Shown here: positions 1 through 64,000 of the stretch, piece by piece
Numbering within the stretch: the first letter of the stretch is position 1
Layout: each line of letters starts with the position of its first letter
From: Halarcobacter sp.
Lineage (GTDB): Bacteria > Campylobacterota > Campylobacteria > Campylobacterales > Arcobacteraceae
Length of the DNA: 64,000 nucleotides
NCBI GenBank assembly: GCA_048571215.1
Contig: CP182352.1
Location: forward strand, 3,488,001-3,552,000
Direction of reading: 5' to 3'
Notes under the pieces: model-generated
The model's database searches: none
What the model saw: the letters and a program-made list of their open reading frames with translations, nothing else
Told to the model about the DNA's origin: nothing
Made by a program: the position numbers and the translations under genes

Positions 1-2
1 TT

Positions 3-830
3 AATTTTATTAAAAGAGATATATCTGACAAAATTAGTTTTTTAGATAGAGGAAAGTATTTTGATTTAATTAGTCCTTTTGATTATGGTGGCATAGAATA
101 TTCTAATCCATTAGTTTTAGAATCTTTTTTTAAAGCTTTTTCTGTTTGGTGTGAAGAAAATCAAATTATTAGTTTATTTATTCGGTTTGCTCCAATGTAC
201 AATTTTGATTTTGATATTATAGAAAAATTTATAGAGATTAAAAAGATTAATGAGTTAATATATATAGATCTTTCTCACGATTTCTGGAAAGATTATTCAA
301 GAGGAAGAAAATCAAATATTAATCGTATTAAAAAAATGGATTATAAGGTACAACTTGTTGATATTGAGGACTTTTATCCTTTATATATTGAATCAATGAA
401 ACGTAACAAAGCACACGCTTACTATTTCTTTGATAAAGAGGTATTATATTCATTAGTTAAAGAAAATATTGCTAGATTATATGGAATATATATAGAAGAT
501 AAATTGGTTTCGACAATTATGATTTTTGATGATATAGATAAATCATACTATTTCCTTGGAGGGGCAATAACTAATAAGTTAGTATTAGATGCAAATGCAA
601 TGTTATTTCATGAAGTGGCATTGATATTAAAAGAGGAAGGTAAGACTATGTTCTTTTTAGGAGGAGGGCGTGATGGAGTATATAACTTTAAACAACGTTT
701 TTCAAAAAAGACAGTACCTTATTATATAGGATATAAGGTTTATAATACTAAAATATACAATGAGTTAATTAATCTAACTCAAAGATTTGGAAATCAGTTT
801 TTCCCACAATATAGAGAAAAAATTATTTAG
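3..830 (+). CDS. GNAT/FemAB-like acyl- or aminoacyl-transferase, 5' truncated by the window edge
   Basis: The frame is open from base 3 (NFIKRDIS...YFDLISPFDYGG...LFIRFAPM), so the true start is upstream. YYFLGG and LGGG...YNFKQRF motifs are typical of FemAB-like GNATs in glycan loci. Confidence 0.7.
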   Translation, partial: NFIKRDISDKISFLDRGKYFDLISPFDYGGIEYSNPLVLESFFKAFSVWCEENQIISLFIRFAPMYNFDFDIIEKFIEIKKINELIYIDLSHDFWKDYSRGRKSNINRIKKMDYKVQLVDIEDFYPLYIESMKRNKAHAYYFFDKEVLYSLVKENIARLYGIYIEDKLVSTIMIFDDIDKSYYFLGGAITNKLVLDANAMLFHEVALILKEEGKTMFFLGGGRDGVYNFKQRFSKKTVPYYIGYKVYNTKIYNELINLTQRFGNQFFPQYREKII

Positions 831-837
831 GATTGTT

Positions 838-2535
838 ATGCTAGTTATCGGAATACATAATACGGGATATTTTTCATCATGTTCAATTTTTAAAGATAAT
901 AGTCTAGTTTTTGCATCTGCAGAAGAACGCTTAAGTAGAATAAAGTTTGATAATCAATTTCCTTTTAATGCAATAGATAAAGGGTTGAAAAAAATAGGTG
1001 CTACTTATGATGATGTTGACGAATATATTATAGCATGGAATCCGTATATAAATGCATCATCACGATATAGAGCAGGTTTTTCTAGATGGACTGCTCACCC
1101 TATGCAAAGATTATACTCTAATATAAATGCAATTTTACCAAGAATTGAAGATAAAGAAATTGATGTTTCCTCTCAAATTATAAAATATAAAAATAAAGAG
1201 GTAAAATTTACTTTTGTAAATCATCATTTTGCACATATTGGAATGGTATATAATACTTCAGGTTTTGATAACAGTGCAATATTTATAGCTGATGGATATG
1301 GGGAAGAAACTTCAACATTACTTGCAGTTAATGAAAATGATAAATTAAGAATATTAAAAGAGCACAAATTCCCTCATTCTTTGGGAATGTTTTATGCTGC
1401 AATGACTGAGTTTATTGAATTTAATCCTGAGCAAGATGAATGGAAAGTAATGGGAGCTTCAGCATATGGAGATGAAAACAAATATTATAATCAAATAAAT
1501 AAATTAATTCATGTATCAGAAGGTGATTTAGAACTTGATTTAAATTATTTCAATTTTTATAATTTTGATACTCAAGGTTATTTTTCAAATAAAATGATAG
1601 AGTTATTAGGTGAGCCTTGTAATTATGAAGAAAATGAACAAAAGGTTTATGATATTGCAGCAGCAACACAAAAAGTTTTTGAAGAAAAAGCATTAGAATT
1701 ATTAACTTGGCTTAATACACAATATCCATCTATAACAAATCTTTGTTATGGAGGTGGAACTGCTATGAATGGTCTTTTAAATGGAAAGATAAAAAAGTTA
1801 ACACCTTATGAAAACTTACATATCTCTTTTGCTCCTGATGATATTGGAAATAGTATAGGTTCAGTTTTATATCATCATAATATTAAATTGCCAAATTTAC
1901 AATCATATCTTGGTCTAGAATATAATAATGATGAGATTGAAACAATTTTAAGTAAGTTTAAAATAAAAGCGAACTATTTTGAAGATGAAGAACTTTTTGA
2001 TGTAGTTTCAAATGCTTTAATAGATGAATCTATAGTCGCATGGTTCCAAGGTAAAATGGAGTTTGGTCAAAGAGCATTAGGAAATAGAAGCATTTTGGCA
2101 AATCCAGAAAAAGCTTCAATGAAAGATAAGTTAAATAGTGCAATAAAATATCGTGAACCCTTTCGTCCTTTTGCCCCTTCAATTTTAGAAGAAAAAGCAG
2201 ATGAGTATTTTGAAGATTATATAGAATCACCATATATGGAAAAAATATTAACTGTAAAAGAAGTATATAGAGATAAAGTAGCCGCAATAGTTCATGGAGA
2301 TTTTACAGGAAGACTTCAAACGGTTTCAAAAAACACAAATAATAAATATTATAGCTTGATTAAAGCTTTTTATGAAAAAACAGGAATCCCTTTATTGGTT
2401 AATACATCATTCAATGTTGCAGGAGAACCAGTTGTATGTAGCCCTGAAGATGCTGTAAAAACTTTTTTTACTAGTGGATTAGATATTTTGGTTTTAGGTA
2501 ATTATGTAATAAGAAAGGATAATAGTGATACTTGA
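838..2535 (+). CDS. Carbamoyltransferase, NodU/CmcH/TobZ family
   Basis: Motifs EERLSRIK, HHFAH, ADGYGE, SLGMFY, EWKVMGASAYG, GGTAMN, EFGQRALGNRS, REPFRPFAP and NTSFN. ATG at 838 follows AGGA and is preferred over the 787 call. Confidence 0.93.
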   Translation: MLVIGIHNTGYFSSCSIFKDNSLVFASAEERLSRIKFDNQFPFNAIDKGLKKIGATYDDVDEYIIAWNPYINASSRYRAGFSRWTAHPMQRLYSNINAILPRIEDKEIDVSSQIIKYKNKEVKFTFVNHHFAHIGMVYNTSGFDNSAIFIADGYGEETSTLLAVNENDKLRILKEHKFPHSLGMFYAAMTEFIEFNPEQDEWKVMGASAYGDENKYYNQINKLIHVSEGDLELDLNYFNFYNFDTQGYFSNKMIELLGEPCNYEENEQKVYDIAAATQKVFEEKALELLTWLNTQYPSITNLCYGGGTAMNGLLNGKIKKLTPYENLHISFAPDDIGNSIGSVLYHHNIKLPNLQSYLGLEYNNDEIETILSKFKIKANYFEDEELFDVVSNALIDESIVAWFQGKMEFGQRALGNRSILANPEKASMKDKLNSAIKYREPFRPFAPSILEEKADEYFEDYIESPYMEKILTVKEVYRDKVAAIVHGDFTGRLQTVSKNTNNKYYSLIKAFYEKTGIPLLVNTSFNVAGEPVVCSPEDAVKTFFTSGLDILVLGNYVIRKDNSDT

Positions 2536-3577
2536 TGCTTCATCAAAATTAATTTTTCATTATGAAAAAATTAATGAATTGTTTAAAATGGGAAAGACTT
2601 ATCCTATTCACATTACAATTGGATTGACAAACTATTGTAACCATAAATGTACTTGGTGTTATATAGATTATGCTAAAGATATAAAACATCAAATTAATGC
2701 TGATAGAAAAAAATTTATGGAAGCACTCTCATCTGCAAAAAAATTTGGTGCAAAAGCAATTACAATTGTGGGGGATGGTGAACCAACATTACATCCAGAG
2801 TTTTCTGAGTTTTTAGAGGATATTAATAATTTAGGTTATGATATAGGGTTATTTACAAATGGTGCGTGGAAAAAGGATAGTATAACAGATTCTATTGCTA
2901 AGTATTGTAGATTTGTAAGATTTAGTGTTGATGCAGGTAGTTCAGAGAAACATAAAGAGACACATTTAACAAATGATTTTAATTTAGTTTTAGCAAATAT
3001 AGAAAAGGTAGTTCAAAAAAAAGAAAAAAATTTAACTGTAGGAGTGCAGTTTGCTTTTAATCAAGATAATTTAGAGGATATAGAAAAGGCAGCAGATCTT
3101 TATAAGAGTTTAAATGTTGATTATCTAGCATATAAGCCTGTTTATAAAAATGAATTAAATGATGAACATAAAGAAAATACAGTAGAATCAGAAACAACTT
3201 ATGAGATGTTAAAAAAGGCAAAATTAAAAGAGACTGAGAATTTTAAAGTGTATTGGAAAGATTGGCAGCTTAATGCATTGGTATATGAAAAAGATTCTTC
3301 TCGAGGATATGATACTTGTCGTGCAATTTGGTTGTCTCCCTATTTTGATGAAAATGGAAACGTAGAGTTTTGTGGAAATTTAAAAGGAAGAGGGTTTACT
3401 ATAGGGAATATTTATGAAAATAAATTTGAAGAGATATGGATGAGTGAAGAACATTTAAAAAAAGTTGATAGTATTGATTTGAAATCTTGTCCTCAAGGGT
3501 GTAAATTACATGGAATAAATTTAAAATTAGAATCTATTGTAAATCCAAATCCTAATGAACATACGAATTTTATATAG
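2525..3577 (+). CDS. Radical SAM enzyme with Twitch/SPASM-type C-terminal domain (rSAM1)
   Basis: CNHKCTWC, GDGEPTLHP, FTNG; C-terminal C...GNVEFC...GNI...CPQGC. Confidence 0.9.
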   Translation: MILDASSKLIFHYEKINELFKMGKTYPIHITIGLTNYCNHKCTWCYIDYAKDIKHQINADRKKFMEALSSAKKFGAKAITIVGDGEPTLHPEFSEFLEDINNLGYDIGLFTNGAWKKDSITDSIAKYCRFVRFSVDAGSSEKHKETHLTNDFNLVLANIEKVVQKKEKNLTVGVQFAFNQDNLEDIEKAADLYKSLNVDYLAYKPVYKNELNDEHKENTVESETTYEMLKKAKLKETENFKVYWKDWQLNALVYEKDSSRGYDTCRAIWLSPYFDENGNVEFCGNLKGRGFTIGNIYENKFEEIWMSEEHLKKVDSIDLKSCPQGCKLHGINLKLESIVNPNPNEHTNFI

Positions 3578-3585
3578 GTATAGAT

Positions 3586-4650
3586 GTGAAAGATAAGTTT
3601 AATTTGGATTCCCATAAATTTCATTATCATATTGATGCAATAAATGATTTTGTCCAGGGGAAAGAAGCAAAACCGATTTATGTAGAGATATCACCTACTG
3701 CATATTGTAATCATGAGTGTACTTTTTGCCATTACAATTATTTAGGGCATAAAGGTAGATTTGAAGATAATAATAGATTGTATACATTGATTGATGAAGT
3801 GAAATCTATAGGTGCGAAAAGTGTAGTATTTGCTGGAATAGGAGAACCTACATTGAATAAAGAGACTATTCCTGCTATCTTACATGCAAAAGATTTAGGA
3901 TTAGATGTTGCTATGAGTACAAATGGTGCATTATTGAAAGAAGATGATATAAAAAAACTAGTTGAGACTTTGACTTGGATTCGTTTCTCTTTTAATGCAA
4001 CAAATAAAGAATCATATGCAAAAATACATAAAACAAAAGAGAGTGATTTTGATTTAGTTTTAAGTAATATTGAAAAAATGTCAAATTGGAAAAGAAAGCT
4101 AAATAAAAATATTACTATAGGGGTTCAGCTTATCTTAATTCCTGAAAACTGTGAAGAGATTGAGAGTTTAGTAAAACGCTTAAAGTCAATTGGTGTTGAT
4201 TATTTTGTAGTGAAACACTTTTATTCTCATGAAAAGAATGAGTTTAAGTTAGAAAAAACATTCCCTGATAAAAAGGTAATGAATAATTTATTTGAGTTAA
4301 GTGTAAAATATAATTCGGATAAATTCAATATGATTGTTAGAAGCCCAGAAATATTGTTAGAAGATAGAAAATATAATAAATGTTATGGATTACCATATAT
4401 TTTATATATTCGTGAGGATGGAAATCTTTTTTCATGTTTTGCATATCAACATGATGAAAAGTTTGTATTGGGGAATATATTTGAAAATAGTTTACAAGAT
4501 ATTTGGGAATCTAAAAAGAAAAAAGATGCTATAGATTATATAAATAATTGTATTGATAAAAATAATTGTCAACCTAGTTGTCGTCATCATCAAATTAATA
4601 ATTACTTATGGGATTTAAAACATCCTAATGATCATATAAATTTTATTTAG
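3586..4650 (+). CDS. Radical SAM enzyme with Twitch/SPASM-type domain (rSAM2), related to rSAM1
   Basis: CNHECTFC, GIGEPTL, STNG; CYG...GNLFSC...LGNI...CQPSC; same terminal P-x-x-H-x-NFI as rSAM1. Confidence 0.9.
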   Translation: MKDKFNLDSHKFHYHIDAINDFVQGKEAKPIYVEISPTAYCNHECTFCHYNYLGHKGRFEDNNRLYTLIDEVKSIGAKSVVFAGIGEPTLNKETIPAILHAKDLGLDVAMSTNGALLKEDDIKKLVETLTWIRFSFNATNKESYAKIHKTKESDFDLVLSNIEKMSNWKRKLNKNITIGVQLILIPENCEEIESLVKRLKSIGVDYFVVKHFYSHEKNEFKLEKTFPDKKVMNNLFELSVKYNSDKFNMIVRSPEILLEDRKYNKCYGLPYILYIREDGNLFSCFAYQHDEKFVLGNIFENSLQDIWESKKKKDAIDYINNCIDKNNCQPSCRHHQINNYLWDLKHPNDHINFI

Positions 4651-4657
4651 GTTAATT

Positions 4658-5758
4658 ATGAATATAAAATATATTAATTTATCAGTTAGTGAAGATGAAT
4701 ATAATAAAAATATCTCTCCTTTAATTAAAGAGGTACTTTTTAAGGGAGATTTTATTGGTGGTGAAGTTGTAGAACTCTTTGAAAAGAATTTTGCAAAATA
4801 TTGTGGAAGTAAATATGCTATCTCAGTAGCTTCTGGAACAGATGCTTTAATCTTGGCATTAATTGCTTATGGTATAGGAAAAAATGATGAAGTTATCACT
4901 GTATCAAATTCATTTATTGCTACAGCAAATGCAATAGTAATGGCAGGTGCAAAACCAGTTTTTGTTGATATAGAAGATGATTTATTAATTGACTATCAAA
5001 AAATTGAAGAATCAATCACTTCGAAAACAAGAGCAATTATGCCTGTTCATTTGATGGGCTTGTCATGTGACATGGATGAGATAAATAAAATTGCAAAAAA
5101 ATATAATTTAGTTGTAATTGAAGATGCTGCTCAAAGTGTTGGGAGTATTTATAAAGAAAAGAAGACTGGTGTTTTAGGTGATGTTGGTTGCTTTTCTTTA
5201 CATCCTTTAAAAAATTTAAGTGGTATTGGAGATGGTGGAATAATAACTACCAATCAAAAGAGTATTGCAAAAAAGCTTTTACAATTAAGAAATAATGGAT
5301 TAAAAGATAGAGACTCTCAAGTTGTATTTGGAAGAGTTTCAAGATTGGATACTATAAAAGCATCTGTATTAAATTATAGATTACAATATTTAGATGCAAT
5401 TATTAGTGAAAGAATAAAAAAGGCTAAAAAGTATATAGAAAATTTAAAAAAAGTGAAACACTTAGAGCTTATTGAATATGAACAAGAAATTAAATTACAT
5501 AGTTATCATATCTTTGTTGTAAAAGTAAAAAAAAGAGATGAATTACAACAGTTTTTATTGGATAATGGGATTGAGACTAAAATACATTATCCTAAATTAA
5601 TACATAAAAATAAAACATATAAATCTAATAAGTATCATTTACCTAAAAGTGAAAAACTAGTAAAAAAGATTTTAACTTTACCTTTAGCAAATGTTTCTAA
5701 TGAAGAAATAGAATATATATGTAAGAAAATTAATCAATTTTATATGAAGGAAAATTAA
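4658..5758 (+). CDS. DegT/DnrJ/EryC1/StrS nucleotide-sugar aminotransferase
   Basis: SGTDAL, PVHLMG, IEDAAQS, FSLHPLKNL (PLP lysine), GDGG, IHYP. Confidence 0.95.
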   Translation: MNIKYINLSVSEDEYNKNISPLIKEVLFKGDFIGGEVVELFEKNFAKYCGSKYAISVASGTDALILALIAYGIGKNDEVITVSNSFIATANAIVMAGAKPVFVDIEDDLLIDYQKIEESITSKTRAIMPVHLMGLSCDMDEINKIAKKYNLVVIEDAAQSVGSIYKEKKTGVLGDVGCFSLHPLKNLSGIGDGGIITTNQKSIAKKLLQLRNNGLKDRDSQVVFGRVSRLDTIKASVLNYRLQYLDAIISERIKKAKKYIENLKKVKHLELIEYEQEIKLHSYHIFVVKVKKRDELQQFLLDNGIETKIHYPKLIHKNKTYKSNKYHLPKSEKLVKKILTLPLANVSNEEIEYICKKINQFYMKEN

Positions 5759-5759
5759 T

Positions 5760-6635
5760 ATGAAAATATTAATAATAAAACTAGGCTTTTCAGAAACTTT
5801 AGATGAAGAGATTAGTAGATTTAGTTCTTTAGGAGATGTTTTAAGAACAACACCAATTTTGCCAACATTGAAAGAGCAATATCCTGATTCAAAAATCACA
5901 TGGCTTGTTGATGAAGCACCATATGCACTTTTAAAAGATAATGAATATATTGATAGAATATTAATATGGGATAGTTTTGTAGGTTTTCAATTATTAGAAG
6001 AGCGTTTTGATATAGTTATAAATCTTGAAAAAATAGCAGGACTTTGTGCTATTACAAATCGTATTAATGCTTGGAAAAAATATGGCTTTAGATTTGATGA
6101 ACTAAATGGTTCATATAATGTATATGAGGGAAGTGAGTATGCTTTAGATTTGTGTACAAAACATGAGATAAAGAAAAATAACAATAAAATTTGGCAAGAG
6201 GTTTTAATAGAGATGGTTGGTGGAACTTGGCAACATCAACCATATGTATTAGGTTATAAGCCTAAAACTAAAGAGATAAATGATATTGGGTTTAATTATA
6301 AAGTAGGTGCAAAATTTCCAGAAAAAGCATGGGCTGATGAGAATTGGGAAGAGTTAGAAGATAAACTAAAAAATGACAATTTAACAGTTTCATGGCAAGA
6401 AGGTTTAGCAAACTTATATGAATATATTGATTGGATAAATACAAATAAAATTATTGTTACAAATGATAGTTTAGGTCTTCATATCGCCTTAGCATTAGGG
6501 AAGCAAGTTGTTGCTATGTTTGGTCCAACAAGTTCAAAAGAGGTCTTTTTTTATAACTCTCAAGTAATAGATAAAGATAGAATGTCTAAAATTAGTGTTG
6601 AAGAAGTTTATGAAAAAATCAAATCCTTTAGTTAG
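5760..6635 (+). CDS. Glycosyltransferase family 9 (heptosyltransferase-like)
   Basis: SLGDVLRTT...ITWL, KAW, TNDSLGLHIALALG...FGPT. Confidence 0.88.
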   Translation: MKILIIKLGFSETLDEEISRFSSLGDVLRTTPILPTLKEQYPDSKITWLVDEAPYALLKDNEYIDRILIWDSFVGFQLLEERFDIVINLEKIAGLCAITNRINAWKKYGFRFDELNGSYNVYEGSEYALDLCTKHEIKKNNNKIWQEVLIEMVGGTWQHQPYVLGYKPKTKEINDIGFNYKVGAKFPEKAWADENWEELEDKLKNDNLTVSWQEGLANLYEYIDWINTNKIIVTNDSLGLHIALALGKQVVAMFGPTSSKEVFFYNSQVIDKDRMSKISVEEVYEKIKSFS

Positions 6636-7773
6636 TGTAATTATTACAACTTATAATAGATATAGTTTATTAAAGTTTGCATTAAAAGAATTAGCAAAAC
6701 AAACTTATAAAAATCTTGAAATAATAGTTAGTGATGATTGTTCTTCTGATAATACAAAAGAAATAAAAAATGACTTTCCTTTTATAAAATATATAAAAAA
6801 CACTAAACAAAGTGGTTATTTATTAAATGCAAAATATGCACTGTCATATGTAACTGGTGATTATGTAATATTTGCTACAGATGATGATCTTTTTGGAAAT
6901 AAATTTTTTATTGAAAAATCAATAGATATGTTTAAAAGTGATAGAAATATTGATATGATTTTTTCTAGAGTGGAGATTATTTATGGAAAGACAAAAATAC
7001 TTAATAAGTTTCCATTTAAAAACTGTTATACACGTGAGGGATTTTTTGATAATTTTGAGGAACTAAATTTAAACTTTGATGATTATTATGTATTAAGCTC
7101 TATAGTATTTAAAAAAGAAAAACTTGATTTGATAAATCCATTTAATTCAATTTTTGAGAATTCTGCAACAATTGATAGTAGTATTATTTTTAGATATGTA
7201 AGTATTTGTGAGAAAATTGCATTTTTAGATTTAGTAGGATATCGTTGGAATAGACCAATAGAAAATAGTTTAAGTAATTCAAATAGAAATGACTTAGTAA
7301 AACAAGCGAAGTTTAATTTAGTTTTTCCCTTTGATGTTGATTCTTTTGTGGATAAATTAGATAATATTGATTTAGGTTTAAAGAAAAAAATAAAGTCAAT
7401 AATGAGTAAAAGAGTTGAATACGTGTTTCAAGCAGTTTTATCAGAAAAAGAGCGTTTAAATAACCAAACTAATTTTAAAAACTTAGTTAATAAACTAGAT
7501 TTAAATAATACCATTTATATTTATGGTAGAGGGTGGACAGGTTTAGAACTTAAAAACTTTTTTTATGAAAATAAGATTACAGATTTTATATTTGTTGATG
7601 ATTATAAAGTAGGCTTTGATGATACAATGGGTTTTGATGAGTTTAAATCAATAGGATCTTATAAACAAACAGTTATTACAAGTTATAAATATAAAGATAT
7701 TTATAATATATATCGTAAATTAAATAAGTTAAATAATATAGAGATATATGATTTATTAGGTACAGATGAATAA
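6610..7773 (+). CDS. Glycosyltransferase family 2 with C-terminal Rossmann-like tail
   Basis: VSVIITTYNR, SDDCSSD, DDD; tail IYIYGRGWTG...FVDD. Start ATG 6610 (alternative TTG 6595). Confidence 0.85.
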   Translation: MKKSNPLVSVIITTYNRYSLLKFALKELAKQTYKNLEIIVSDDCSSDNTKEIKNDFPFIKYIKNTKQSGYLLNAKYALSYVTGDYVIFATDDDLFGNKFFIEKSIDMFKSDRNIDMIFSRVEIIYGKTKILNKFPFKNCYTREGFFDNFEELNLNFDDYYVLSSIVFKKEKLDLINPFNSIFENSATIDSSIIFRYVSICEKIAFLDLVGYRWNRPIENSLSNSNRNDLVKQAKFNLVFPFDVDSFVDKLDNIDLGLKKKIKSIMSKRVEYVFQAVLSEKERLNNQTNFKNLVNKLDLNNTIYIYGRGWTGLELKNFFYENKITDFIFVDDYKVGFDDTMGFDEFKSIGSYKQTVITSYKYKDIYNIYRKLNKLNNIEIYDLLGTDE

Positions 7774-7784
7774 GGGTATGAAAT

Positions 7785-9065
7785 ATGAGTAAAATATTAA
7801 AATGGGCACAAGAACTTTATACTGCCGAACATCAAAAGAAGATAAAGTATCCAGTCACAAAAGAAAGAACTATTACAAAGCGAGGTGTAGTATGGCTAGG
7901 ACAAACCTGTAATATAGAGTGTTATTTTTGTTTTTACAAAGATAAAATAGAAGATAAAACACATCCAGAGCACCCTTTCATGTCACTAGAAAAAGCAAAA
8001 AAGATTTTTCATACCTTAAGATATACATATGGTAATACAGCAATTGATATTCAAGGTGGAGAACCAACTATTTATCCACATATCTTTGAGTTAATTGAAT
8101 ATTGTAATGAGATAGGATTAAAGCCAACACTTATAACAAATTCAATTGTTTTAGCAAATAAGGCACAAGCACAAAAGTTCAAAGATGCAGGGGTAAATGA
8201 TTTTGTAGTAAGTACCCATGCTATAGGTGATGAGTATGACAGAATTGTAGGGCACAAAGGTGGAAGTAAAAAACAGATGCAAGCATTAAAAAACTTGCAA
8301 GAGTTAGAAATACCTTTTCGTATGAATTGCACTATGACTAAAGAGGTTATCTCACAACTTCCACAAATTGCTAAAATGGCAATTGATGTGGGAGCTAAAG
8401 TTGTAAACTTTATAACATTTTTACCATTTGCAGATCAGCAAGGAAATAGGGACTTAAAAGATGTTCCAAACTATACGGCAATTTCAGAAAACATATCTGA
8501 TGCAATTGATACTTTAGAGGATGCAGGTATAGAGTGTAATGTAAGATATTTCCCTTTTTGTATGTTAAAAGAAAAGCATAGAAAAAATATTTATAATTAT
8601 CAACAGCTCTCTTATGACCATCACGAATGGGATTATAACTCTTGGACATGGACAACAAGATTTAATCAGCGTTCAAATTCTGATACACTGGATGAGCCAA
8701 TTCCAATTTTAATGTATGGGATTGATGAGTATAATGATATTGATTTTTCTATAATGTCTAAGCATGGTACAAAAGAGCATTATATGAAAAATATAGACTT
8801 AAAAGAGCATCTATTAAAACTTTTTAACGCTGATATTCCAAAAGAGTTATTATATAAACAAAATGGTAAATTAAGAGCTCAAAAACATTGTGAATACAAG
8901 TTTGCTAAGGTTTGTGAACAGTGTAGTGTAAAAGATATATGTGATGGAATGCATAATGATTATAGAGATGTATTTGGAGAAGATGAATTAAAACCAATTG
9001 TTTTAGATGAAGAAATAACTGATCCAACTTATTATATAAAACATCAAGAAAAAATTATAGATTAG
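7785..9065 (+). CDS. Radical SAM enzyme (rSAM3)
   Basis: CNIECYFC, QGGEPT, ITN, YFPFC; C-terminal CEQCSVKDICDG. Confidence 0.9.
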   Translation: MSKILKWAQELYTAEHQKKIKYPVTKERTITKRGVVWLGQTCNIECYFCFYKDKIEDKTHPEHPFMSLEKAKKIFHTLRYTYGNTAIDIQGGEPTIYPHIFELIEYCNEIGLKPTLITNSIVLANKAQAQKFKDAGVNDFVVSTHAIGDEYDRIVGHKGGSKKQMQALKNLQELEIPFRMNCTMTKEVISQLPQIAKMAIDVGAKVVNFITFLPFADQQGNRDLKDVPNYTAISENISDAIDTLEDAGIECNVRYFPFCMLKEKHRKNIYNYQQLSYDHHEWDYNSWTWTTRFNQRSNSDTLDEPIPILMYGIDEYNDIDFSIMSKHGTKEHYMKNIDLKEHLLKLFNADIPKELLYKQNGKLRAQKHCEYKFAKVCEQCSVKDICDGMHNDYRDVFGEDELKPIVLDEEITDPTYYIKHQEKIID

Positions 9066-9072
9066 GATTAAA

Positions 9073-10005
9073 ATGTCAACTTTTGTATCTATTTTAATTG
9101 ATAATTACAATTATGAAAAATATATATCAAATGCTATTGAGTCTGCTTTAAACCAAACTTATAAAAACTATGAGATTATTATTGTAGATGATGGTTCAAT
9201 AGATGATTCTAAGAAGATTATAGATTCTTATGTTCAAAAATACCCACAAATTATTAGAGCAATATATAAAGAAAATGGAGGACAAGCCTCAGCATTTAAT
9301 GTTGGAATAAAAGAGATAAAGGGGGAACTTATTTGCTTTTTAGATAGTGATGATGAGTTTGAAAGTAATAAGTTAGAAGAGATTGTAGATTTATATGAAA
9401 AGGGGTATGAATATATTTTCAATGATCATACAATGATTTTTGACAATAATGCTCCTAAAGGTTATGAACCAATTAGATACCCATATAACGGTCAAAATCT
9501 ATTTTTGCTGTATTATATCTCAAAATACGTGGGTGGTATTTGCTCAACCTTAAGTATTTCTAAAAAAATTGCAGAACAAATTTTTCCAATAGAGGATGAA
9601 AAGGGGTGGAGAATACAAGCTGATGATGTTATTGTTTATATGTCAGCAATGTTAACACAATCTTATTTCTCTACAAAAAGGTTGACTCGTTATAGAATAC
9701 ATGGTAATAACGGATACTATAACAAACCCATACCAAATAATAGAAAATTTGAAAGATTGAAACGTATTGGAACTTTGAAGAAAAAAGCAGTAGAGATATT
9801 AGATTTAGATGAGGGTTTTTTTAAAAATAGTTTTAATTTAGTTGCTGAGTTCAAAACTCATCATAATTATGATTTTGAACTTTTAAAACTTTACACAAGA
9901 GTTCTTTTCCAAGAGATGGATATCCCTTTTGTAAAAAAGCTAATTGCTTATTATGATATAATGAAATATTATTTAGAACATAAAACAAAAAAAGAGAATA
10001 AATAG
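9073..10005 (+). CDS. Glycosyltransferase family 2
   Basis: [33 protein letters not shown]. Confidence 0.92.
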
Positions 10006-10943
10006 TGAAAAAAAGAGTATTAGTAACAGGTGGTGCTGGATTTTTAGGTTCACATCTTTGTAGAAGATTATTAGATGAGGGTAATGATGTTGTTTGCGTA
10101 GACAATTTTTTTACAGGGGATAAATTTAATATTATTGATTTACTTTCTCATCCATACTTTGAATTGATTCGTCACGATATAACTTTTCCTTTATATATTG
10201 AGGTGGATGAGATATATAATCTTGCTTGTCCTGCAAGTCCTATTCATTATCAATTTGACCCTGTACAAACTACCAAAACATCTGTTATTGGTGCTATAAA
10301 TATGTTAGGTTTATCAAAAAGAATTAAAGCAAAAATTTTACAAGCAAGTACTTCTGAAATTTATGGTGACCCAGAAATACATCCACAGCCTGAAAATTAT
10401 AAAGGTGCAGTAAATACCATAGGTCCAAGAGCATGTTATGATGAGGGGAAAAGGTGTGCTGAAACATTATTCTTTGATTATAATAGACAACATGGGGTTG
10501 ATATTAAAGTAGCTAGAATATTTAATACATATGGCCCAAATATGCATCCAAATGATGGAAGAGTTATAAGTAATTTTATTGTTCAGGCTTTAAATGATGA
10601 AGATATTACAATATATGGCAAAGGTGATCAAACTAGAAGTTTTTGTTATGTAGATGATTTAATAACTGGGTTAATAGATTTAATGAATAGTGAAAATTTT
10701 ACAGGTCCTGTTAATCTTGGAAATCCTCAGGAATTTACTATTTTGCAGTTAGCACAAAAAGTAATTGAGTTAACAAGTAGTTCTTCAAAATTGGTATTTA
10801 AAGAATTACCTCAAGATGATCCAATGCAACGAAAACCAGATATAACACTCGCAAAAGAAAAGTTAAATTTTAGTCCAACAATTGAGCTAGAAAGTGGTTT
10901 AGTAAAAACAATTGAATATTTTAGAAAAATTTTAAAAGGTTAA
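10005..10943 (+). CDS. uxs: UDP-glucuronate decarboxylase (UDP-xylose synthase) family SDR
   Basis: [51 protein letters not shown]. Confidence 0.92.
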
Positions 10944-10948
10944 TAAAA

Positions 10949-12052
10949 ATGTCAAGAGAATATAGAATAGAAGATATATCATATCAAGTATCAGACTATT
11001 GTCCAGGACCATGTAGATTTTGTTCTATGTGGAAACTTCCAAAAAGACAAGATGAAGAGCTTACAAGCGAAGAGTTAGATTCTATTTTTTCATCTAAATA
11101 TTTAGATTTGAAAAAAGTTCATATAACAGGTGGTGAACCACATTTAAGTGATAATTATTTTAGGGCTATTGATTCTATTGCTAAATTTCATCCTGATACA
11201 GTAATTGACTCACCAATTACTGGATGGTTCCCCGATAGACATGAAGAGATTGCAAAATATGCATTGAAAAAAATGGATTTAATTAGACTTGACATCTCTT
11301 TGGATGGAGATGAAGAGGTTAATGGTAAAATTAGATTACATAAAGATGGGTTTGCAAAATCTATAGAAACTATTGAAAGACTTAAAAAAATAAAAGGTGT
11401 AGCATTAAGACTTCAGTTTACAATTTATAAACAAAACTTACATCAAATTGAGTGGGCATATAATTTTGCTAAAGAGTTAGGAGTGGGACTTTATATAGGA
11501 TACGGTAGGTTTAATCCGGAGAGATACCGAAATGTCAAAGATAATTTAACTCAAAAAGAGCTTGCAAAAGATGATTTCTTTTTAACTGTTGAAGATAGAG
11601 CTGAGATAGATAGACAACTAAAAGCTATAGGGTATGATAAGAGTAGATATGCTTTTAAATATCAATTTCAAAAATCACTTTTTGATGGTAAACCATTTGA
11701 TATGAATTGTTATATGGGAAGTAGAAATGTTGATGTTGATCCATATGGAAATCTATATCCATGTCTTCTTTGGCTACCTTACTTAAAAATGGGGAATATT
11801 AGAGAAGATGGAGGTTTTGATCAAGCTTTAGAAAAAAATATTCATATTTTAGATAAAATTGAAAACAAAGAGTGCCAAAAAGATTGTTTATTTACTTGTG
11901 CAAATAAATGTGAGATAGTAAACTCTGATATTAAATCTGTGGGAATGATTCCATATAGTGGTGGTAAATATGGTTTTGTATTTAGTGAAAATGATTTAAT
12001 CCCTTTAAGACCTTGGTGGTATGATGAATATAAAGAGAAAGGTTTAATATAA
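10949..12052 (+). CDS. Radical SAM enzyme with Twitch/SPASM-type domain (rSAM4)
   Basis: CPGPCRFC, ITGGEPHL, ISLDG; CYMG...DPYGNLYPC...MGNI...CQKDC. Confidence 0.9.
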   Translation: MSREYRIEDISYQVSDYCPGPCRFCSMWKLPKRQDEELTSEELDSIFSSKYLDLKKVHITGGEPHLSDNYFRAIDSIAKFHPDTVIDSPITGWFPDRHEEIAKYALKKMDLIRLDISLDGDEEVNGKIRLHKDGFAKSIETIERLKKIKGVALRLQFTIYKQNLHQIEWAYNFAKELGVGLYIGYGRFNPERYRNVKDNLTQKELAKDDFFLTVEDRAEIDRQLKAIGYDKSRYAFKYQFQKSLFDGKPFDMNCYMGSRNVDVDPYGNLYPCLLWLPYLKMGNIREDGGFDQALEKNIHILDKIENKECQKDCLFTCANKCEIVNSDIKSVGMIPYSGGKYGFVFSENDLIPLRPWWYDEYKEKGLI

Positions 12053-12056
12053 ACTT

Positions 12057-13118
12057 ATGATATGGTTTGATCTAGTAACTCCAAAATCAGTATTATTTTT
12101 TATTCCTATAATAAAAGAGATAGAGCGTCGTGGTCGAAAAGTTTTAATTACTGCACGTGAGGGAGCTGGTTATTCTGAGGTAGTAGAGTTATTAAGACTA
12201 TATGAAATGAAGTTTGTTAACAGAGGGGAGTTTGGTGGAGCAGGGTTAAAAGATAAACTCCATGCTTCAATTGAGCGTCAAAAATCTCTTATGGAGTTTG
12301 TAACTTTATATGATATAAATAGACTGGTATGTTTATGTTCTGTAGATGCAAACAGGGTAGCTTTTGGATTGGGAATTCCTGTTGTTAATTTTTATGATAT
12401 TCCTTTATCTGATTATAATACAAATTTTAAAAAAGCTTTGCCTCAAGCTAGACTTACTTTGCCTTTATCCTCAAAGGTATTTAAACCTTTTGTTGTTCCA
12501 GATGAAATTTTTTTAAGATTTTCTTTAGATGAAGAGCAAATATTTGATTATAATTTTATAGATCCACTTATTTGGTTAAAAGATATTAAACCAGATTTCT
12601 CTTATGTAAAAGATGTATTGAAACCTTATGGTTTAAATTTAAATAAGAAGTTAATAATTATAAGGGAAGAGGAGTATAAATCTTCATATGTAGATAAAAA
12701 ATATCCTATCCTTTATGAAGTTTTAGAAGATATACAAAAGAAACATGATGCAAATATTGTAATTATTCCAAGATATGAGAGTAGTTATTTAAAAGAGGAA
12801 TTCCCATTTGCAACTATTTTAGAAGAAAAAGTTGTAATTCAACATCTATTAGCTTATGCTGATTTATTCATTGGAGGGGGAGGTACTTTAAACACTGAAG
12901 CATGTTTTTTCAATACTCCTACAATCTCTACAAGAAGTTTTATTTGTCATTATGATAAATATCAAATAGATAATGATTTAATGGTTTGGGTAAACTCTAA
13001 AGAGGAATTGCTTCTTCGTGTAGACGAGTTTATAAATAGAAAACAAAGAAAAAGAAAAAATATTTTTGATAGTATGAGTTTAGATATTTCAACTTTGACA
13101 GATCAGATACTTGCATAA
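12057..13118 (+). CDS. DUF354-family GT-B fold protein
   Basis: IWFDLVTPK...FF.PII, LITAR, AFGLGIP, IIREEE..SSY, DLFIGGGGTLNTEA. Confidence 0.8.
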   Translation: MIWFDLVTPKSVLFFIPIIKEIERRGRKVLITAREGAGYSEVVELLRLYEMKFVNRGEFGGAGLKDKLHASIERQKSLMEFVTLYDINRLVCLCSVDANRVAFGLGIPVVNFYDIPLSDYNTNFKKALPQARLTLPLSSKVFKPFVVPDEIFLRFSLDEEQIFDYNFIDPLIWLKDIKPDFSYVKDVLKPYGLNLNKKLIIIREEEYKSSYVDKKYPILYEVLEDIQKKHDANIVIIPRYESSYLKEEFPFATILEEKVVIQHLLAYADLFIGGGGTLNTEACFFNTPTISTRSFICHYDKYQIDNDLMVWVNSKEELLLRVDEFINRKQRKRKNIFDSMSLDISTLTDQILA

Positions 13119-13127
13119 AGGAAACAA

Positions 13128-15185
13128 ATGTCTTTAGAAAAATCCCAAGAACAATTGCAAAAAATATTAATAGAAACTTATTTTTCAAATTTAGAGTTTT
13201 TAAAACAATTTGATAAAAACCTTTTTAATAGAGTAGAGCAGCTATCTTCAGTGATTAATAGTGGACTTTATCCTGAAAGATATTTTTTAGAATTTATTCA
13301 AGATGTTGGAGAGTTTGATATTTATGATTCCCATACAAAAGAATATTTATATAAAAAAAATCCTAAAAAGATTAACCATAAATTAGTAAATGATATAAAA
13401 CTTGATAAGAGTTCATATTTTTCTTCGATGTTAACTGAACCATATGATTTAAAGTTAGAATCTAAAGAGATTAATATGGATTATGAGACATATGAAGATA
13501 TAGAGTATTTAATAGTTAATGATATGAAAAAATTTACCCAAATATTAAAAGATGACACTTTAAGTAGTAAATCATATAAATATGTAGAAAAATTTATTTT
13601 TATGGGAACACTTTTAGGTAGACATATTTTAGATGCTCACAAAAAAATAAAAGCAAAAAGCTATTTTATTTGCGAAGATAATTTAGAAGTTTTTAGATTA
13701 TCTTTGTTTGTTATAAATTATGTAGAAGTTTATAGGGATTCAAAGTTAACTCTTTCAATAATGGATGATGAAAATATTTTTATAACAAAATATCAACTCT
13801 TTTTAGAGCAAAATCCAGATGAAAACTATTATATAAAATATTGCACAACAAATTACAATGTTTCATCAATGATGCAAAGGGTGATTTCAACGATGTATAA
13901 AACAAATCCAATGGTATTTGATTATACAAGGGTATTGTATAACTTGGTAAAGTTAACTTCCCAACGAGTAAATAAAGATAATATATTAACTATCTCTAAA
14001 AAAAGAGATAGTTTTAATTTTGCTGAAGGTAAACCTGTGATATTTGTTGCTGCAGGACCATCTTTGCAAGATAATATTTCATGGCTTAAATCAAATCAAA
14101 ATAAATTTATTGTTGTTGCTATTGGTGCTTCTTATAAAATGTTATTAAAAAATGGAATTACACCAGATATAATAAGTACTATTGAACCAAGTTTTAGAGA
14201 CTTGAAAAAATTTCATTTTACAGATGAAGACTTAGAGAAATTACAAGAAACAATTATTTTAGCTTCTGTTATTACACCTGAACAATTAACAAATAAATTT
14301 AATAAAGAAAAAGTTTTTTATTTTGAAATAAATAATTCATTTAAAAGTAACTCAACACCATATAAAGGGTATAGTGTAGGAGAACTTACTGTAGCAATCT
14401 TATTACATTTAGGTATAGAAAAACTATATTTGTTGGGTACTGACTTGGCAATTAATTCAAAAACTGGGGAAACTCATTTCTCTGATTATAAAGATTTAGA
14501 AAAAAAAGATATAAAAGAGAAAGACTCTAATAAATCATTGAAGACAACAAAAACAACTTTTAAAGATGATTTGGTTCCTGTAAAAGGAAACTTTAATGAT
14601 GAAGTTTTAACCACCCGCATATTTATAATGTCTATTTTTGCTTATATGCAAATTTTACAAGAGTTTAAAAAAGAAAATCAAAAAGTAATTAACCTCTCTG
14701 ATCATGGAGCATATTTAGAAGGAACTATCCCATTAAAAATAGAAGAGTTAGACTTAACAAACAATGAAAATATAGATAAAAAAGTTTTAAATAATTTTTT
14801 AGTTGAAAAGCTAAATGAAGTTAGTGAAAATAGATTGACACAAGAAGAGTTAGAAGGGGTAAAAAAAGAGATAGCATATTTTGATAATTTAGTTTTTGAG
14901 TTGAAAAATGACTTATCAAGAGATATTAATAGTTTTAAGGATTTAAAATCATTAATGTATGATACGGAACAGAGTATTAAAAAAATAGGTTATCCCACAC
15001 TTATGAACTATCTTATGGAACAGTATTCAAAATTTGCAAATCTTTATATATGCTATCATTTTAATGACAAGAAATTAAAAAATGAGTTTAAGAAGATTAA
15101 AGCTGTAAAAGAGGTATGGCTAAAACAAGTTATTAATTTATTAGAACAATATCTTAAGTATTTGAAAAATATGATTGATTCTTAA
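13128..15185 (+). CDS. maf: Motility-associated factor (Maf, DUF115), flagellin glycosyltransferase
   Basis: FMGTLLGRH, VAAGPSL, GITPD, GYSVG, YLLGTDLA...H, VKGNF, NLSDHGAYLEG; next to the flagellins. Confidence 0.88.
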   Translation: MSLEKSQEQLQKILIETYFSNLEFLKQFDKNLFNRVEQLSSVINSGLYPERYFLEFIQDVGEFDIYDSHTKEYLYKKNPKKINHKLVNDIKLDKSSYFSSMLTEPYDLKLESKEINMDYETYEDIEYLIVNDMKKFTQILKDDTLSSKSYKYVEKFIFMGTLLGRHILDAHKKIKAKSYFICEDNLEVFRLSLFVINYVEVYRDSKLTLSIMDDENIFITKYQLFLEQNPDENYYIKYCTTNYNVSSMMQRVISTMYKTNPMVFDYTRVLYNLVKLTSQRVNKDNILTISKKRDSFNFAEGKPVIFVAAGPSLQDNISWLKSNQNKFIVVAIGASYKMLLKNGITPDIISTIEPSFRDLKKFHFTDEDLEKLQETIILASVITPEQLTNKFNKEKVFYFEINNSFKSNSTPYKGYSVGELTVAILLHLGIEKLYLLGTDLAINSKTGETHFSDYKDLEKKDIKEKDSNKSLKTTKTTFKDDLVPVKGNFNDEVLTTRIFIMSIFAYMQILQEFKKENQKVINLSDHGAYLEGTIPLKIEELDLTNNENIDKKVLNNFLVEKLNEVSENRLTQEELEGVKKEIAYFDNLVFELKNDLSRDINSFKDLKSLMYDTEQSIKKIGYPTLMNYLMEQYSKFANLYICYHFNDKKLKNEFKKIKAVKEVWLKQVINLLEQYLKYLKNMIDS

Positions 15186-16990
15186 GTTAGTATTTTTATT
15201 AAGTAATCAATCACTTCTAATCTTTGTTTATGAAATATATTTATATTGTTTTTTTGTTTTGTAGCTTTGAAATAAGGACTTACGAGTTTTTCAAACTTGA
15301 TTAAAATATTTAAAACTATAGACTCTGGGTATTCTTTTTTTAAGTTTACTAATATTATATCAAACTCTTTTTCATCACTTTTTTTTAGTTCTTTAAGTAA
15401 AACTATCTCTTTTTTACAATTTTCTATACTTGCTTTACCAAGTTTACTTATGGATTGAGAATTTAATTCCTTGGTTAAAGTTTTTTGTATTGATGACTTG
15501 TCTTCTATTTTTTTATTTTTGATAGTATCTATTTTTGTAGGGATACAATTTTTAAGATAAGCTCCATCAGATAAGTTAAAAACCTTTTTATTTATTGTTT
15601 TTGATAGAGTTTCAAATCTATCAATAATCTCTTTAAAGGCCAAGCTAGTATCTACAGTTTTTTTAAAGTTACCTTTGATTTTTATTAGTGTAGTTTTATA
15701 GTCTGAACTATTTTGCATATTTTCAAGTTGTATATTTTGTTGGTGCAAGGAGTCATGTGAATTTAGGGTATTTGAATATGCAGCATCAATTCCTAATAGA
15801 TATAAAGATGAAAAATTAAATATAGAGGCTATCTCAAACATACAATCACCAACAGATACAGGATAAAAGCTTTTTACTTCTTTTATGAAATTAATTGAAA
15901 TCTCAATCATATAAGTTTTTGAAGATAGTATTCTCTCAATAACTAGTCTATTAGTTTTGGAAGATACAAGAATGGTACTTGTTTCATAAAACTTTTTATC
16001 AACATTAAACTGCTCTAATATCTCCTTTTTTTTCTTATCTATACAAACAACCATATCTGGAACTACATCAAGAAAAGCTAATCTTTTCAGTGCAGCAGAA
16101 GCACATATAATATAAAAGTTTTTGTGGTGTTTTTTTATAAACTCTTGATATTTTTCCAAAGATGGACCTGCCCCAAGAATCAGTGCAGGTATGTTTTTTT
16201 TCTCAAAGTTATCTTTAAAAGATATAAATGGAATTTGTGTATGGTTTAGATTATACAAAGCTCTTTTTATATTTATAATATCTTCTGAATAAACATCAAT
16301 AAATGGATTTTTGGAAATCAACAAATTTTTAAGTAAAGATATTAAATCAATATACTCTTCGCTTGCAAGTTCAAATTTTATTAAATTGTTATCTTGATAT
16401 TTATATTCTAAGAACTCTTCTACCGTTTGGCTTAACTCTTTTTGATTTTCTTCTATTGAAAAAAATAGTTTTGATGTTTTTGCAATTTCTGTATAATCTG
16501 TTAGAAATAAACTTAATCTAAATATTTCAATATTAGGTTCAACAATTAAATAAGTTGATTGTTTTTCAATTCTATGAATATCATTTAGATGTACTCCTAA
16601 CAATGTCCCAATAAAAATAAATTTTTTATTACTATTTGTTTCTATTTTATTTAAATAAGTATGAACAAGTGAATGTCCTGATAATTCATCACTATCATTA
16701 AGATTTTTATCATCTATAGAATCAACTATAATTTTAAAATAAGCGTTTGAACTTTTAATAGATTCAGCTCTACATTTTGCATCATAAAAGGGATCACAGT
16801 TATACACCTTTTTATTTTTAATATATAGTTCAAAGTGGTTGTTCTCAAAATTAATATAACTATTCTCAATACCTTTTTTTTCAAAATCATATATTTTTTT
16901 ATAAATCAATGGATAGTTTATTTTTAGGTATGTAGTATTTTGTTGATAAATTTCTAATAGGGTATTTTGTAGATTATTTAAATCATTCAT
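15182..16990 (-). CDS. maf: Second Maf (DUF115) protein
   Basis: FIGTLLGVH, LGAGPSL, VVPD, SVG, YLLGIDAA, IKGNF, NLSDGAYL. Confidence 0.85.
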   Translation of the reverse strand: MNDLNNLQNTLLEIYQQNTTYLKINYPLIYKKIYDFEKKGIENSYINFENNHFELYIKNKKVYNCDPFYDAKCRAESIKSSNAYFKIIVDSIDDKNLNDSDELSGHSLVHTYLNKIETNSNKKFIFIGTLLGVHLNDIHRIEKQSTYLIVEPNIEIFRLSLFLTDYTEIAKTSKLFFSIEENQKELSQTVEEFLEYKYQDNNLIKFELASEEYIDLISLLKNLLISKNPFIDVYSEDIINIKRALYNLNHTQIPFISFKDNFEKKNIPALILGAGPSLEKYQEFIKKHHKNFYIICASAALKRLAFLDVVPDMVVCIDKKKKEILEQFNVDKKFYETSTILVSSKTNRLVIERILSSKTYMIEISINFIKEVKSFYPVSVGDCMFEIASIFNFSSLYLLGIDAAYSNTLNSHDSLHQQNIQLENMQNSSDYKTTLIKIKGNFKKTVDTSLAFKEIIDRFETLSKTINKKVFNLSDGAYLKNCIPTKIDTIKNKKIEDKSSIQKTLTKELNSQSISKLGKASIENCKKEIVLLKELKKSDEKEFDIILVNLKKEYPESIVLNILIKFEKLVSPYFKATKQKNNINIFHKQRLEVIDYLIKILT

Positions 16991-17078
16991 CTTCTCTCTT
17001 TTAATTAATTGATTATAATGAGAGTAATATTAAATAAAGGTTAGTTAGTTTTTTTTGATTGATATAGGAAGTTGAGAT

Positions 17079-17116
17079 ATGTAGTTAGCAGTAACTTAAA
17101 GTTACTACTACTACAT
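17079..17116 (-). terminator. 3' hairpin of flagellin 1 (terminator or stabiliser; no clear U tract)
   Basis: ATGTAGT-TAGCAGTAACT-TAA-AGTTACTACTACTACAT inverted repeat. Confidence 0.55.
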
Positions 17117-17129
17117 GAAAGGATTATTA

Positions 17130-17978
17130 CTATTGTAATAATCTTAAAACATTTTGTTGTGTATTGTTAGCTTGCGAAATAGCATAAGATCCCGCTTGCG
17201 AAATAATGTTTTGTTTATTGAAATTAGCTGATTCTTGCGCATAATCAACATCTCTAATGATAGACTCGGCTGCTTTAACATTTGTAGCTTGAGTCATAAG
17301 GTTTCTAACTGCAGATTCAACTTGATTTTGAGTAGAACCTATCTCCCCTCTATTACTATTAAGAGTAGTAATAGCAGAATCAATAACTGTTTGTTGAGAA
17401 GCAGCAAGAGTTTTACTAATACCACCAGCATCAACAGAAGTTTTTAAAGTAGCTAAACTTAATCCGCCTGTATTTGACTGAATTGCAGCAGTTGAAATAG
17501 TATCAGATGAAGTTTCTCCAATTTGGAAATTTAATCCAGCAGTTGCAGCAGAAGAAGTTGCACTAGATTGTAAAAGATACGTACCATTGTAGTTTGTTTG
17601 TGACGCAATATTATTTAACTGAGTAAGTAATTTACTAACATCATCGGCAATAGCATTTCTACCAGCAGTAGAAGTTGTATCAGTGTTTGCTTGAATCAAT
17701 TTAGCTTTGATAGTATCTAAGATATTAGATTGTTCTGACATAGATTTATCAGCGATTTGAAGTAAAGCAACAGCTGAATTACCATTGTCAACAGCTTGGT
17801 TAATAGATGAAGCTTGTGTTCTTAATTTATCTGCAATAGCAAGACCAGAAGCATCATCTGACGCTTTATTGATTCTAAGACCTGAACTTAATTTTTCTAA
17901 CGAATTTTTGATATTAAAATTCGTATTACTTGCACTTTCTTGTGCAGTTAATGATGAAACATTTGTATTAATTCTCAT
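17130..17978 (-). CDS. fla: Flagellin 1 (282 aa)
   Basis: MRINTN...LEKLSSGLRINKASDDASGL; IRDVDYA...VLRLLQ. The start at 17978 follows AAAGGA. Confidence 0.98.
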   Translation of the reverse strand: MRINTNVSSLTAQESASNTNFNIKNSLEKLSSGLRINKASDDASGLAIADKLRTQASSINQAVDNGNSAVALLQIADKSMSEQSNILDTIKAKLIQANTDTTSTAGRNAIADDVSKLLTQLNNIASQTNYNGTYLLQSSATSSAATAGLNFQIGETSSDTISTAAIQSNTGGLSLATLKTSVDAGGISKTLAASQQTVIDSAITTLNSNRGEIGSTQNQVESAVRNLMTQATNVKAAESIIRDVDYAQESANFNKQNIISQAGSYAISQANNTQQNVLRLLQ

Positions 17979-18092
17979 AATAGATCCTTTCTTATTATGA
18001 CACAATGTAAATATAATTTATATTTACTCCTAAAACATTCTTGTTTTATCAAGCATGGAGAACAAGTCTCCTCGGAATCCATTGATCCCTAC
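17979..18092 (-). promoter_or_regulatory. Structured 5' leader of flagellin 1 (four hairpins)
   Basis: Hairpins at 18074-18089, 18057-18071, 18040-18053 and 18007-18027; they covary with the flagellin 2 leader. Confidence 0.7.
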
Positions 18093-18098
18093 ACTGAA

Positions 18099-18132
18099 AT
18101 TATGACACTATTAAACTTAAAATTAGATTAAA
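18099..18132 (-). promoter_or_regulatory. Putative sigma70-type promoter of flagellin 1
   Basis: Minus strand TTTAATCTAATTTTAAG-N8-TGTCATAAT (extended -10); aligns with the flagellin 2 upstream region. Confidence 0.55.
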
Positions 18133-18384
18133 TTTATAAAAAATCAAGAAATGGATAAAATTATTTAAAATATTTTGAATTTAATTTCTAAGAGAGAGAT
18201 TTCATTTATACTATATTATCGTATTTATATACTTAAAATTAGATTAATTAAGTATATAAATAGAAATGGTAAAAATTATTATTTTAATATAGTCAAATTA
18301 TTGATTTTAGTTGGATATATAAAAGTAGTTATATAAATATTGATATTTAAACTTGGAGAAAAAAATCTTTACATAAAAATACAT

Positions 18385-18409
18385 AAAGTAGTAGTAAACC
18401 TACTACTTT
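18385..18409 (-). terminator. Intrinsic terminator downstream of flagellin 2
   Basis: AAAGTAGTAG-N5-CTACTACTTT followed by T-rich sequence on the minus strand. Confidence 0.7.
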
Positions 18410-18479
18410 AAGCATTTTTGTAATAATCTTAATAGAAATGCAATCTAAGTAAATAAATTTACTACTGCTAGATTACTTC

Positions 18480-19328
18480 TTATTGAAGTAATCTAAGAAC
18501 GTTTTGAGCGGTATTGTTAGCCTGCGAAATAGCATAAGATCCCGCTTGCGAAATAATGTTTTGTTTATTGAAATTAGCTGATTCTTTTGCATAATCAACA
18601 TCTCTAATGATAGACTCGGCTGCTTTAACATTTGTAGATTGAGTCATAAGGTTTCTAACTGCAGATTCAACTTGATTTTGAGTAGAACCTATCTCCCCTC
18701 TATTACTATTAAGAGTAGTAATAGCAGAATCAATAACTGTTTGTTGAGAAGCAGCAAGAGTTTTACTAATACCACCAGCATCAACAGAAGTTTTTAAAGT
18801 AGCTAAACTTAATCCTGTTGTATTTGACTGAATTGCAGCAGTTGAAATAGTATCAGATGAAGTTTCTCCAATTTGGAAATTTAATCCAGCAGTTGCAGCA
18901 GAAGAAGTTGCACTAGATTGTAAAAGATACATACCATTGTAGTTTGTTTGTGACGCAATATTATTTAACTGAGTAAGTAATTTACTAACATCATCGGCAA
19001 TAGCATTTCTACCAGCAGTAGAAGTTGTATCAGTGTTTGCTTGAATCAATTTAGCTTTGATAGTATCTAAGATATTAGATTGTTCTGACATAGATTTATC
19101 AGCGATTTGAAGTAAAGCAACAGCTGAATTACCATTGTCAACAGCTTGGTTAATAGATGTAGCTTGTGTTCTTAATTTATCTGCAATAGCAAGACCAGAA
19201 GCATCATCTGACGCTTTATTAATTTTAAGACCTGAACTTAATTTTTCTAACGAATTTTTAATGTTAAAATTTGTGTTAGCAGCAGCTTCCTGCGCATTTA
19301 ATGATGATATATTTGTATTAATTCTCAT
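18480..19328 (-). CDS. fla: Flagellin 2 (282 aa)
   Basis: Flagellin N- and C-terminal motifs; about 11 aa differences from flagellin 1. Confidence 0.98.
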   Translation of the reverse strand: MRINTNISSLNAQEAAANTNFNIKNSLEKLSSGLKINKASDDASGLAIADKLRTQATSINQAVDNGNSAVALLQIADKSMSEQSNILDTIKAKLIQANTDTTSTAGRNAIADDVSKLLTQLNNIASQTNYNGMYLLQSSATSSAATAGLNFQIGETSSDTISTAAIQSNTTGLSLATLKTSVDAGGISKTLAASQQTVIDSAITTLNSNRGEIGSTQNQVESAVRNLMTQSTNVKAAESIIRDVDYAKESANFNKQNIISQAGSYAISQANNTAQNVLRLLQ

Positions 19329-19450
19329 AATAGATCCTTTCTTATTATGACACAATGTAAATATAATTTATATCTACGCCTTAAAACCTTCTTGAAAAAA
19401 TCAAGCATAGAGAGAAAATCTCTTCGGAAGCCATTGCTCCCTAAAGTTAT
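19329..19450 (-). promoter_or_regulatory. Structured 5' leader of flagellin 2
   Basis: Hairpins at 19426-19441, 19409-19423, 19391-19405 and 19357-19377. Confidence 0.7.
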
Positions 19451-19680
19451 AATGTAATTATTACACACCAATTCTTAATATTAGTTTAAATATATTATAG
19501 TTACTGAAATATTTTTATATTTTGTATTAAAATAAAAATTATTCTATAATAAAGAAAACATATGTTTTGTATGTAGTAGTGAAAACTAGTGCTATAAGAG
19601 TTATTTTAAAATTTTTGATTGATTTAGATTACTTTTTATTAAAGTAGTCCAAGAATATTGTGACAGCAATGTATAAAGTA

Positions 19681-19705
19681 AAAGTAGCAGTTCTGCTGCT
19701 ACTTT
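19681..19705 (-). terminator. Intrinsic terminator downstream of flagellin 3
   Basis: AAAGTAGCAG-N5-CTGCTACTTT followed by TACTTT on the minus strand. Confidence 0.7.
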
Positions 19706-19779
19706 AATGATTATTATAATAATTTAAGAACGTTTTCAAGGAAACATTCTGCGTAGCTTACGCTACTAGTCCTAGATTA

Positions 19780-20628
19780 CTATTGAAGTAATCTAAGAAC
19801 GTTTTGAGATACATTGTTAGCTTGCGAAATAGCATAAGATCCCGCTTGCGAAATAATGTTTTGTTTATTGAAATTAGCTGATTCTTTTGCATAATCAACA
19901 TCTCTAATGATAGACTCGGCTGCTTTAACATTTGTAGCTTGAGTCATAAGGTTTCTAACTGCAGATTCAACTTGATTTTGAGTAGAACCTATCTCCCCTC
20001 TATTACTATTAAGAGTAGTAATAGCAGAATCAATAACTGTTTGTTGAGAAGCAGCAAGAGTTTTACTAATACCACCAGCATCAACAGAAGTTTTTAAAGT
20101 AGCTAAACTTAATCCTGTTGTATTTGACTGAATTGCTGAAGTTGAAATAGTATCAGATGAAGTTTCTCCAATTTGGAAACTTAATCCAGCAGTTGCAGCA
20201 GAAGAAGTTGCACTAGATTGTAAAAGATACGTACCATTGTAGTTTGTTTGTGACGCAATATTATTTAACTGAGTAAGTAATTTACTAACATCATCGGCAA
20301 TAGCATTTCTACCAGCAGTAGAAGTTGTATCAGTGTTTGCTTGAATCAATTTAGCTTTGATAGTATCTAAGATATTAGATTGTTCTGCCATAGATTTATC
20401 AGCGATTTGAAGTAAGGCAACAGCTGAATTACCATTGTCAACAGCTTGGTTAATAGATGTAGCTTGTGTTCTTAATTTATCTGCAATAGATAAACCAGAA
20501 GCATCATCTGACGCTTTATTGATTTTAAGACCTGAACTTAATTTTTCAAGAGAGTTTTTTATTGCACTATTTGTATTAGCTGCAGCTTCTTGAGCAGTCA
20601 ATGATGATATGTTTGTATTAATTCTCAT
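19780..20628 (-). CDS. fla: Flagellin 3 (282 aa)
   Basis: Flagellin motifs; only 47 bp downstream of trmA. Confidence 0.98.
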   Translation of the reverse strand: MRINTNISSLTAQEAAANTNSAIKNSLEKLSSGLKINKASDDASGLSIADKLRTQATSINQAVDNGNSAVALLQIADKSMAEQSNILDTIKAKLIQANTDTTSTAGRNAIADDVSKLLTQLNNIASQTNYNGTYLLQSSATSSAATAGLSFQIGETSSDTISTSAIQSNTTGLSLATLKTSVDAGGISKTLAASQQTVIDSAITTLNSNRGEIGSTQNQVESAVRNLMTQATNVKAAESIIRDVDYAKESANFNKQNIISQAGSYAISQANNVSQNVLRLLQ

Positions 20629-20675
20629 TTTTTAACCCTTACAGTTTGTATACTTAAATAATATCTAAGCTAAGT

Positions 20676-21797
20676 TTAAATTTTGTTTAAAATAACGCCA
20701 CTTTCTATGTGATTTGTATATGCAAATTGATCAAATAATGCAAATTTGGCAATTTTATGGGTTTTTGAGAGTATTTTTAAATCTCTATGAAGTGTTTCTG
20801 GATTACATGAGATATAAATAATTTGCTCAAAATCTTTAGCTAAATCTCTCGTAGTATCATCTAATCCAGCTCTTGGTGGATCCATAAAAATTGTACTAAA
20901 ATTATACGATTTTAAGTCTAAACCTTTAAGTCTGTTGAAAACCCTTTTTTCTTGTAATGCTTCAACAAATTCTTCTGAACTCATCCTAATAAAATCTATA
21001 TTTTTTATATTATTTAAATCACAATTTATTTTTGCAGATTTTATTGAGGTTTTTGAAATCTCAGTTGCTAAAACTTTTTTAAATTTGAAGCTTAAAGGTA
21101 TGGTGAAATTCCCCCCTCCACAATACAGTTCACATAGGTCATTTTCACTAGAATCTATATTATCTAAAACCCACTCAATCATTTTAATATTTACTTTACT
21201 ATTTGGTTGGGTAAAACCACCCTCCTGGTAGTAGAATTTAAGGTCTTTTTCTTTTATACAAATTGTATCCTCTATAAACTCTTTGTTTAATACAAGTTTT
21301 TGACCTCTACTTCTACCAATAATACTAATATTTAATTCTTTTTCTAATAGTTTTGCTTCTATTTCCCATTTGTGTTCAAGTTTTTTATGATAAATTAGGG
21401 TTACTAAGATATCACCTGTAGTGGATGTTAAAAACTCTATTGCATAAAGTTTGAAGCTTAATTCTTTATTTTCTTGAATTTTTTTTAAGAGTACTGGCAT
21501 AAGCTCTTTTATCTGTTTTGATACTATTTCGCAGGAGTCTATCTCTACAATTTTTTTGTCAAAACTTGTCATTGCATAGGATAGTGTTGGTTTGTCTTCA
21601 TCATCAAAATTTTTCCATATCCTAAACTCTGCTCTATATCTAAAATTTTGAGTTTCACTTTTTATCACATCAAAATCTATGTTAGTTAAATCTAAAAATC
21701 TATTTTTTTCTCTATCTTTTTTAAATAAAAGTTGTTCTTCATATGACATCTCATATAAGGTGCAACTACCACACTCTCCAAAATATTTACAATTCAT
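20676..21797 (-). CDS. trmA: tRNA (uracil-54-C5)-methyltransferase
   Basis: RYRAEFRIW, FTQPN, ELYCGGGNF, DPPRAG, YISCNP, FDQFAYTNHIE; N-terminal CxxxxxCxxC. Confidence 0.93.
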   Translation of the reverse strand: MNCKYFGECGSCTLYEMSYEEQLLFKKDREKNRFLDLTNIDFDVIKSETQNFRYRAEFRIWKNFDDEDKPTLSYAMTSFDKKIVEIDSCEIVSKQIKELMPVLLKKIQENKELSFKLYAIEFLTSTTGDILVTLIYHKKLEHKWEIEAKLLEKELNISIIGRSRGQKLVLNKEFIEDTICIKEKDLKFYYQEGGFTQPNSKVNIKMIEWVLDNIDSSENDLCELYCGGGNFTIPLSFKFKKVLATEISKTSIKSAKINCDLNNIKNIDFIRMSSEEFVEALQEKRVFNRLKGLDLKSYNFSTIFMDPPRAGLDDTTRDLAKDFEQIIYISCNPETLHRDLKILSKTHKIAKFALFDQFAYTNHIESGVILNKI

Positions 21798-23196
21798 CTA
21801 TTAACCTATTAAGTTGATTTATACATTTATTAATATCATCATATTTTAGTATAGTTAAACTTTCATACCAAATTGATTTTTGATTTATTTGTTCCCATCG
21901 AAAATCAAATTGCATATTGTTATTTAAAACAATACCTTTTTTTCCCAAGGCTCCACATAAGTGAGCTACTGCTGTATCTACACTTATAACTAAATCTAGT
22001 GATGATATAGCAACCGCAGTATCATAAAAGCTTTTGAATTCTTTTCCTAAATCTGATATATTGTTATAATTTACTAAATCTTCTTTATTATCTATTTGTA
22101 GTGAATGAAATTTTCTATTTTCATAGTTAAATAATAATTCAAAATTATTTAATTCTAAAGATTTTTTATTAGCAAATTCACTTGTTTGTGAACCTTTCCA
22201 TACAATTCCAATATTTTTAAAACCTTTTAAAATATTTTTTTCTTTAAAATTCTCAATATCTTTTTTATCAACTGTAAGATAACTTTTTGCATCAATTTTA
22301 TTGATATTAAAAGAGTAAGGAATACTCATACTTGCAATTGAATAATCAAAACTATCGGTACTGCTAATCTCTTTTAGAAACTTTATATTTGGAAAATTGT
22401 AAGAAAAAAGTTTATTTAAACTGTTTTGTATCCCATATGATATGTTTTTGCATGGGATATCTTTTAGAAATCTTGCAAATTGAATATTGTCTCCAAATCC
22501 TTGCTCATGATAGATTAATAAGTTTTTATCTTCTAAGTTTTCATTTTTGTACTCTTGAAAAGGCATATAGGCATACTTACCTTTTTGTGTATCAAGTTTT
22601 TTTCTATATTCAAAATGTTTAAATCCATTTTTAAAATCCCCTTTTTTTAAGAGAGTATAAGCATAATCTGTATTAGCTATTGCATTTTCTGGATTTAACA
22701 TTAAAAGTATTTTTGAAAAATTTTCAATTGTTTCTAAATCATTTTGCTTTTTTGCAATACTTAAAATACAATTATAAGCATCTTCACATCTATCATCTAT
22801 TTCAAGAGCCTTTTGGGCATTTAATAAAGCATTATTAGTATCTTCTAATTTAATAAATGCAGCTGCAATATTTGAATAGATAATTGCAACTTGTTCATGT
22901 TTTAAGCCTTCCTGCCAAATCCCAATAGCTTCGTGGAAAAAATTTGCAGTAAATAGGGTATTGCCTAACATATAATAAGCTTCAACAAAATCCTCTTTTT
23001 GATTAATAGCTGTTATAAAAAAGTTTTTTGCACTATCTAAATCATTTTGTTTAAAAAAGATATTTCCTAATAAATTCCATGTATGTGGATGATTTTGGTC
23101 AATATCCACTATTTTATTACAAATTTTAATGCTATCTTCAAAACGACCTTTATTGTATAATTCTAAGGCTTGGTCATATGTTTCATCTAAGTTCAC
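21787..23196 (-). CDS. TPR-repeat protein fused to a GT9-like glycosyltransferase domain
   Basis: N-terminal TPRs; EQGFGDNIQFARF, IGIVWKGS, DLVISVDTAVAHLCGALG, DFRW...WY. Confidence 0.85.
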   Translation of the reverse strand: MNLDETYDQALELYNKGRFEDSIKICNKIVDIDQNHPHTWNLLGNIFFKQNDLDSAKNFFITAINQKEDFVEAYYMLGNTLFTANFFHEAIGIWQEGLKHEQVAIIYSNIAAAFIKLEDTNNALLNAQKALEIDDRCEDAYNCILSIAKKQNDLETIENFSKILLMLNPENAIANTDYAYTLLKKGDFKNGFKHFEYRKKLDTQKGKYAYMPFQEYKNENLEDKNLLIYHEQGFGDNIQFARFLKDIPCKNISYGIQNSLNKLFSYNFPNIKFLKEISSTDSFDYSIASMSIPYSFNINKIDAKSYLTVDKKDIENFKEKNILKGFKNIGIVWKGSQTSEFANKKSLELNNFELLFNYENRKFHSLQIDNKEDLVNYNNISDLGKEFKSFYDTAVAISSLDLVISVDTAVAHLCGALGKKGIVLNNNMQFDFRWEQINQKSIWYESLTILKYDDINKCINQLNRLIDEL

Positions 23197-23252
23197 AGGG
23201 ATCCTTTTTGATATTTAATCTACTATTATATTGAAATGTATATAATACACCT

Positions 23253-24779
23253 ATGAAAGAAAATTGGCAACAACAACTACAAACACTTTTAGACTGTGAT
23301 TTAAAGTCTTTATATCCATTGGCAAGAAGTTTAAATAGAAAATTAAAATTTTTTGTGGGTCCGACAAATTCGGGTAAAACCTATAGTGCCATGGTGGAAT
23401 TAAAAAAAGCAAACAGTGGATTATATCTAGCTCCATTAAGACTTCTTGCTCTTGAAGGCTTTGAGGATTTAAAAGAGTATAAAATAGGAACATCATTAAT
23501 TACTGGGGAAGAACAAATAATAGATGAAGATGCTTCCCATGTATGTTCAACTATAGAGATGGTAGATTTTGATATGGATGTTGATGTAGCAGTTATAGAT
23601 GAAGTTCAAATGCTTGATGATGATGACAGAGGTTGGGCTTGGGTAAATGCTATTATTGGTGCTCCTGCAAAAACTATTATAATGACAGGTTCTGTAAATG
23701 CTTTGGATTCTATAAAAAAAATTGCTGCTTATTTGGGTGAAGATTTAGAAGTGGTTAAATTTCAAAGAAAAAATCCTCTAAAGGTTCTAACAAAACATAC
23801 TGCTCTTGATAATATAGAAACAGGAACAGCTTTAATAGCTTTTTCTAGAAGTGATGTTTTAAAACTAAAACAAAGACTTCAAAAAAAATATAAAGTATCT
23901 GTAATATATGGAAACCTTTCTCCTGAGGTACGAAGAGATGAAGCAAAAAGATTTAGAGAGAAAAAAAGCGATATTTTAATAGCAACAGATGCAATTGCAA
24001 TGGGTTTAAATCTTCCTATTAAAACAGTTTTATTTACTACTGATTCTAAGTTTGATGGAGTAAGTAGAAGAAAAATTACTGTTAATGAGATAGTTCAAAT
24101 AGCAGGGCGTGCTGGAAGATTCGGGCATTTTGAAGCAGGTTTTTTAGGAGCAACCAGAAGGGATGTTTTAAAGCATATTACCAAAGAGTTTGAATCTCCT
24201 ATTAAAACAATCAAACCACCTTTTAAAGTAAAAATAAATGCTCAACAACTTGAAGATTTAGCTTCACATATAAAAACAGATTCCTTGACAAAAGTTCTAA
24301 AATTTTTCAAGGATAATATGTATTTTAATGGTCCCTTTGTTGCTTACAATATCTCTTCAATGATAGAAACTTCTAAGATTGTTGATTTTAAAGAAAAACT
24401 TACTTTACAAGATAAATATTTACTTGCTCAAGCCCCTGTAACTTCTAAATCAAAAATAGTTTTACAAGCTTATGAAGCATATATAGCAGCAGTCGTAAAA
24501 AACAAAGTTTGTAGATACAAACCTTCTATTACTTTACCTAAAAAAGCACAAACACAAAAAGACTTGTTATTAGTTGAAGATGAAGTAAAAAAGATATCTT
24601 TATATTTATGGTTGTCTTATAAGTTTCCTGAGCTTTTTCCTGATTATGAAAAGGCAGTAATTTTAAGAAATAATTTTAATAGCTTTATTGAAAGCTCCTT
24701 AAAAAGGAACCTTAAACAAGAGGATAATAGAGGGTTTACAAAAAGTCACAGATATAATAGACAAAGAAGACAAGGTTAA
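23253..24779 (+). CDS. SUV3-like superfamily 2 RNA helicase
   Basis: GPTNSGKT, YLAPLRLLALE, IDEVQM...RGWAW, ATDAIAMGLN, QIAGRAGR, YLWLSYKFP. Confidence 0.92.
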   Translation: MKENWQQQLQTLLDCDLKSLYPLARSLNRKLKFFVGPTNSGKTYSAMVELKKANSGLYLAPLRLLALEGFEDLKEYKIGTSLITGEEQIIDEDASHVCSTIEMVDFDMDVDVAVIDEVQMLDDDDRGWAWVNAIIGAPAKTIIMTGSVNALDSIKKIAAYLGEDLEVVKFQRKNPLKVLTKHTALDNIETGTALIAFSRSDVLKLKQRLQKKYKVSVIYGNLSPEVRRDEAKRFREKKSDILIATDAIAMGLNLPIKTVLFTTDSKFDGVSRRKITVNEIVQIAGRAGRFGHFEAGFLGATRRDVLKHITKEFESPIKTIKPPFKVKINAQQLEDLASHIKTDSLTKVLKFFKDNMYFNGPFVAYNISSMIETSKIVDFKEKLTLQDKYLLAQAPVTSKSKIVLQAYEAYIAAVVKNKVCRYKPSITLPKKAQTQKDLLLVEDEVKKISLYLWLSYKFPELFPDYEKAVILRNNFNSFIESSLKRNLKQEDNRGFTKSHRYNRQRRQG

Positions 24780-24834
24780 TTAATAATAATTTTGATATAA
24801 TCAAGCAAAATAGGTAAAATCTGAGGAAAACTAT

Positions 24835-26772
24835 ATGTTAAATATGTTTAAAGCTGATGGTGTAGAGACTTTACATAAAGAGTTGATGAAGAACTATGTA
24901 GATGAAAAAAAAGTTCAATCTCTTATAGATAGTGGAATAAATATTAATAGAAGAGATGCAAAAGGAAGAACTCTTTTATTTGAACTCTCAGCAAAAAGAA
25001 GAATAGAATCTATAAAAATATTAATAAACAATGGGATTAATGTTAATGTAGAAGATAATTATGGAAAAACTGTTTTAAGTGAAGCTGTAGATAAAATGGA
25101 TGGTATGATGATACGGTTTTTACTTAGTAATGGAGCTTCTGTAAACCATATAAATTCCTCAGGAAGAACTGTCTTACAAGATGCTGCATTAGAAGAAAAT
25201 GAAAAAGTTTTTAATATTTTAATGGCACATAACCCTGATTTATCCATAAGAGACCATTATGGAAAAACAGTGCTTTTTGATGCGATTGAGGGTGGAAATT
25301 TAGATATTATAAAAGAGCTTATTAATAATATCGATGATATTAATATTGTGGATAATGATGGAAGAAGTGTACTTTTTTATTCAGTTTTAAAAGATGACCC
25401 AAGTATTACAAAACTTTTAATTTCAAATGAAATTGATGTAAACATTTTAGATAAAAAAAGACAAAATGCCCTTTTCCCTGCTGTTGTGTTAGGTTCTGAT
25501 AATCTTGCAACAATTGATTTACTTATAAAAAAAGGTATAAAATTAAATATAAAAGATTATGCAGATAAAACACTTTTAGATGAAATATTAAAAGTACTTT
25601 CTTTAGTTAAAAATCCAGATGCAAAACTAAATGGTAGATATAGATTAGCATCAGCAGAGCGTAATTATCTAAAATTAACTGGGTTTTTAATAGAAAATGG
25701 ATTAGCAATTGATAGAATGGATTCTTTAGGAAAAACTGTTCTTTATAAAGAAGTTGAAAGAGAAAACTACGATACTATAACTTTTTTAATATCTTCTGGT
25801 GCAGATATCAATACCCAAGACAATGAAGGGAAAACAGTACTTTTTGATGCTATTTTAAAGGGACCTTCAAACTCTACGATGATAGATTTTTTAATATCAA
25901 AGGGTGCAGATATTGATCATAGAGATTATACTGAAAGAACTGTTATTGATGATTTAGTTGAAGCCGTAATGATCACTCATAACAATAGAAAGCCTACTTC
26001 AAAACGTTTTTTAGAGTTAAGAGAAAATGAAGATTATTTTGTATTGTTGAAAAAGATGTTGCTTTTTAAACCTAAAATTAATTCCCCTAGAAAAGATGGA
26101 AGAACTATGGCTTTTGATTTAGTAATACAAAATAATTTAGAGCTTCTAAAATTAATGATAAATGCAGGTTTAGATATAAATGTTCAAGATAATGAGAATA
26201 ATACACCCCTTTCTTTTATGATAGATGAAGGCTTGAAAATAACTAATCAAAGAGGTAAAGAAGCCTTTTTAGAAAGACTTGTATTTTTATTGAAATTTAG
26301 AATTGATGTTAATACTTTAGATAAAGAGGGAAGAACCATATATCATAAAGCTGTTATGGCAAACGATTTAGAAGTGGTTGAGAAGTTATTAACAAAGAAA
26401 AATAATTTGGATATAAAAGACAAACAAGGTAGAACTGCTCTTCATCATACCCAATGGAAGGGTAATTATAAGATTGCAAGATTGCTAATAGCAGCAGGTG
26501 CAGATATCAATGCCTCAGATTTTGCAGGTTTTACTATCTTGAATTATGCTGCAATTTTAGGACATACTCGATTGGTTATAGTTTTAATAGCCTCAGGAGT
26601 ATTAATGTATAATCACAACAAAAAAAGTAAATCTGTAGCGAAATTTTTTAAAGAAAGAGAAGCTAATCTTGAGAATCTTTTAGATGCAAATATAACAGAT
26701 AGTAAAATGAGAAGTGCAATAAAAGAGGTTATAAACAATCTAAAAAATGAGATTGACGAAGCATTAAAATAA
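24835..26772 (+). CDS. Long ankyrin-repeat protein
   Basis: Many G.DIN..D..G.T.L repeats across 645 aa. Confidence 0.92.
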   Translation: MLNMFKADGVETLHKELMKNYVDEKKVQSLIDSGININRRDAKGRTLLFELSAKRRIESIKILINNGINVNVEDNYGKTVLSEAVDKMDGMMIRFLLSNGASVNHINSSGRTVLQDAALEENEKVFNILMAHNPDLSIRDHYGKTVLFDAIEGGNLDIIKELINNIDDINIVDNDGRSVLFYSVLKDDPSITKLLISNEIDVNILDKKRQNALFPAVVLGSDNLATIDLLIKKGIKLNIKDYADKTLLDEILKVLSLVKNPDAKLNGRYRLASAERNYLKLTGFLIENGLAIDRMDSLGKTVLYKEVERENYDTITFLISSGADINTQDNEGKTVLFDAILKGPSNSTMIDFLISKGADIDHRDYTERTVIDDLVEAVMITHNNRKPTSKRFLELRENEDYFVLLKKMLLFKPKINSPRKDGRTMAFDLVIQNNLELLKLMINAGLDINVQDNENNTPLSFMIDEGLKITNQRGKEAFLERLVFLLKFRIDVNTLDKEGRTIYHKAVMANDLEVVEKLLTKKNNLDIKDKQGRTALHHTQWKGNYKIARLLIAAGADINASDFAGFTILNYAAILGHTRLVIVLIASGVLMYNHNKKSKSVAKFFKEREANLENLLDANITDSKMRSAIKEVINNLKNEIDEALK

Positions 26773-26787
26773 TATATTAGGAATGGT

Positions 26788-28083
26788 ATGAATAAAAAAT
26801 CAATTATTATATTAGCTGCTGGTGCAGGTACTAGGATGAAATCTGCTACCCCGAAGGTTCTACATAAAATCTCTGGTAAACCTATGTTATATTATTCGAT
26901 TAAAGAAGCAAAAAATATTAGTGATGATATTACCGTTGTTTTATATCATCAAGCTTCATATGTTCAAGAACAAATGAATCTATACTTTGATGATATAAAC
27001 TATGTTATACAAGACCATGAAAACTATCCAGGAACAGGTGGCGCTGTTATGGGAATAACTCCAAAATATAATAAAACATTAGTTTTAAATGCAGATATGC
27101 CACTAATCCAAGCACAAGAGTTAGAAAAATTTAATATAGACGCAACTATAGTTATGTCAGTTTTAGAACTTAAAAGTGCAGATGGTTATGGAAGAGTTGT
27201 TATAGAAAATGGTGATGTAAAAAAAATAGTTGAGCAAAAAGATGCAAATGAAGAAGAGTTGAAAATCACAAGTGCAAACGCAGGTGTATATCAATTTGAT
27301 ACAAAGTTTTTATTGGAAAATCTACCAAAACTTTCAAATAATAATGCCCAAAAAGAGTATTATATAACAGACCTTATAGAACTAGCAATAAAAGAAGAAA
27401 AGGTTTTAAAACCAATAGTTGTAGAAGAGGAAAACTTCAAGGGGGTTAATTCAAAAGTTGAACTAGCTGATGCTGAAGTTATTCATCAAAATAGAATAAA
27501 AAAAGCTTTTATGCAAAATGGTGTAATAATGAGACTCCCTGATACTATTTATATAGAAGAGGGTGTAGAAATTATTGGAGAATCTATAATAGAAAATGGA
27601 GTATCGATTTTAGGAAATTCTAAAATTATAAATTCCCATATAAAAACTAATAGTGTGATTGAAGATTCCATTTTGGAAGATAGTGATGCAGGACCAATGG
27701 CAAGAATAAGACCAGGGTCACAACTTTTTGGAACTCATATTGGGAATTTTGTAGAAACAAAAAAAGCAAAACTAAATAAAGTAAAAGCTGGACACTTATC
27801 ATACCTAGGTGATTGTGAAATAGATGAGGGTACAAATATAGGTTGTGGTACTATTATGTGTAACTATGATGGAATAAATAAATATAAAACAATTATAGGG
27901 AAAAATGTTTTTGTAGGTTCAGATACTCAATTTGTAGCACCAGTCAATGTTGAAGATGATGTTTTTGTAGGTGCAGGAAGTACTGTTACCAGCGATTTGA
28001 AAAAAGGGCAACTTTATACTACAAGGGCTAAAAAAAGAGTAGTAGAAGGGTATTTTTACAAACATTTTGAAAATAAAAAATAA
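26788..28083 (+). CDS. glmU: Bifunctional UDP-GlcNAc pyrophosphorylase/GlcN-1-P acetyltransferase
   Basis: [40 protein letters not shown]. Confidence 0.97.
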
Positions 28084-28092
28084 AGAGTATAT

Positions 28093-29355
28093 ATGCTATT
28101 AAAAGATAAAAATATTTTAGTTGCAGTTACAGGTTCTATTGCTGTTTATAAAGCTTTAGAGTTGATAAGATTATATATAAAAGCTGGTGCTAATGTAAAA
28201 GTTATCATGACCCAAGCATCACAAAAATTTGTAAGCTCTTTAACTTTTGAAGCGATTTCCCAAAACAAAGTTTTGTGTGAAGATAGTGAGTCTTGGGATA
28301 AAAATGGGGTTTATAACCATATTGATATGGGAAAATGGGCTGATATTTTTGTTATAGCTCCATGTAGTGCAAATACTATCAATAAACTTTCTCATGGAAT
28401 TGCAGATAACCTTTTGACTCAAACTGCTTTAGCTTATCCAAGACTTAAACTTTTAGCACCAGCTGCCAATACAAATATGTTGAAAAATCCAATAACCCAA
28501 GCAAGTTTAAAGATGTTAAAACTTTGTAATTTTGAGATCATATCTTCACAAACTAAAGAGTTAATTTGTAAAGATGTTGGAGATGGTGCCATGGCTGAAC
28601 CACAAAATATTTTTTATGCAACTTGTAAGGCTTTATTAAAAGATGATTATTGGAGTGATAGAAAAGTTGTTTTAAGTGGGGGTGGAACTTTAGAAAAAAT
28701 AGATGATGTAAGATATATCTCTAATTTTTCATCAGGTAAAATGGCTAGTTCTTTAGCTTTGGCTTTATATTTCAAAGGTGCTGATGTGTGTTTGGTAAGT
28801 TCTAGAGGACATGAAAATTTGCCAAATGATATCCATACTATATCAGTAAAAAGTTCATATGAGATGTATGAGTATTTAGTTGATTCTATTAGGGTTGCAA
28901 AAAAAGGGAAAATGAGTTCTAGTACACTAATGGATGATTCAAATCCAAAACTTATACAAAAAAAACCATATCTATTTATGGTTGCTGCTGTTTCTGATTA
29001 TGTTCCAAGTTTTCCCCAAGATGGAAAACTAAAAAAAGATATGTTGGGAGATTCTTGGAGTCTTGAATTAAAACAAAATATGGATATATTATCTTCACTT
29101 GATAAAGATGATATAGTATCTATTGGTTTTAAAGCTGAGATGGATGAAACTGTAGCATTATCAAATGCACAAAATATGTTATCAAAGAAGAAACTTGATG
29201 GGGTTTGTCTAAATATTTTACAAGATAGTGATAGTTTTGGTAAAGAGGATAATAAAATAGAATTAGTATTAGATAATAAATCAAAACATTTTTTAGGGGA
29301 CAAGCTTTCTTTATCTATAGATATGTTGGATTTTTTAAAGGAAGAGTTTGAATAA
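28093..29355 (+). CDS. coaBC: Phosphopantothenoylcysteine decarboxylase/synthetase
   Basis: VTGSIAVYK, APCSANT, IDDVRYISNFSSGKM, AAVSDY, GFKAE. Confidence 0.95.
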   Translation: MLLKDKNILVAVTGSIAVYKALELIRLYIKAGANVKVIMTQASQKFVSSLTFEAISQNKVLCEDSESWDKNGVYNHIDMGKWADIFVIAPCSANTINKLSHGIADNLLTQTALAYPRLKLLAPAANTNMLKNPITQASLKMLKLCNFEIISSQTKELICKDVGDGAMAEPQNIFYATCKALLKDDYWSDRKVVLSGGGTLEKIDDVRYISNFSSGKMASSLALALYFKGADVCLVSSRGHENLPNDIHTISVKSSYEMYEYLVDSIRVAKKGKMSSSTLMDDSNPKLIQKKPYLFMVAAVSDYVPSFPQDGKLKKDMLGDSWSLELKQNMDILSSLDKDDIVSIGFKAEMDETVALSNAQNMLSKKKLDGVCLNILQDSDSFGKEDNKIELVLDNKSKHFLGDKLSLSIDMLDFLKEEFE

Positions 29356-30043
29356 TTTTAATAATCAAATGCCACCTGAACATATTGCAATAATTATGGA
29401 TGGAAATGGTCGTTGGGCAAAAGAAAGAGGATTAAAAAGAACAGCTGGACATGAAGAGGGTGCCAAAGTTGTAAGGGAAATTACAACCCATTGTTCAAAT
29501 ATTGGAGTAAAGTATTTAACATTATATGCTTTTTCAACAGAAAATTGGAGTAGGCCAAAACTAGAAGTTGAGTTTCTAATGAAGCTTTTAGATAGATATT
29601 TAAAAAATGAATTACCATTATATTTAAAAAATAGTGTTAAATTTAAGGCTATAGGAGATATCTCTAAGTTTTCTAAATCTTTGCAAAAGACTATAAGAGA
29701 CACAGAAGAGAAAACAAAAAATGGAAATAAACTAACTCAAATTTTAGCTTTAAATTATGGTTCTCAAGATGAGATATTAAGAGCTATTAAACTTTTAGAT
29801 GAAAAAAAATTAGAGATTACAAAAGAGAATTTTGAAAGTTGTTTAGATACGGCAGGAGTTTCCCCTGTTGATATGTTGATTAGAACAAGTGGTGAGGTTC
29901 GATTGTCAAACTATCTTTTGTGGCAAAATGCCTATGCTGAGATGTTTTTTATAGATACCTATTGGCCTGAGTTTAGACCTTCTATATTAGATGATTTAAT
30001 TAGTGATTTTAATAATAGAGAGAGACGATTTGGAGGTATTTAG
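29348..30043 (+). CDS. uppS: Undecaprenyl diphosphate synthase
   Basis: HIAIIMDGNGRWA, YAFSTENW, IRTSGEVRLSNYLLWQ, RRFGG. Confidence 0.97.
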   Translation: MNNFNNQMPPEHIAIIMDGNGRWAKERGLKRTAGHEEGAKVVREITTHCSNIGVKYLTLYAFSTENWSRPKLEVEFLMKLLDRYLKNELPLYLKNSVKFKAIGDISKFSKSLQKTIRDTEEKTKNGNKLTQILALNYGSQDEILRAIKLLDEKKLEITKENFESCLDTAGVSPVDMLIRTSGEVRLSNYLLWQNAYAEMFFIDTYWPEFRPSILDDLISDFNNRERRFGGI

Positions 30044-30791
30044 TTTTATTTTTGGTTTATTGTTTGGGTCATTTTTAAATGTACTAATAATAAGATTACC
30101 CCAAAACTTATCTTTTGTGAAACCTAGAAGTTATTGTCCAAAATGTAAACATCAAATCTCTTGGTATCACAATATCCCTGTTTTTTCTTTTTTCTTTTTA
30201 AAAGGTAAATGTGCTTATTGTAGTGAAAAAATCTCAATACAATACCCAATAGTGGAACTTATTACTGCTTTTGTAAGCTTGGCTTTATATGTGAAATTAG
30301 GATTTAGTTTAGAGTTTTTATTTTCTTTAATATTTTTTTATACTTTGATAGTTTTGTCTTTTATAGATTTTGAGTATAAAGCAGTACCAGACTATTTACT
30401 TTTAATAGCTTTTATAAGCTCTTTTTTCTTTTCCTCTTTTTCTATTATAGATATGTTTAAGTATGCTTTCTTATTTTCTGGGGCCTTTGTGATTTTAAAT
30501 TTTTTATTAACTTTTTATATCCAAAATATAAAAGCAAAAATAAAAAAAGATGAAAGTTTAAAAGAACAAGAAGCATTAGGGGAGGGCGATATTCCTATAA
30601 TTGCAGCTATTGGTATACTTTTGGGAGTTAAAGGTGCACTTATCGCAATATTTTTATCAGCATTTTTTGCTATAATACCCTCAATCTATTTTAGTTTTGT
30701 AAAAAAAGATATTCAAACTCCATTTATTCCATATTTATCACTGGGACTTGCTGTTGAGTATTTTTTTGGTATCTCAAAGGTTTTTCATTGA
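30030..30791 (+). CDS. pilD: Prepilin peptidase (A24 family)
   Basis: GSFLNV..RLP, CPKC, CAYC, ID...VPD, GEGD, PFIPYL. Probable TTG start at 30030. Confidence 0.9.
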   Translation: MEVFSFIFGLLFGSFLNVLIIRLPQNLSFVKPRSYCPKCKHQISWYHNIPVFSFFFLKGKCAYCSEKISIQYPIVELITAFVSLALYVKLGFSLEFLFSLIFFYTLIVLSFIDFEYKAVPDYLLLIAFISSFFFSSFSIIDMFKYAFLFSGAFVILNFLLTFYIQNIKAKIKKDESLKEQEALGEGDIPIIAAIGILLGVKGALIAIFLSAFFAIIPSIYFSFVKKDIQTPFIPYLSLGLAVEYFFGISKVFH

Positions 30792-31804
30792 AATTAAAGC
30801 AATATTTATTAAGTCAACTATCATACACTTTTTTCCCAATTTTTTTAGCTTTATATTTTATAACTTCAATTATATTTTTAGTAAAGATTGCAGCTTTGAC
30901 TTCTATTATTACAATAGATATATTTGAATTATTTAAGCTTTATATGTATGTTATTCCTACAATTATATTTTTTACTATGCCAACCTCATTTTTTATCTCT
31001 TTAGTTATAACTTTAACTAAATTGTCAAATGAATATGAGCTTATTGTTATAACCTCATTTGGTTTAAATCCCATAAGAATTATGAAGATATTTTTACCTA
31101 TTACACTTTTTTTAACTATCTCCTTACTTGTTATATCTGTAGGACTTATTCCAAAAGCAAAGTTTTTAAATCAACAGTTTTTAGACCAAAAGAAAAAAGA
31201 GGCAAATTTTAATATTAAAGCCTCTGAATTTGGTCAAAAGTTTGGGGATTGGTTGATATATATAAGTCAAAAAGAGGATAAAGATTACAAAGATATAGTG
31301 CTTTTTAAAACAGATGGAAAACAAGATGAATTTATTATGTCTCAAAAAGCTTCTTTACAAAATGAGCAGGGGGAACTTAGTTTTAAACTTTTTGAGGGGA
31401 AAAGTTTTAATATAACTGAAAATGAGTTAAATCAAATAGAGTATAAAACTATGCAAATCAATGATTCTATTACAAATAAAAATGATAGATTTTTTAGTAC
31501 CTCATATAACTATTGGAAAACTTTACTTTCTAATGGAGCAGGAGTTGATAAATTCACTTATTATATATTAACTTCAATTTTTCCACTTATATCACTGTTT
31601 TTAGTGGTAAGCTTTGGGTATTTTAATCCTAGGTATGAAAAAAGTAGAGCTATTACTTTTAGTTTAATATCTATTATAATATATTATATTTTTATTAAAA
31701 TATTAAGTGATAACTTACTTCTACACTCTTTATATTTGGTTCCATTCTTATGGCTTGTTGGTACCTATATTTTATATAGAAAAAAAATAAAACCCCAATA
31801 TTAA
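30788..31804 (+). CDS. lptF: LptF/LptG family LPS export permease
   Basis: Three TM segments, a periplasmic domain and three more TM segments; LS.EYELIV..SFG.NP motif. Confidence 0.85.
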   Translation: MKLKQYLLSQLSYTFFPIFLALYFITSIIFLVKIAALTSIITIDIFELFKLYMYVIPTIIFFTMPTSFFISLVITLTKLSNEYELIVITSFGLNPIRIMKIFLPITLFLTISLLVISVGLIPKAKFLNQQFLDQKKKEANFNIKASEFGQKFGDWLIYISQKEDKDYKDIVLFKTDGKQDEFIMSQKASLQNEQGELSFKLFEGKSFNITENELNQIEYKTMQINDSITNKNDRFFSTSYNYWKTLLSNGAGVDKFTYYILTSIFPLISLFLVVSFGYFNPRYEKSRAITFSLISIIIYYIFIKILSDNLLLHSLYLVPFLWLVGTYILYRKKIKPQY

Positions 31805-31806
31805 AA

Positions 31807-32529
31807 ATGAATGCTAAATTTACTATTTCATATGATGGAACTAAGTTTTTAGGCAGTCAAACCCAAGCAAATGGATTAAGTGTTGAAGATAAAATTCAAG
31901 AGGCTTTTAAATCCATAAATATAGAAACAAAGATAATACTAAGTGGAAGAACAGATAGAGATGTTCATGCTACAGGGCAAGTATTTAATTGTATTCTTCC
32001 CAAGTTTTGGAGTGATTTTACAAAATTAAAAAAAGTTTTAAATAAACATCTTCCAAATCAAATTAGAATTAAAAATATAAAAAGTGTTCCTAAAGAGTTT
32101 CATTCAAGGTTCCATGCAAAAAAAAGAGTTTATAGATATATAGTTACAAATAAAGAGCTTAGTGCTTTTAATTGTAATTATATCTCATATAATAAAAATA
32201 TAAATGAAGAAAAAATTAAAGAGGCTATAAAAGAGTATATTGGAGTTCATGACTTTGAGTATTTTCATAAAATAGGTAGTGATAAAGATAATACTGTAAG
32301 GGAAGTTTATGATGCTAAGTTTTATAAATATAAAGATATTTATGTTTTTAAGTTTACGGCAAACTCATATTTACGATCACAAATTAGACTTATGGTAGGT
32401 TTCTTATTAGCTATTAGTGATAAAAAAGCTACCCTAGAAGATTTAAAAAGTCAGTTAGCAAAAAAGAAAAAAGTATTTAGAATGCCAGCTTCCCCTTATG
32501 GCTTATATCTATCGCGGGTATATTACTAA
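31807..32529 (+). CDS. truA: tRNA pseudouridine(38-40) synthase
   Basis: YDGT.F.G.Q, SGRTDRDVHATGQV, FHSRF, G.HDF, GLYL. Confidence 0.96.
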   Translation: MNAKFTISYDGTKFLGSQTQANGLSVEDKIQEAFKSINIETKIILSGRTDRDVHATGQVFNCILPKFWSDFTKLKKVLNKHLPNQIRIKNIKSVPKEFHSRFHAKKRVYRYIVTNKELSAFNCNYISYNKNINEEKIKEAIKEYIGVHDFEYFHKIGSDKDNTVREVYDAKFYKYKDIYVFKFTANSYLRSQIRLMVGFLLAISDKKATLEDLKSQLAKKKKVFRMPASPYGLYLSRVYY

Positions 32530-35102
32530 TGTTACGAAAAAGAAGATTTTATACTTTACAAGATATTAGAAAACATATAGTATATACCCCTTTAATTTTT
32601 GTTTTTTTAACTGCAATTATCTCAATTCTAGTAATAATATCTATACAAAATTTTCAAAAAAACAATGAAATAAATCTATACAAACAAAAAGAATCATATA
32701 AAAAAACCCAAATATTAGCACAATATATAAATGATGTAAAATTTAATTCAAGTGCAATGTTTGATAAAAATGAGAAAATATTAAACAATGCAGTTATCTC
32801 TTTAAAAGCTCTAATTGAGCATTCACCTATCAAGTTAGATTTAAATTTTTTAATAAAAAAGATAAAAGAGTTTGAAAAAGATACTCATCTAGATTTTGTT
32901 TTATTTAATAAAAAAAGTTTAAAAGTTTTATATGGTGAACCAAGTATTGATTATCTAAAAACTATTACAAATTCAAGAATCAATATGAAAAAATTTAAAT
33001 TTCATATGTTAGAGAGTATCGCATATATAAGTGATGATAATTTGATTTATTGGATTGATAATCAAAAAAGAAAGATAAGACTGAGTTATTTTAAAGGGAT
33101 AAAAAATAGCAATTGGTTTTTAGGGGCCTTTTCAAAGATTGATGATATGAAGTATTTAACACAGAGTGTTATTTTAGATTCTATTATGAAAAAAAGTAAA
33201 TATTATGAAAATAGCTATTTTTGGTTTTATGATTATGGCTCAAAAAAGGTTTTTAATTATTTTAATAATGAAAAAACATTTAGTGTTGATGAGATTCTAA
33301 AAAAAGATAAAAGTGCATATGCAAATAGAATTTTAATAAAATATTTAAAAAGTGAAAAAGAGTTTGAGGATGTATATGATTTTAAAAAATATAGTTTTTT
33401 AGTTTCTATAAAAAGTAATGAAATTGACAAAATGATTAAAAAAATAGATAAAGAGTATGAATCAAAATTTAGAATCTCAGCAGCTATTGTTATTTTAATC
33501 TCACTTTTTTTGATTGTAGCTTCATTTATTTTTTCGAGGTTTATTAATACAATTTTCTATAGATACAATAAAAGAATAGAAACAAAAAATAAGATGTATA
33601 AAAAGTGGAAAGATAGATATGAACTTGCGATTATCGCTTCAAATGATGGTCTTTGGGATGTGGATTTAGAGACAAATGAGATTTATTTTTCTAAAAAATG
33701 GCTAGAGATGTTTGGTTATGAAGCCTCAGATATAAAAAATATTGATGGATGGTTAAACTTGATTCACCCAGAAGATAAACTTTTAGTTAAAGAGAAGTTA
33801 AAAAATCATTTCAAAGGTAAAAGCTCCCATTTTATTTGTGAATATAGAATTAAAGATAAAAACAATAGATATAAATGGATATTAGTAAGAGGAAAAGCCT
33901 TTAAAGATGAAAAACATTCTAAAAAAAGAATGTTAATGATGTCTATGGATATTCAAGAAAGAAAAAGATTAATAAAAGAGTTAAAATATGTTGATTTATT
34001 GGTAGAATATGGAAGAATAGTTATTTTTAAGTGGAAAAATGATGATAGTTTAACTGTAAATTATGTATCAAAAAGTATAAGCTCTTATGGGTATAGTGTA
34101 GAAGAGTTTGAAAATCAAGAGATTAGATATTTTGACTTTGTATATGAAGAGGATATAAAAAACTTTCTTGAACAATTAAATAAAGCAATAAACAATAATG
34201 AAAAGTCATTTACTCATGTTTATAGGGTTAGAGATAAAAACAATACTTTGCGATGGGTTTTTAATAGAACAATTTTTTTAAAAGATGATTTTGGAAATAT
34301 CACTCATTTGTATGGATATATAAATGATATTACTCAAATGAAACTTACCGAGCAAGAGTTAAAAGATAAAATTGAACAAGAGGTTTTAAAAAATACTGAA
34401 AAAGATAGACTTTTAGTTCATCAAAGTAAATTAGCAGCAATGGGAGAGATGCTTGGAAGTATAGCTCACCAATGGAGACAGCCTTTAAATAATATCAATC
34501 TACTAACATATTTTATAAGAGATAATTTTGAGAAGTTTACCAAAGAACAAATGGATAATACAACAGCAGATATAAATAGACAAATCGATTATATGTCTCA
34601 TACTATTGATGATTTTAGAAATTTTTATCAACCAAATAAGGATAAAGTTAAATTTGATGTAAAAGAGGCTATAGAATCAAGTGCAAAAATAACATCAACC
34701 CAGTTTGAACAAAACGATATATCTCTGAAGATATCAGGTGATGATATACAGATAATAAATTTTCAAAATGAGTTTCAACAAGTTATATTAAATATCTTAA
34801 ACAATGCCATTGATGCAGCACAAATAAAAAAACAAAATAAAGATTTTGATGCTTTAGTGAAAATAGATGTTAAAAGAGTTGAAGATAAGATTATAATAGA
34901 GATAGTTAATAATTGTGGAAAAGCTAGTGATAATGTATTGGAAAGAATGTTTGAACCATATTTTACTACAAAGTTTGAAAACCAAGGTACGGGAATAGGT
35001 TTATATATGACAAAAACAATTATAGAAAAAAATATGAATGGTACAATTGAAGCTGAAAATTATAAAGATGGAGTTCTTTTTAAAATTAATTTACCACTTT
35101 AA
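32529..35102 (+). CDS. Membrane sensor histidine kinase with two PAS domains
   Basis: Two TMs, PAS (DGLWD, IHPED), IAHQWRQPL H-box, FEPYFTTK, GTGIGL. Confidence 0.93.
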   Translation: MLRKRRFYTLQDIRKHIVYTPLIFVFLTAIISILVIISIQNFQKNNEINLYKQKESYKKTQILAQYINDVKFNSSAMFDKNEKILNNAVISLKALIEHSPIKLDLNFLIKKIKEFEKDTHLDFVLFNKKSLKVLYGEPSIDYLKTITNSRINMKKFKFHMLESIAYISDDNLIYWIDNQKRKIRLSYFKGIKNSNWFLGAFSKIDDMKYLTQSVILDSIMKKSKYYENSYFWFYDYGSKKVFNYFNNEKTFSVDEILKKDKSAYANRILIKYLKSEKEFEDVYDFKKYSFLVSIKSNEIDKMIKKIDKEYESKFRISAAIVILISLFLIVASFIFSRFINTIFYRYNKRIETKNKMYKKWKDRYELAIIASNDGLWDVDLETNEIYFSKKWLEMFGYEASDIKNIDGWLNLIHPEDKLLVKEKLKNHFKGKSSHFICEYRIKDKNNRYKWILVRGKAFKDEKHSKKRMLMMSMDIQERKRLIKELKYVDLLVEYGRIVIFKWKNDDSLTVNYVSKSISSYGYSVEEFENQEIRYFDFVYEEDIKNFLEQLNKAINNNEKSFTHVYRVRDKNNTLRWVFNRTIFLKDDFGNITHLYGYINDITQMKLTEQELKDKIEQEVLKNTEKDRLLVHQSKLAAMGEMLGSIAHQWRQPLNNINLLTYFIRDNFEKFTKEQMDNTTADINRQIDYMSHTIDDFRNFYQPNKDKVKFDVKEAIESSAKITSTQFEQNDISLKISGDDIQIINFQNEFQQVILNILNNAIDAAQIKKQNKDFDALVKIDVKRVEDKIIIEIVNNCGKASDNVLERMFEPYFTTKFENQGTGIGLYMTKTIIEKNMNGTIEAENYKDGVLFKINLPL

Positions 35103-35147
35103 AAAAACTTTTTTGTTATAATACTACAAATTATATGGGATAAGATT

Positions 35148-35873
35148 ATGAAAAAATATATTACAAGAGTTTTACTTGTTGAAGATGAAGATGTAGCAAG
35201 AAAAACTTTATCATTTTATTTAAATACGATTTTTGATGAGGTTGTAACTGCATGTGATGGAAATGAAGCAAATATGATATATAAGAAAAACTTTAACGAA
35301 AAGAAAAGTTTTGATTTAGTACTAACTGATCTTAAAATGCCAAATAAAGATGGTATCACTATGATTGATGAGATTAGAGAGTTAGTGCCAAACCAAAGGT
35401 TTATTATAGTTAGTGCCCACAAAAATGAAGATGATTTACTCAAACTTATCAACTTAAGAGTACTAGGTTATTTTGTAAAACCTTTAAATATTGATAATAT
35501 GATGGAGATGTTAAAAAAAGCAAAAGAGGAAGTTCTAGCAGATAATAACAGCAGCCTAGAAGAGGAAAATAACTTATTAACATTAAATAGTAGATATACC
35601 TATGATAAATTAAACAATAAGCTCTACAATGAACAAAATATAGTTAAATTATCAAAAAAAGAGTTAGATATCTTAATGGTTTTGATTAATCATCTAGGCG
35701 AAGTAGTTCCCGTTGAAAAGTTTAAAGAGGTTGTTTGGGATGATATAAATACAAATGATTCTGCTTTTAGAACGGTTATGAAAAGATTAAAAGATAAGGT
35801 TAAAGAAGACGATTTTATAATCTCTCATAAGGGTTTTGGTTATATTATTGAAAAGAAACTTGTAAAAAATTAA
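35148..35873 (+). CDS. OmpR-family response regulator
   Basis: LLVEDE, TDLKMP, YFVKP, winged-helix C terminus with KGFGY. Confidence 0.93.
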   Translation: MKKYITRVLLVEDEDVARKTLSFYLNTIFDEVVTACDGNEANMIYKKNFNEKKSFDLVLTDLKMPNKDGITMIDEIRELVPNQRFIIVSAHKNEDDLLKLINLRVLGYFVKPLNIDNMMEMLKKAKEEVLADNNSSLEEENNLLTLNSRYTYDKLNNKLYNEQNIVKLSKKELDILMVLINHLGEVVPVEKFKEVVWDDINTNDSAFRTVMKRLKDKVKEDDFIISHKGFGYIIEKKLVKN

Positions 35874-35878
35874 TCTAT

Positions 35879-35903
35879 AAAAGAGACGAAAATCGTCTCT
35901 TTT
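35879..35903. terminator. Bidirectional intrinsic terminator
   Basis: AAAAGAGACG-AAAAT-CGTCTCTTTT between convergent genes. Confidence 0.8.
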
Positions 35904-38010
35904 ATATTTTCTCTTCTAAAGGTTTTCCACCTCTTTTTTGAAAAATATACATCCCTACAAAGATTGCTATACCTATTACATATGATAAATAGTGTGACGG
36001 AAGAGCTAAATGTGCTTCTATAATTTTTGGTAAAAACATAAAAGGTACAATAGCTAAAAATATAAATCTTTCTATAACATTTATTTTTTTGACAAAATAC
36101 CCTTGCGTAAAGCATGAGAATGCCATCATCCCAATAAATGCAGTTGTAAAGATTATAGCTATTTCTATAGGATTAGTTATCCATACCCAACCATCTGGGT
36201 TTGCTGGATTTAGTGGGTCAACTTCTGAGATAAGTAGAAGTTCTGAGTTAAAAAAGAACATAAAAGGTAATATGGCTGTTCTAATATCATATTTGAACCC
36301 TTGAATACCAGTTTTAATTGGATCTGCTTTTGCAATACCCGCAGCAGCATAGGCTGCAAGTCCAACAGGTGGGGTGTCATCTGCTAAGATACCAAAATAA
36401 AATACAAATAGATGAGCTGCAATAGCAGGTACTAAGTATCCATTATCTTGTGCTAAGATTAAGATTACAGGTGCTGTTAAAGATGCCATTACTATATAGT
36501 TAGCAGTTGTAGGAAGACCCATTCCTAAGATTAGTGAAATAAGACCTGCTAAAATAAGGATAATAAAAATATTTCCATCTGATAATGTTTCTATCACATC
36601 TAGTAAAACTTGTCCAAGTCCTGTTAATGTTATGGAACCAACAACAATACCAGCTAAAGCAGTTGCTATTGCTATTGGAATCATATTTTTAGCACCACTA
36701 ATCATTCCTGCTAAAATATCTACAAACCCAGACAATAATACATCTCTTGTGATTTTTTCTTTTGCTAAAAAGGCCCTAAATGGATGTTGCACTACCATAA
36801 GAAGCATTAAAAGCATAATAGCATTATATGCAGCACTAGCAGCACTTTCCCTTAAAACCATCAAGGTAAAGAGCAAGAAAAATATTGGTATTAGATAGTG
36901 AATACCTCTTATAAAAGTTTTAAATTTTGGAGGAAGATCCTCTTTATCCATCCCTTTTAGTCCAAGCTTTAAAGCTTCTAAATGCACAATATAAAAAAGT
37001 GCAAAATATGAAACAAAAGCAGGTATAAAAGCTGCAAAAATTACATCTGTATATGATAGACCTAAAAATTCTGCAATAATAAAAGCTGCTGCACCCATTA
37101 CCGGAGGCATTAATTGACCATTAGTGGAAGCTGCAACTTCAACGGCACCTGCTTGTTCAGGTCTAAACCCAGTACGCTTCATAAGTGGAATTGTAAAAGT
37201 ACCTGTAGTAACAGTATTAGCAATAGATGAACCACTCATAATCCCCGTAAAACCTGAGGCTACAACAGCAGCTTTTGCTGGACCACCTCTAAATCTTCCA
37301 AGTAGAGAAAACGCAAGATTGATAAAATATTCTCCAGCTCCTGCTTTATCTAAAAGTGAACCAAAAAGTACAAATAGAAATACAAAACCAGTTGAAACTC
37401 CTAAAGGTACCCCAAAAATTCCCTCTGTTGTTAAAAACATATGGCCTGCAAGTTTATTCAAGCTGGCACCCTTATGGATAATAAGTTCGGGCATATATGG
37501 ACCTAAAATATCATAAGAGATAAAAACAATTGCAATGATTGAAAGGGCAAGACCAAGTACTCTTCTTCCTGCTTCTAATAGTATAACTATACCAATTAGG
37601 GCAACAATAATATCTACTTGTGTGTAATCTCCTGGTCTTAAAGCTAAATCTTCAAAGAAAAAAGCAATATATCCTGCTGTACAAAGTCCTATTGCTGCTA
37701 GGGTATAACCAAACCACCTTATCTTTTTCAAAAAATATTCTCTTCTCATCATTGGGTAAATCATAAAAGCTAAAAGTAAAGCAAAAGATAGGTGTATAGA
37801 CCTAGATATGGTAGAGTTTGTTGGTTCTATTACAATATATAATTGAAACAAAGACCACACTAAAGCTATTGTAGAGATAATCCAAAATTCATAATGTTCT
37901 TTCCCAAAGACTCTTTGTCCTTCAAGTTCATTTAAAACCTTTCTAGATTCCTCTGCTTGTTCATCCTCAAGTTCTTTTAATGTATGGGGTTTTTCGTGAT
38001 AAATATCCAT
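35902..38010 (-). CDS. TRAP transporter fused 4TM/12TM permease (TAXI type)
   Basis: GIFGVPLGVS, GGPAKAAVVAS, EVAASTNGQLMPPVMGAAAF, GMGLPTTA, DDTPPV. Confidence 0.95.
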   Translation of the reverse strand: MDIYHEKPHTLKELEDEQAEESRKVLNELEGQRVFGKEHYEFWIISTIALVWSLFQLYIVIEPTNSTISRSIHLSFALLLAFMIYPMMRREYFLKKIRWFGYTLAAIGLCTAGYIAFFFEDLALRPGDYTQVDIIVALIGIVILLEAGRRVLGLALSIIAIVFISYDILGPYMPELIIHKGASLNKLAGHMFLTTEGIFGVPLGVSTGFVFLFVLFGSLLDKAGAGEYFINLAFSLLGRFRGGPAKAAVVASGFTGIMSGSSIANTVTTGTFTIPLMKRTGFRPEQAGAVEVAASTNGQLMPPVMGAAAFIIAEFLGLSYTDVIFAAFIPAFVSYFALFYIVHLEALKLGLKGMDKEDLPPKFKTFIRGIHYLIPIFFLLFTLMVLRESAASAAYNAIMLLMLLMVVQHPFRAFLAKEKITRDVLLSGFVDILAGMISGAKNMIPIAIATALAGIVVGSITLTGLGQVLLDVIETLSDGNIFIILILAGLISLILGMGLPTTANYIVMASLTAPVILILAQDNGYLVPAIAAHLFVFYFGILADDTPPVGLAAYAAAGIAKADPIKTGIQGFKYDIRTAILPFMFFFNSELLLISEVDPLNPANPDGWVWITNPIEIAIIFTTAFIGMMAFSCFTQGYFVKKINVIERFIFLAIVPFMFLPKIIEAHLALPSHYLSYVIGIAIFVGMYIFQKRGGKPLEEKI

Positions 38011-38079
38011 AATATCTTCCTTGTGAATTTTATTATATGTAATTTAATTGTGGCAAAATCATATATAATAAAACAGTCT

Positions 38080-38104
38080 ATTCAAAGGCGTAAAGCCTTT
38101 GAAT
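38080..38104 (-). terminator. Hairpin after the TAXI binding-protein gene (attenuator or mRNA stabiliser)
   Basis: ATTCAAAGGC-GTAAA-GCCTTTGAAT. Confidence 0.6.
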
Positions 38105-38113
38105 TAGTTTAGA

Positions 38114-39085
38114 TTATAATAATCCAGCCTCTTTAAAGTATTTTTTTGCACCTTCATGTAAAGGAGCACTTAAACCATCAAGTAATGATTTTTTTGTAAT
38201 ATTAGCATATGCAGGATGAAGTTTTTTGAAAGCATCAAAGTTTTCTAAAATTGCTTTTACTAATGTATATACCGCTTTATCACTTACATCTGTACTTGAA
38301 ACTAAAACAGCTTTTACACCAAATGTAGGAACAGGAGTATCAACACCTCTATAGATTCCAGCAGGAACATCAGCTTGTGCAAAGTATGGATTTGCTTTTA
38401 CAAACTTATCAACTACAGGACCATTTATAGGAGTGATTCTAATATCAACTGAGTTTGATGCATCTTTAATATTTGCAGTTGGATGTCCAACCATGTAGAA
38501 ATATCCATCAATTTTATTATCTCTTAAAGCATCAGGTGCTTCACCAGCTTTTAAAACCCCAGCAAATGCTAAATCATCTTTACTAATGCCAATTGCTTTA
38601 AATAGTGCTAAAGCTGTTGCTTCATTACCACTTCCTGGATTTCCTAAATTGATTCTTTTCCCTTTAACATCCATTATACTTTTGATACCAGCTTCTTTTC
38701 TTGTAACTAAAGTAAATAGTTCAGGATAGATAGCCATTACAGATCTAAGTTTTTTAACAGGTTCACCTTTAAATTTCTTTTGACCATTTGCAGCTTGATA
38801 TACAACATCAGATTGTGCAATACCAAAATCTAATTCACCATTTTTGATTGTGTTAATATTGTATACAGAACCACCAGTTGATTCAACAGAACATCTGATT
38901 TTTGTCTCTTTTTTATACTTATTAACAAGTCTACATACTGCACCACCTGTTGGATAGTAAGTACCTGTTACACTACCTGTACCGATAGTAATAAATTCAG
39001 CAGCAAAAGCTGGAATAGTTAATGCAGAAGCTACAACAGCAGCTGCAATCTTTTTACCCATAGGGATCCCATTTATTCTCAACAT
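38114..39085 (-). CDS. TAXI-family TRAP solute-binding protein
   Basis: Signal peptide; IGTGSVTGTYYPTGG, STGGSVYN, AQSDV, PLHEGAKKYF. Start may be 39061. Confidence 0.95.
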   Translation of the reverse strand: MLRINGIPMGKKIAAAVVASALTIPAFAAEFITIGTGSVTGTYYPTGGAVCRLVNKYKKETKIRCSVESTGGSVYNINTIKNGELDFGIAQSDVVYQAANGQKKFKGEPVKKLRSVMAIYPELFTLVTRKEAGIKSIMDVKGKRINLGNPGSGNEATALALFKAIGISKDDLAFAGVLKAGEAPDALRDNKIDGYFYMVGHPTANIKDASNSVDIRITPINGPVVDKFVKANPYFAQADVPAGIYRGVDTPVPTFGVKAVLVSSTDVSDKAVYTLVKAILENFDAFKKLHPAYANITKKSLLDGLSAPLHEGAKKYFKEAGLL

Positions 39086-39250
39086 ATTATCTCCTTTTGA
39101 TATAGATTAAGCTAATTAAAGTTTAATTGTGAATAATAAACACAATTACTAGTCAAAAGTATAACATAGTTATATAAAAGTTGTATAAAAATTTCAACTA
39201 ATAAAATTTATATATACAAAATATATAAAAAATTTTTTTATAAAAAAGAC

Positions 39251-39279
39251 TTGACATTTACACACTCATATAGTATAAT
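39251..39279 (+). promoter_or_regulatory. Consensus sigma70 promoter of hrcA-grpE-dnaK
   Basis: TTGACA-17 bp-TATAAT. Confidence 0.88.
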
Positions 39280-39283
39280 CATT

Positions 39284-39310
39284 TTAGCAGTTTAAGATTA
39301 GAAGTGCTAA
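39284..39310 (+). promoter_or_regulatory. CIRCE operator (HrcA site)
   Basis: TTAGCAGTT-N9-AAGTGCTAA versus consensus TTAGCACTC-N9-GAGTGCTAA, directly upstream of hrcA. Confidence 0.85.
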
Positions 39311-39320
39311 AATATAAAAA

Positions 39321-40121
39321 GTGAATATGAAAATGGACAAAAAAGAGTTTTTATTACACTCAATTATTAAAGCATATATTGAGCATTTAGAACCAATTGG
39401 ATCATCTCAATTGAAATCTATGTATGATATTACATATTCACCTGCAACTATTAGAGGTTACTTTAAAAAGTTAGGTGATGAAGGATTTTTAGCTCAAGAG
39501 CATGTAAGTAGTGGGAGAACTCCAACTACTGAAGCTTTAAAGCTTTATTGGAATGAGAAAATAGATTTTAAGTTAGACTTTGTTGATGAGAAGGCAATAG
39601 AATATTTTGCACACGAAATAGGTTTATCTGTTTTTTTACAAGAACAAAAATCTGATGTGTTGAAAAATATTTTGAATGTTGAAAACAGATATATGATATT
39701 GGAGTTTTCTTCTTTTGCCATAACAGTAAAGTTTACTGATCCCTTGTATAGATTTTTAAATGATATGGTAGGTTTGGAGCTTACACATATTGTTAATATA
39801 TCTAAACAAGTTGGAGCAATTGAGATTTATGAGAAGGTTAGTCAATATTTGCAAAATAAGAATTTTCATATTTATAATACAAAAGAGTTTTTCTCTTTAG
39901 CACTTAATTATAACTTTGACGAAAGAAGTATTAACTCTTTTTTAAAAGGTAGAATTTTAGACTCAATTGATGAAGGTTTGTATTTTGATAATATAATTCC
40001 ACAAGGGTACATCGCTATTTGTCATAATTGTAAAATACAAAATATAGACACTAAGATGTTAGTTGTTGGAGAATTATCAAAAGATTATGAATATTTCTAT
40101 AATAAAATTAGTATGGTTTAG
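39321..40121 (+). CDS. hrcA: Heat-inducible transcription repressor
   Basis: II..YI...EPIGS, SPATIR...L.DEG.L.Q.H.SSGR.PT; lies upstream of grpE-dnaK. Confidence 0.9.
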   Translation: MNMKMDKKEFLLHSIIKAYIEHLEPIGSSQLKSMYDITYSPATIRGYFKKLGDEGFLAQEHVSSGRTPTTEALKLYWNEKIDFKLDFVDEKAIEYFAHEIGLSVFLQEQKSDVLKNILNVENRYMILEFSSFAITVKFTDPLYRFLNDMVGLELTHIVNISKQVGAIEIYEKVSQYLQNKNFHIYNTKEFFSLALNYNFDERSINSFLKGRILDSIDEGLYFDNIIPQGYIAICHNCKIQNIDTKMLVVGELSKDYEYFYNKISMV

Positions 40122-40130
40122 GAGATTAGT

Positions 40131-40712
40131 TTGAGCGAAAAAACTGAAAATATACAAGAAGAATTGAATGAACAAGGTCAAGAAGAGCAAAATGTCGAGC
40201 TTGTTGATGATTCAAAAGAGCAAGAGAGTAAAGAATCAACTTCAGAAGACAAAATTGCAGAACTTGAAACTAAATTAAAAGAGTGTGAAGATAAATATTT
40301 AAGAGTTCATGCCGATTTTGAAAACATTAAAAAAAGATTGGAAAAAGAAAAGTATCAAGCAATAGATTATGCAAGTGAAAAGTTTGCAAAAGATTTACTT
40401 TCACCGATTGATACTTTAGAGATGGCATTAGCGGCTGAAGAAGCTTCGAAAGAATTGCCAACTGAAGAACTTTTAGCAAAGTTAAAAGAGGGTGTAGAGC
40501 TTACGATTAAGAATTTTTATACAGCCTTTGAAAAACATGATATTACAATAGTTGATACAGATGGTGAATTTGATCCAAATTACCATGATGCAGTTATGCA
40601 AGTAGATAGTATAGATCATGAAGATGGACAAATTGTTCAAAGACTTCAAAAAGGGTATAAGTTCAAAGACAGGTTATTAAGACCTGCGATGGTTAGTATT
40701 TGTAAAAAGTAA
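40131..40712 (+). CDS. grpE: Nucleotide exchange factor GrpE
   Basis: [27 protein letters not shown]...[11 protein letters not shown] start after AGGAG. Confidence 0.97.
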
Positions 40713-40962
40713 AACTTTTTACAAATAAATGAATAGGGAATAAGTAATAATGAATAATAAAAAATCATTATTCGCTATTCACTATTAGTTATTCATTTGA
40801 AGCGAAGCTTCAATGACCGTAATGTCATAAAACTATAAATATAAAATATAAACAACAATGAAGGTGAAATAAACAAGCTTCTGCTTGTCCTTTAGGATTG
40901 GTTCTTAGTTTGAATTTATTTCAAGCGTTAAAGAACATTAGATATGAAAGGTCCCTTCATTT
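40697..40962 (+). repeat. Highly structured grpE-dnaK spacer: inverted heptamer repeats and a multibranch hairpin
   Basis: 14-bp perfect IR at 40697-40727; AATGAAT-type heptamers at 40728-40797; TGAAGC-GAA-GCTTCA; AATGAAGG/CCTTCATT closing a domain. Confidence 0.65.
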
Positions 40963-40987
40963 TATAAAATAAAATTAAGGAATTAAA

Positions 40988-42883
40988 ATGAGTAAAGTTA
41001 TTGGTATAGATTTAGGTACAACAAACTCTTGTATGGCAGTTTATGAAGGTGGTGATGCAAAGGTTATTCCTAATAAAGAGGGAAAAAACACAACACCTTC
41101 TATTGTTGCTTTTACAGATAAAGGTGAGGTTTTAGTTGGTGATCCAGCAAAAAGACAAGCTATTACAAACCCTGAAAAAACTATTTATTCTGTAAAAAGA
41201 ATTATGGGTTTAATGATGGATGAAGAAAATGCTAAAGAAGCACAAGAAAAAGTTGGATATAAAATTGTAAATAGAAATGGTGCAGCAGCAGTTGAAATTG
41301 GAGATAAAGTATATACTCCTCAAGAGATTTCTGCAAAAATTTTAGGTAAATTAAAAACTGATGCAGAAGAGTATTTAGGACAAGCTGTAACTGATGCAGT
41401 TATTACTGTACCTGCATACTTCAATGATGCACAAAGAAAAGCGACTCAAGAAGCAGGAACAATTGCAGGACTTAATGTATTAAGAATTATCAATGAGCCA
41501 ACAGCTGCATCATTAGCTTATGGACTTGATAAAAAAGGTGAAGAAAAAGTTCTTGTATACGATTTAGGTGGTGGTACATTTGACGTTACTGTTCTAGAAA
41601 TTGGTGATGGAACATTTGAAGTACTTTCAACTGATGGTAATGCATTCCTAGGTGGAGATGACTTTGATAATAGAATTATTGATTGGTTAGCAAAAGAGTT
41701 CAAAGATGAAAACGGATTTGATATCAAAACTGATAAAATGGCATTACAAAGATTAAAAGATGCAGCTGAAAATGCGAAAAAAGAGCTTTCATCTGCTGAA
41801 TCAACAGAGATTAACTTACCATTTATCTCTATGGGAAATGCAGGACCAGTTCACTTAGTTAAATCATTAACAAGAGCAAAATTTGAGTCAATGACTGAAG
41901 ATTTAATCAAAGAAACTTTAGATCATATTAAAACTGCTCTTAAAGATGCAGGTTTAGATAAAGGTGATATTCAAGAGATTATTATGGTTGGTGGATCTAC
42001 TAGATTACCAAAAGCAAATTCTGTTGTTAAAGAATTCTTTGGAAAAGATTTAAATAAAGGTGTAAACCCAGATGAAGTTGTTGCCGCTGGTGCTGCTGTT
42101 CAAGCTGGTGTATTAAAAGGTGATGTTAAAGATGTATTATTACTAGATGTTACTCCTTTATCACTTGGTATTGAAACTTTAGGTGGAGTATTAACAAAAC
42201 TTATTGAAAAAGGTACTACAATTCCAGTTAAAAAATCTCAAGTTTTCTCAACTGCTGAAGATAATCAACCAGCAGTATCTATTCATGTAGGTCAAGGGGA
42301 AAGAGAATTTGCAAAAGATAACAAATCTTTAGGTATGTTTGAATTATCAGATATTCCAGCAGCACCAAGAGGTGTTCCTCAAATTGAAGTAACATTTGAT
42401 ATTGATGCAAATGGGGTTTTAAATGTAAGTGCTAAAGATAAAGGTACTGGAAAAGAAAACAAAATTACTATCTCTGGTTCATCTGGATTAAGTGATGAAG
42501 AGATTGAAAAAATGGTAAATGAAGCAGAAGCTAATAAAGAAGCAGATGCTAAGAAAAAAGAGGTAATTGAGATTAGAAATCAAGCTGATGCTTTATTACA
42601 CTCAACAAGAAAAACTTTAGAAGAAAATGAAAGTGCTGTTTCAGAAGAAGAGAAACAAAAAATCATTGATGCAGCAGCAGCTTTAGAAGAAACTTTAAAA
42701 GATGAAAATGCTACAAAAGAGCAAATTGAAGAGAAAGTAAAAGCTTTAACTGAGGTTTCTCATAAATTAGCTGAAGCAATGTATAAAAAAGAGGGTGGTG
42801 ACCAAGCAGGTGCTGCTGGTGCACAACCAAATGCAAAAGCTAAAAAAGATGACGATGATGTTATCGATGCTGAGGTTGAATAA
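40988..42883 (+). CDS. dnaK: Chaperone DnaK
   Basis: [29 protein letters not shown], terminal DAEVE. Confidence 0.99.
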
Positions 42884-42900
42884 TATCTAGTTTGTAAGTT

Positions 42901-42943
42901 TTAAGTTGGAAGAGTTAGAAAAGTCTAGTTCTTCCCAACTTAA
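42901..42943 (+). terminator. Long hairpin after dnaK
   Basis: TTAAGTTGGAAGAGTTAG...CTAGTTCTTCCCAACTTAA. Confidence 0.65.
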
Positions 42944-42973
42944 TTAAAAGCTACTAACTTAGCAAATAAATTT

Positions 42974-43255
42974 ATGCAAACAATAATTCTACTAATAATT
43001 CTTTTTCTAATAACAATTTTTTCTGTTATGTTATACTTTAAAAATAAACACTCAAGGGTTGATAAACTAAATTCAGGAGAGTGCCCCTCTTGTGGTCAGA
43101 AAACAAAAACCTTTTATGATGAAAATACAAAAACTACTTTTAAATCAGAAGTTATAAAAGCAAGATTGCTCAAAGGTGATTGTTGCTCAGGTGTAAAAGA
43201 GATTGAATACACTTGTAAATCATGTGGATTAAAAGAAGTATATTCTCAAGTTTAG
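42974..43255 (+). CDS. Small membrane-anchored zinc-ribbon protein
   Basis: N-terminal TM segment; CPSCG...CC...CKSCG. Confidence 0.7.
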   Translation: MQTIILLIILFLITIFSVMLYFKNKHSRVDKLNSGECPSCGQKTKTFYDENTKTTFKSEVIKARLLKGDCCSGVKEIEYTCKSCGLKEVYSQV

Positions 43256-43310
43256 CTTTTATTAACTTTTAGATGCTAATATTTCAATCAAATATTAAAA
43301 AAGGTTTTTT

Positions 43311-44402
43311 ATGAGGTATCTTATATTTTCAATTTTTTCTTTAATTTTACTTTTTACAGGGTGTACTCCCAAATATGAAACAATAAGCAAAGTATCAAAA
43401 AAAGCAAAACTTAAAAAAATCACATTTGAACAAATAGATGGTTTTTATGAAGATGATTTAAATTATGCTTTTGAAGTTTTCAAAAAAGATTGCAAAAGAG
43501 CAAAGAGGTTTGAACTACTTAAAAATGTATGTGAAAAGGCAAATCAATATACTAATGCCTCGGAATTTTTTACTACAAATTTTACCCCTTATGAACTTAT
43601 AAATTCAGATGGTTCAAATTTAGGAACTATAACAGGATATTATGAACCACTTTTACATGGAAGTTTGGAAAAAACTGAAAAATATAAATATCCAGTTTAT
43701 AAATCTCCTGATGATATGATTACTGTTAAATTAACTTCAATTTACCCAGAGCTAAAAAAATATAGATTAAGGGGAAAAATAAAAGGTAATACTTTAATCC
43801 CTTATGATGATAGGGAAGCGATTAAAAAAAGGGATGATTTAGAGGCTATTTGTTATGTTGATGATAAACTTGATTTATTTTTTCTTCAAATTCAAGGTTC
43901 AGGTAAAGTAAAACTTGAAAATGGAGATATTTTAAATATAGGTTATGCAAATCAAAATGGACATAAATATACAGGTATTGGACGACTTTTATTAAATGAA
44001 AAAGTTCTTCAAGGTTATGGAGCTTCTATGCAAGGTATAAAAGCTTATTTAAAAGATAACCCACAAAGAGTTGATGAAGTTCTAAATAAAAATAAGAGTT
44101 ATATCTTTTTTTCAAAAAGAGATAGTGGAGCAGTTGGAGCTTTGGGTACACCTTTAGTTGCTTATAGAAATTTAGCAGTTGATAGAAGATACATACCTTT
44201 AGGGATGCCTGTATTTATAAATACAAAGAATTCTGTTACCCAAGATAAAATTTCAAACTTAACGGTTGCAGCTGATGTAGGTGGAGCTATAAATGGTCAA
44301 ATACGTGCAGACTTTTTTTATGGATTTGGTAAAGATGCAGAAGTTTATGCAGGTGGGATGCATGAAAAAGGAAGCTTAACAGTTCTAATTCCCAACGAGT
44401 AA
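43311..44402 (+). CDS. mltA: Membrane-bound lytic murein transglycosylase A
   Basis: Lipobox FTGC; TGYYEP, FFLQIQGSG, SYIFF, AVD..IPLG, DVGGAI.G..RADFF.G. Confidence 0.94.
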   Translation: MRYLIFSIFSLILLFTGCTPKYETISKVSKKAKLKKITFEQIDGFYEDDLNYAFEVFKKDCKRAKRFELLKNVCEKANQYTNASEFFTTNFTPYELINSDGSNLGTITGYYEPLLHGSLEKTEKYKYPVYKSPDDMITVKLTSIYPELKKYRLRGKIKGNTLIPYDDREAIKKRDDLEAICYVDDKLDLFFLQIQGSGKVKLENGDILNIGYANQNGHKYTGIGRLLLNEKVLQGYGASMQGIKAYLKDNPQRVDEVLNKNKSYIFFSKRDSGAVGALGTPLVAYRNLAVDRRYIPLGMPVFINTKNSVTQDKISNLTVAADVGGAINGQIRADFFYGFGKDAEVYAGGMHEKGSLTVLIPNE

Positions 44403-44429
44403 CAATATAGACTCTAAGAGTCTATATTG
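44403..44429. terminator. Hairpin between convergent genes
   Basis: CAATATAGACTC-TAA-GAGTCTATATTG. Confidence 0.7.
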
Positions 44430-44431
44430 AA

Positions 44432-44671
44432 CTAGTTACAGTGTCCACCACCACAACATCCAGATGGTTTGTCTTGTGCAAATGTAATCACAAAGTTATC
44501 ATTAAACTCAACTAAATCAAAATCGTGTTTACCACAGAACTCATCATTCATTTGATTTTTCATCTCAATTGCTTTGCTTAAAGCATCATCTTTTGATTCA
44601 ATTTGTAAATTATTATCTAAAGTACTTTTTTTAAAACAACCACACTCTTTTTCTACTTTTATTGTAAACAT
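44432..44671 (-). CDS. Small Cys/His-rich hypothetical protein
   Basis: SD AAGGA; ECGC, FCGKH, CCGGGHC. Confidence 0.75.
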   Translation of the reverse strand: MFTIKVEKECGCFKKSTLDNNLQIESKDDALSKAIEMKNQMNDEFCGKHDFDLVEFNDNFVITFAQDKPSGCCGGGHCN

Positions 44672-44822
44672 CTATATTTCCTTTTATAAATTTTTGTATT
44701 TCTAAATCGAAGATTATCACATTTACTTCAAAAAAATCTTAGGTATTTATTTTAAATAGTAATTTTAAAAATCAAGATAAGTTTAGGTAGAATACAAAAA
44801 ATTGATAAAAATAGGGTTTTTA

Positions 44823-45626
44823 ATGCATATAACAAATTTGATTTCTCAGTATTTTGGAAAGTTTGCGAAAACTGAATTTCCTTCTCTTATTCAAAGATTT
44901 ATAAACAACAGTTATGTGAAGTTTTTGAATCTTGATATGAGTGAATTTAGAAATGGTAAATATTATAAATCTTTAAATGATTTATTTACAAGAGAGTTAG
45001 CAATCCCAAGAGAAATTAACAATGATAAAGATAATTTTATCTCTCCAACAGATAGTTTAATTACCCAATGTGGGGAGTTAAAAAAAGACTTGCTTTTACA
45101 AATAAAAGGGATGGAGTACAGTGTTGAAGAGCTTTTAACATATAGTTGTGCTAATAACTTTGATAAGTTGCAAGATGGAAAATATATGAATTTTTATCTT
45201 TCACCGAAAGATTATCATAGATATCATGCACCTAGTGATTTTAAAGTTACAAAACTTATCCATGTACCAGGGAAGCTTTATCCTGTAAATTTAAAATATT
45301 TAAATAAAAAATTAGACTTATTTATTGAAAATGAAAGGGTTATCTTAGAATGTATTTTTGAAGATAAACTTTTTTATATGGTATTTGTTGGAGCTTTAAA
45401 TGTGGGACAAATGGTTTTTAATTTTGAGCCTAGGGTTGAAACTAATATTGATGTAAAAGAGATAAAAGTTTATGAGTATGAAAATCTTACAATAAAAAAA
45501 GGTGATTGTTTAGGATACTTTAAAATGGGTTCAACTGTGGTAATGGTTTGGCAAAAAGATTTTGTAAAATTAAAGAACATAGTAGGTCGAGATGTGAGAT
45601 TTGGAGAAATAATTGCAAAGAGATAA
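44823..45626 (+). CDS. psd: Phosphatidylserine decarboxylase proenzyme
   Basis: SLNDLFTR, SPTD, YLSPKDYHRYHAP, NERV, VGALNVG, FKMGST self-cleavage motif. Confidence 0.95.
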   Translation: MHITNLISQYFGKFAKTEFPSLIQRFINNSYVKFLNLDMSEFRNGKYYKSLNDLFTRELAIPREINNDKDNFISPTDSLITQCGELKKDLLLQIKGMEYSVEELLTYSCANNFDKLQDGKYMNFYLSPKDYHRYHAPSDFKVTKLIHVPGKLYPVNLKYLNKKLDLFIENERVILECIFEDKLFYMVFVGALNVGQMVFNFEPRVETNIDVKEIKVYEYENLTIKKGDCLGYFKMGSTVVMVWQKDFVKLKNIVGRDVRFGEIIAKR

Positions 45627-45728
45627 GGGTTCTTAAAAAGAATAAATTTAGTTATCAAACTTTAAGATAATAAAAGTTTCTTTTTGTAAAAATAGAGTAT
45701 ATTTAATTAAATTATAAAAGGATTTAAA

Positions 45729-45959
45729 ATGGCAACAACAAAAATAGGAGAACTTCCATTACATGGAACAAAAAAAGGTCTAATTTCAATTTCAAATGTA
45801 AGTGAACCATATGGACAAGGAACTCCTGATATTGTAAGTATTGGTATCTTACTAAATGGAAAAGATGTAGAGTGGAAATCTCATATCCCATATGAGAATT
45901 TAGATGATGTAATAGAAATTTTACAAAAAGCAAGTGCGGCTAAAAAAGACTCAGAATAG
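45729..45959 (+). CDS. Small hypothetical protein
   Basis: SD AAAGGA, 76 aa, followed by a terminator. Confidence 0.75.
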   Translation: MATTKIGELPLHGTKKGLISISNVSEPYGQGTPDIVSIGILLNGKDVEWKSHIPYENLDDVIEILQKASAAKKDSE

Positions 45960-45968
45960 AGTCTTTTT
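45941..45968. terminator. Bidirectional terminator
   Basis: AAAAAAGACTC-AGAATA-GAGTCTTTTTT. Confidence 0.75.
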
Positions 45969-46324
45969 TATTTAAATTCAACATCTCTATTTTCTTGGCA
46001 CCACAATGCCATGCCTCCCATCAAATGAGCAACATTTTTATATCCATGTTGTTGAATTAAAAAATCTCCAACAACTCTAGTTCTATTTGCATGGGCACAG
46101 ATTAATACAAAAGTTTCTTCCTTTGATTTAACTATTTTTTCAAACTCCCTAAGCCAAGTTGGAATATCATGATTCCCATATTCATCAAAAAATGTTAATT
46201 TATAAGCATTTTTAATGGTTCCTGTATCTTCCCATTCTTCAGCTCTTCTAATATCAATCATCGGAATATTATCTTCAATCATAAACTCAACACTTTTAGG
46301 TGGTAAGTCAATAAGGGTACTCAT
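45968..46324 (-). CDS. Rhodanese-like protein
   Basis: IDIRRAEEW..TGTI..A, LICAHANRT, HLMGGM..W. Confidence 0.9.
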   Translation of the reverse strand: MSTLIDLPPKSVEFMIEDNIPMIDIRRAEEWEDTGTIKNAYKLTFFDEYGNHDIPTWLREFEKIVKSKEETFVLICAHANRTRVVGDFLIQQHGYKNVAHLMGGMALWCQENRDVEFK

Positions 46325-46477
46325 CTTAAAAACCTTTATCTATTTTGAATTATATTATCAAAAAAGGCTTGATAGTTTTATAAATATTTATTATAATTCA
46401 AAATATTAAATTAACTGTATTAATTAACAAACTCTTTACAATATTTCAATATAATAACATTAAAAAAAGGTTGATGT

Positions 46478-46846
46478 GTGTTAAAAAAGAGTTTTGTTAT
46501 ATTATTATTTAGTTATATTTCGCTTTTTGGTTTTGAGCATTTAAATCCATTGGATATGAAAGAAAAACTAGAGAATAAAAAAGTTGTTATTGATTTTTAT
46601 GCTACTTGGTGTCCCCCTTGTAAAATAGTTGCACAAAATTTAGTTGAGTTTGATAAGATAAAACCTAAAGATGTTTTTATATATAAAGTGGATGTTGATG
46701 AGTATAAAGAGATAGCACTTGATTATGGTGTTCAAGGATTACCAACTTTGGCATACTTTAAAAATGGTAAACTTGTGGCAAAAGAATTGGGTCTAAGAAG
46801 TGTAAAACAACTTTCACAAGATGTGAAAAAATATCTAGAAAAATAA
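46478..46846 (+). CDS. Exported thioredoxin-family protein
   Basis: Signal-like N terminus; DFYATWCPPCK, KVDVD, GLPT. Confidence 0.9.
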   Translation: MLKKSFVILLFSYISLFGFEHLNPLDMKEKLENKKVVIDFYATWCPPCKIVAQNLVEFDKIKPKDVFIYKVDVDEYKEIALDYGVQGLPTLAYFKNGKLVAKELGLRSVKQLSQDVKKYLEK

Positions 46847-46855
46847 GGAAGTTTT

Positions 46856-48592
46856 ATGAAAAAGATTTTATTGTTACTTGTTTGTTCAATCTTTGCTTTT
46901 GCAGTTGAGCAAAATTTCTTAGAACCTGAAGAAGCTTTCAAGGTAAAATTAACTCAAAATCAAGATGCTGTTAATATTAATATAGAACTTGGGAAAGATA
47001 TATATTTATATGATGATAAATTAAAAGTTGAATTAACTAAACCCAACAAAGAGGATATTACCTCAAAACTTGATATGCCAAAACCAGAAGCCTACCATGA
47101 GTTTATAGTGCATTTTAATAGTTTTAGTGTTGATGTACCAAATAGTTTAATATCTAAGTTAATTAGTGACAATAATTATGAGCTAACAATCTATTTTCAA
47201 GGTTGTTCAAAAGCTGGGCTTTGTTATGCTCCAATGAGTGAGAGTAAAAGTTTTAGTTTAAAAACGAACAAAGCAGAAACAAAAAGTGTTGCACAAAAAA
47301 AAGTTGCAAAAGATAGTCTAAATGAAACGGACTCTATTGCAAATAGTTTAAAAGATGGAAGTGTACTTTTAATACTAGCTACATTTTTTGGTTTTGGATT
47401 ACTTCTTTCTTTTACCCCATGCGTGTTTCCTATGATTCCTATATTATCATCAATTATTGTAAAAGCTGGAAATGAATCTCAAATGAGTGCTAAAAAAGGC
47501 TTTTTATTATCTTTGGTATATGTCTTAGCTATGAGTTTTGCATATACTATTGCAGGGGTTTTAGCAGGATTATTTGGAGCAAACTTACAAGCATCTTTAC
47601 AAAACCCTTATGTGTTAGTTGCCTTTGCTTTAATATTTGTGATTTTGGCTTTTTCTATGTTTGGATATTTTAAACTTGAACTCCCTCAAAGTTTACAGAA
47701 TAAAATAAATAAAACAACAGATGGAAAAGAGAAACAAGGTGTATTTGGAATAGCTATTATGGGATTTTTATCTGCACTTATTGTAGGACCTTGTGTTGCT
47801 CCTCCACTTGCAGGTGCTTTAGTATATATAGGTCAAACTGGGGATGCCATCTTAGGTGGAATGGCACTATTTGTGATGAGTTTAGGTATGGGAGTTCCTT
47901 TACTTGCTATAGGTATTGGAGCAGGAAAATTTATGCCAAAACCAGGTGGTTGGATGGATTCTGTAACCAAAATCTTTGGAATCATAATGCTAGCAATTGC
48001 AGTTTGGATGTTAGATAGAGTATTAGACCCAACACTAATTATGTTTTTATGGGCATTTTTATTAATAGGTGCTGCTTTATATTTAAAAATTTATGAACAT
48101 ATATTAGTAAGATTATTAACAACTGTAATTTTTATCTATGGGGTTTTAGTTTTTGTTGGAGCAGTAAGTGGAGCAACAAATGTTTTAAAACCTTTAGACT
48201 CTTTTAGTTCAACAAAAATAGTAAGAGCTAGTAGTAGTGCTTTAAACTTTACAAAAGTTAAAAATTTAGATGAGTTAGAAAAAGCAATAAAAGCTTCTAA
48301 AAAACCAGTTATGTTGGATTTTTGGGCTTCTTGGTGTGTAGCTTGTAAAGAGTTAGAAGAAAACACTTTTAAAGATGAAGATGTTATTAAAAAACTTTCT
48401 GGATTTACCCTTTTACAAGCTGATGTAACAGCTAATAATCAAGAAGATAAAGAGCTTATGAAAAGATTTTCTATCTTTGGACCTCCTGGAATTATCTTTT
48501 GGGATGAAAACAATAATGAAATTAGTAGTGCTAAGATTGTTGGATATAAAGATCCAAAAGAGTTTTTAGAGATAGTAAATAAGAATTTTTGA
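46856..48592 (+). CDS. dsbD: Thiol:disulfide interchange protein DsbD
   Basis: QGCSKAGLCYAP, FTPCVFPMIP, GPCVAPPL, DFWASWCVAC. Confidence 0.96.
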   Translation: MKKILLLLVCSIFAFAVEQNFLEPEEAFKVKLTQNQDAVNINIELGKDIYLYDDKLKVELTKPNKEDITSKLDMPKPEAYHEFIVHFNSFSVDVPNSLISKLISDNNYELTIYFQGCSKAGLCYAPMSESKSFSLKTNKAETKSVAQKKVAKDSLNETDSIANSLKDGSVLLILATFFGFGLLLSFTPCVFPMIPILSSIIVKAGNESQMSAKKGFLLSLVYVLAMSFAYTIAGVLAGLFGANLQASLQNPYVLVAFALIFVILAFSMFGYFKLELPQSLQNKINKTTDGKEKQGVFGIAIMGFLSALIVGPCVAPPLAGALVYIGQTGDAILGGMALFVMSLGMGVPLLAIGIGAGKFMPKPGGWMDSVTKIFGIIMLAIAVWMLDRVLDPTLIMFLWAFLLIGAALYLKIYEHILVRLLTTVIFIYGVLVFVGAVSGATNVLKPLDSFSSTKIVRASSSALNFTKVKNLDELEKAIKASKKPVMLDFWASWCVACKELEENTFKDEDVIKKLSGFTLLQADVTANNQEDKELMKRFSIFGPPGIIFWDENNNEISSAKIVGYKDPKEFLEIVNKNF

Positions 48593-48609
48593 TTAATTTT
48601 GAAGTGTCT

Positions 48610-48635
48610 AAAAGAAGAGCGTAAGCTCTTCTTTT
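48610..48635. terminator. Bidirectional terminator
   Basis: AAAAGAAGAGC-GTAA-GCTCTTCTTTT. Confidence 0.8.
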
Positions 48636-50044
48636 TAGATAAATATTAAAGCACCAACTATTATTACTGCTAGGTATAGGGCTCCGAAGATTGCACCTAA
48701 TCCCCACCATCTAGCCTGACTTATATATCCTGCACCGTACCAAATTGGTGAAGGTCCTGTTGCATATGGAGTTATGATACCCATAAGTCCTAAACTCCCT
48801 GCAAGTAAGATTGAAAATGGTATTAATTGTTCTGGTGTCATCAATTTTACAGCAATGGCTAAGAAGATTGGCATCAATGCAGTTGTATGCGCTGTTGTAC
48901 TTGCAAAGAAGTAGTGTAAGACAAAGAACAATAACAACATTGAGATAATCAACATTGTTGGAGTCATTCCTGCTAAGTATACTTCAGCACTGTTTCCAAT
49001 CCAAGTTAACACTCCAACTTTTTTAAGTCCTGCCGCCATAGCAACTAATGAAGCAAACCAGATAAGTACGTTAAAGGCTGCTTTATTTGAAATAACATCA
49101 TCCCAAGTAATCACTCGAGTACCAACCATAATGGCAACAATTGAAATTGCAGCTGTTGTAGAATGAATACCAAAATCTTTACCAAAAATCCACAAGAAGA
49201 GTGCTAAAACAGCTAAACCTGCCATTAATAACTCTTTTGAAGTGATTTTCCCCAGTTTTTTTAACTCTGTTGCTGCCCAAGCGGGTGCTTCAGGAGAAGT
49301 TTTTTGAGTTGGTGGATAAACCACATAGACTAACCATGGTGTAAGTAAGAACAATGGAATCATCAAAGGAATCATAATGCTTGCCCAAGCAGACCATGTG
49401 ACTGTGTTTCCTGTCCCTTGGTTGATTAAATCAACTGCAAGTAAGTTTGGTGCAAGTGCTGTTAAGAACATTGAACTTGTTACACACGTTGTTGCAATTG
49501 CAACCCAAGAGATATATGAACCTAGTTTTCGTGGTTCATTCTCTGGAGTTGAATCAAAAATTAATGGAATGTTACTTGCTACTGGATAAATAGTCCCTGC
49601 ACTTCTTGCTGTGTTAGATGGCATAAATGGTGCTAATATTAAGTCTGAGAATGCCACAGCATATCCAAGTCCCAATGAGCTTTTTCCCATGTATTTAATC
49701 ATAATAAGTGAAATTCTTCTACCGAGACCTGTTTTTTTATACCCTAATGCAAACATAAATGCTGCAAAAATAAGCCAAATTACTGTGTTAGAAAAACCAG
49801 AAAGTGCCCATGAAATACTAGCTTTTGCATTTCCCATTAATCCAAGTAATGCAACAATAGAAATCCCTGTGAATCCTACAAGCGCAGCTGGTACTGGCTC
49901 AACGATAAGTCCTACGACAACTGCAAAGAATACAGCTAAAAAGTGCCAAGCTTCAATGCTCAAACCTTCAGGTGCTGGAATAAACCAGAATACTAATAGT
50001 GTAGCAATTGGCACCAACGATTTAAAAGATAGAATCGGTGACAT
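48635..50044 (-). CDS. DASS-family di/tricarboxylate anion permease (CitT/TtdT-like)
   Basis: KTGLGRRI, PSNTARSAG, MFLTALAPNLL, HYFFAS.TAH, TPYATGPSPIWYG.GY. Confidence 0.93.
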   Translation of the reverse strand: MSPILSFKSLVPIATLLVFWFIPAPEGLSIEAWHFLAVFFAVVVGLIVEPVPAALVGFTGISIVALLGLMGNAKASISWALSGFSNTVIWLIFAAFMFALGYKKTGLGRRISLIMIKYMGKSSLGLGYAVAFSDLILAPFMPSNTARSAGTIYPVASNIPLIFDSTPENEPRKLGSYISWVAIATTCVTSSMFLTALAPNLLAVDLINQGTGNTVTWSAWASIMIPLMIPLFLLTPWLVYVVYPPTQKTSPEAPAWAATELKKLGKITSKELLMAGLAVLALFLWIFGKDFGIHSTTAAISIVAIMVGTRVITWDDVISNKAAFNVLIWFASLVAMAAGLKKVGVLTWIGNSAEVYLAGMTPTMLIISMLLLFFVLHYFFASTTAHTTALMPIFLAIAVKLMTPEQLIPFSILLAGSLGLMGIITPYATGPSPIWYGAGYISQARWWGLGAIFGALYLAVIIVGALIFI

Positions 50045-50141
50045 CTTAAACTCCTTAATTTATTTTTATAATTAAATTATAGAATTAAGTTAGGGATAAA
50101 AATAGGACTTTTTTGATAATATAAGAAAAAAAATAAGAAAT

Positions 50142-52340
50142 ATGATGAAATTTTTAATAGTTTTTATAATTTGTACCTTATCACTGTTTGCTTTTGAGAA
50201 AAATGAGATACTTTTATTACACTCTTATAATAAGGGTTTAAAATGGAGTGATGGAATATCAAAGGGTGTTAATGAAGTGTTTGAAAAACATCCAGAATAT
50301 GAACTGACAACTGAATATATGGATAGTAAGAAGATTGATACAGATGAATATCTAGAAACACTTTTAAGACTTTATGAACTTAAATTCTCAAAAAGAGAGT
50401 ACAAAGCTGTAATAGTTGCAGATAATTATGCTTATATATTTGCTTTAAAATATCATAAAAAGCTTTTTAAAAATGTACCAATAATATTTTGTGGACTTGA
50501 GAATTTTGAAGAAAATATAATTCCTAAAAACTTAAGAAATAAAATTACAGGGGTGATAGAGTATAAGGATGTTAAAAAAAATCTAAAGCTAATTAGTAGG
50601 GTTATAAAAAACTTGAATACAGTTTATATAATAAGTGATGATACTTTATCGTCAAATAAAATTAAACCACAAATTTTGGAAGATGCTAAAGCTTTCGAAA
50701 AAAAATTTAATGTAATCTATGATAATAAAATTGAGTTTGGAAAATTAAATAATACAGTAAAAAAACTGCCAAAAAATAGTGCAGTTTTATTTACAAGTTT
50801 TTATGTAGATAAAAATGGTGAGTATATTCCGTATAATAAAATAAGAGAGTTTTTTAAAACATCTAAATATCCAGTTTTTGCTCTAAATACTATACATCTA
50901 GGAGAAGGTGTAGTTGGTGGTATTATGATAGACCCTCAACAACAAGGTATTTTGGCTGCAAAAAAAGTTTTTGAAATCTTTTCAGGAAAAAAGATTAGTA
51001 ATATACCAGTGGAAAAACCTACAGGTAAATACTATTTTGACTATAAAGTTTTAAAAAAGTTTGATTTACTAAATAGTAATATCTCTACCCTTTCAACTAT
51101 TATAAATAAACCAAAAAACTTTTTTGATAATAATAGGGAATTAGTAAATAGTGTATTTGTTATGGTACCTATATTGATATTGTTATTGCTGGGACTAATT
51201 GTGGCTATTGTTAGAAATACAAAGGCTGAGATAAAACTATTTGAGCAAAATAAACTTGATAATGTTTTACTGAACAACATAAAAAATGCAATATTTTGGG
51301 AAAGTAATGATGGAGTTGTATTGGGATGCAACAATGCATTTTGTAAATTTGTAAAACTTCATAAAGATGATATTTTGGGAAACAAAGTTTTTAATCTTAT
51401 GCCTGTTGGAATACAAAGATTAAAAATTTTACATAAAACCTTTGAAGAGGAAGAGATTCTTATAAAAGATGAAAAAAATCAAGAAAGATATCTATTTATA
51501 AGAAGAAAACAGTATTTTGATAAAAAAGAGAGAAAAGCTGGTGTTGTTACAGTTATAAGTGATCATACAAATATAAAACAACTTGAGAAAAGACGACAAA
51601 ATGATGAGAAGTTTGTAGTCCAAAGAGCAAAAACTGCAGAAATAGGGGAGATGATAACCTCAATTGCCCACCAATGGAAAAAACCTCTTATTGAGATTTC
51701 TACTATAGTTCAAGAGTTACTATATAAAAGAAGTAAAAAAGATATTAGTGTAAAAGAGACTAAAGAGTATGTAGATGAGATTATGACACAAGTTCAATAT
51801 ATGACACAAACTATTGATAATTTTAGAAGTTTTATAAAACCCTCTATAAAAAAGAGTAACTTTTGTATAAAGAAATCATTTGATTCTATTTTAGAGGTGA
51901 TGGAGCATAGTATTAAATATAATTATGTAGATTTGAAAGTTAGTTATGAAGGGGATAACTTAAGAATTTGTGCCTATGAAAATGAGTTTAAACAGTGTAT
52001 AATAAGTATTATAAATAATAGTATTGATAGCATAAAAAAACAAAAAAAACAAAAAGATATTGAGGGTAAAATAGTTATAGATGTATATGAAGAGAGTGAA
52101 AAAATATTTATAAGTGTAAAAGATAATGGAATAGGTATAAAACAGGATAATTTAAAAAAGGTATTTGACCCATTTTTTAGTACAAAACCAAATGGAGATG
52201 GTTTTGGACTCTATATGACAAAACTTATAATTGAAGAAAAAATGTCTGGAAGTATAGAGGCTTTAGAGTGTAATGATGGGGCAAATATTTTAATAAAATT
52301 TGAAAATAAAAGTTGTAAAGATGAAAATACTAGTACTTGA
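50142..52340 (+). CDS. Sensor histidine kinase (periplasmic binding-protein-like domain plus PAS)
   Basis: LLHSY..G..W, EYMDSK, TM, PAS, IAHQWKKPL, DNG.GI, FDPFFSTK, GFGL. Confidence 0.92.
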   Translation: MMKFLIVFIICTLSLFAFEKNEILLLHSYNKGLKWSDGISKGVNEVFEKHPEYELTTEYMDSKKIDTDEYLETLLRLYELKFSKREYKAVIVADNYAYIFALKYHKKLFKNVPIIFCGLENFEENIIPKNLRNKITGVIEYKDVKKNLKLISRVIKNLNTVYIISDDTLSSNKIKPQILEDAKAFEKKFNVIYDNKIEFGKLNNTVKKLPKNSAVLFTSFYVDKNGEYIPYNKIREFFKTSKYPVFALNTIHLGEGVVGGIMIDPQQQGILAAKKVFEIFSGKKISNIPVEKPTGKYYFDYKVLKKFDLLNSNISTLSTIINKPKNFFDNNRELVNSVFVMVPILILLLLGLIVAIVRNTKAEIKLFEQNKLDNVLLNNIKNAIFWESNDGVVLGCNNAFCKFVKLHKDDILGNKVFNLMPVGIQRLKILHKTFEEEEILIKDEKNQERYLFIRRKQYFDKKERKAGVVTVISDHTNIKQLEKRRQNDEKFVVQRAKTAEIGEMITSIAHQWKKPLIEISTIVQELLYKRSKKDISVKETKEYVDEIMTQVQYMTQTIDNFRSFIKPSIKKSNFCIKKSFDSILEVMEHSIKYNYVDLKVSYEGDNLRICAYENEFKQCIISIINNSIDSIKKQKKQKDIEGKIVIDVYEESEKIFISVKDNGIGIKQDNLKKVFDPFFSTKPNGDGFGLYMTKLIIEEKMSGSIEALECNDGANILIKFENKSCKDENTST

Positions 52341-52971
52341 AGATAATACAAGATTATCAAAACTTATTAAAGAATCTTTAGAAGAAAAAAACTATAAGGT
52401 TGATCTTTTTGAAGATGGAAAAGAGGCAGTTAAAAAAATATATGATGGATATGATTGTTTTGTTTTGGATATAAATGTTCCAGGGATTGATGGACTTACA
52501 ATACTTAGTGAAATTAAAAATATTGAGAAAAAAATCCCATGTATAATTATTAGTGCAAATGTGGATTTAGAAACCTTAAAAGATGCCTATGGAAAAGGGT
52601 GCAACGAATATTTGAAAAAACCATTTTATATATATGAGTTAGAATTAAAAATAGAAAAGCTTTGTAAAAAAGATAGGGATCTGATTTTATTAAAAGATGA
52701 TACATCTTATAGCTTAGAAAAAGAAAAACTTTTTAAAGGTGAAGAGGAGATTAAACTATCAAAAAAAGAGATACTTCTTTTAAACCTTTTTTCTAAAAAT
52801 TTAGAAAAAATAGTTACCTTTGAACATATTGAACAATATGTATGGGAAGGGGATTTAACTACTACTGAAAACATAAGAGCCCTTATAAAAAGAATTAGAA
52901 GAAAACTGCCAAAAGATACAATAGTTTCCCAAGGTGGTATGGGATACAAATTGGTTTTAAGGGATAAATAG
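52321..52971 (+). CDS. OmpR-family response regulator
   Basis: MKILVLEDN, LDINVP, YLKKPF, GMGY. Confidence 0.93.
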   Translation: MKILVLEDNTRLSKLIKESLEEKNYKVDLFEDGKEAVKKIYDGYDCFVLDINVPGIDGLTILSEIKNIEKKIPCIIISANVDLETLKDAYGKGCNEYLKKPFYIYELELKIEKLCKKDRDLILLKDDTSYSLEKEKLFKGEEEIKLSKKEILLLNLFSKNLEKIVTFEHIEQYVWEGDLTTTENIRALIKRIRRKLPKDTIVSQGGMGYKLVLRDK

Positions 52972-53916
52972 ATGATAGATTTTTCTAGTTCATTAAATTT
53001 TTTGAAACCAAATATACAAATAGATTATAGTAGTTTTGATACTATAAAAGAGCATAACTATAAAAAACTTTTAACACTACTTGCAAAAAAATATAATCTT
53101 TCAAAATCAAAAATAGAATTATACAATGGCTATAGTTCATCAATATATTCTATATTGAAATTTTTGGATTTGAAGTATTGTTTTATCTATAAACCTTGTG
53201 AATTAGAATATCAAAAAGCAGCTATTAATCTAGGATATGAACTAAGGGCTATAAATAGATTTGAAAATATATATTTGCCCATAAAAGAGAAAAGTGTTGT
53301 TATCTTTATGAATCCTTCTTTTTTAGATGGGACATATTATGAACTAGATAAATTGTTTGAATATTGGGTTTCAAAAGATGCAAGAATAATTATAGATGAG
53401 AGTTTTTTAGATTATTGTAATCTAAAATCAAAAGTTGAAGATATAGAAAAATATGAAAATCTTTATGTCATAAAAGATTTTAGTAGATATTTTTCAAATA
53501 ATTTACTAAATGTTTCTTCTATTTTTTCAAGTGAAGAAAATATAAAGAAACTTAGAAAATATGAACCAAGTAGTAAACTTTCAATTTATGATATAAAATA
53601 TTTAGAAGAATCTTTAAAAGATGAAAAATTTAAAACTATATCAAATAGTGTAAATATAAAAAATAGGATTGAGCTTGAAAATGCTTTTTTTGCTACAGGA
53701 TTAGTTGATATAGTTTTTCAAAGCAGTTCAAATTCATTGTTGATAAAACTAAAAGATGAGGTAGATGTAGAAAGCTTGCAAAATAAATTTAAACAGAAAA
53801 ATATAAATATTTTAACTTGTGCTAAATATGACTTCTTGGATGAGTTTTATATAAATATCTATGTGAACTCTAAAGATAAAATTGAGAAGTTAAAAGAGGT
53901 TTTAGATGTTATTTAA
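52972..53916 (+). CDS. Class I/II PLP aminotransferase-fold protein (CobD/HisC-like), apparently degenerate
   Basis: IDFSSSLN, NG.S..IY, NPS..DG, IIDESFLDY; the PLP-lysine segment reads KDFSRYFS. Confidence 0.7.
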   Translation: MIDFSSSLNFLKPNIQIDYSSFDTIKEHNYKKLLTLLAKKYNLSKSKIELYNGYSSSIYSILKFLDLKYCFIYKPCELEYQKAAINLGYELRAINRFENIYLPIKEKSVVIFMNPSFLDGTYYELDKLFEYWVSKDARIIIDESFLDYCNLKSKVEDIEKYENLYVIKDFSRYFSNNLLNVSSIFSSEENIKKLRKYEPSSKLSIYDIKYLEESLKDEKFKTISNSVNIKNRIELENAFFATGLVDIVFQSSSNSLLIKLKDEVDVESLQNKFKQKNINILTCAKYDFLDEFYINIYVNSKDKIEKLKEVLDVI

Positions 53917-54505
53917 AAGTAAAACAGCTTATATTTTGTCTACACTTATCTCAATATTCTCTATTGTATTTTTTATCATTATTATTTATAAATCTTTTTT
54001 TATAGTTAAAAATCAGTTTATAGATATAGAAGGCTTAACTTATGTAAATCAAGTTCAAACAGATGATTATATAAAAAATTTAGCAAACAATTTAACACAA
54101 GGGTGTGATAATAAAGTTTGTGAAGTACAAAGTATGTTGGATTTTGTTACAAATATACCATACAAAGTGAATAAATCAGTTGCAAGAAGTGCACAAAATG
54201 TTATAAAACAAAACTTTGGGGATTGTGATGACAAGAGTAATTTACTTATTTCTCTACTTCATGCAAAAGGATATGAAGCTTATTTTGTAGTTGTACCAAA
54301 ACATATTTTTGTTATTGTTCATTTAAATAAAAAGATAAATAAAAAAGCACTTTATGTAAATGGTAAAGCCTATTATAAATTGGAAAGCACTGCAAAAGGT
54401 TCAACAATAGGGTTCCCCCTAAAATATAGATTTAGTGAGATAAAAGCTATTATTGATCCATTTAAAAATAAAAAGTTGGTAGTTGAGTCTTTATCTTACC
54501 AATAA
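53906..54505 (+). CDS. Membrane-anchored transglutaminase-like protein
   Basis: TM segment; GDCDDKS.LL.SLL, PKH, LEST. Confidence 0.8.
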   Translation: MLFKSKTAYILSTLISIFSIVFFIIIIYKSFFIVKNQFIDIEGLTYVNQVQTDDYIKNLANNLTQGCDNKVCEVQSMLDFVTNIPYKVNKSVARSAQNVIKQNFGDCDDKSNLLISLLHAKGYEAYFVVVPKHIFVIVHLNKKINKKALYVNGKAYYKLESTAKGSTIGFPLKYRFSEIKAIIDPFKNKKLVVESLSYQ

Positions 54506-54616
54506 TAAAAGAACTATTTTCACTCATCTTTTGCATTGTTAGTTCTTTTATTTTAATTTAGTAAAATATTTTAAATGATAAAAACAAAGATATTAATAAA
54601 GGAAAATGATTAGACT

Positions 54617-55066
54617 ATGATAGCAGTGATTCAAAGAGTAAGTTCTTCAAGTGTAAAAGTAGAGGGTGATGTTGTTGGAAAAATAGGAAAAGGTTTAAAT
54701 ATTTTACTTGGTGTTAAAAAGGGTGACTCTAGTGAAGATATAAAAAAGTTGGTTTCAAAAATTGTAAATCTTAGAATTTTTCAAGATGAAAATGAGAAGA
54801 TGAATCTATCACTAAAAGATATCCAAGGTGAAGCTTTAGTTATCTCTCAATTTACACTTGCAGGCAATATAAAAAAAGGAAGGCGTCCAAGCTTTGATTT
54901 AAGTGAAACTCCCAAAATAGCAAATAAGCTTTATGAAGAGTTTATAGATGATATGATAAAAGAAGATATCAAAGTAGAATGTGGTCTCTTTGGTGCAAAG
55001 ATGGATGTAAGTATTCAAAACGATGGGCCAGTTACTTTTATAATAGATTCTAAGGAATTAAATTGA
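54617..55066 (+). CDS. dtd: D-aminoacyl-tRNA deacylase
   Basis: VIQRV, LRIF.D...KMN, SQFTL, GRRPSF, NDGPVT. Confidence 0.97.
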   Translation: MIAVIQRVSSSSVKVEGDVVGKIGKGLNILLGVKKGDSSEDIKKLVSKIVNLRIFQDENEKMNLSLKDIQGEALVISQFTLAGNIKKGRRPSFDLSETPKIANKLYEEFIDDMIKEDIKVECGLFGAKMDVSIQNDGPVTFIIDSKELN

Positions 55067-55488
55067 CATATAATGAATGGTTTGAAGCTCATGGAAAAAA
55101 ACATGCAAAGATAATAGAAAAACTAAAAGATAAAAGTGATGATGAGCTTATAGCGTATTTTAGATTTGATAATATGGTTAAAAAAGAGCCTGACTTTTGT
55201 CCACTATATAAGGATAATAAAAAGTGCCATGATTATGAAGAGTTGAACTGTTATTTATGTGCTTGTCCAAATTTTAGATTTGATGATGAGGGTTTTGAAA
55301 AACAAGGGGATAAAACTTTATTTTCTTATTGTAGTATTGATTCTAAAGATGGGGATCAATATCTTGGAGAAGATTATATTCATCAAAATTGTTCTGGGTG
55401 TTTAGTTCCCCATAAAGAAAGATATATAAAAAAACATTTTCATAGAAATTGGTTCAAAATCATGCAAAAGGTTAGTCCAAAACAATAG
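55063..55488 (+). CDS. Cysteine-rich small-domain protein (putative Zn/Fe-S binding)
   Basis: FCPLY, CH...NCYLCACP, YC, CSGCLVPH. Confidence 0.75.
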   Translation: MTYNEWFEAHGKKHAKIIEKLKDKSDDELIAYFRFDNMVKKEPDFCPLYKDNKKCHDYEELNCYLCACPNFRFDDEGFEKQGDKTLFSYCSIDSKDGDQYLGEDYIHQNCSGCLVPHKERYIKKHFHRNWFKIMQKVSPKQ

Positions 55489-56692
55489 AGAAGATATTTT
55501 CACCTTTGTGATGGGTATAGCTTAGTTTATAATCGTGTAGATTTGCAATGGTTTTTACTATATAGAGTCCAAGCCCAAAACCATCACTTCTTTTTTCCTC
55601 TTGAGAAAATGGTTCTGTGTAGTATTCTAGTTTATTTTTAAGAGGTTCCCCTTTTGAGATGACATCGATTCTATATTTAGTAGCTTTTATAGTTGCATGA
55701 TTATCTTCTGAAAACTTAATTGCATTGTCTATTAGATTTTTAAGGGCAATAGAAAACATAGAAGCATCTGCATTTAGTTTAAAGTCATTGATTTTTGTAC
55801 TGATTTTGCTAGCATTTATCATAGCAATCTCAATAGTTTTTGTATATATATTAAAAAATGAGGTTAACTCCTTGTAAACAAAAGTATTATTTGAGGTTAA
55901 CTTCTCAACCATTGCTAACTCTTTTATAATATCATCCATTCTGTGAAAAGCTTTTTGTAGAGTGTTTCTTTTTTTATCATCATCCAAAGTTTCAGCTATA
56001 AACATCGCTTTTGTAATTGGAGTTTTTAGTTCATGCATCATATTTCGCATAAATAGGTCTTTTGACTTTGTTTGGTTGTTAATATGTGTTATAGCATCAT
56101 TAAAAGTTTTTGCAATAGTTCCAATCTCATCTGAACTATTAGAGCATATTTTTACATTTAAATCCCCATTTGAAAATCTTTTTATCTCTTTATTTAATTT
56201 TTTAAGGGGTTTTAGTTTTCTTTTTAATATATAGTATAAGAGTACTAAAATACCCAATGAAAAGGTCATTGCAATAAAGATTATAATAAGATTGTATTTA
56301 TAACCTTGGGTATCTTGGAACATAATATTGTATCCATCTCTTTGCACATAGATATATAAAGTATCATCTAAAATATAGATTCTATACATCCCTTGGCTTG
56401 TATCTCTTAGGATTAATTGTTTTGCAGTATTTATAATATTTAGCTTAATATCATCATCTTCAATAAGTTTTATTTTAAATTGGTCTGTAAATATTTTTAC
56501 TCCACTTACAGTTGGTTTGGTATCTAAAGTTTTTAAAATACTTTCAGCTATTAATTCATGTTTTTTTTGAGTAGTTATTATATATCTTTGTTTATCTAAT
56601 TTTATAAAAATTGCAAAGGTAAGGGTAACAGCAATAACTGCCAAAATAAAAATAGTATTGATAAAAGCAGATATAGATATATTTTTTATCAT
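55472..56692 (-). CDS. ArsS/RacS-like HAMP sensor histidine kinase
   Basis: Two TMs, HAMP, MHELKTPITK, NLIDNAIKF, GFGLGLYIV. Confidence 0.92.
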   Translation of the reverse strand: MIKNISISAFINTIFILAVIAVTLTFAIFIKLDKQRYIITTQKKHELIAESILKTLDTKPTVSGVKIFTDQFKIKLIEDDDIKLNIINTAKQLILRDTSQGMYRIYILDDTLYIYVQRDGYNIMFQDTQGYKYNLIIIFIAMTFSLGILVLLYYILKRKLKPLKKLNKEIKRFSNGDLNVKICSNSSDEIGTIAKTFNDAITHINNQTKSKDLFMRNMMHELKTPITKAMFIAETLDDDKKRNTLQKAFHRMDDIIKELAMVEKLTSNNTFVYKELTSFFNIYTKTIEIAMINASKISTKINDFKLNADASMFSIALKNLIDNAIKFSEDNHATIKATKYRIDVISKGEPLKNKLEYYTEPFSQEEKRSDGFGLGLYIVKTIANLHDYKLSYTHHKGENIFSIVLD

Positions 56693-57363
56693 AAAAGTTG
56701 GTAACCTATTCCTCGTACAGATTTTATATAGGTTTTACTATCATCAATTTTAGATAGTTTTGAACGGATTCTAGAAACCATAACATCAATATTTTTTAAA
56801 CTACTATCATCTTCTATATGGTCACTAGCATAAATAAAATCTTCCCTTGCTATAACAGCACCATTTCTTTGAATAAGAAGTTTTAATATATCAAATTCTG
56901 CTAAGGTAAGGGTTAGAAGTTGCTCTTTAAAATATATTTGAATATCATCCTCTTTTAGTAAAAAATCAGATTTTTTTATATTATCTTGTTTTTTCTCTAA
57001 AGGAGTTATCCTTTTTAAAATAGCCTTTATTCTAGCTTGTAGCTCTCTTGGATTGTATGGTTTAGGAAGATAATCATCAGCGCCTCTTTCTAATCCCATT
57101 ACTTTATCTAAGATATCATCCCTTGCACTAGAGATAATAATAGGAATTTCTGATTTTTGTCTAATTTTTGGAATTAATTCTAGACCATCTATTTCAGGTA
57201 GGGTCAAATCTAAGATAATTAGTTTATAATCTTTCAAACTTAGCATTGATAGCCCATTATATGGGCTATCTGTATTTGTAACTTCTATATCATAAGAAGC
57301 TAAATAGTCAGTGATGATTTGTGCTAGCTCTAAATCATCCTCTATCATAAGTACTTGTACTAT
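56689..57363 (-). CDS. OmpR-family response regulator (ArsR/RacR/CpxR-like); probable ATA start
   Basis: VQVLMIEDD, LDLTLP..DG, GADDYLPKP, VRGIGY. The first canonical ATG is at 57348. Confidence 0.9.
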   Translation of the reverse strand: MVQVLMIEDDLELAQIITDYLASYDIEVTNTDSPYNGLSMLSLKDYKLIILDLTLPEIDGLELIPKIRQKSEIPIIISSARDDILDKVMGLERGADDYLPKPYNPRELQARIKAILKRITPLEKKQDNIKKSDFLLKEDDIQIYFKEQLLTLTLAEFDILKLLIQRNGAVIAREDFIYASDHIEDDSSLKNIDVMVSRIRSKLSKIDDSKTYIKSVRGIGYQLL

Positions 57364-57373
57364 GGCAAATCCT

Positions 57374-58792
57374 TTATTTAATAGCTAAAAGAATAGTTTG
57401 TCCATATCTATTGACATAAACTCTTTTGTTTTTATTATTATACTTTCTTATAGCTTGTTGTACATCAGCGAAACTCTTAATTTCTATATCTTCTATTTGA
57501 ATAATAACATCACCTGCTTGAAAACCAACTTTTTCAGCTTGTGAATTTGGTTCTACTCCTGTTACTAAAACTCCAGTTGAATTTGAACTAAGTCTAAATC
57601 TTTGGATCATATTTGCATCTAATTCTGATAGAAGTAAACCACCTAAAAAATTCCCATTATTTGCATCTGATGTTACAAGTCCAGCCCTATTTCCTAGGGT
57701 AATATTAAGTTCGATATTTCTTTTATCTCTTTCAAGTTTTATTGATACAGTATCATTTGGTTTAAATGAAGCGATAACATTTTGTAAATCTTTTCTATTT
57801 TTAATCTCTTTATTGTTTATAGAGTAGATTAAATCTCCCCTTTTTAGTCCAGCTTTTTGTGCAGGTGTGTCATTTGCAACATCTAAGATTAATGCCCCTT
57901 TATTATGTGAATAAAGTTTTTCTATATTTGGTTTTAAATCATCTATTACAACACCTAAATAACCTCTTGTAACTTTTCCATCAGCAATAAGTTTTTTTGC
58001 TACATCTTTTACCATTGAGATAGGAATTGCAAAACCAATACCATTGTTTCCACCACTTTTTGAGATAATTGCACTATTAATACCAATTAAAGCACCTCTA
58101 CTATCTACAAGTGCACCACCTGAGTTTCCTGGGTTAATTGAAGCATCTGTTTGAATAAAGTTTTCATATCTATTTATACCTACATGGTCTTTATTTAGTG
58201 CAGAGATAATACCTTGGGTTACTGTTGTACCTATCCCAAATGGGTTCCCAATAGCAAAAATCAAATCTCCAACTTTTAAATCAGTTGAGTAGCCAAATTC
58301 GATTGCTTTAAAATTGTTACCTTCTATTTTTATAACTGCCAAATCACTATCAGAGTCTTTTCCTATAACTCTTGCGTTGTACTCTTTTGGGTTATCCCCA
58401 ATAGTTACAGATATCTCATCTGCATTTTCAACAACATGATTATTTGTAATTATATAACCATCTTTCGAGATAATAACACCAGAACCAAGTGATCTTTGAA
58501 TTTTATTTTGCTGAAATCTATCATTAAATTGATCTCCAAAAAATCTTCTTAAAAATGGGTCATTGAACATTTGAAATGGGATATTTCCTGCATTTGCAAT
58601 TACCCTTCTTTTGGCTGCAATATTTACAACTGATTTCATTGAGTCTTTAATACTGTTGTTAAAAGATAAAATTTCATTAGCACTATTTGGAATTACTCTT
58701 GCAGGTTCTTTTGGTGCCATTTGAAATTCAACATTGGCTGCAAATATATTGGTAGCAATTAATGTAGCTATCAAAAAACTTTTGTTTAACAT
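57374..58792 (-). CDS. htrA: Periplasmic DegP/DegQ serine protease
   Basis: GSGVI, TNNHV, DLAV, TDASINPGNSGG, two PDZ domains. Confidence 0.96.
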   Translation of the reverse strand: MLNKSFLIATLIATNIFAANVEFQMAPKEPARVIPNSANEILSFNNSIKDSMKSVVNIAAKRRVIANAGNIPFQMFNDPFLRRFFGDQFNDRFQQNKIQRSLGSGVIISKDGYIITNNHVVENADEISVTIGDNPKEYNARVIGKDSDSDLAVIKIEGNNFKAIEFGYSTDLKVGDLIFAIGNPFGIGTTVTQGIISALNKDHVGINRYENFIQTDASINPGNSGGALVDSRGALIGINSAIISKSGGNNGIGFAIPISMVKDVAKKLIADGKVTRGYLGVVIDDLKPNIEKLYSHNKGALILDVANDTPAQKAGLKRGDLIYSINNKEIKNRKDLQNVIASFKPNDTVSIKLERDKRNIELNITLGNRAGLVTSDANNGNFLGGLLLSELDANMIQRFRLSSNSTGVLVTGVEPNSQAEKVGFQAGDVIIQIEDIEIKSFADVQQAIRKYNNKNKRVYVNRYGQTILLAIK

Positions 58793-58919
58793 TTTTGGTC
58801 CTTCTTAAAATTTTATTAATATTTAAATTATAATAGCTAAATGTAAACTATTATTGAATAAAATGTAAATAAATAATTAACGCAAAGTGTAGAAATTGTG
58901 GAGTTTTGAAGGGTTTTTG

Positions 58920-58948
58920 CTAAGATGTAGTATAAAACTACATCTTAG
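58920..58948 (-). terminator. Hairpin after ilvD
   Basis: CTAAGATGTAGT-ATAAA-ACTACATCTTAG. Confidence 0.7.
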
Positions 58949-58950
58949 TA

Positions 58951-60642
58951 TTAAAATAGGTCAGTTTTTAAAACAGCTCCACTACTTGCATTTGTAACTA
59001 AGCTTCTATATTGTCCTAACCATTTAGATTTTAGAGTCTTTTTAAGAGGAGTAAACTCTGCTTTTCTTTTTTCTATCTCTTCCTCAGATAAGTTTACAGA
59101 TAAAATATATTGGTCAACATCAATATGAATCTCATCACCATCTTTAAGTAAACCAATCATTCCACCTTCAGCAGCTTCAGGAGATACATGTCCAATTGAA
59201 GCTCCTCTTGTAGCACCTGAAAATCTTCCATCAGTGATAAGGGCAACTTTATCTCCAAGTCCCATACCCATGATAAGTGAAGTTGGAGCTAGCATCTCTT
59301 GCATACCTGGGCCACCTTTTGGACCTTCATATCTAATAACAACTACATCGCCAGCTTTTACTTTACCACCAACAATTCCAGCAATTGCTTCAGGTTGTCC
59401 ATCAAAACAAACAGCACTACCTGTAAATACTCTTTCTCCTGTTATACCAGCAGTTTTGATAACAGCACCTTGTTCTGCTAAATTTCCATAAAGAATAGCA
59501 AGACCACCAACTTTTGAATAAGGGTTATCAATAGTATGGATGATATTAGTATCTTTTATATATGCATCAGAGATTTTTTCATATAAAGACTCACCTGAGA
59601 TAGTTAAATTATCTATTAAGATATCATCACCTCTTTTTGTCATCTCTTTCATAACTGCATTAACCCCACCAGCTTTATTTATATCTTCCATGTGTACTGT
59701 TGAAAGTGATGGAGAGATTTTAGCTATATGTGAGACTTTTTTAGAAATAGAGTTTATATCTTCAAGATTAAAACTAACTTCTGCTTCTTTTGCAATAGCA
59801 AGCATATGTAGAACTGTATTTGAACTTCCACCCATTGCCATATCAACTGCAAAAGCATTTCTAACTGCATTTTCATTTAAGATATTTCTTAATTGATATT
59901 TTTCTCTTGCTTTTGCATCTTTTGCTATTTCACAAATTCTTCTTGCAGCTTTTCTATATAACTCTTCTCTTTCAGGGGTTAAAGCTAGTATTGTTCCATT
60001 TCCTGGAAGTGCAATTCCCATAGCTTCCATAAGTGTATTCATAGAGTTAGCTGTAAACATACCAGAACATGAACCTCCACTAGGACAGGCATTACATTCA
60101 ATATCTTTTAAGTCTTCATCACTCATTTGACCAGCTTCATGTTTTCCCACTGCTTCAAATGCAGTAGCTAAATCAATAGGAGTTCCATCTTTAGTATGAC
60201 CTTTTTGCATAGGTCCACCTGAAACAAATATTGTAGGTACATTTACTCTTAATGCACCCATTATCATACCTGGAACAATTTTATCACAGTTTGGAATAGC
60301 AATCATGGCATCAAGTTTATGTGCATTCATTACTGTTTCAATAGAGTTTGCAATTATCTCTCTACTTGGTAAGGAAAAAAGCATACCATCATGACCCATA
60401 GCAATACCATCATCAACACCAATAGTATTAAACTCAAAAGGAACACAACCATTTGCTTTTATCTCATCTTTTATAATATCTGATACTTTATCTAAGAAAA
60501 AATGTCCTGGAATCAACTCTATAAATGAGTTAGCAACACCAATAAATGGTTTGTCAAAATCTTCATCTTTTAATCCTGTAGCTCTTAACAATGACCTATG
60601 AGGCGTTCTATCAAAACCTTTTTTTACTTCATCACTTCTCAT
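58951..60642 (-). CDS. ilvD: Dihydroxy-acid dehydratase
   Basis: [50 protein letters not shown]. Confidence 0.98.
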
Positions 60643-60711
60643 AAAAACAACCTTTAAATATTTAAATTAAAATGATTATATCAAAAATTTTAAAAAATTT
60701 TATTAAAACTC

Positions 60712-60740
60712 TTGACAAATAAAAAATTTTTGAATATAAT
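60712..60740 (+). promoter_or_regulatory. Consensus sigma70 promoter of the tRNA operon
   Basis: TTGACA-17 bp-TATAAT. Confidence 0.88.
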
Positions 60741-60788
60741 TCCACTCCAATTTGAAAGAAACGTCTTTCAAATACTACAATTTAGAGT

Positions 60789-60875
60789 GCGAGTGTGGCG
60801 GAATAGGTAGACGCGTGGGACTTAAAATCCCATTCCGGTTTCGGAGTGTGAGTTCGATTCTCACCATTCGCACCA
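60789..60875 (+). tRNA. tRNA-Leu (anticodon TAA)
   Basis: GCGAGTG/CATTCGC acceptor stem, TGGGA-CTTAAAA-TCCCA, long variable arm, TTCGA, encoded CCA. Confidence 0.96.
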
Positions 60876-60900
60876 CTTTAATTATAATCAAAATACTAGT

Positions 60901-60989
60901 AGAGAGTTGACAGAGTTGGTCGAATGTACCGGTTTTGAAAACCGGCGAGGTTCACGCCTCCGAGGGTTCGAATCCCTTGCTCTCTGCCA
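60901..60989 (+). tRNA. tRNA-Ser (anticodon TGA)
   Basis: AGAGAGT/GCTCTCT, CCGGT-TTTGAAA-ACCGG, long variable arm, GGTTCGAATCC, G discriminator plus CCA. Confidence 0.95.
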
Positions 60990-61049
60990 CTATATATAAA
61001 TCATCTAACTTTTTTTAAATTTTAAATGATTTACTCAAAACTTTTTGTT

Positions 61050-61125
61050 GGAGCTATAGCAAAGCTGGTAATGCCTCGGATTGCAAATCCGATATGCGTT
61101 GGTTCGAGTCCGACTAGCTCCTCCA
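61050..61125 (+). tRNA. tRNA-Cys (anticodon GCA)
   Basis: GGAGCTA/TAGCTCC, TCGGA-TTGCAAA-TCCGA, GGTTCGAGTCC, U discriminator plus CCA. Confidence 0.95.
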
Positions 61126-61206
61126 CTTTTTTTTAATCAAATACATTATTATCAATGTATTTACAATATTAATTTGTAAGCTAGTATTAGTTCTTAAGTT
61201 TTTATT

Positions 61207-63018
61207 CTAATCTTTATATTTTTCATGAATTTCAACAATCTCATCAAAAGAGTCAATAAAAGCTTTTACACATTTTGGATCAAAATGTGTACCACTTTGT
61301 TTTATTATAATCTCTTTTGCTTTTGATGCTGGCATACTATTTTTATAACATCTTTTTGAAACTAAAGCATCAAATACATCAGCAATTGCAACAATTCTTG
61401 CAAATAGAGGTATTTCATTCTCTTTTAATTTTTGTGGATAGCCAGTTCCATCCCATTTTTCATGGTGATAAAGTGCTATAACTCTTCCATTTTCCATTAG
61501 ATTTGAGCTTGGATTATCTAAGATATTGGCACCTATTTTTGAGTGTGTTTCCATTACAACTCTTTCTTCAGGGGATAATTTTGCAGGTTTCATTAAGATA
61601 TTATCGGGAATGGCAAGTTTACCTATATCGTGCATACCACTTGCATGTTTTAAAATATAAAGGTCATCATCACTAAGATTAAGTTTTTTCCCAATAGCTA
61701 CACAATAATAACCTATTCTTTTGATATGCTCAGCCGTATCTGTATCTTTGAATTCAGAAGCAATAGCAAGTCTTAATAACGTGTCTGTATAAGCTTTTTT
61801 TAGACTATTTTTCATCTTATTAGATGCATTGATTGTTTCATTAAACTCAGTAAATATTGTTGGTTTTAAATCTGGGATATTAAGATTTAAATTATTCAAC
61901 TCTTTTGCCATATATTGCAGTTTTTGTATAGAATTATTTATTGACCTTGCAACAAAATATCCAATAATAATAAATAAAAAACCAAATATTATAGTAATTA
62001 AAATATTTAGTTGTTGATTTCTTTTTATAGTTCCCAAATAGTCATCTTCTGGCAAATACATACCTATTATCCACTTTATATTATTCATATTAAAGGGTAT
62101 AAATAGACTATGATATGTGGTGCCATCGTCTGTTGTAAAAGTTAAATATTCTCTTTTGTTTATATTAAATCCATTCTTAGCTTTAATTATATTGTATGCT
62201 TTTAATGCAATCTCATCTCCAAGTTGATGAATATCTTTTAACTCCGATTTATTTTCTTTTTTTATAACAACATTTTTATTTGGAAAAGCCATCATTTTTA
62301 ATGTATCATCCATCATAAAAACTTTACTATTTTTACTTATTTTAAGACTTGTGATAAATTTTGTTAATTCACTTATCTCTATATCTACTCCAATAACACC
62401 TTCAAACTCATTATTTGAATTATAAATTGGAGATGCAGTTGTTATTCCTAACTTTTGAGAAGTAAAAAAGATATATGGATTTGTCCAAATTAAACTTTTT
62501 TTCTCTACTGCTTTTTTAAACCAAATTCTAGATCTTGGGTCATATAGCCCTTTAGATGTTGTTTTTTCTAAAATATTTTTCATTGTATTATCATATTGAA
62601 TTTTTAAAGCTACTTTTTCCCCTAATTCATTTGTAAAAACTCTTTTTGCAAAATAACCTTTTTTATTTTTTAATAACATTGTAAAATTACTATTTTTATT
62701 TCCATAATAGAGGGCTGAAAACTCTTTATTTATTTGTAGCTGTTCATAAAAGTAGTGAATCATCAAGTTAAAATCTTTGCTATTTACAACTTTATTTGAA
62801 GCTAATCTTTGTGATAAATTTGCGGCATCTTTCGCTTTATACATAAACTGTTTTGATTTGTCTAATGCAAAATCGGAAATATTTAACATAATTTGATTTG
62901 CATGTTTTAACATAGATTGTTTTGATGAATAGTATGATGAAAATACAATAATACTAATTAAGAAAAAAGTACCTAAAACTAATCCTATCATTAATAAAGT
63001 TTTTATTGATAATCTCAA
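61207..63018 (-). CDS. dCache-sensor HD-GYP cyclic-dinucleotide phosphodiesterase
   Basis: TM, dCache (YDPRSRIWF...WTNPY...GVIGVD), TM, then T..H..R, HDIGK, HHEKWDGTGYP, ADVFDAL...R.YK. Confidence 0.92.
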   Translation of the reverse strand: MRLSIKTLLMIGLVLGTFFLISIIVFSSYYSSKQSMLKHANQIMLNISDFALDKSKQFMYKAKDAANLSQRLASNKVVNSKDFNLMIHYFYEQLQINKEFSALYYGNKNSNFTMLLKNKKGYFAKRVFTNELGEKVALKIQYDNTMKNILEKTTSKGLYDPRSRIWFKKAVEKKSLIWTNPYIFFTSQKLGITTASPIYNSNNEFEGVIGVDIEISELTKFITSLKISKNSKVFMMDDTLKMMAFPNKNVVIKKENKSELKDIHQLGDEIALKAYNIIKAKNGFNINKREYLTFTTDDGTTYHSLFIPFNMNNIKWIIGMYLPEDDYLGTIKRNQQLNILITIIFGFLFIIIGYFVARSINNSIQKLQYMAKELNNLNLNIPDLKPTIFTEFNETINASNKMKNSLKKAYTDTLLRLAIASEFKDTDTAEHIKRIGYYCVAIGKKLNLSDDDLYILKHASGMHDIGKLAIPDNILMKPAKLSPEERVVMETHSKIGANILDNPSSNLMENGRVIALYHHEKWDGTGYPQKLKENEIPLFARIVAIADVFDALVSKRCYKNSMPASKAKEIIIKQSGTHFDPKCVKAFIDSFDEIVEIHEKYKD

Positions 63019-63241
63019 TTGAACTCCTAGTATTAAGCTCTTAAGTTAGTATAGTATAAATAAGATTAATTTATAATTGCATAAATTATAGTTATCTAAA
63101 AGTTCAATATTCTATAGTTTATTAAGAGATAAATAGATAATTTTTATTTAAATTATGACAAATTTATAAATTTCTTTATATTATAAGTTCAGCTTATGTA
63201 ATATTAAGTTTATTTTTAACTTTAATGCGTATAATTACTTT

Positions 63242-63305
63242 GATTAATTTCATGCATATCTATAGTTAAAAAGGGCTCATCTGTAAAAGATGAGCCCTTT
63301 TTTTT
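63242..63305 (+). ncRNA. Candidate small RNA of about 64 nt
   Basis: TATAAT at 63230-63235, then a strong AAAAGGGCTCATCT-GTAAA-AGATGAGCCCTTTT hairpin with a T8 tract; no ORF ends here. Confidence 0.5.
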
Positions 63306-63474
63306 AATATTATTATTACTTATAGTAATAATAATATTGCAATAATAATATTAAACTAATATAGTTACTATCAAATTTTATTTCTAGATTTTCATTTGAA
63401 CTCATAACCTTTAATCTTGTTGTTAATAAGGATATAATAAAATAATTACTTATTTTAAAACTAAAGAGAGAGAT

Positions 63475-64000
63475 ATGAAAAGAGTTAAGTTTTTACTGAT
63501 AACAATTTTATGTGTATTTACTGTAGGCTGTGCTGATAAGGGTGAAAAACTTCTTACTGAAATAAAGCCAATGGATAGAGAAAATATAATTCAAAAATCT
63601 ACAATTCATGATGCAGTTAGAATAAATGATTTAAAGTTAGTTGATTATTTCATAAAAAGTGGTACAGATATTAATACAAAAGATAAATTTGGTTATACCC
63701 CTTTACATCTTGCTGCAAGATTTAATCACCTAGATATCGCAAAACTACTGATAAAAAATGGTGCAGATATAAACACACAAGATAAATATTTTGATACTCC
63801 ACTTATAGACTCAACAAGAAATGGTTATTCTGCAATGTCTGAATTACTTATTTGCAATGGTGCTAAAAGAGATATGGTAGATAAATATAAAATGACCCCT
63901 TCTGATTATGCATTAAGAGCAAATGATACAAGATTATCAAAGCTTTTAAAACTTAAAGACCTAAGTGGATATTGTCAAAATAAGATAAAAAAAGAGAAAA
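63475..64000 (+). CDS. Ankyrin-repeat lipoprotein, 3' truncated by the window edge (absent from the ORF track)
   Basis: MKRVKFLLITILCVFTVG-C lipobox; GTDINTKDKFGYTPLHLAA, GADINTQDKYFDTPL. Confidence 0.88.
   Translation, partial: MKRVKFLLITILCVFTVGCADKGEKLLTEIKPMDRENIIQKSTIHDAVRINDLKLVDYFIKSGTDINTKDKFGYTPLHLAARFNHLDIAKLLIKNGADINTQDKYFDTPLIDSTRNGYSAMSELLICNGAKRDMVDKYKMTPSDYALRANDTRLSKLLKLKDLSGYCQNKIKKEK

Follow-up and report, generated by a model that had tools for sequence, protein, structure and literature searches.

A lineage-wide covarying leader RNA of flagellin genes in Arcobacteraceae and a small basic protein that may be its partner

The window, a stretch of 64,000 nucleotides from contig CP182352.1 of a Halarcobacter sp., contains three tandem flagellin genes of 282 codons on the minus strand, flanked by trmA and two Maf-type glycosylation genes. 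The open reading frame of flagellin 1 (17130..17978, minus strand; 282 aa) matches the Pfam families Flagellin_N and Flagellin_C. Flagellin 2 (18480..19328, minus strand; 282 aa) is an open reading frame with 96% identity to flagellin 1, and flagellin 3 (19780..20628, minus strand; 282 aa) is an open reading frame with a Pfam match. Flagellins 1 and 2 each bear a structured 5' leader. Flagellin 3 has no leader; it starts 47 nt after trmA, and its start codon is predicted to be open (pairing probability 0.03). Terminator-like hairpins follow flagellin 2 (18384..18410, minus strand) and flagellin 3 (19681..19705, minus strand). The flagellin genes in 17130-20628 show only 34 to 45 differences per 849 bases, clustered at the gene ends, a sequence pattern that is consistent with gene conversion. 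Below, G000 denotes the genome of the window, other G numbers denote other genomes, and g numbers denote genera. This genome also has two distant, leaderless flagellin-like genes away from the flagellar clusters, at G000:C1:1058970-1059818 (minus strand; 48% identical to flagellin 1) and 1220250-1221068 (plus strand; 22% identical).

Both leaders are built in the same way. The core of leader 1 (18038..18091, minus strand), defined by alignment, RNAalifold, and covariation, reads UA-P1-RA-P2-AUG-P3-AA: P1, a hairpin with a fixed 6-bp stem and a RAUN loop (18089-18074), is followed by a GA linker, P2 (18071-18057), an AUG linker, and P3 (18053-18040). A variable hairpin, P4 (18007..18027, minus strand), comes next, and in the minimum free energy fold a predicted hairpin, P5 (17976..18000, minus strand), pairs CAUAAU with the region of the flagellin 1 start codon at 17978 and holds the Shine-Dalgarno sequence AAGGA (17989-17985, minus strand) in its loop. 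Leader 2, with a core assigned on the same basis, has the form UA-P1-GA-P2-AUG-P3-AA (19389..19443, minus strand), with P1 at 19441-19426, P2 at 19423-19409, P3 at 19405-19391, P4 at 19357..19377, and a predicted P5 (19326..19350), identical in sequence to that of leader 1, at the flagellin 2 start codon (19328), all on the minus strand. The hairpins, linkers, and substitutions that an earlier note on this DNA had claimed for the two leaders are every one present in the sequence, the stretch of about 45 nt that it called identical ahead of both start codons is indeed 45 nt of identity, and its GGA counts of five in leader 1 and two in leader 2 are correct. That first reading overlooked three features: flagellin 3, which has no leader; P5, the hairpin predicted at the start codon; and the promoter motif described below. 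Folding z-scores are -2.87 for leader 1 and -2.18 for leader 2, with equally good folds in 1 of 200 and 5 of 200 shuffles, and the two copies in the window, taken alone, are modest evidence for structure. No further copies of the leader were found in this genome, and none lie before other genes.

Much stronger evidence comes from the family. We located flagellin homologues in 172 of the 184 family genomes. The first 70 flagellin loci gave 142 upstream regions, 95 of which matched a core pattern written from the data, corresponding to 79 distinct leaders; a plain MAFFT alignment of these is the basis of the core-pair statistics. Across the 14 core pairs 99.0% of the cells are paired, versus 87.2% after shuffling, two-sided changes occur at 10 of the 14 pairs, and the covariation score is 0.371, compared with 0.137 ± 0.008 for shuffled alignments and at most 0.090 for slid registers. 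The comparison of flagellin upstream regions that the earlier note had suggested has given a score above both controls, and its claim of selection on RNA structure is borne out by strong family-wide covariation. RNAalifold independently gives the same 14 pairs and no others. Among 140 distinct leaders, the pairs with the highest mutual information within the core are the stem pairs. On a tree of flagellin coding sequences, coupled changes reach 0.92 for the 10 variable stem pairs versus 0.23 for 551 other column pairs; this tree was made from the first 150 coding bases of the flagellins of 133 leaders, and it is short and noisy, so that step counts are inflated. We consider it almost certain that the leader is a real structured cis element.

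P1 keeps both its length and its RAUN loop. Length is unconstrained in the P2 and P3 loops, and the linkers show no variation or almost none. The conservation of the invariant positions is partly built in, because several of them were part of the selection pattern; the covariance-model search used below does not require them. P3 covaries fully yet is marginal in the ensemble, with a median pair probability of 0.44, which in this modeling is what one would expect of a fold held by a partner. Neither mutual information (140 distinct leaders) nor RNAalifold revealed a closing helix or a tertiary pair, and models with tRNA-like closure, four-way junction closure, or tertiary pairs were dropped for this lack of support. 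At gathering score, the Rfam covariance models match only three tRNAs in the window, and the leaders have no match up to an E value of 10, which agrees with the note's failure to recognize a cyclic di-GMP or other known riboswitch. We conclude that the flagellin leader is a covarying RNA found across the lineage and assignable to no known family.

The covariance model detects the leader in 114 of the 151 family genomes. These represent 15 of 20 genera, to which a relaxed search adds one. Among 144 Campylobacterota genomes of other families, a sample dominated by two families, none has it. A pattern scan of 185,579 genomes gave at least 149 loci. Among the 149 matches listed, 119 stand ahead of a flagellin start, another 5 pair well and lie at contig ends, and 25 are without a flagellin, 23 of these 25 being unpaired. 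The titles shown for flagellin-linked matches are mostly Arcobacteraceae or Campylobacterota. In 20 further regions, all 27 matches precede flagellins. Placement of the leader is thus near-exclusive: it stands essentially only before flagellins. Phage copies were also considered and rejected, as 20 pattern matches in viral contigs included none that was paired and none before a flagellin. A few records titled Helicobacter or Colwellia (L167, L168, L170-L172, and L179) have the leader before Arcobacter-like flagellins, and these are likely mislabeled or misbinned.

Translational cyclic di-GMP riboswitches occur before flagellar genes, and second-messenger riboswitches usually serve varied genes. 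The leader would resemble the former in having a conserved core followed by a hairpin that is predicted to occlude initiation, and one might regard the core as the aptamer of a new riboswitch class, responding for example to cyclic di-GMP, with P4 and P5 as the expression platform. The invariant unpaired bases, the fixed length of P1, and the predicted occluding hairpin downstream would all fit a translational riboswitch, and A. butzleri has 25 cyclic-diguanylate proteins (PMC2147049). It differs from these riboswitches in that no Rfam riboswitch matches, the hairpins stand in series without a detected closing stem, and covariation gives no sign of a closing helix or tertiary contacts. Moreover, the leader has a single gene context, before flagellins only and at two sites in this genome, rather than the varied genes usual for second-messenger riboswitches, and a dedicated, co-occurring basic protein (see below) would be left unexplained. 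We regard a riboswitch as improbable.

A promoter-like motif lies just upstream of both leaders. It consists of a TTAAnCTAAwwTTAAG box and a -10-like hexamer, at 18099..18133 (minus strand; hexamer 18104-18099) for leader 1 and 19457..19491 (minus strand; hexamer 19462-19457) for leader 2, with predicted starts at about 18092 and 19450, respectively. In Epsilonproteobacteria, transcription starts 4 to 8 nt after the -10 box, according to PMC3847290, and from this spacing we infer that the core lies inside the transcript. In 64 of 139 leaders the motif precedes the core by 7 to 21 nt; the remaining 75 of 139, many of them in tandem arrays, have no recognizable promoter of their own. The same motif is also present 34 to 107 nt ahead of the start codon at nine leaderless flagellins, which indicates that the leader is a separable insert downstream of the promoter. 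When the sites of this genome are ranked by the motif, that of leader 2, which was in the training set, is best and that of leader 1 is fourth; the other three of the top five belong to the flgK-fliD-fliS operon and to two genes without a name, which encode 220 and 306 aa and have no Pfam family over cut-off. The three sites beyond the window are at G000:C1:3614330, 989013, and 3010522, all on the plus strand. The shared motif may, judging from sequence, define a sigma28-independent late flagellar regulon. Its -10 hexamer is not of the consensus type. A sigma54 promoter was rejected: RpoN is present in G000 (G000:C1:3021098-3022345, plus strand), but by eye the motif has no -12 GC. A. butzleri RM4018, unlike this genome, has no RpoN (PMC2147049). 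Farther upstream, some 115 nt ahead of the promoter of leader 1, there is a second copy of the promoter box (18214-18249, minus strand).

Downstream of P3 the leaders fall into two types. In type I (92 of 140), CAUAAU pairs with the start codon, while in type II (36 of 140) an anti-Shine-Dalgarno strand pairs with the Shine-Dalgarno sequence; of 91 type I leaders folded one by one, 47 have G-C and 42 have A-U as the third pair of P4. The initiation region is predicted to be paired in 137 of 140 leaders, compared with 29 of 45 leaderless flagellins and 295 of 500 genome genes, figures that overstate the effect because the background is 59% and the leaders are related. In the window the start-codon pairing probability is 1.0 for both leaders, and about 8.7 kcal/mol would be needed to open their initiation regions at 30°C. 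For type I in general, the median opening energy is 5.9 kcal/mol, at the 63rd percentile of genome genes, and the value for leaderless flagellins is 5.5 kcal/mol; type II alone is high, with 9.8 kcal/mol (92nd percentile). P5 of leader 1 is a prediction only, and its invariant columns do not permit covariation. According to these fold models, both leader types are predicted to occlude the initiation region, by two different hairpins, and we think that the leader probably acts on translation.

It is also conceivable that the leader is no switch, serving instead as a stabilizer against 5' decay or as an address label that brings the abundant flagellin mRNA to the pole or the export gate, with the small protein perhaps as an adaptor. 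The core starts at or just past the predicted transcription start, 7 to 21 nt from the -10 hexamer, the occlusion energy of type I is ordinary, and flaA mRNA of C. jejuni localizes to the poles (PMC4894983). It speaks against this explanation that both leader types independently pair the initiation region, and protection of a 5' end would not apply to the many leaders inside tandem arrays that are without a recognizable promoter of their own. We therefore consider a stabilizer or label unlikely. In type I leaders, a sequence just 5' of the ribosome site (17994-18004 and 19344-19354 in the window, minus strand) is the same as the extended -10 element of the promoter; this could be coincidence, a relic, or a second promoter, and the P5 strand formed by it could be conserved for another reason than pairing. 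One metatranscriptome contained a fraction of 0.09 of the words, with contigs from relatives only; one of its contig ends carries the tail of a type II leader joined to a flagellin start and may be DNA.

The known regulators of flagellin are largely missing from the family. None of the 184 family genomes has a CsrA over cut-off, compared with 10 of 16 genomes of other families that do, and a diverged CsrA in the syntenic slot was rejected, since truB and ispE abut in this genome and leave no room. FliA (sigma28) is over cut-off in 0 of 184 genomes, the listed matches being frames of RpoD length; FlgM is found in 0 of 5 family genomes; and FlbT and FlaF have no match in G000, with Caulobacter as a positive control. 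FliW is present in 99 of 184 family genomes, is absent from 47 of the 114 that bear the leader, and occurs in the leaderless genera g10 and g22. A partner switch of FliW with a new repressor was dropped on account of those 47 genomes. FliW persists here without CsrA, as two paralogues in the family with patchy, lineage-wise loss (in this genome, G000:C1:1041240-1041611). The mechanisms proposed in the earlier note have fared accordingly: CsrA is excluded, FliW does not track the leader, and FlbT/FlaF was not found in this genome. Its argument that CsrA alone does not explain the leader holds, and its larger proposal of an undescribed control element for flagellin stands as far as an undescribed cis element of conserved structure is concerned, the post-transcriptional control itself being putative.

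Three more familiar devices can be discussed together. Leader 1 has five GGA motifs, as a CsrA target might, yet CsrA is absent, P1 carries a RAUN loop, and 33 of 133 leaders lack GGA once the Shine-Dalgarno sequence is set aside. P5 is AU-rich and weakens with temperature in silico, as an RNA thermometer would, but a thermometer has no need for invariant unpaired bases 60 nt upstream. The invariant AUG between P2 and P3 could be the start of an attenuator peptide; against this, the frames that it opens run from 3 to 29 codons and occur in all three phases (52, 44, and 37) with no frame conservation, and a leader peptide was rejected. Together, these devices are very improbable explanations of the leader.

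A different candidate emerged next to the leader itself. In many genera a lysine-rich, basic open reading frame of 62 to 73 residues (about 65) lies between the promoter and the leader. Of 184 family genomes, 144 have a clear match to this small protein, a count that includes one partial match and leaves out one borderline row with an E value of 9e-4; none of 274 genomes of other families has a match. Of the 114 leader-bearing genomes, 113 have it. In all 88 genomes where both are listed on one contig, no more than 74 kb separate its gene from a leader, and in 24 of them it lies directly upstream of the leader, within 400 bases. In the genome of the window, the gene (G000:C1:3465398-3465619, minus strand) is about 40 kb from the leaders, at the far end of the flagellin glycosylation locus and before recA. 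The flagellated genera g10 and g22 have neither leader nor small protein (G181 is closed, and G083 is in 4 contigs), and G181 of g22 has retained the promoter motif; the small protein thus tracks the leader and not the promoter. Fifteen of 37 leader-negative genomes have the small protein, all of them multi-contig drafts (seven listed, the rest taken from genus tallies). The co-occurrence may reflect one joint gain, as the informative double absences are in g10 and g22 only; these two may be a single event, and each of the other double absences can result from a single assembly gap.

The small protein has a net charge of +5 to +15 and 11 near-invariant lysine, arginine, or histidine positions, and its AlphaFold model is a short helix followed by a long helix, with a mean pLDDT of 89.5. 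It belongs to no Pfam, NCBIfam, or PDB family and has no name beyond "hypothetical." A search in 1.84 billion representatives gave 13 matches, none longer than 124 aa, its Atlas clusters are hypothetical Campylobacterota proteins scoring below 0.9, and fold searches returned only generic helical hairpins (best Z score 7.1, root mean square deviation 4.1, 60 aligned). TldR flagellin regulators and the helical hairpin of the TnpB proteins of IS200/IS605 elements form another point of comparison. Foldseek gave weak rows against ISDra2 TnpB (E values of 1.0 to 2.7), and in five of seven TnpB proteins a listed local match falls on one basic hairpin. The resemblance to this hairpin is weak, nonsignificant, and no more than a lead, and the small protein is without all other TnpB domains. 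An origin from TnpB is not supported, as the hhalign probability was 1.9% and the best of 60 column shuffles equaled the score (19.8 versus 19.7); that the small protein is a domesticated RNA-binding hairpin of this transposon protein is quite improbable.

We propose that the major flagellin mRNAs carry in this leader a family-specific 5' element that regulates them in cis, and that would be transcribed from a late-flagellar sigma70-type promoter common to the flgK-fliD-fliS operon. The P1-P2-P3 core would display the invariant unpaired bases (5' UA, RAU loop, RA, AUG, and AA) as a recognition site, and the output would be the variable P4 together with P5 over the start codon in type I or over the Shine-Dalgarno sequence in type II. 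The most likely binder would be the helical-hairpin protein of about 65 lysine-rich residues that is unique to the same lineage, and binding would decide whether P5 blocks initiation. As the sign of this putative control, we favor repression over activation. Flagellin synthesis would in this way be tied to filament assembly, replacing the lost CsrA-FliW and sigma28-FlgM checkpoints. We judge the chances to be about even that the major flagellins are under protein-bound translational control with the small protein as the binder, and we would say the same, neither higher nor lower, of the binding of the leader by the small protein taken separately. In a fuller version, the leader would represent a new RNA family, its 65-residue partner would be an RNA-binding protein of a new kind, and the two would form a checkpoint in which flagellin translation is off until the protein is exported or titrated at the completed hook-basal body; we offer this as a tentative idea, possible and rather doubtful.

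Alternatively, the core may be a protein-bound translational control site with another binder, such as flagellin, FliS, FliT, or a component of the export gate, and the small protein may be a separate flagellar accessory of the same lineage. The structural and placement evidence fits this equally well, the co-occurrence of the small protein has few independent contrasts, and members of its family weakly match the FliD model (best E value 5.6e-4, far below cut-off). A role as chaperone, export factor, or structural part is another possibility for a small basic protein from a flagellar locus. However, parts as general as FliS and flagellin would leave the lineage match unexplained, and the small protein is strongly basic, with its gene between promoter and leader in the 24 genomes mentioned above. 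Another binder is therefore unlikely in our opinion, although somewhat easier to imagine than the riboswitch or the stabilizer.

The closest known relative of the proposed control by the small protein, in the same bacterial order, is the flaA 5' UTR of C. jejuni with CsrA-FliW (Dugar et al. 2016, PMC4894983), which is likewise a structured flagellin leader with compensatory changes for which a translational checkpoint on flagellin is proposed, as we do here. That leader is 45 nt long and has two ANGGA loops and a sigma28 promoter. The Arcobacter-family leader, in contrast, is 105 to 145 nt long, has a different three-hairpin core and no conserved GGA, and goes with no CsrA, no sigma28, and no FliW dependence. 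In Alphaproteobacteria, FlbT and FlaF control the flagellin 5' UTR where sigma28-FlgM is not used. The likeness to that system is a lineage-specific protein, here a candidate, acting on a flagellin 5' UTR without sigma28-FlgM; the difference is that neither gene is present in G000 and that our candidate is a protein of 65 residues with no family match. The leader would work in the manner of the known translational checkpoints on flagellin, yet it cannot be assigned to any of these, and it has a plausible dedicated partner.

The leader is not described in the literature searched, where supplements outside the search and subscription papers may hold a prior mention. In a study that screened an Arcobacter genome (PMC6429828), none of the 14 rows of the Arcobacter table was tied to flagellin, and the string "flagel" was absent from 11 supplements. 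The main text and Word supplement of a study of 51 A. nitrofigilis intergenic regions (PMC8632094) contain no such motif, its spreadsheet and alignments being outside the search, and a term search of the main texts of PMC5737381 and PMC11109978, with supplements outside the search, did not find the leader. The pair of leader and small protein may replace the flagellin controls that were lost in Arcobacter-family bacteria, among which are emerging enteric pathogens as well as abundant marine sulfur oxidizers. If this is true, it would be a third independent way to couple flagellin translation with assembly, after CsrA-FliW and FlbT-FlaF, and it would add a new RNA family and a putative new family of RNA-binding proteins. 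Three parts of such a system can be tested: the promoter motif of late flagellar genes, the leader RNA with its covarying stems, and the small basic protein linked to this RNA.

The arrangement of the flagellin cluster is also shared more widely. In many genera it is headed by a leaderless flagellin right after trmA (20628-21797, minus strand, in the window), followed by leader-bearing copies, which suggests two regulatory classes of flagellin. At one locus of another genome (L043; G169:C1:3386300-3399400), 12 flagellins stand in tandem, 11 of them with leaders, and the copies alternate between those with and those without their own promoter motif.
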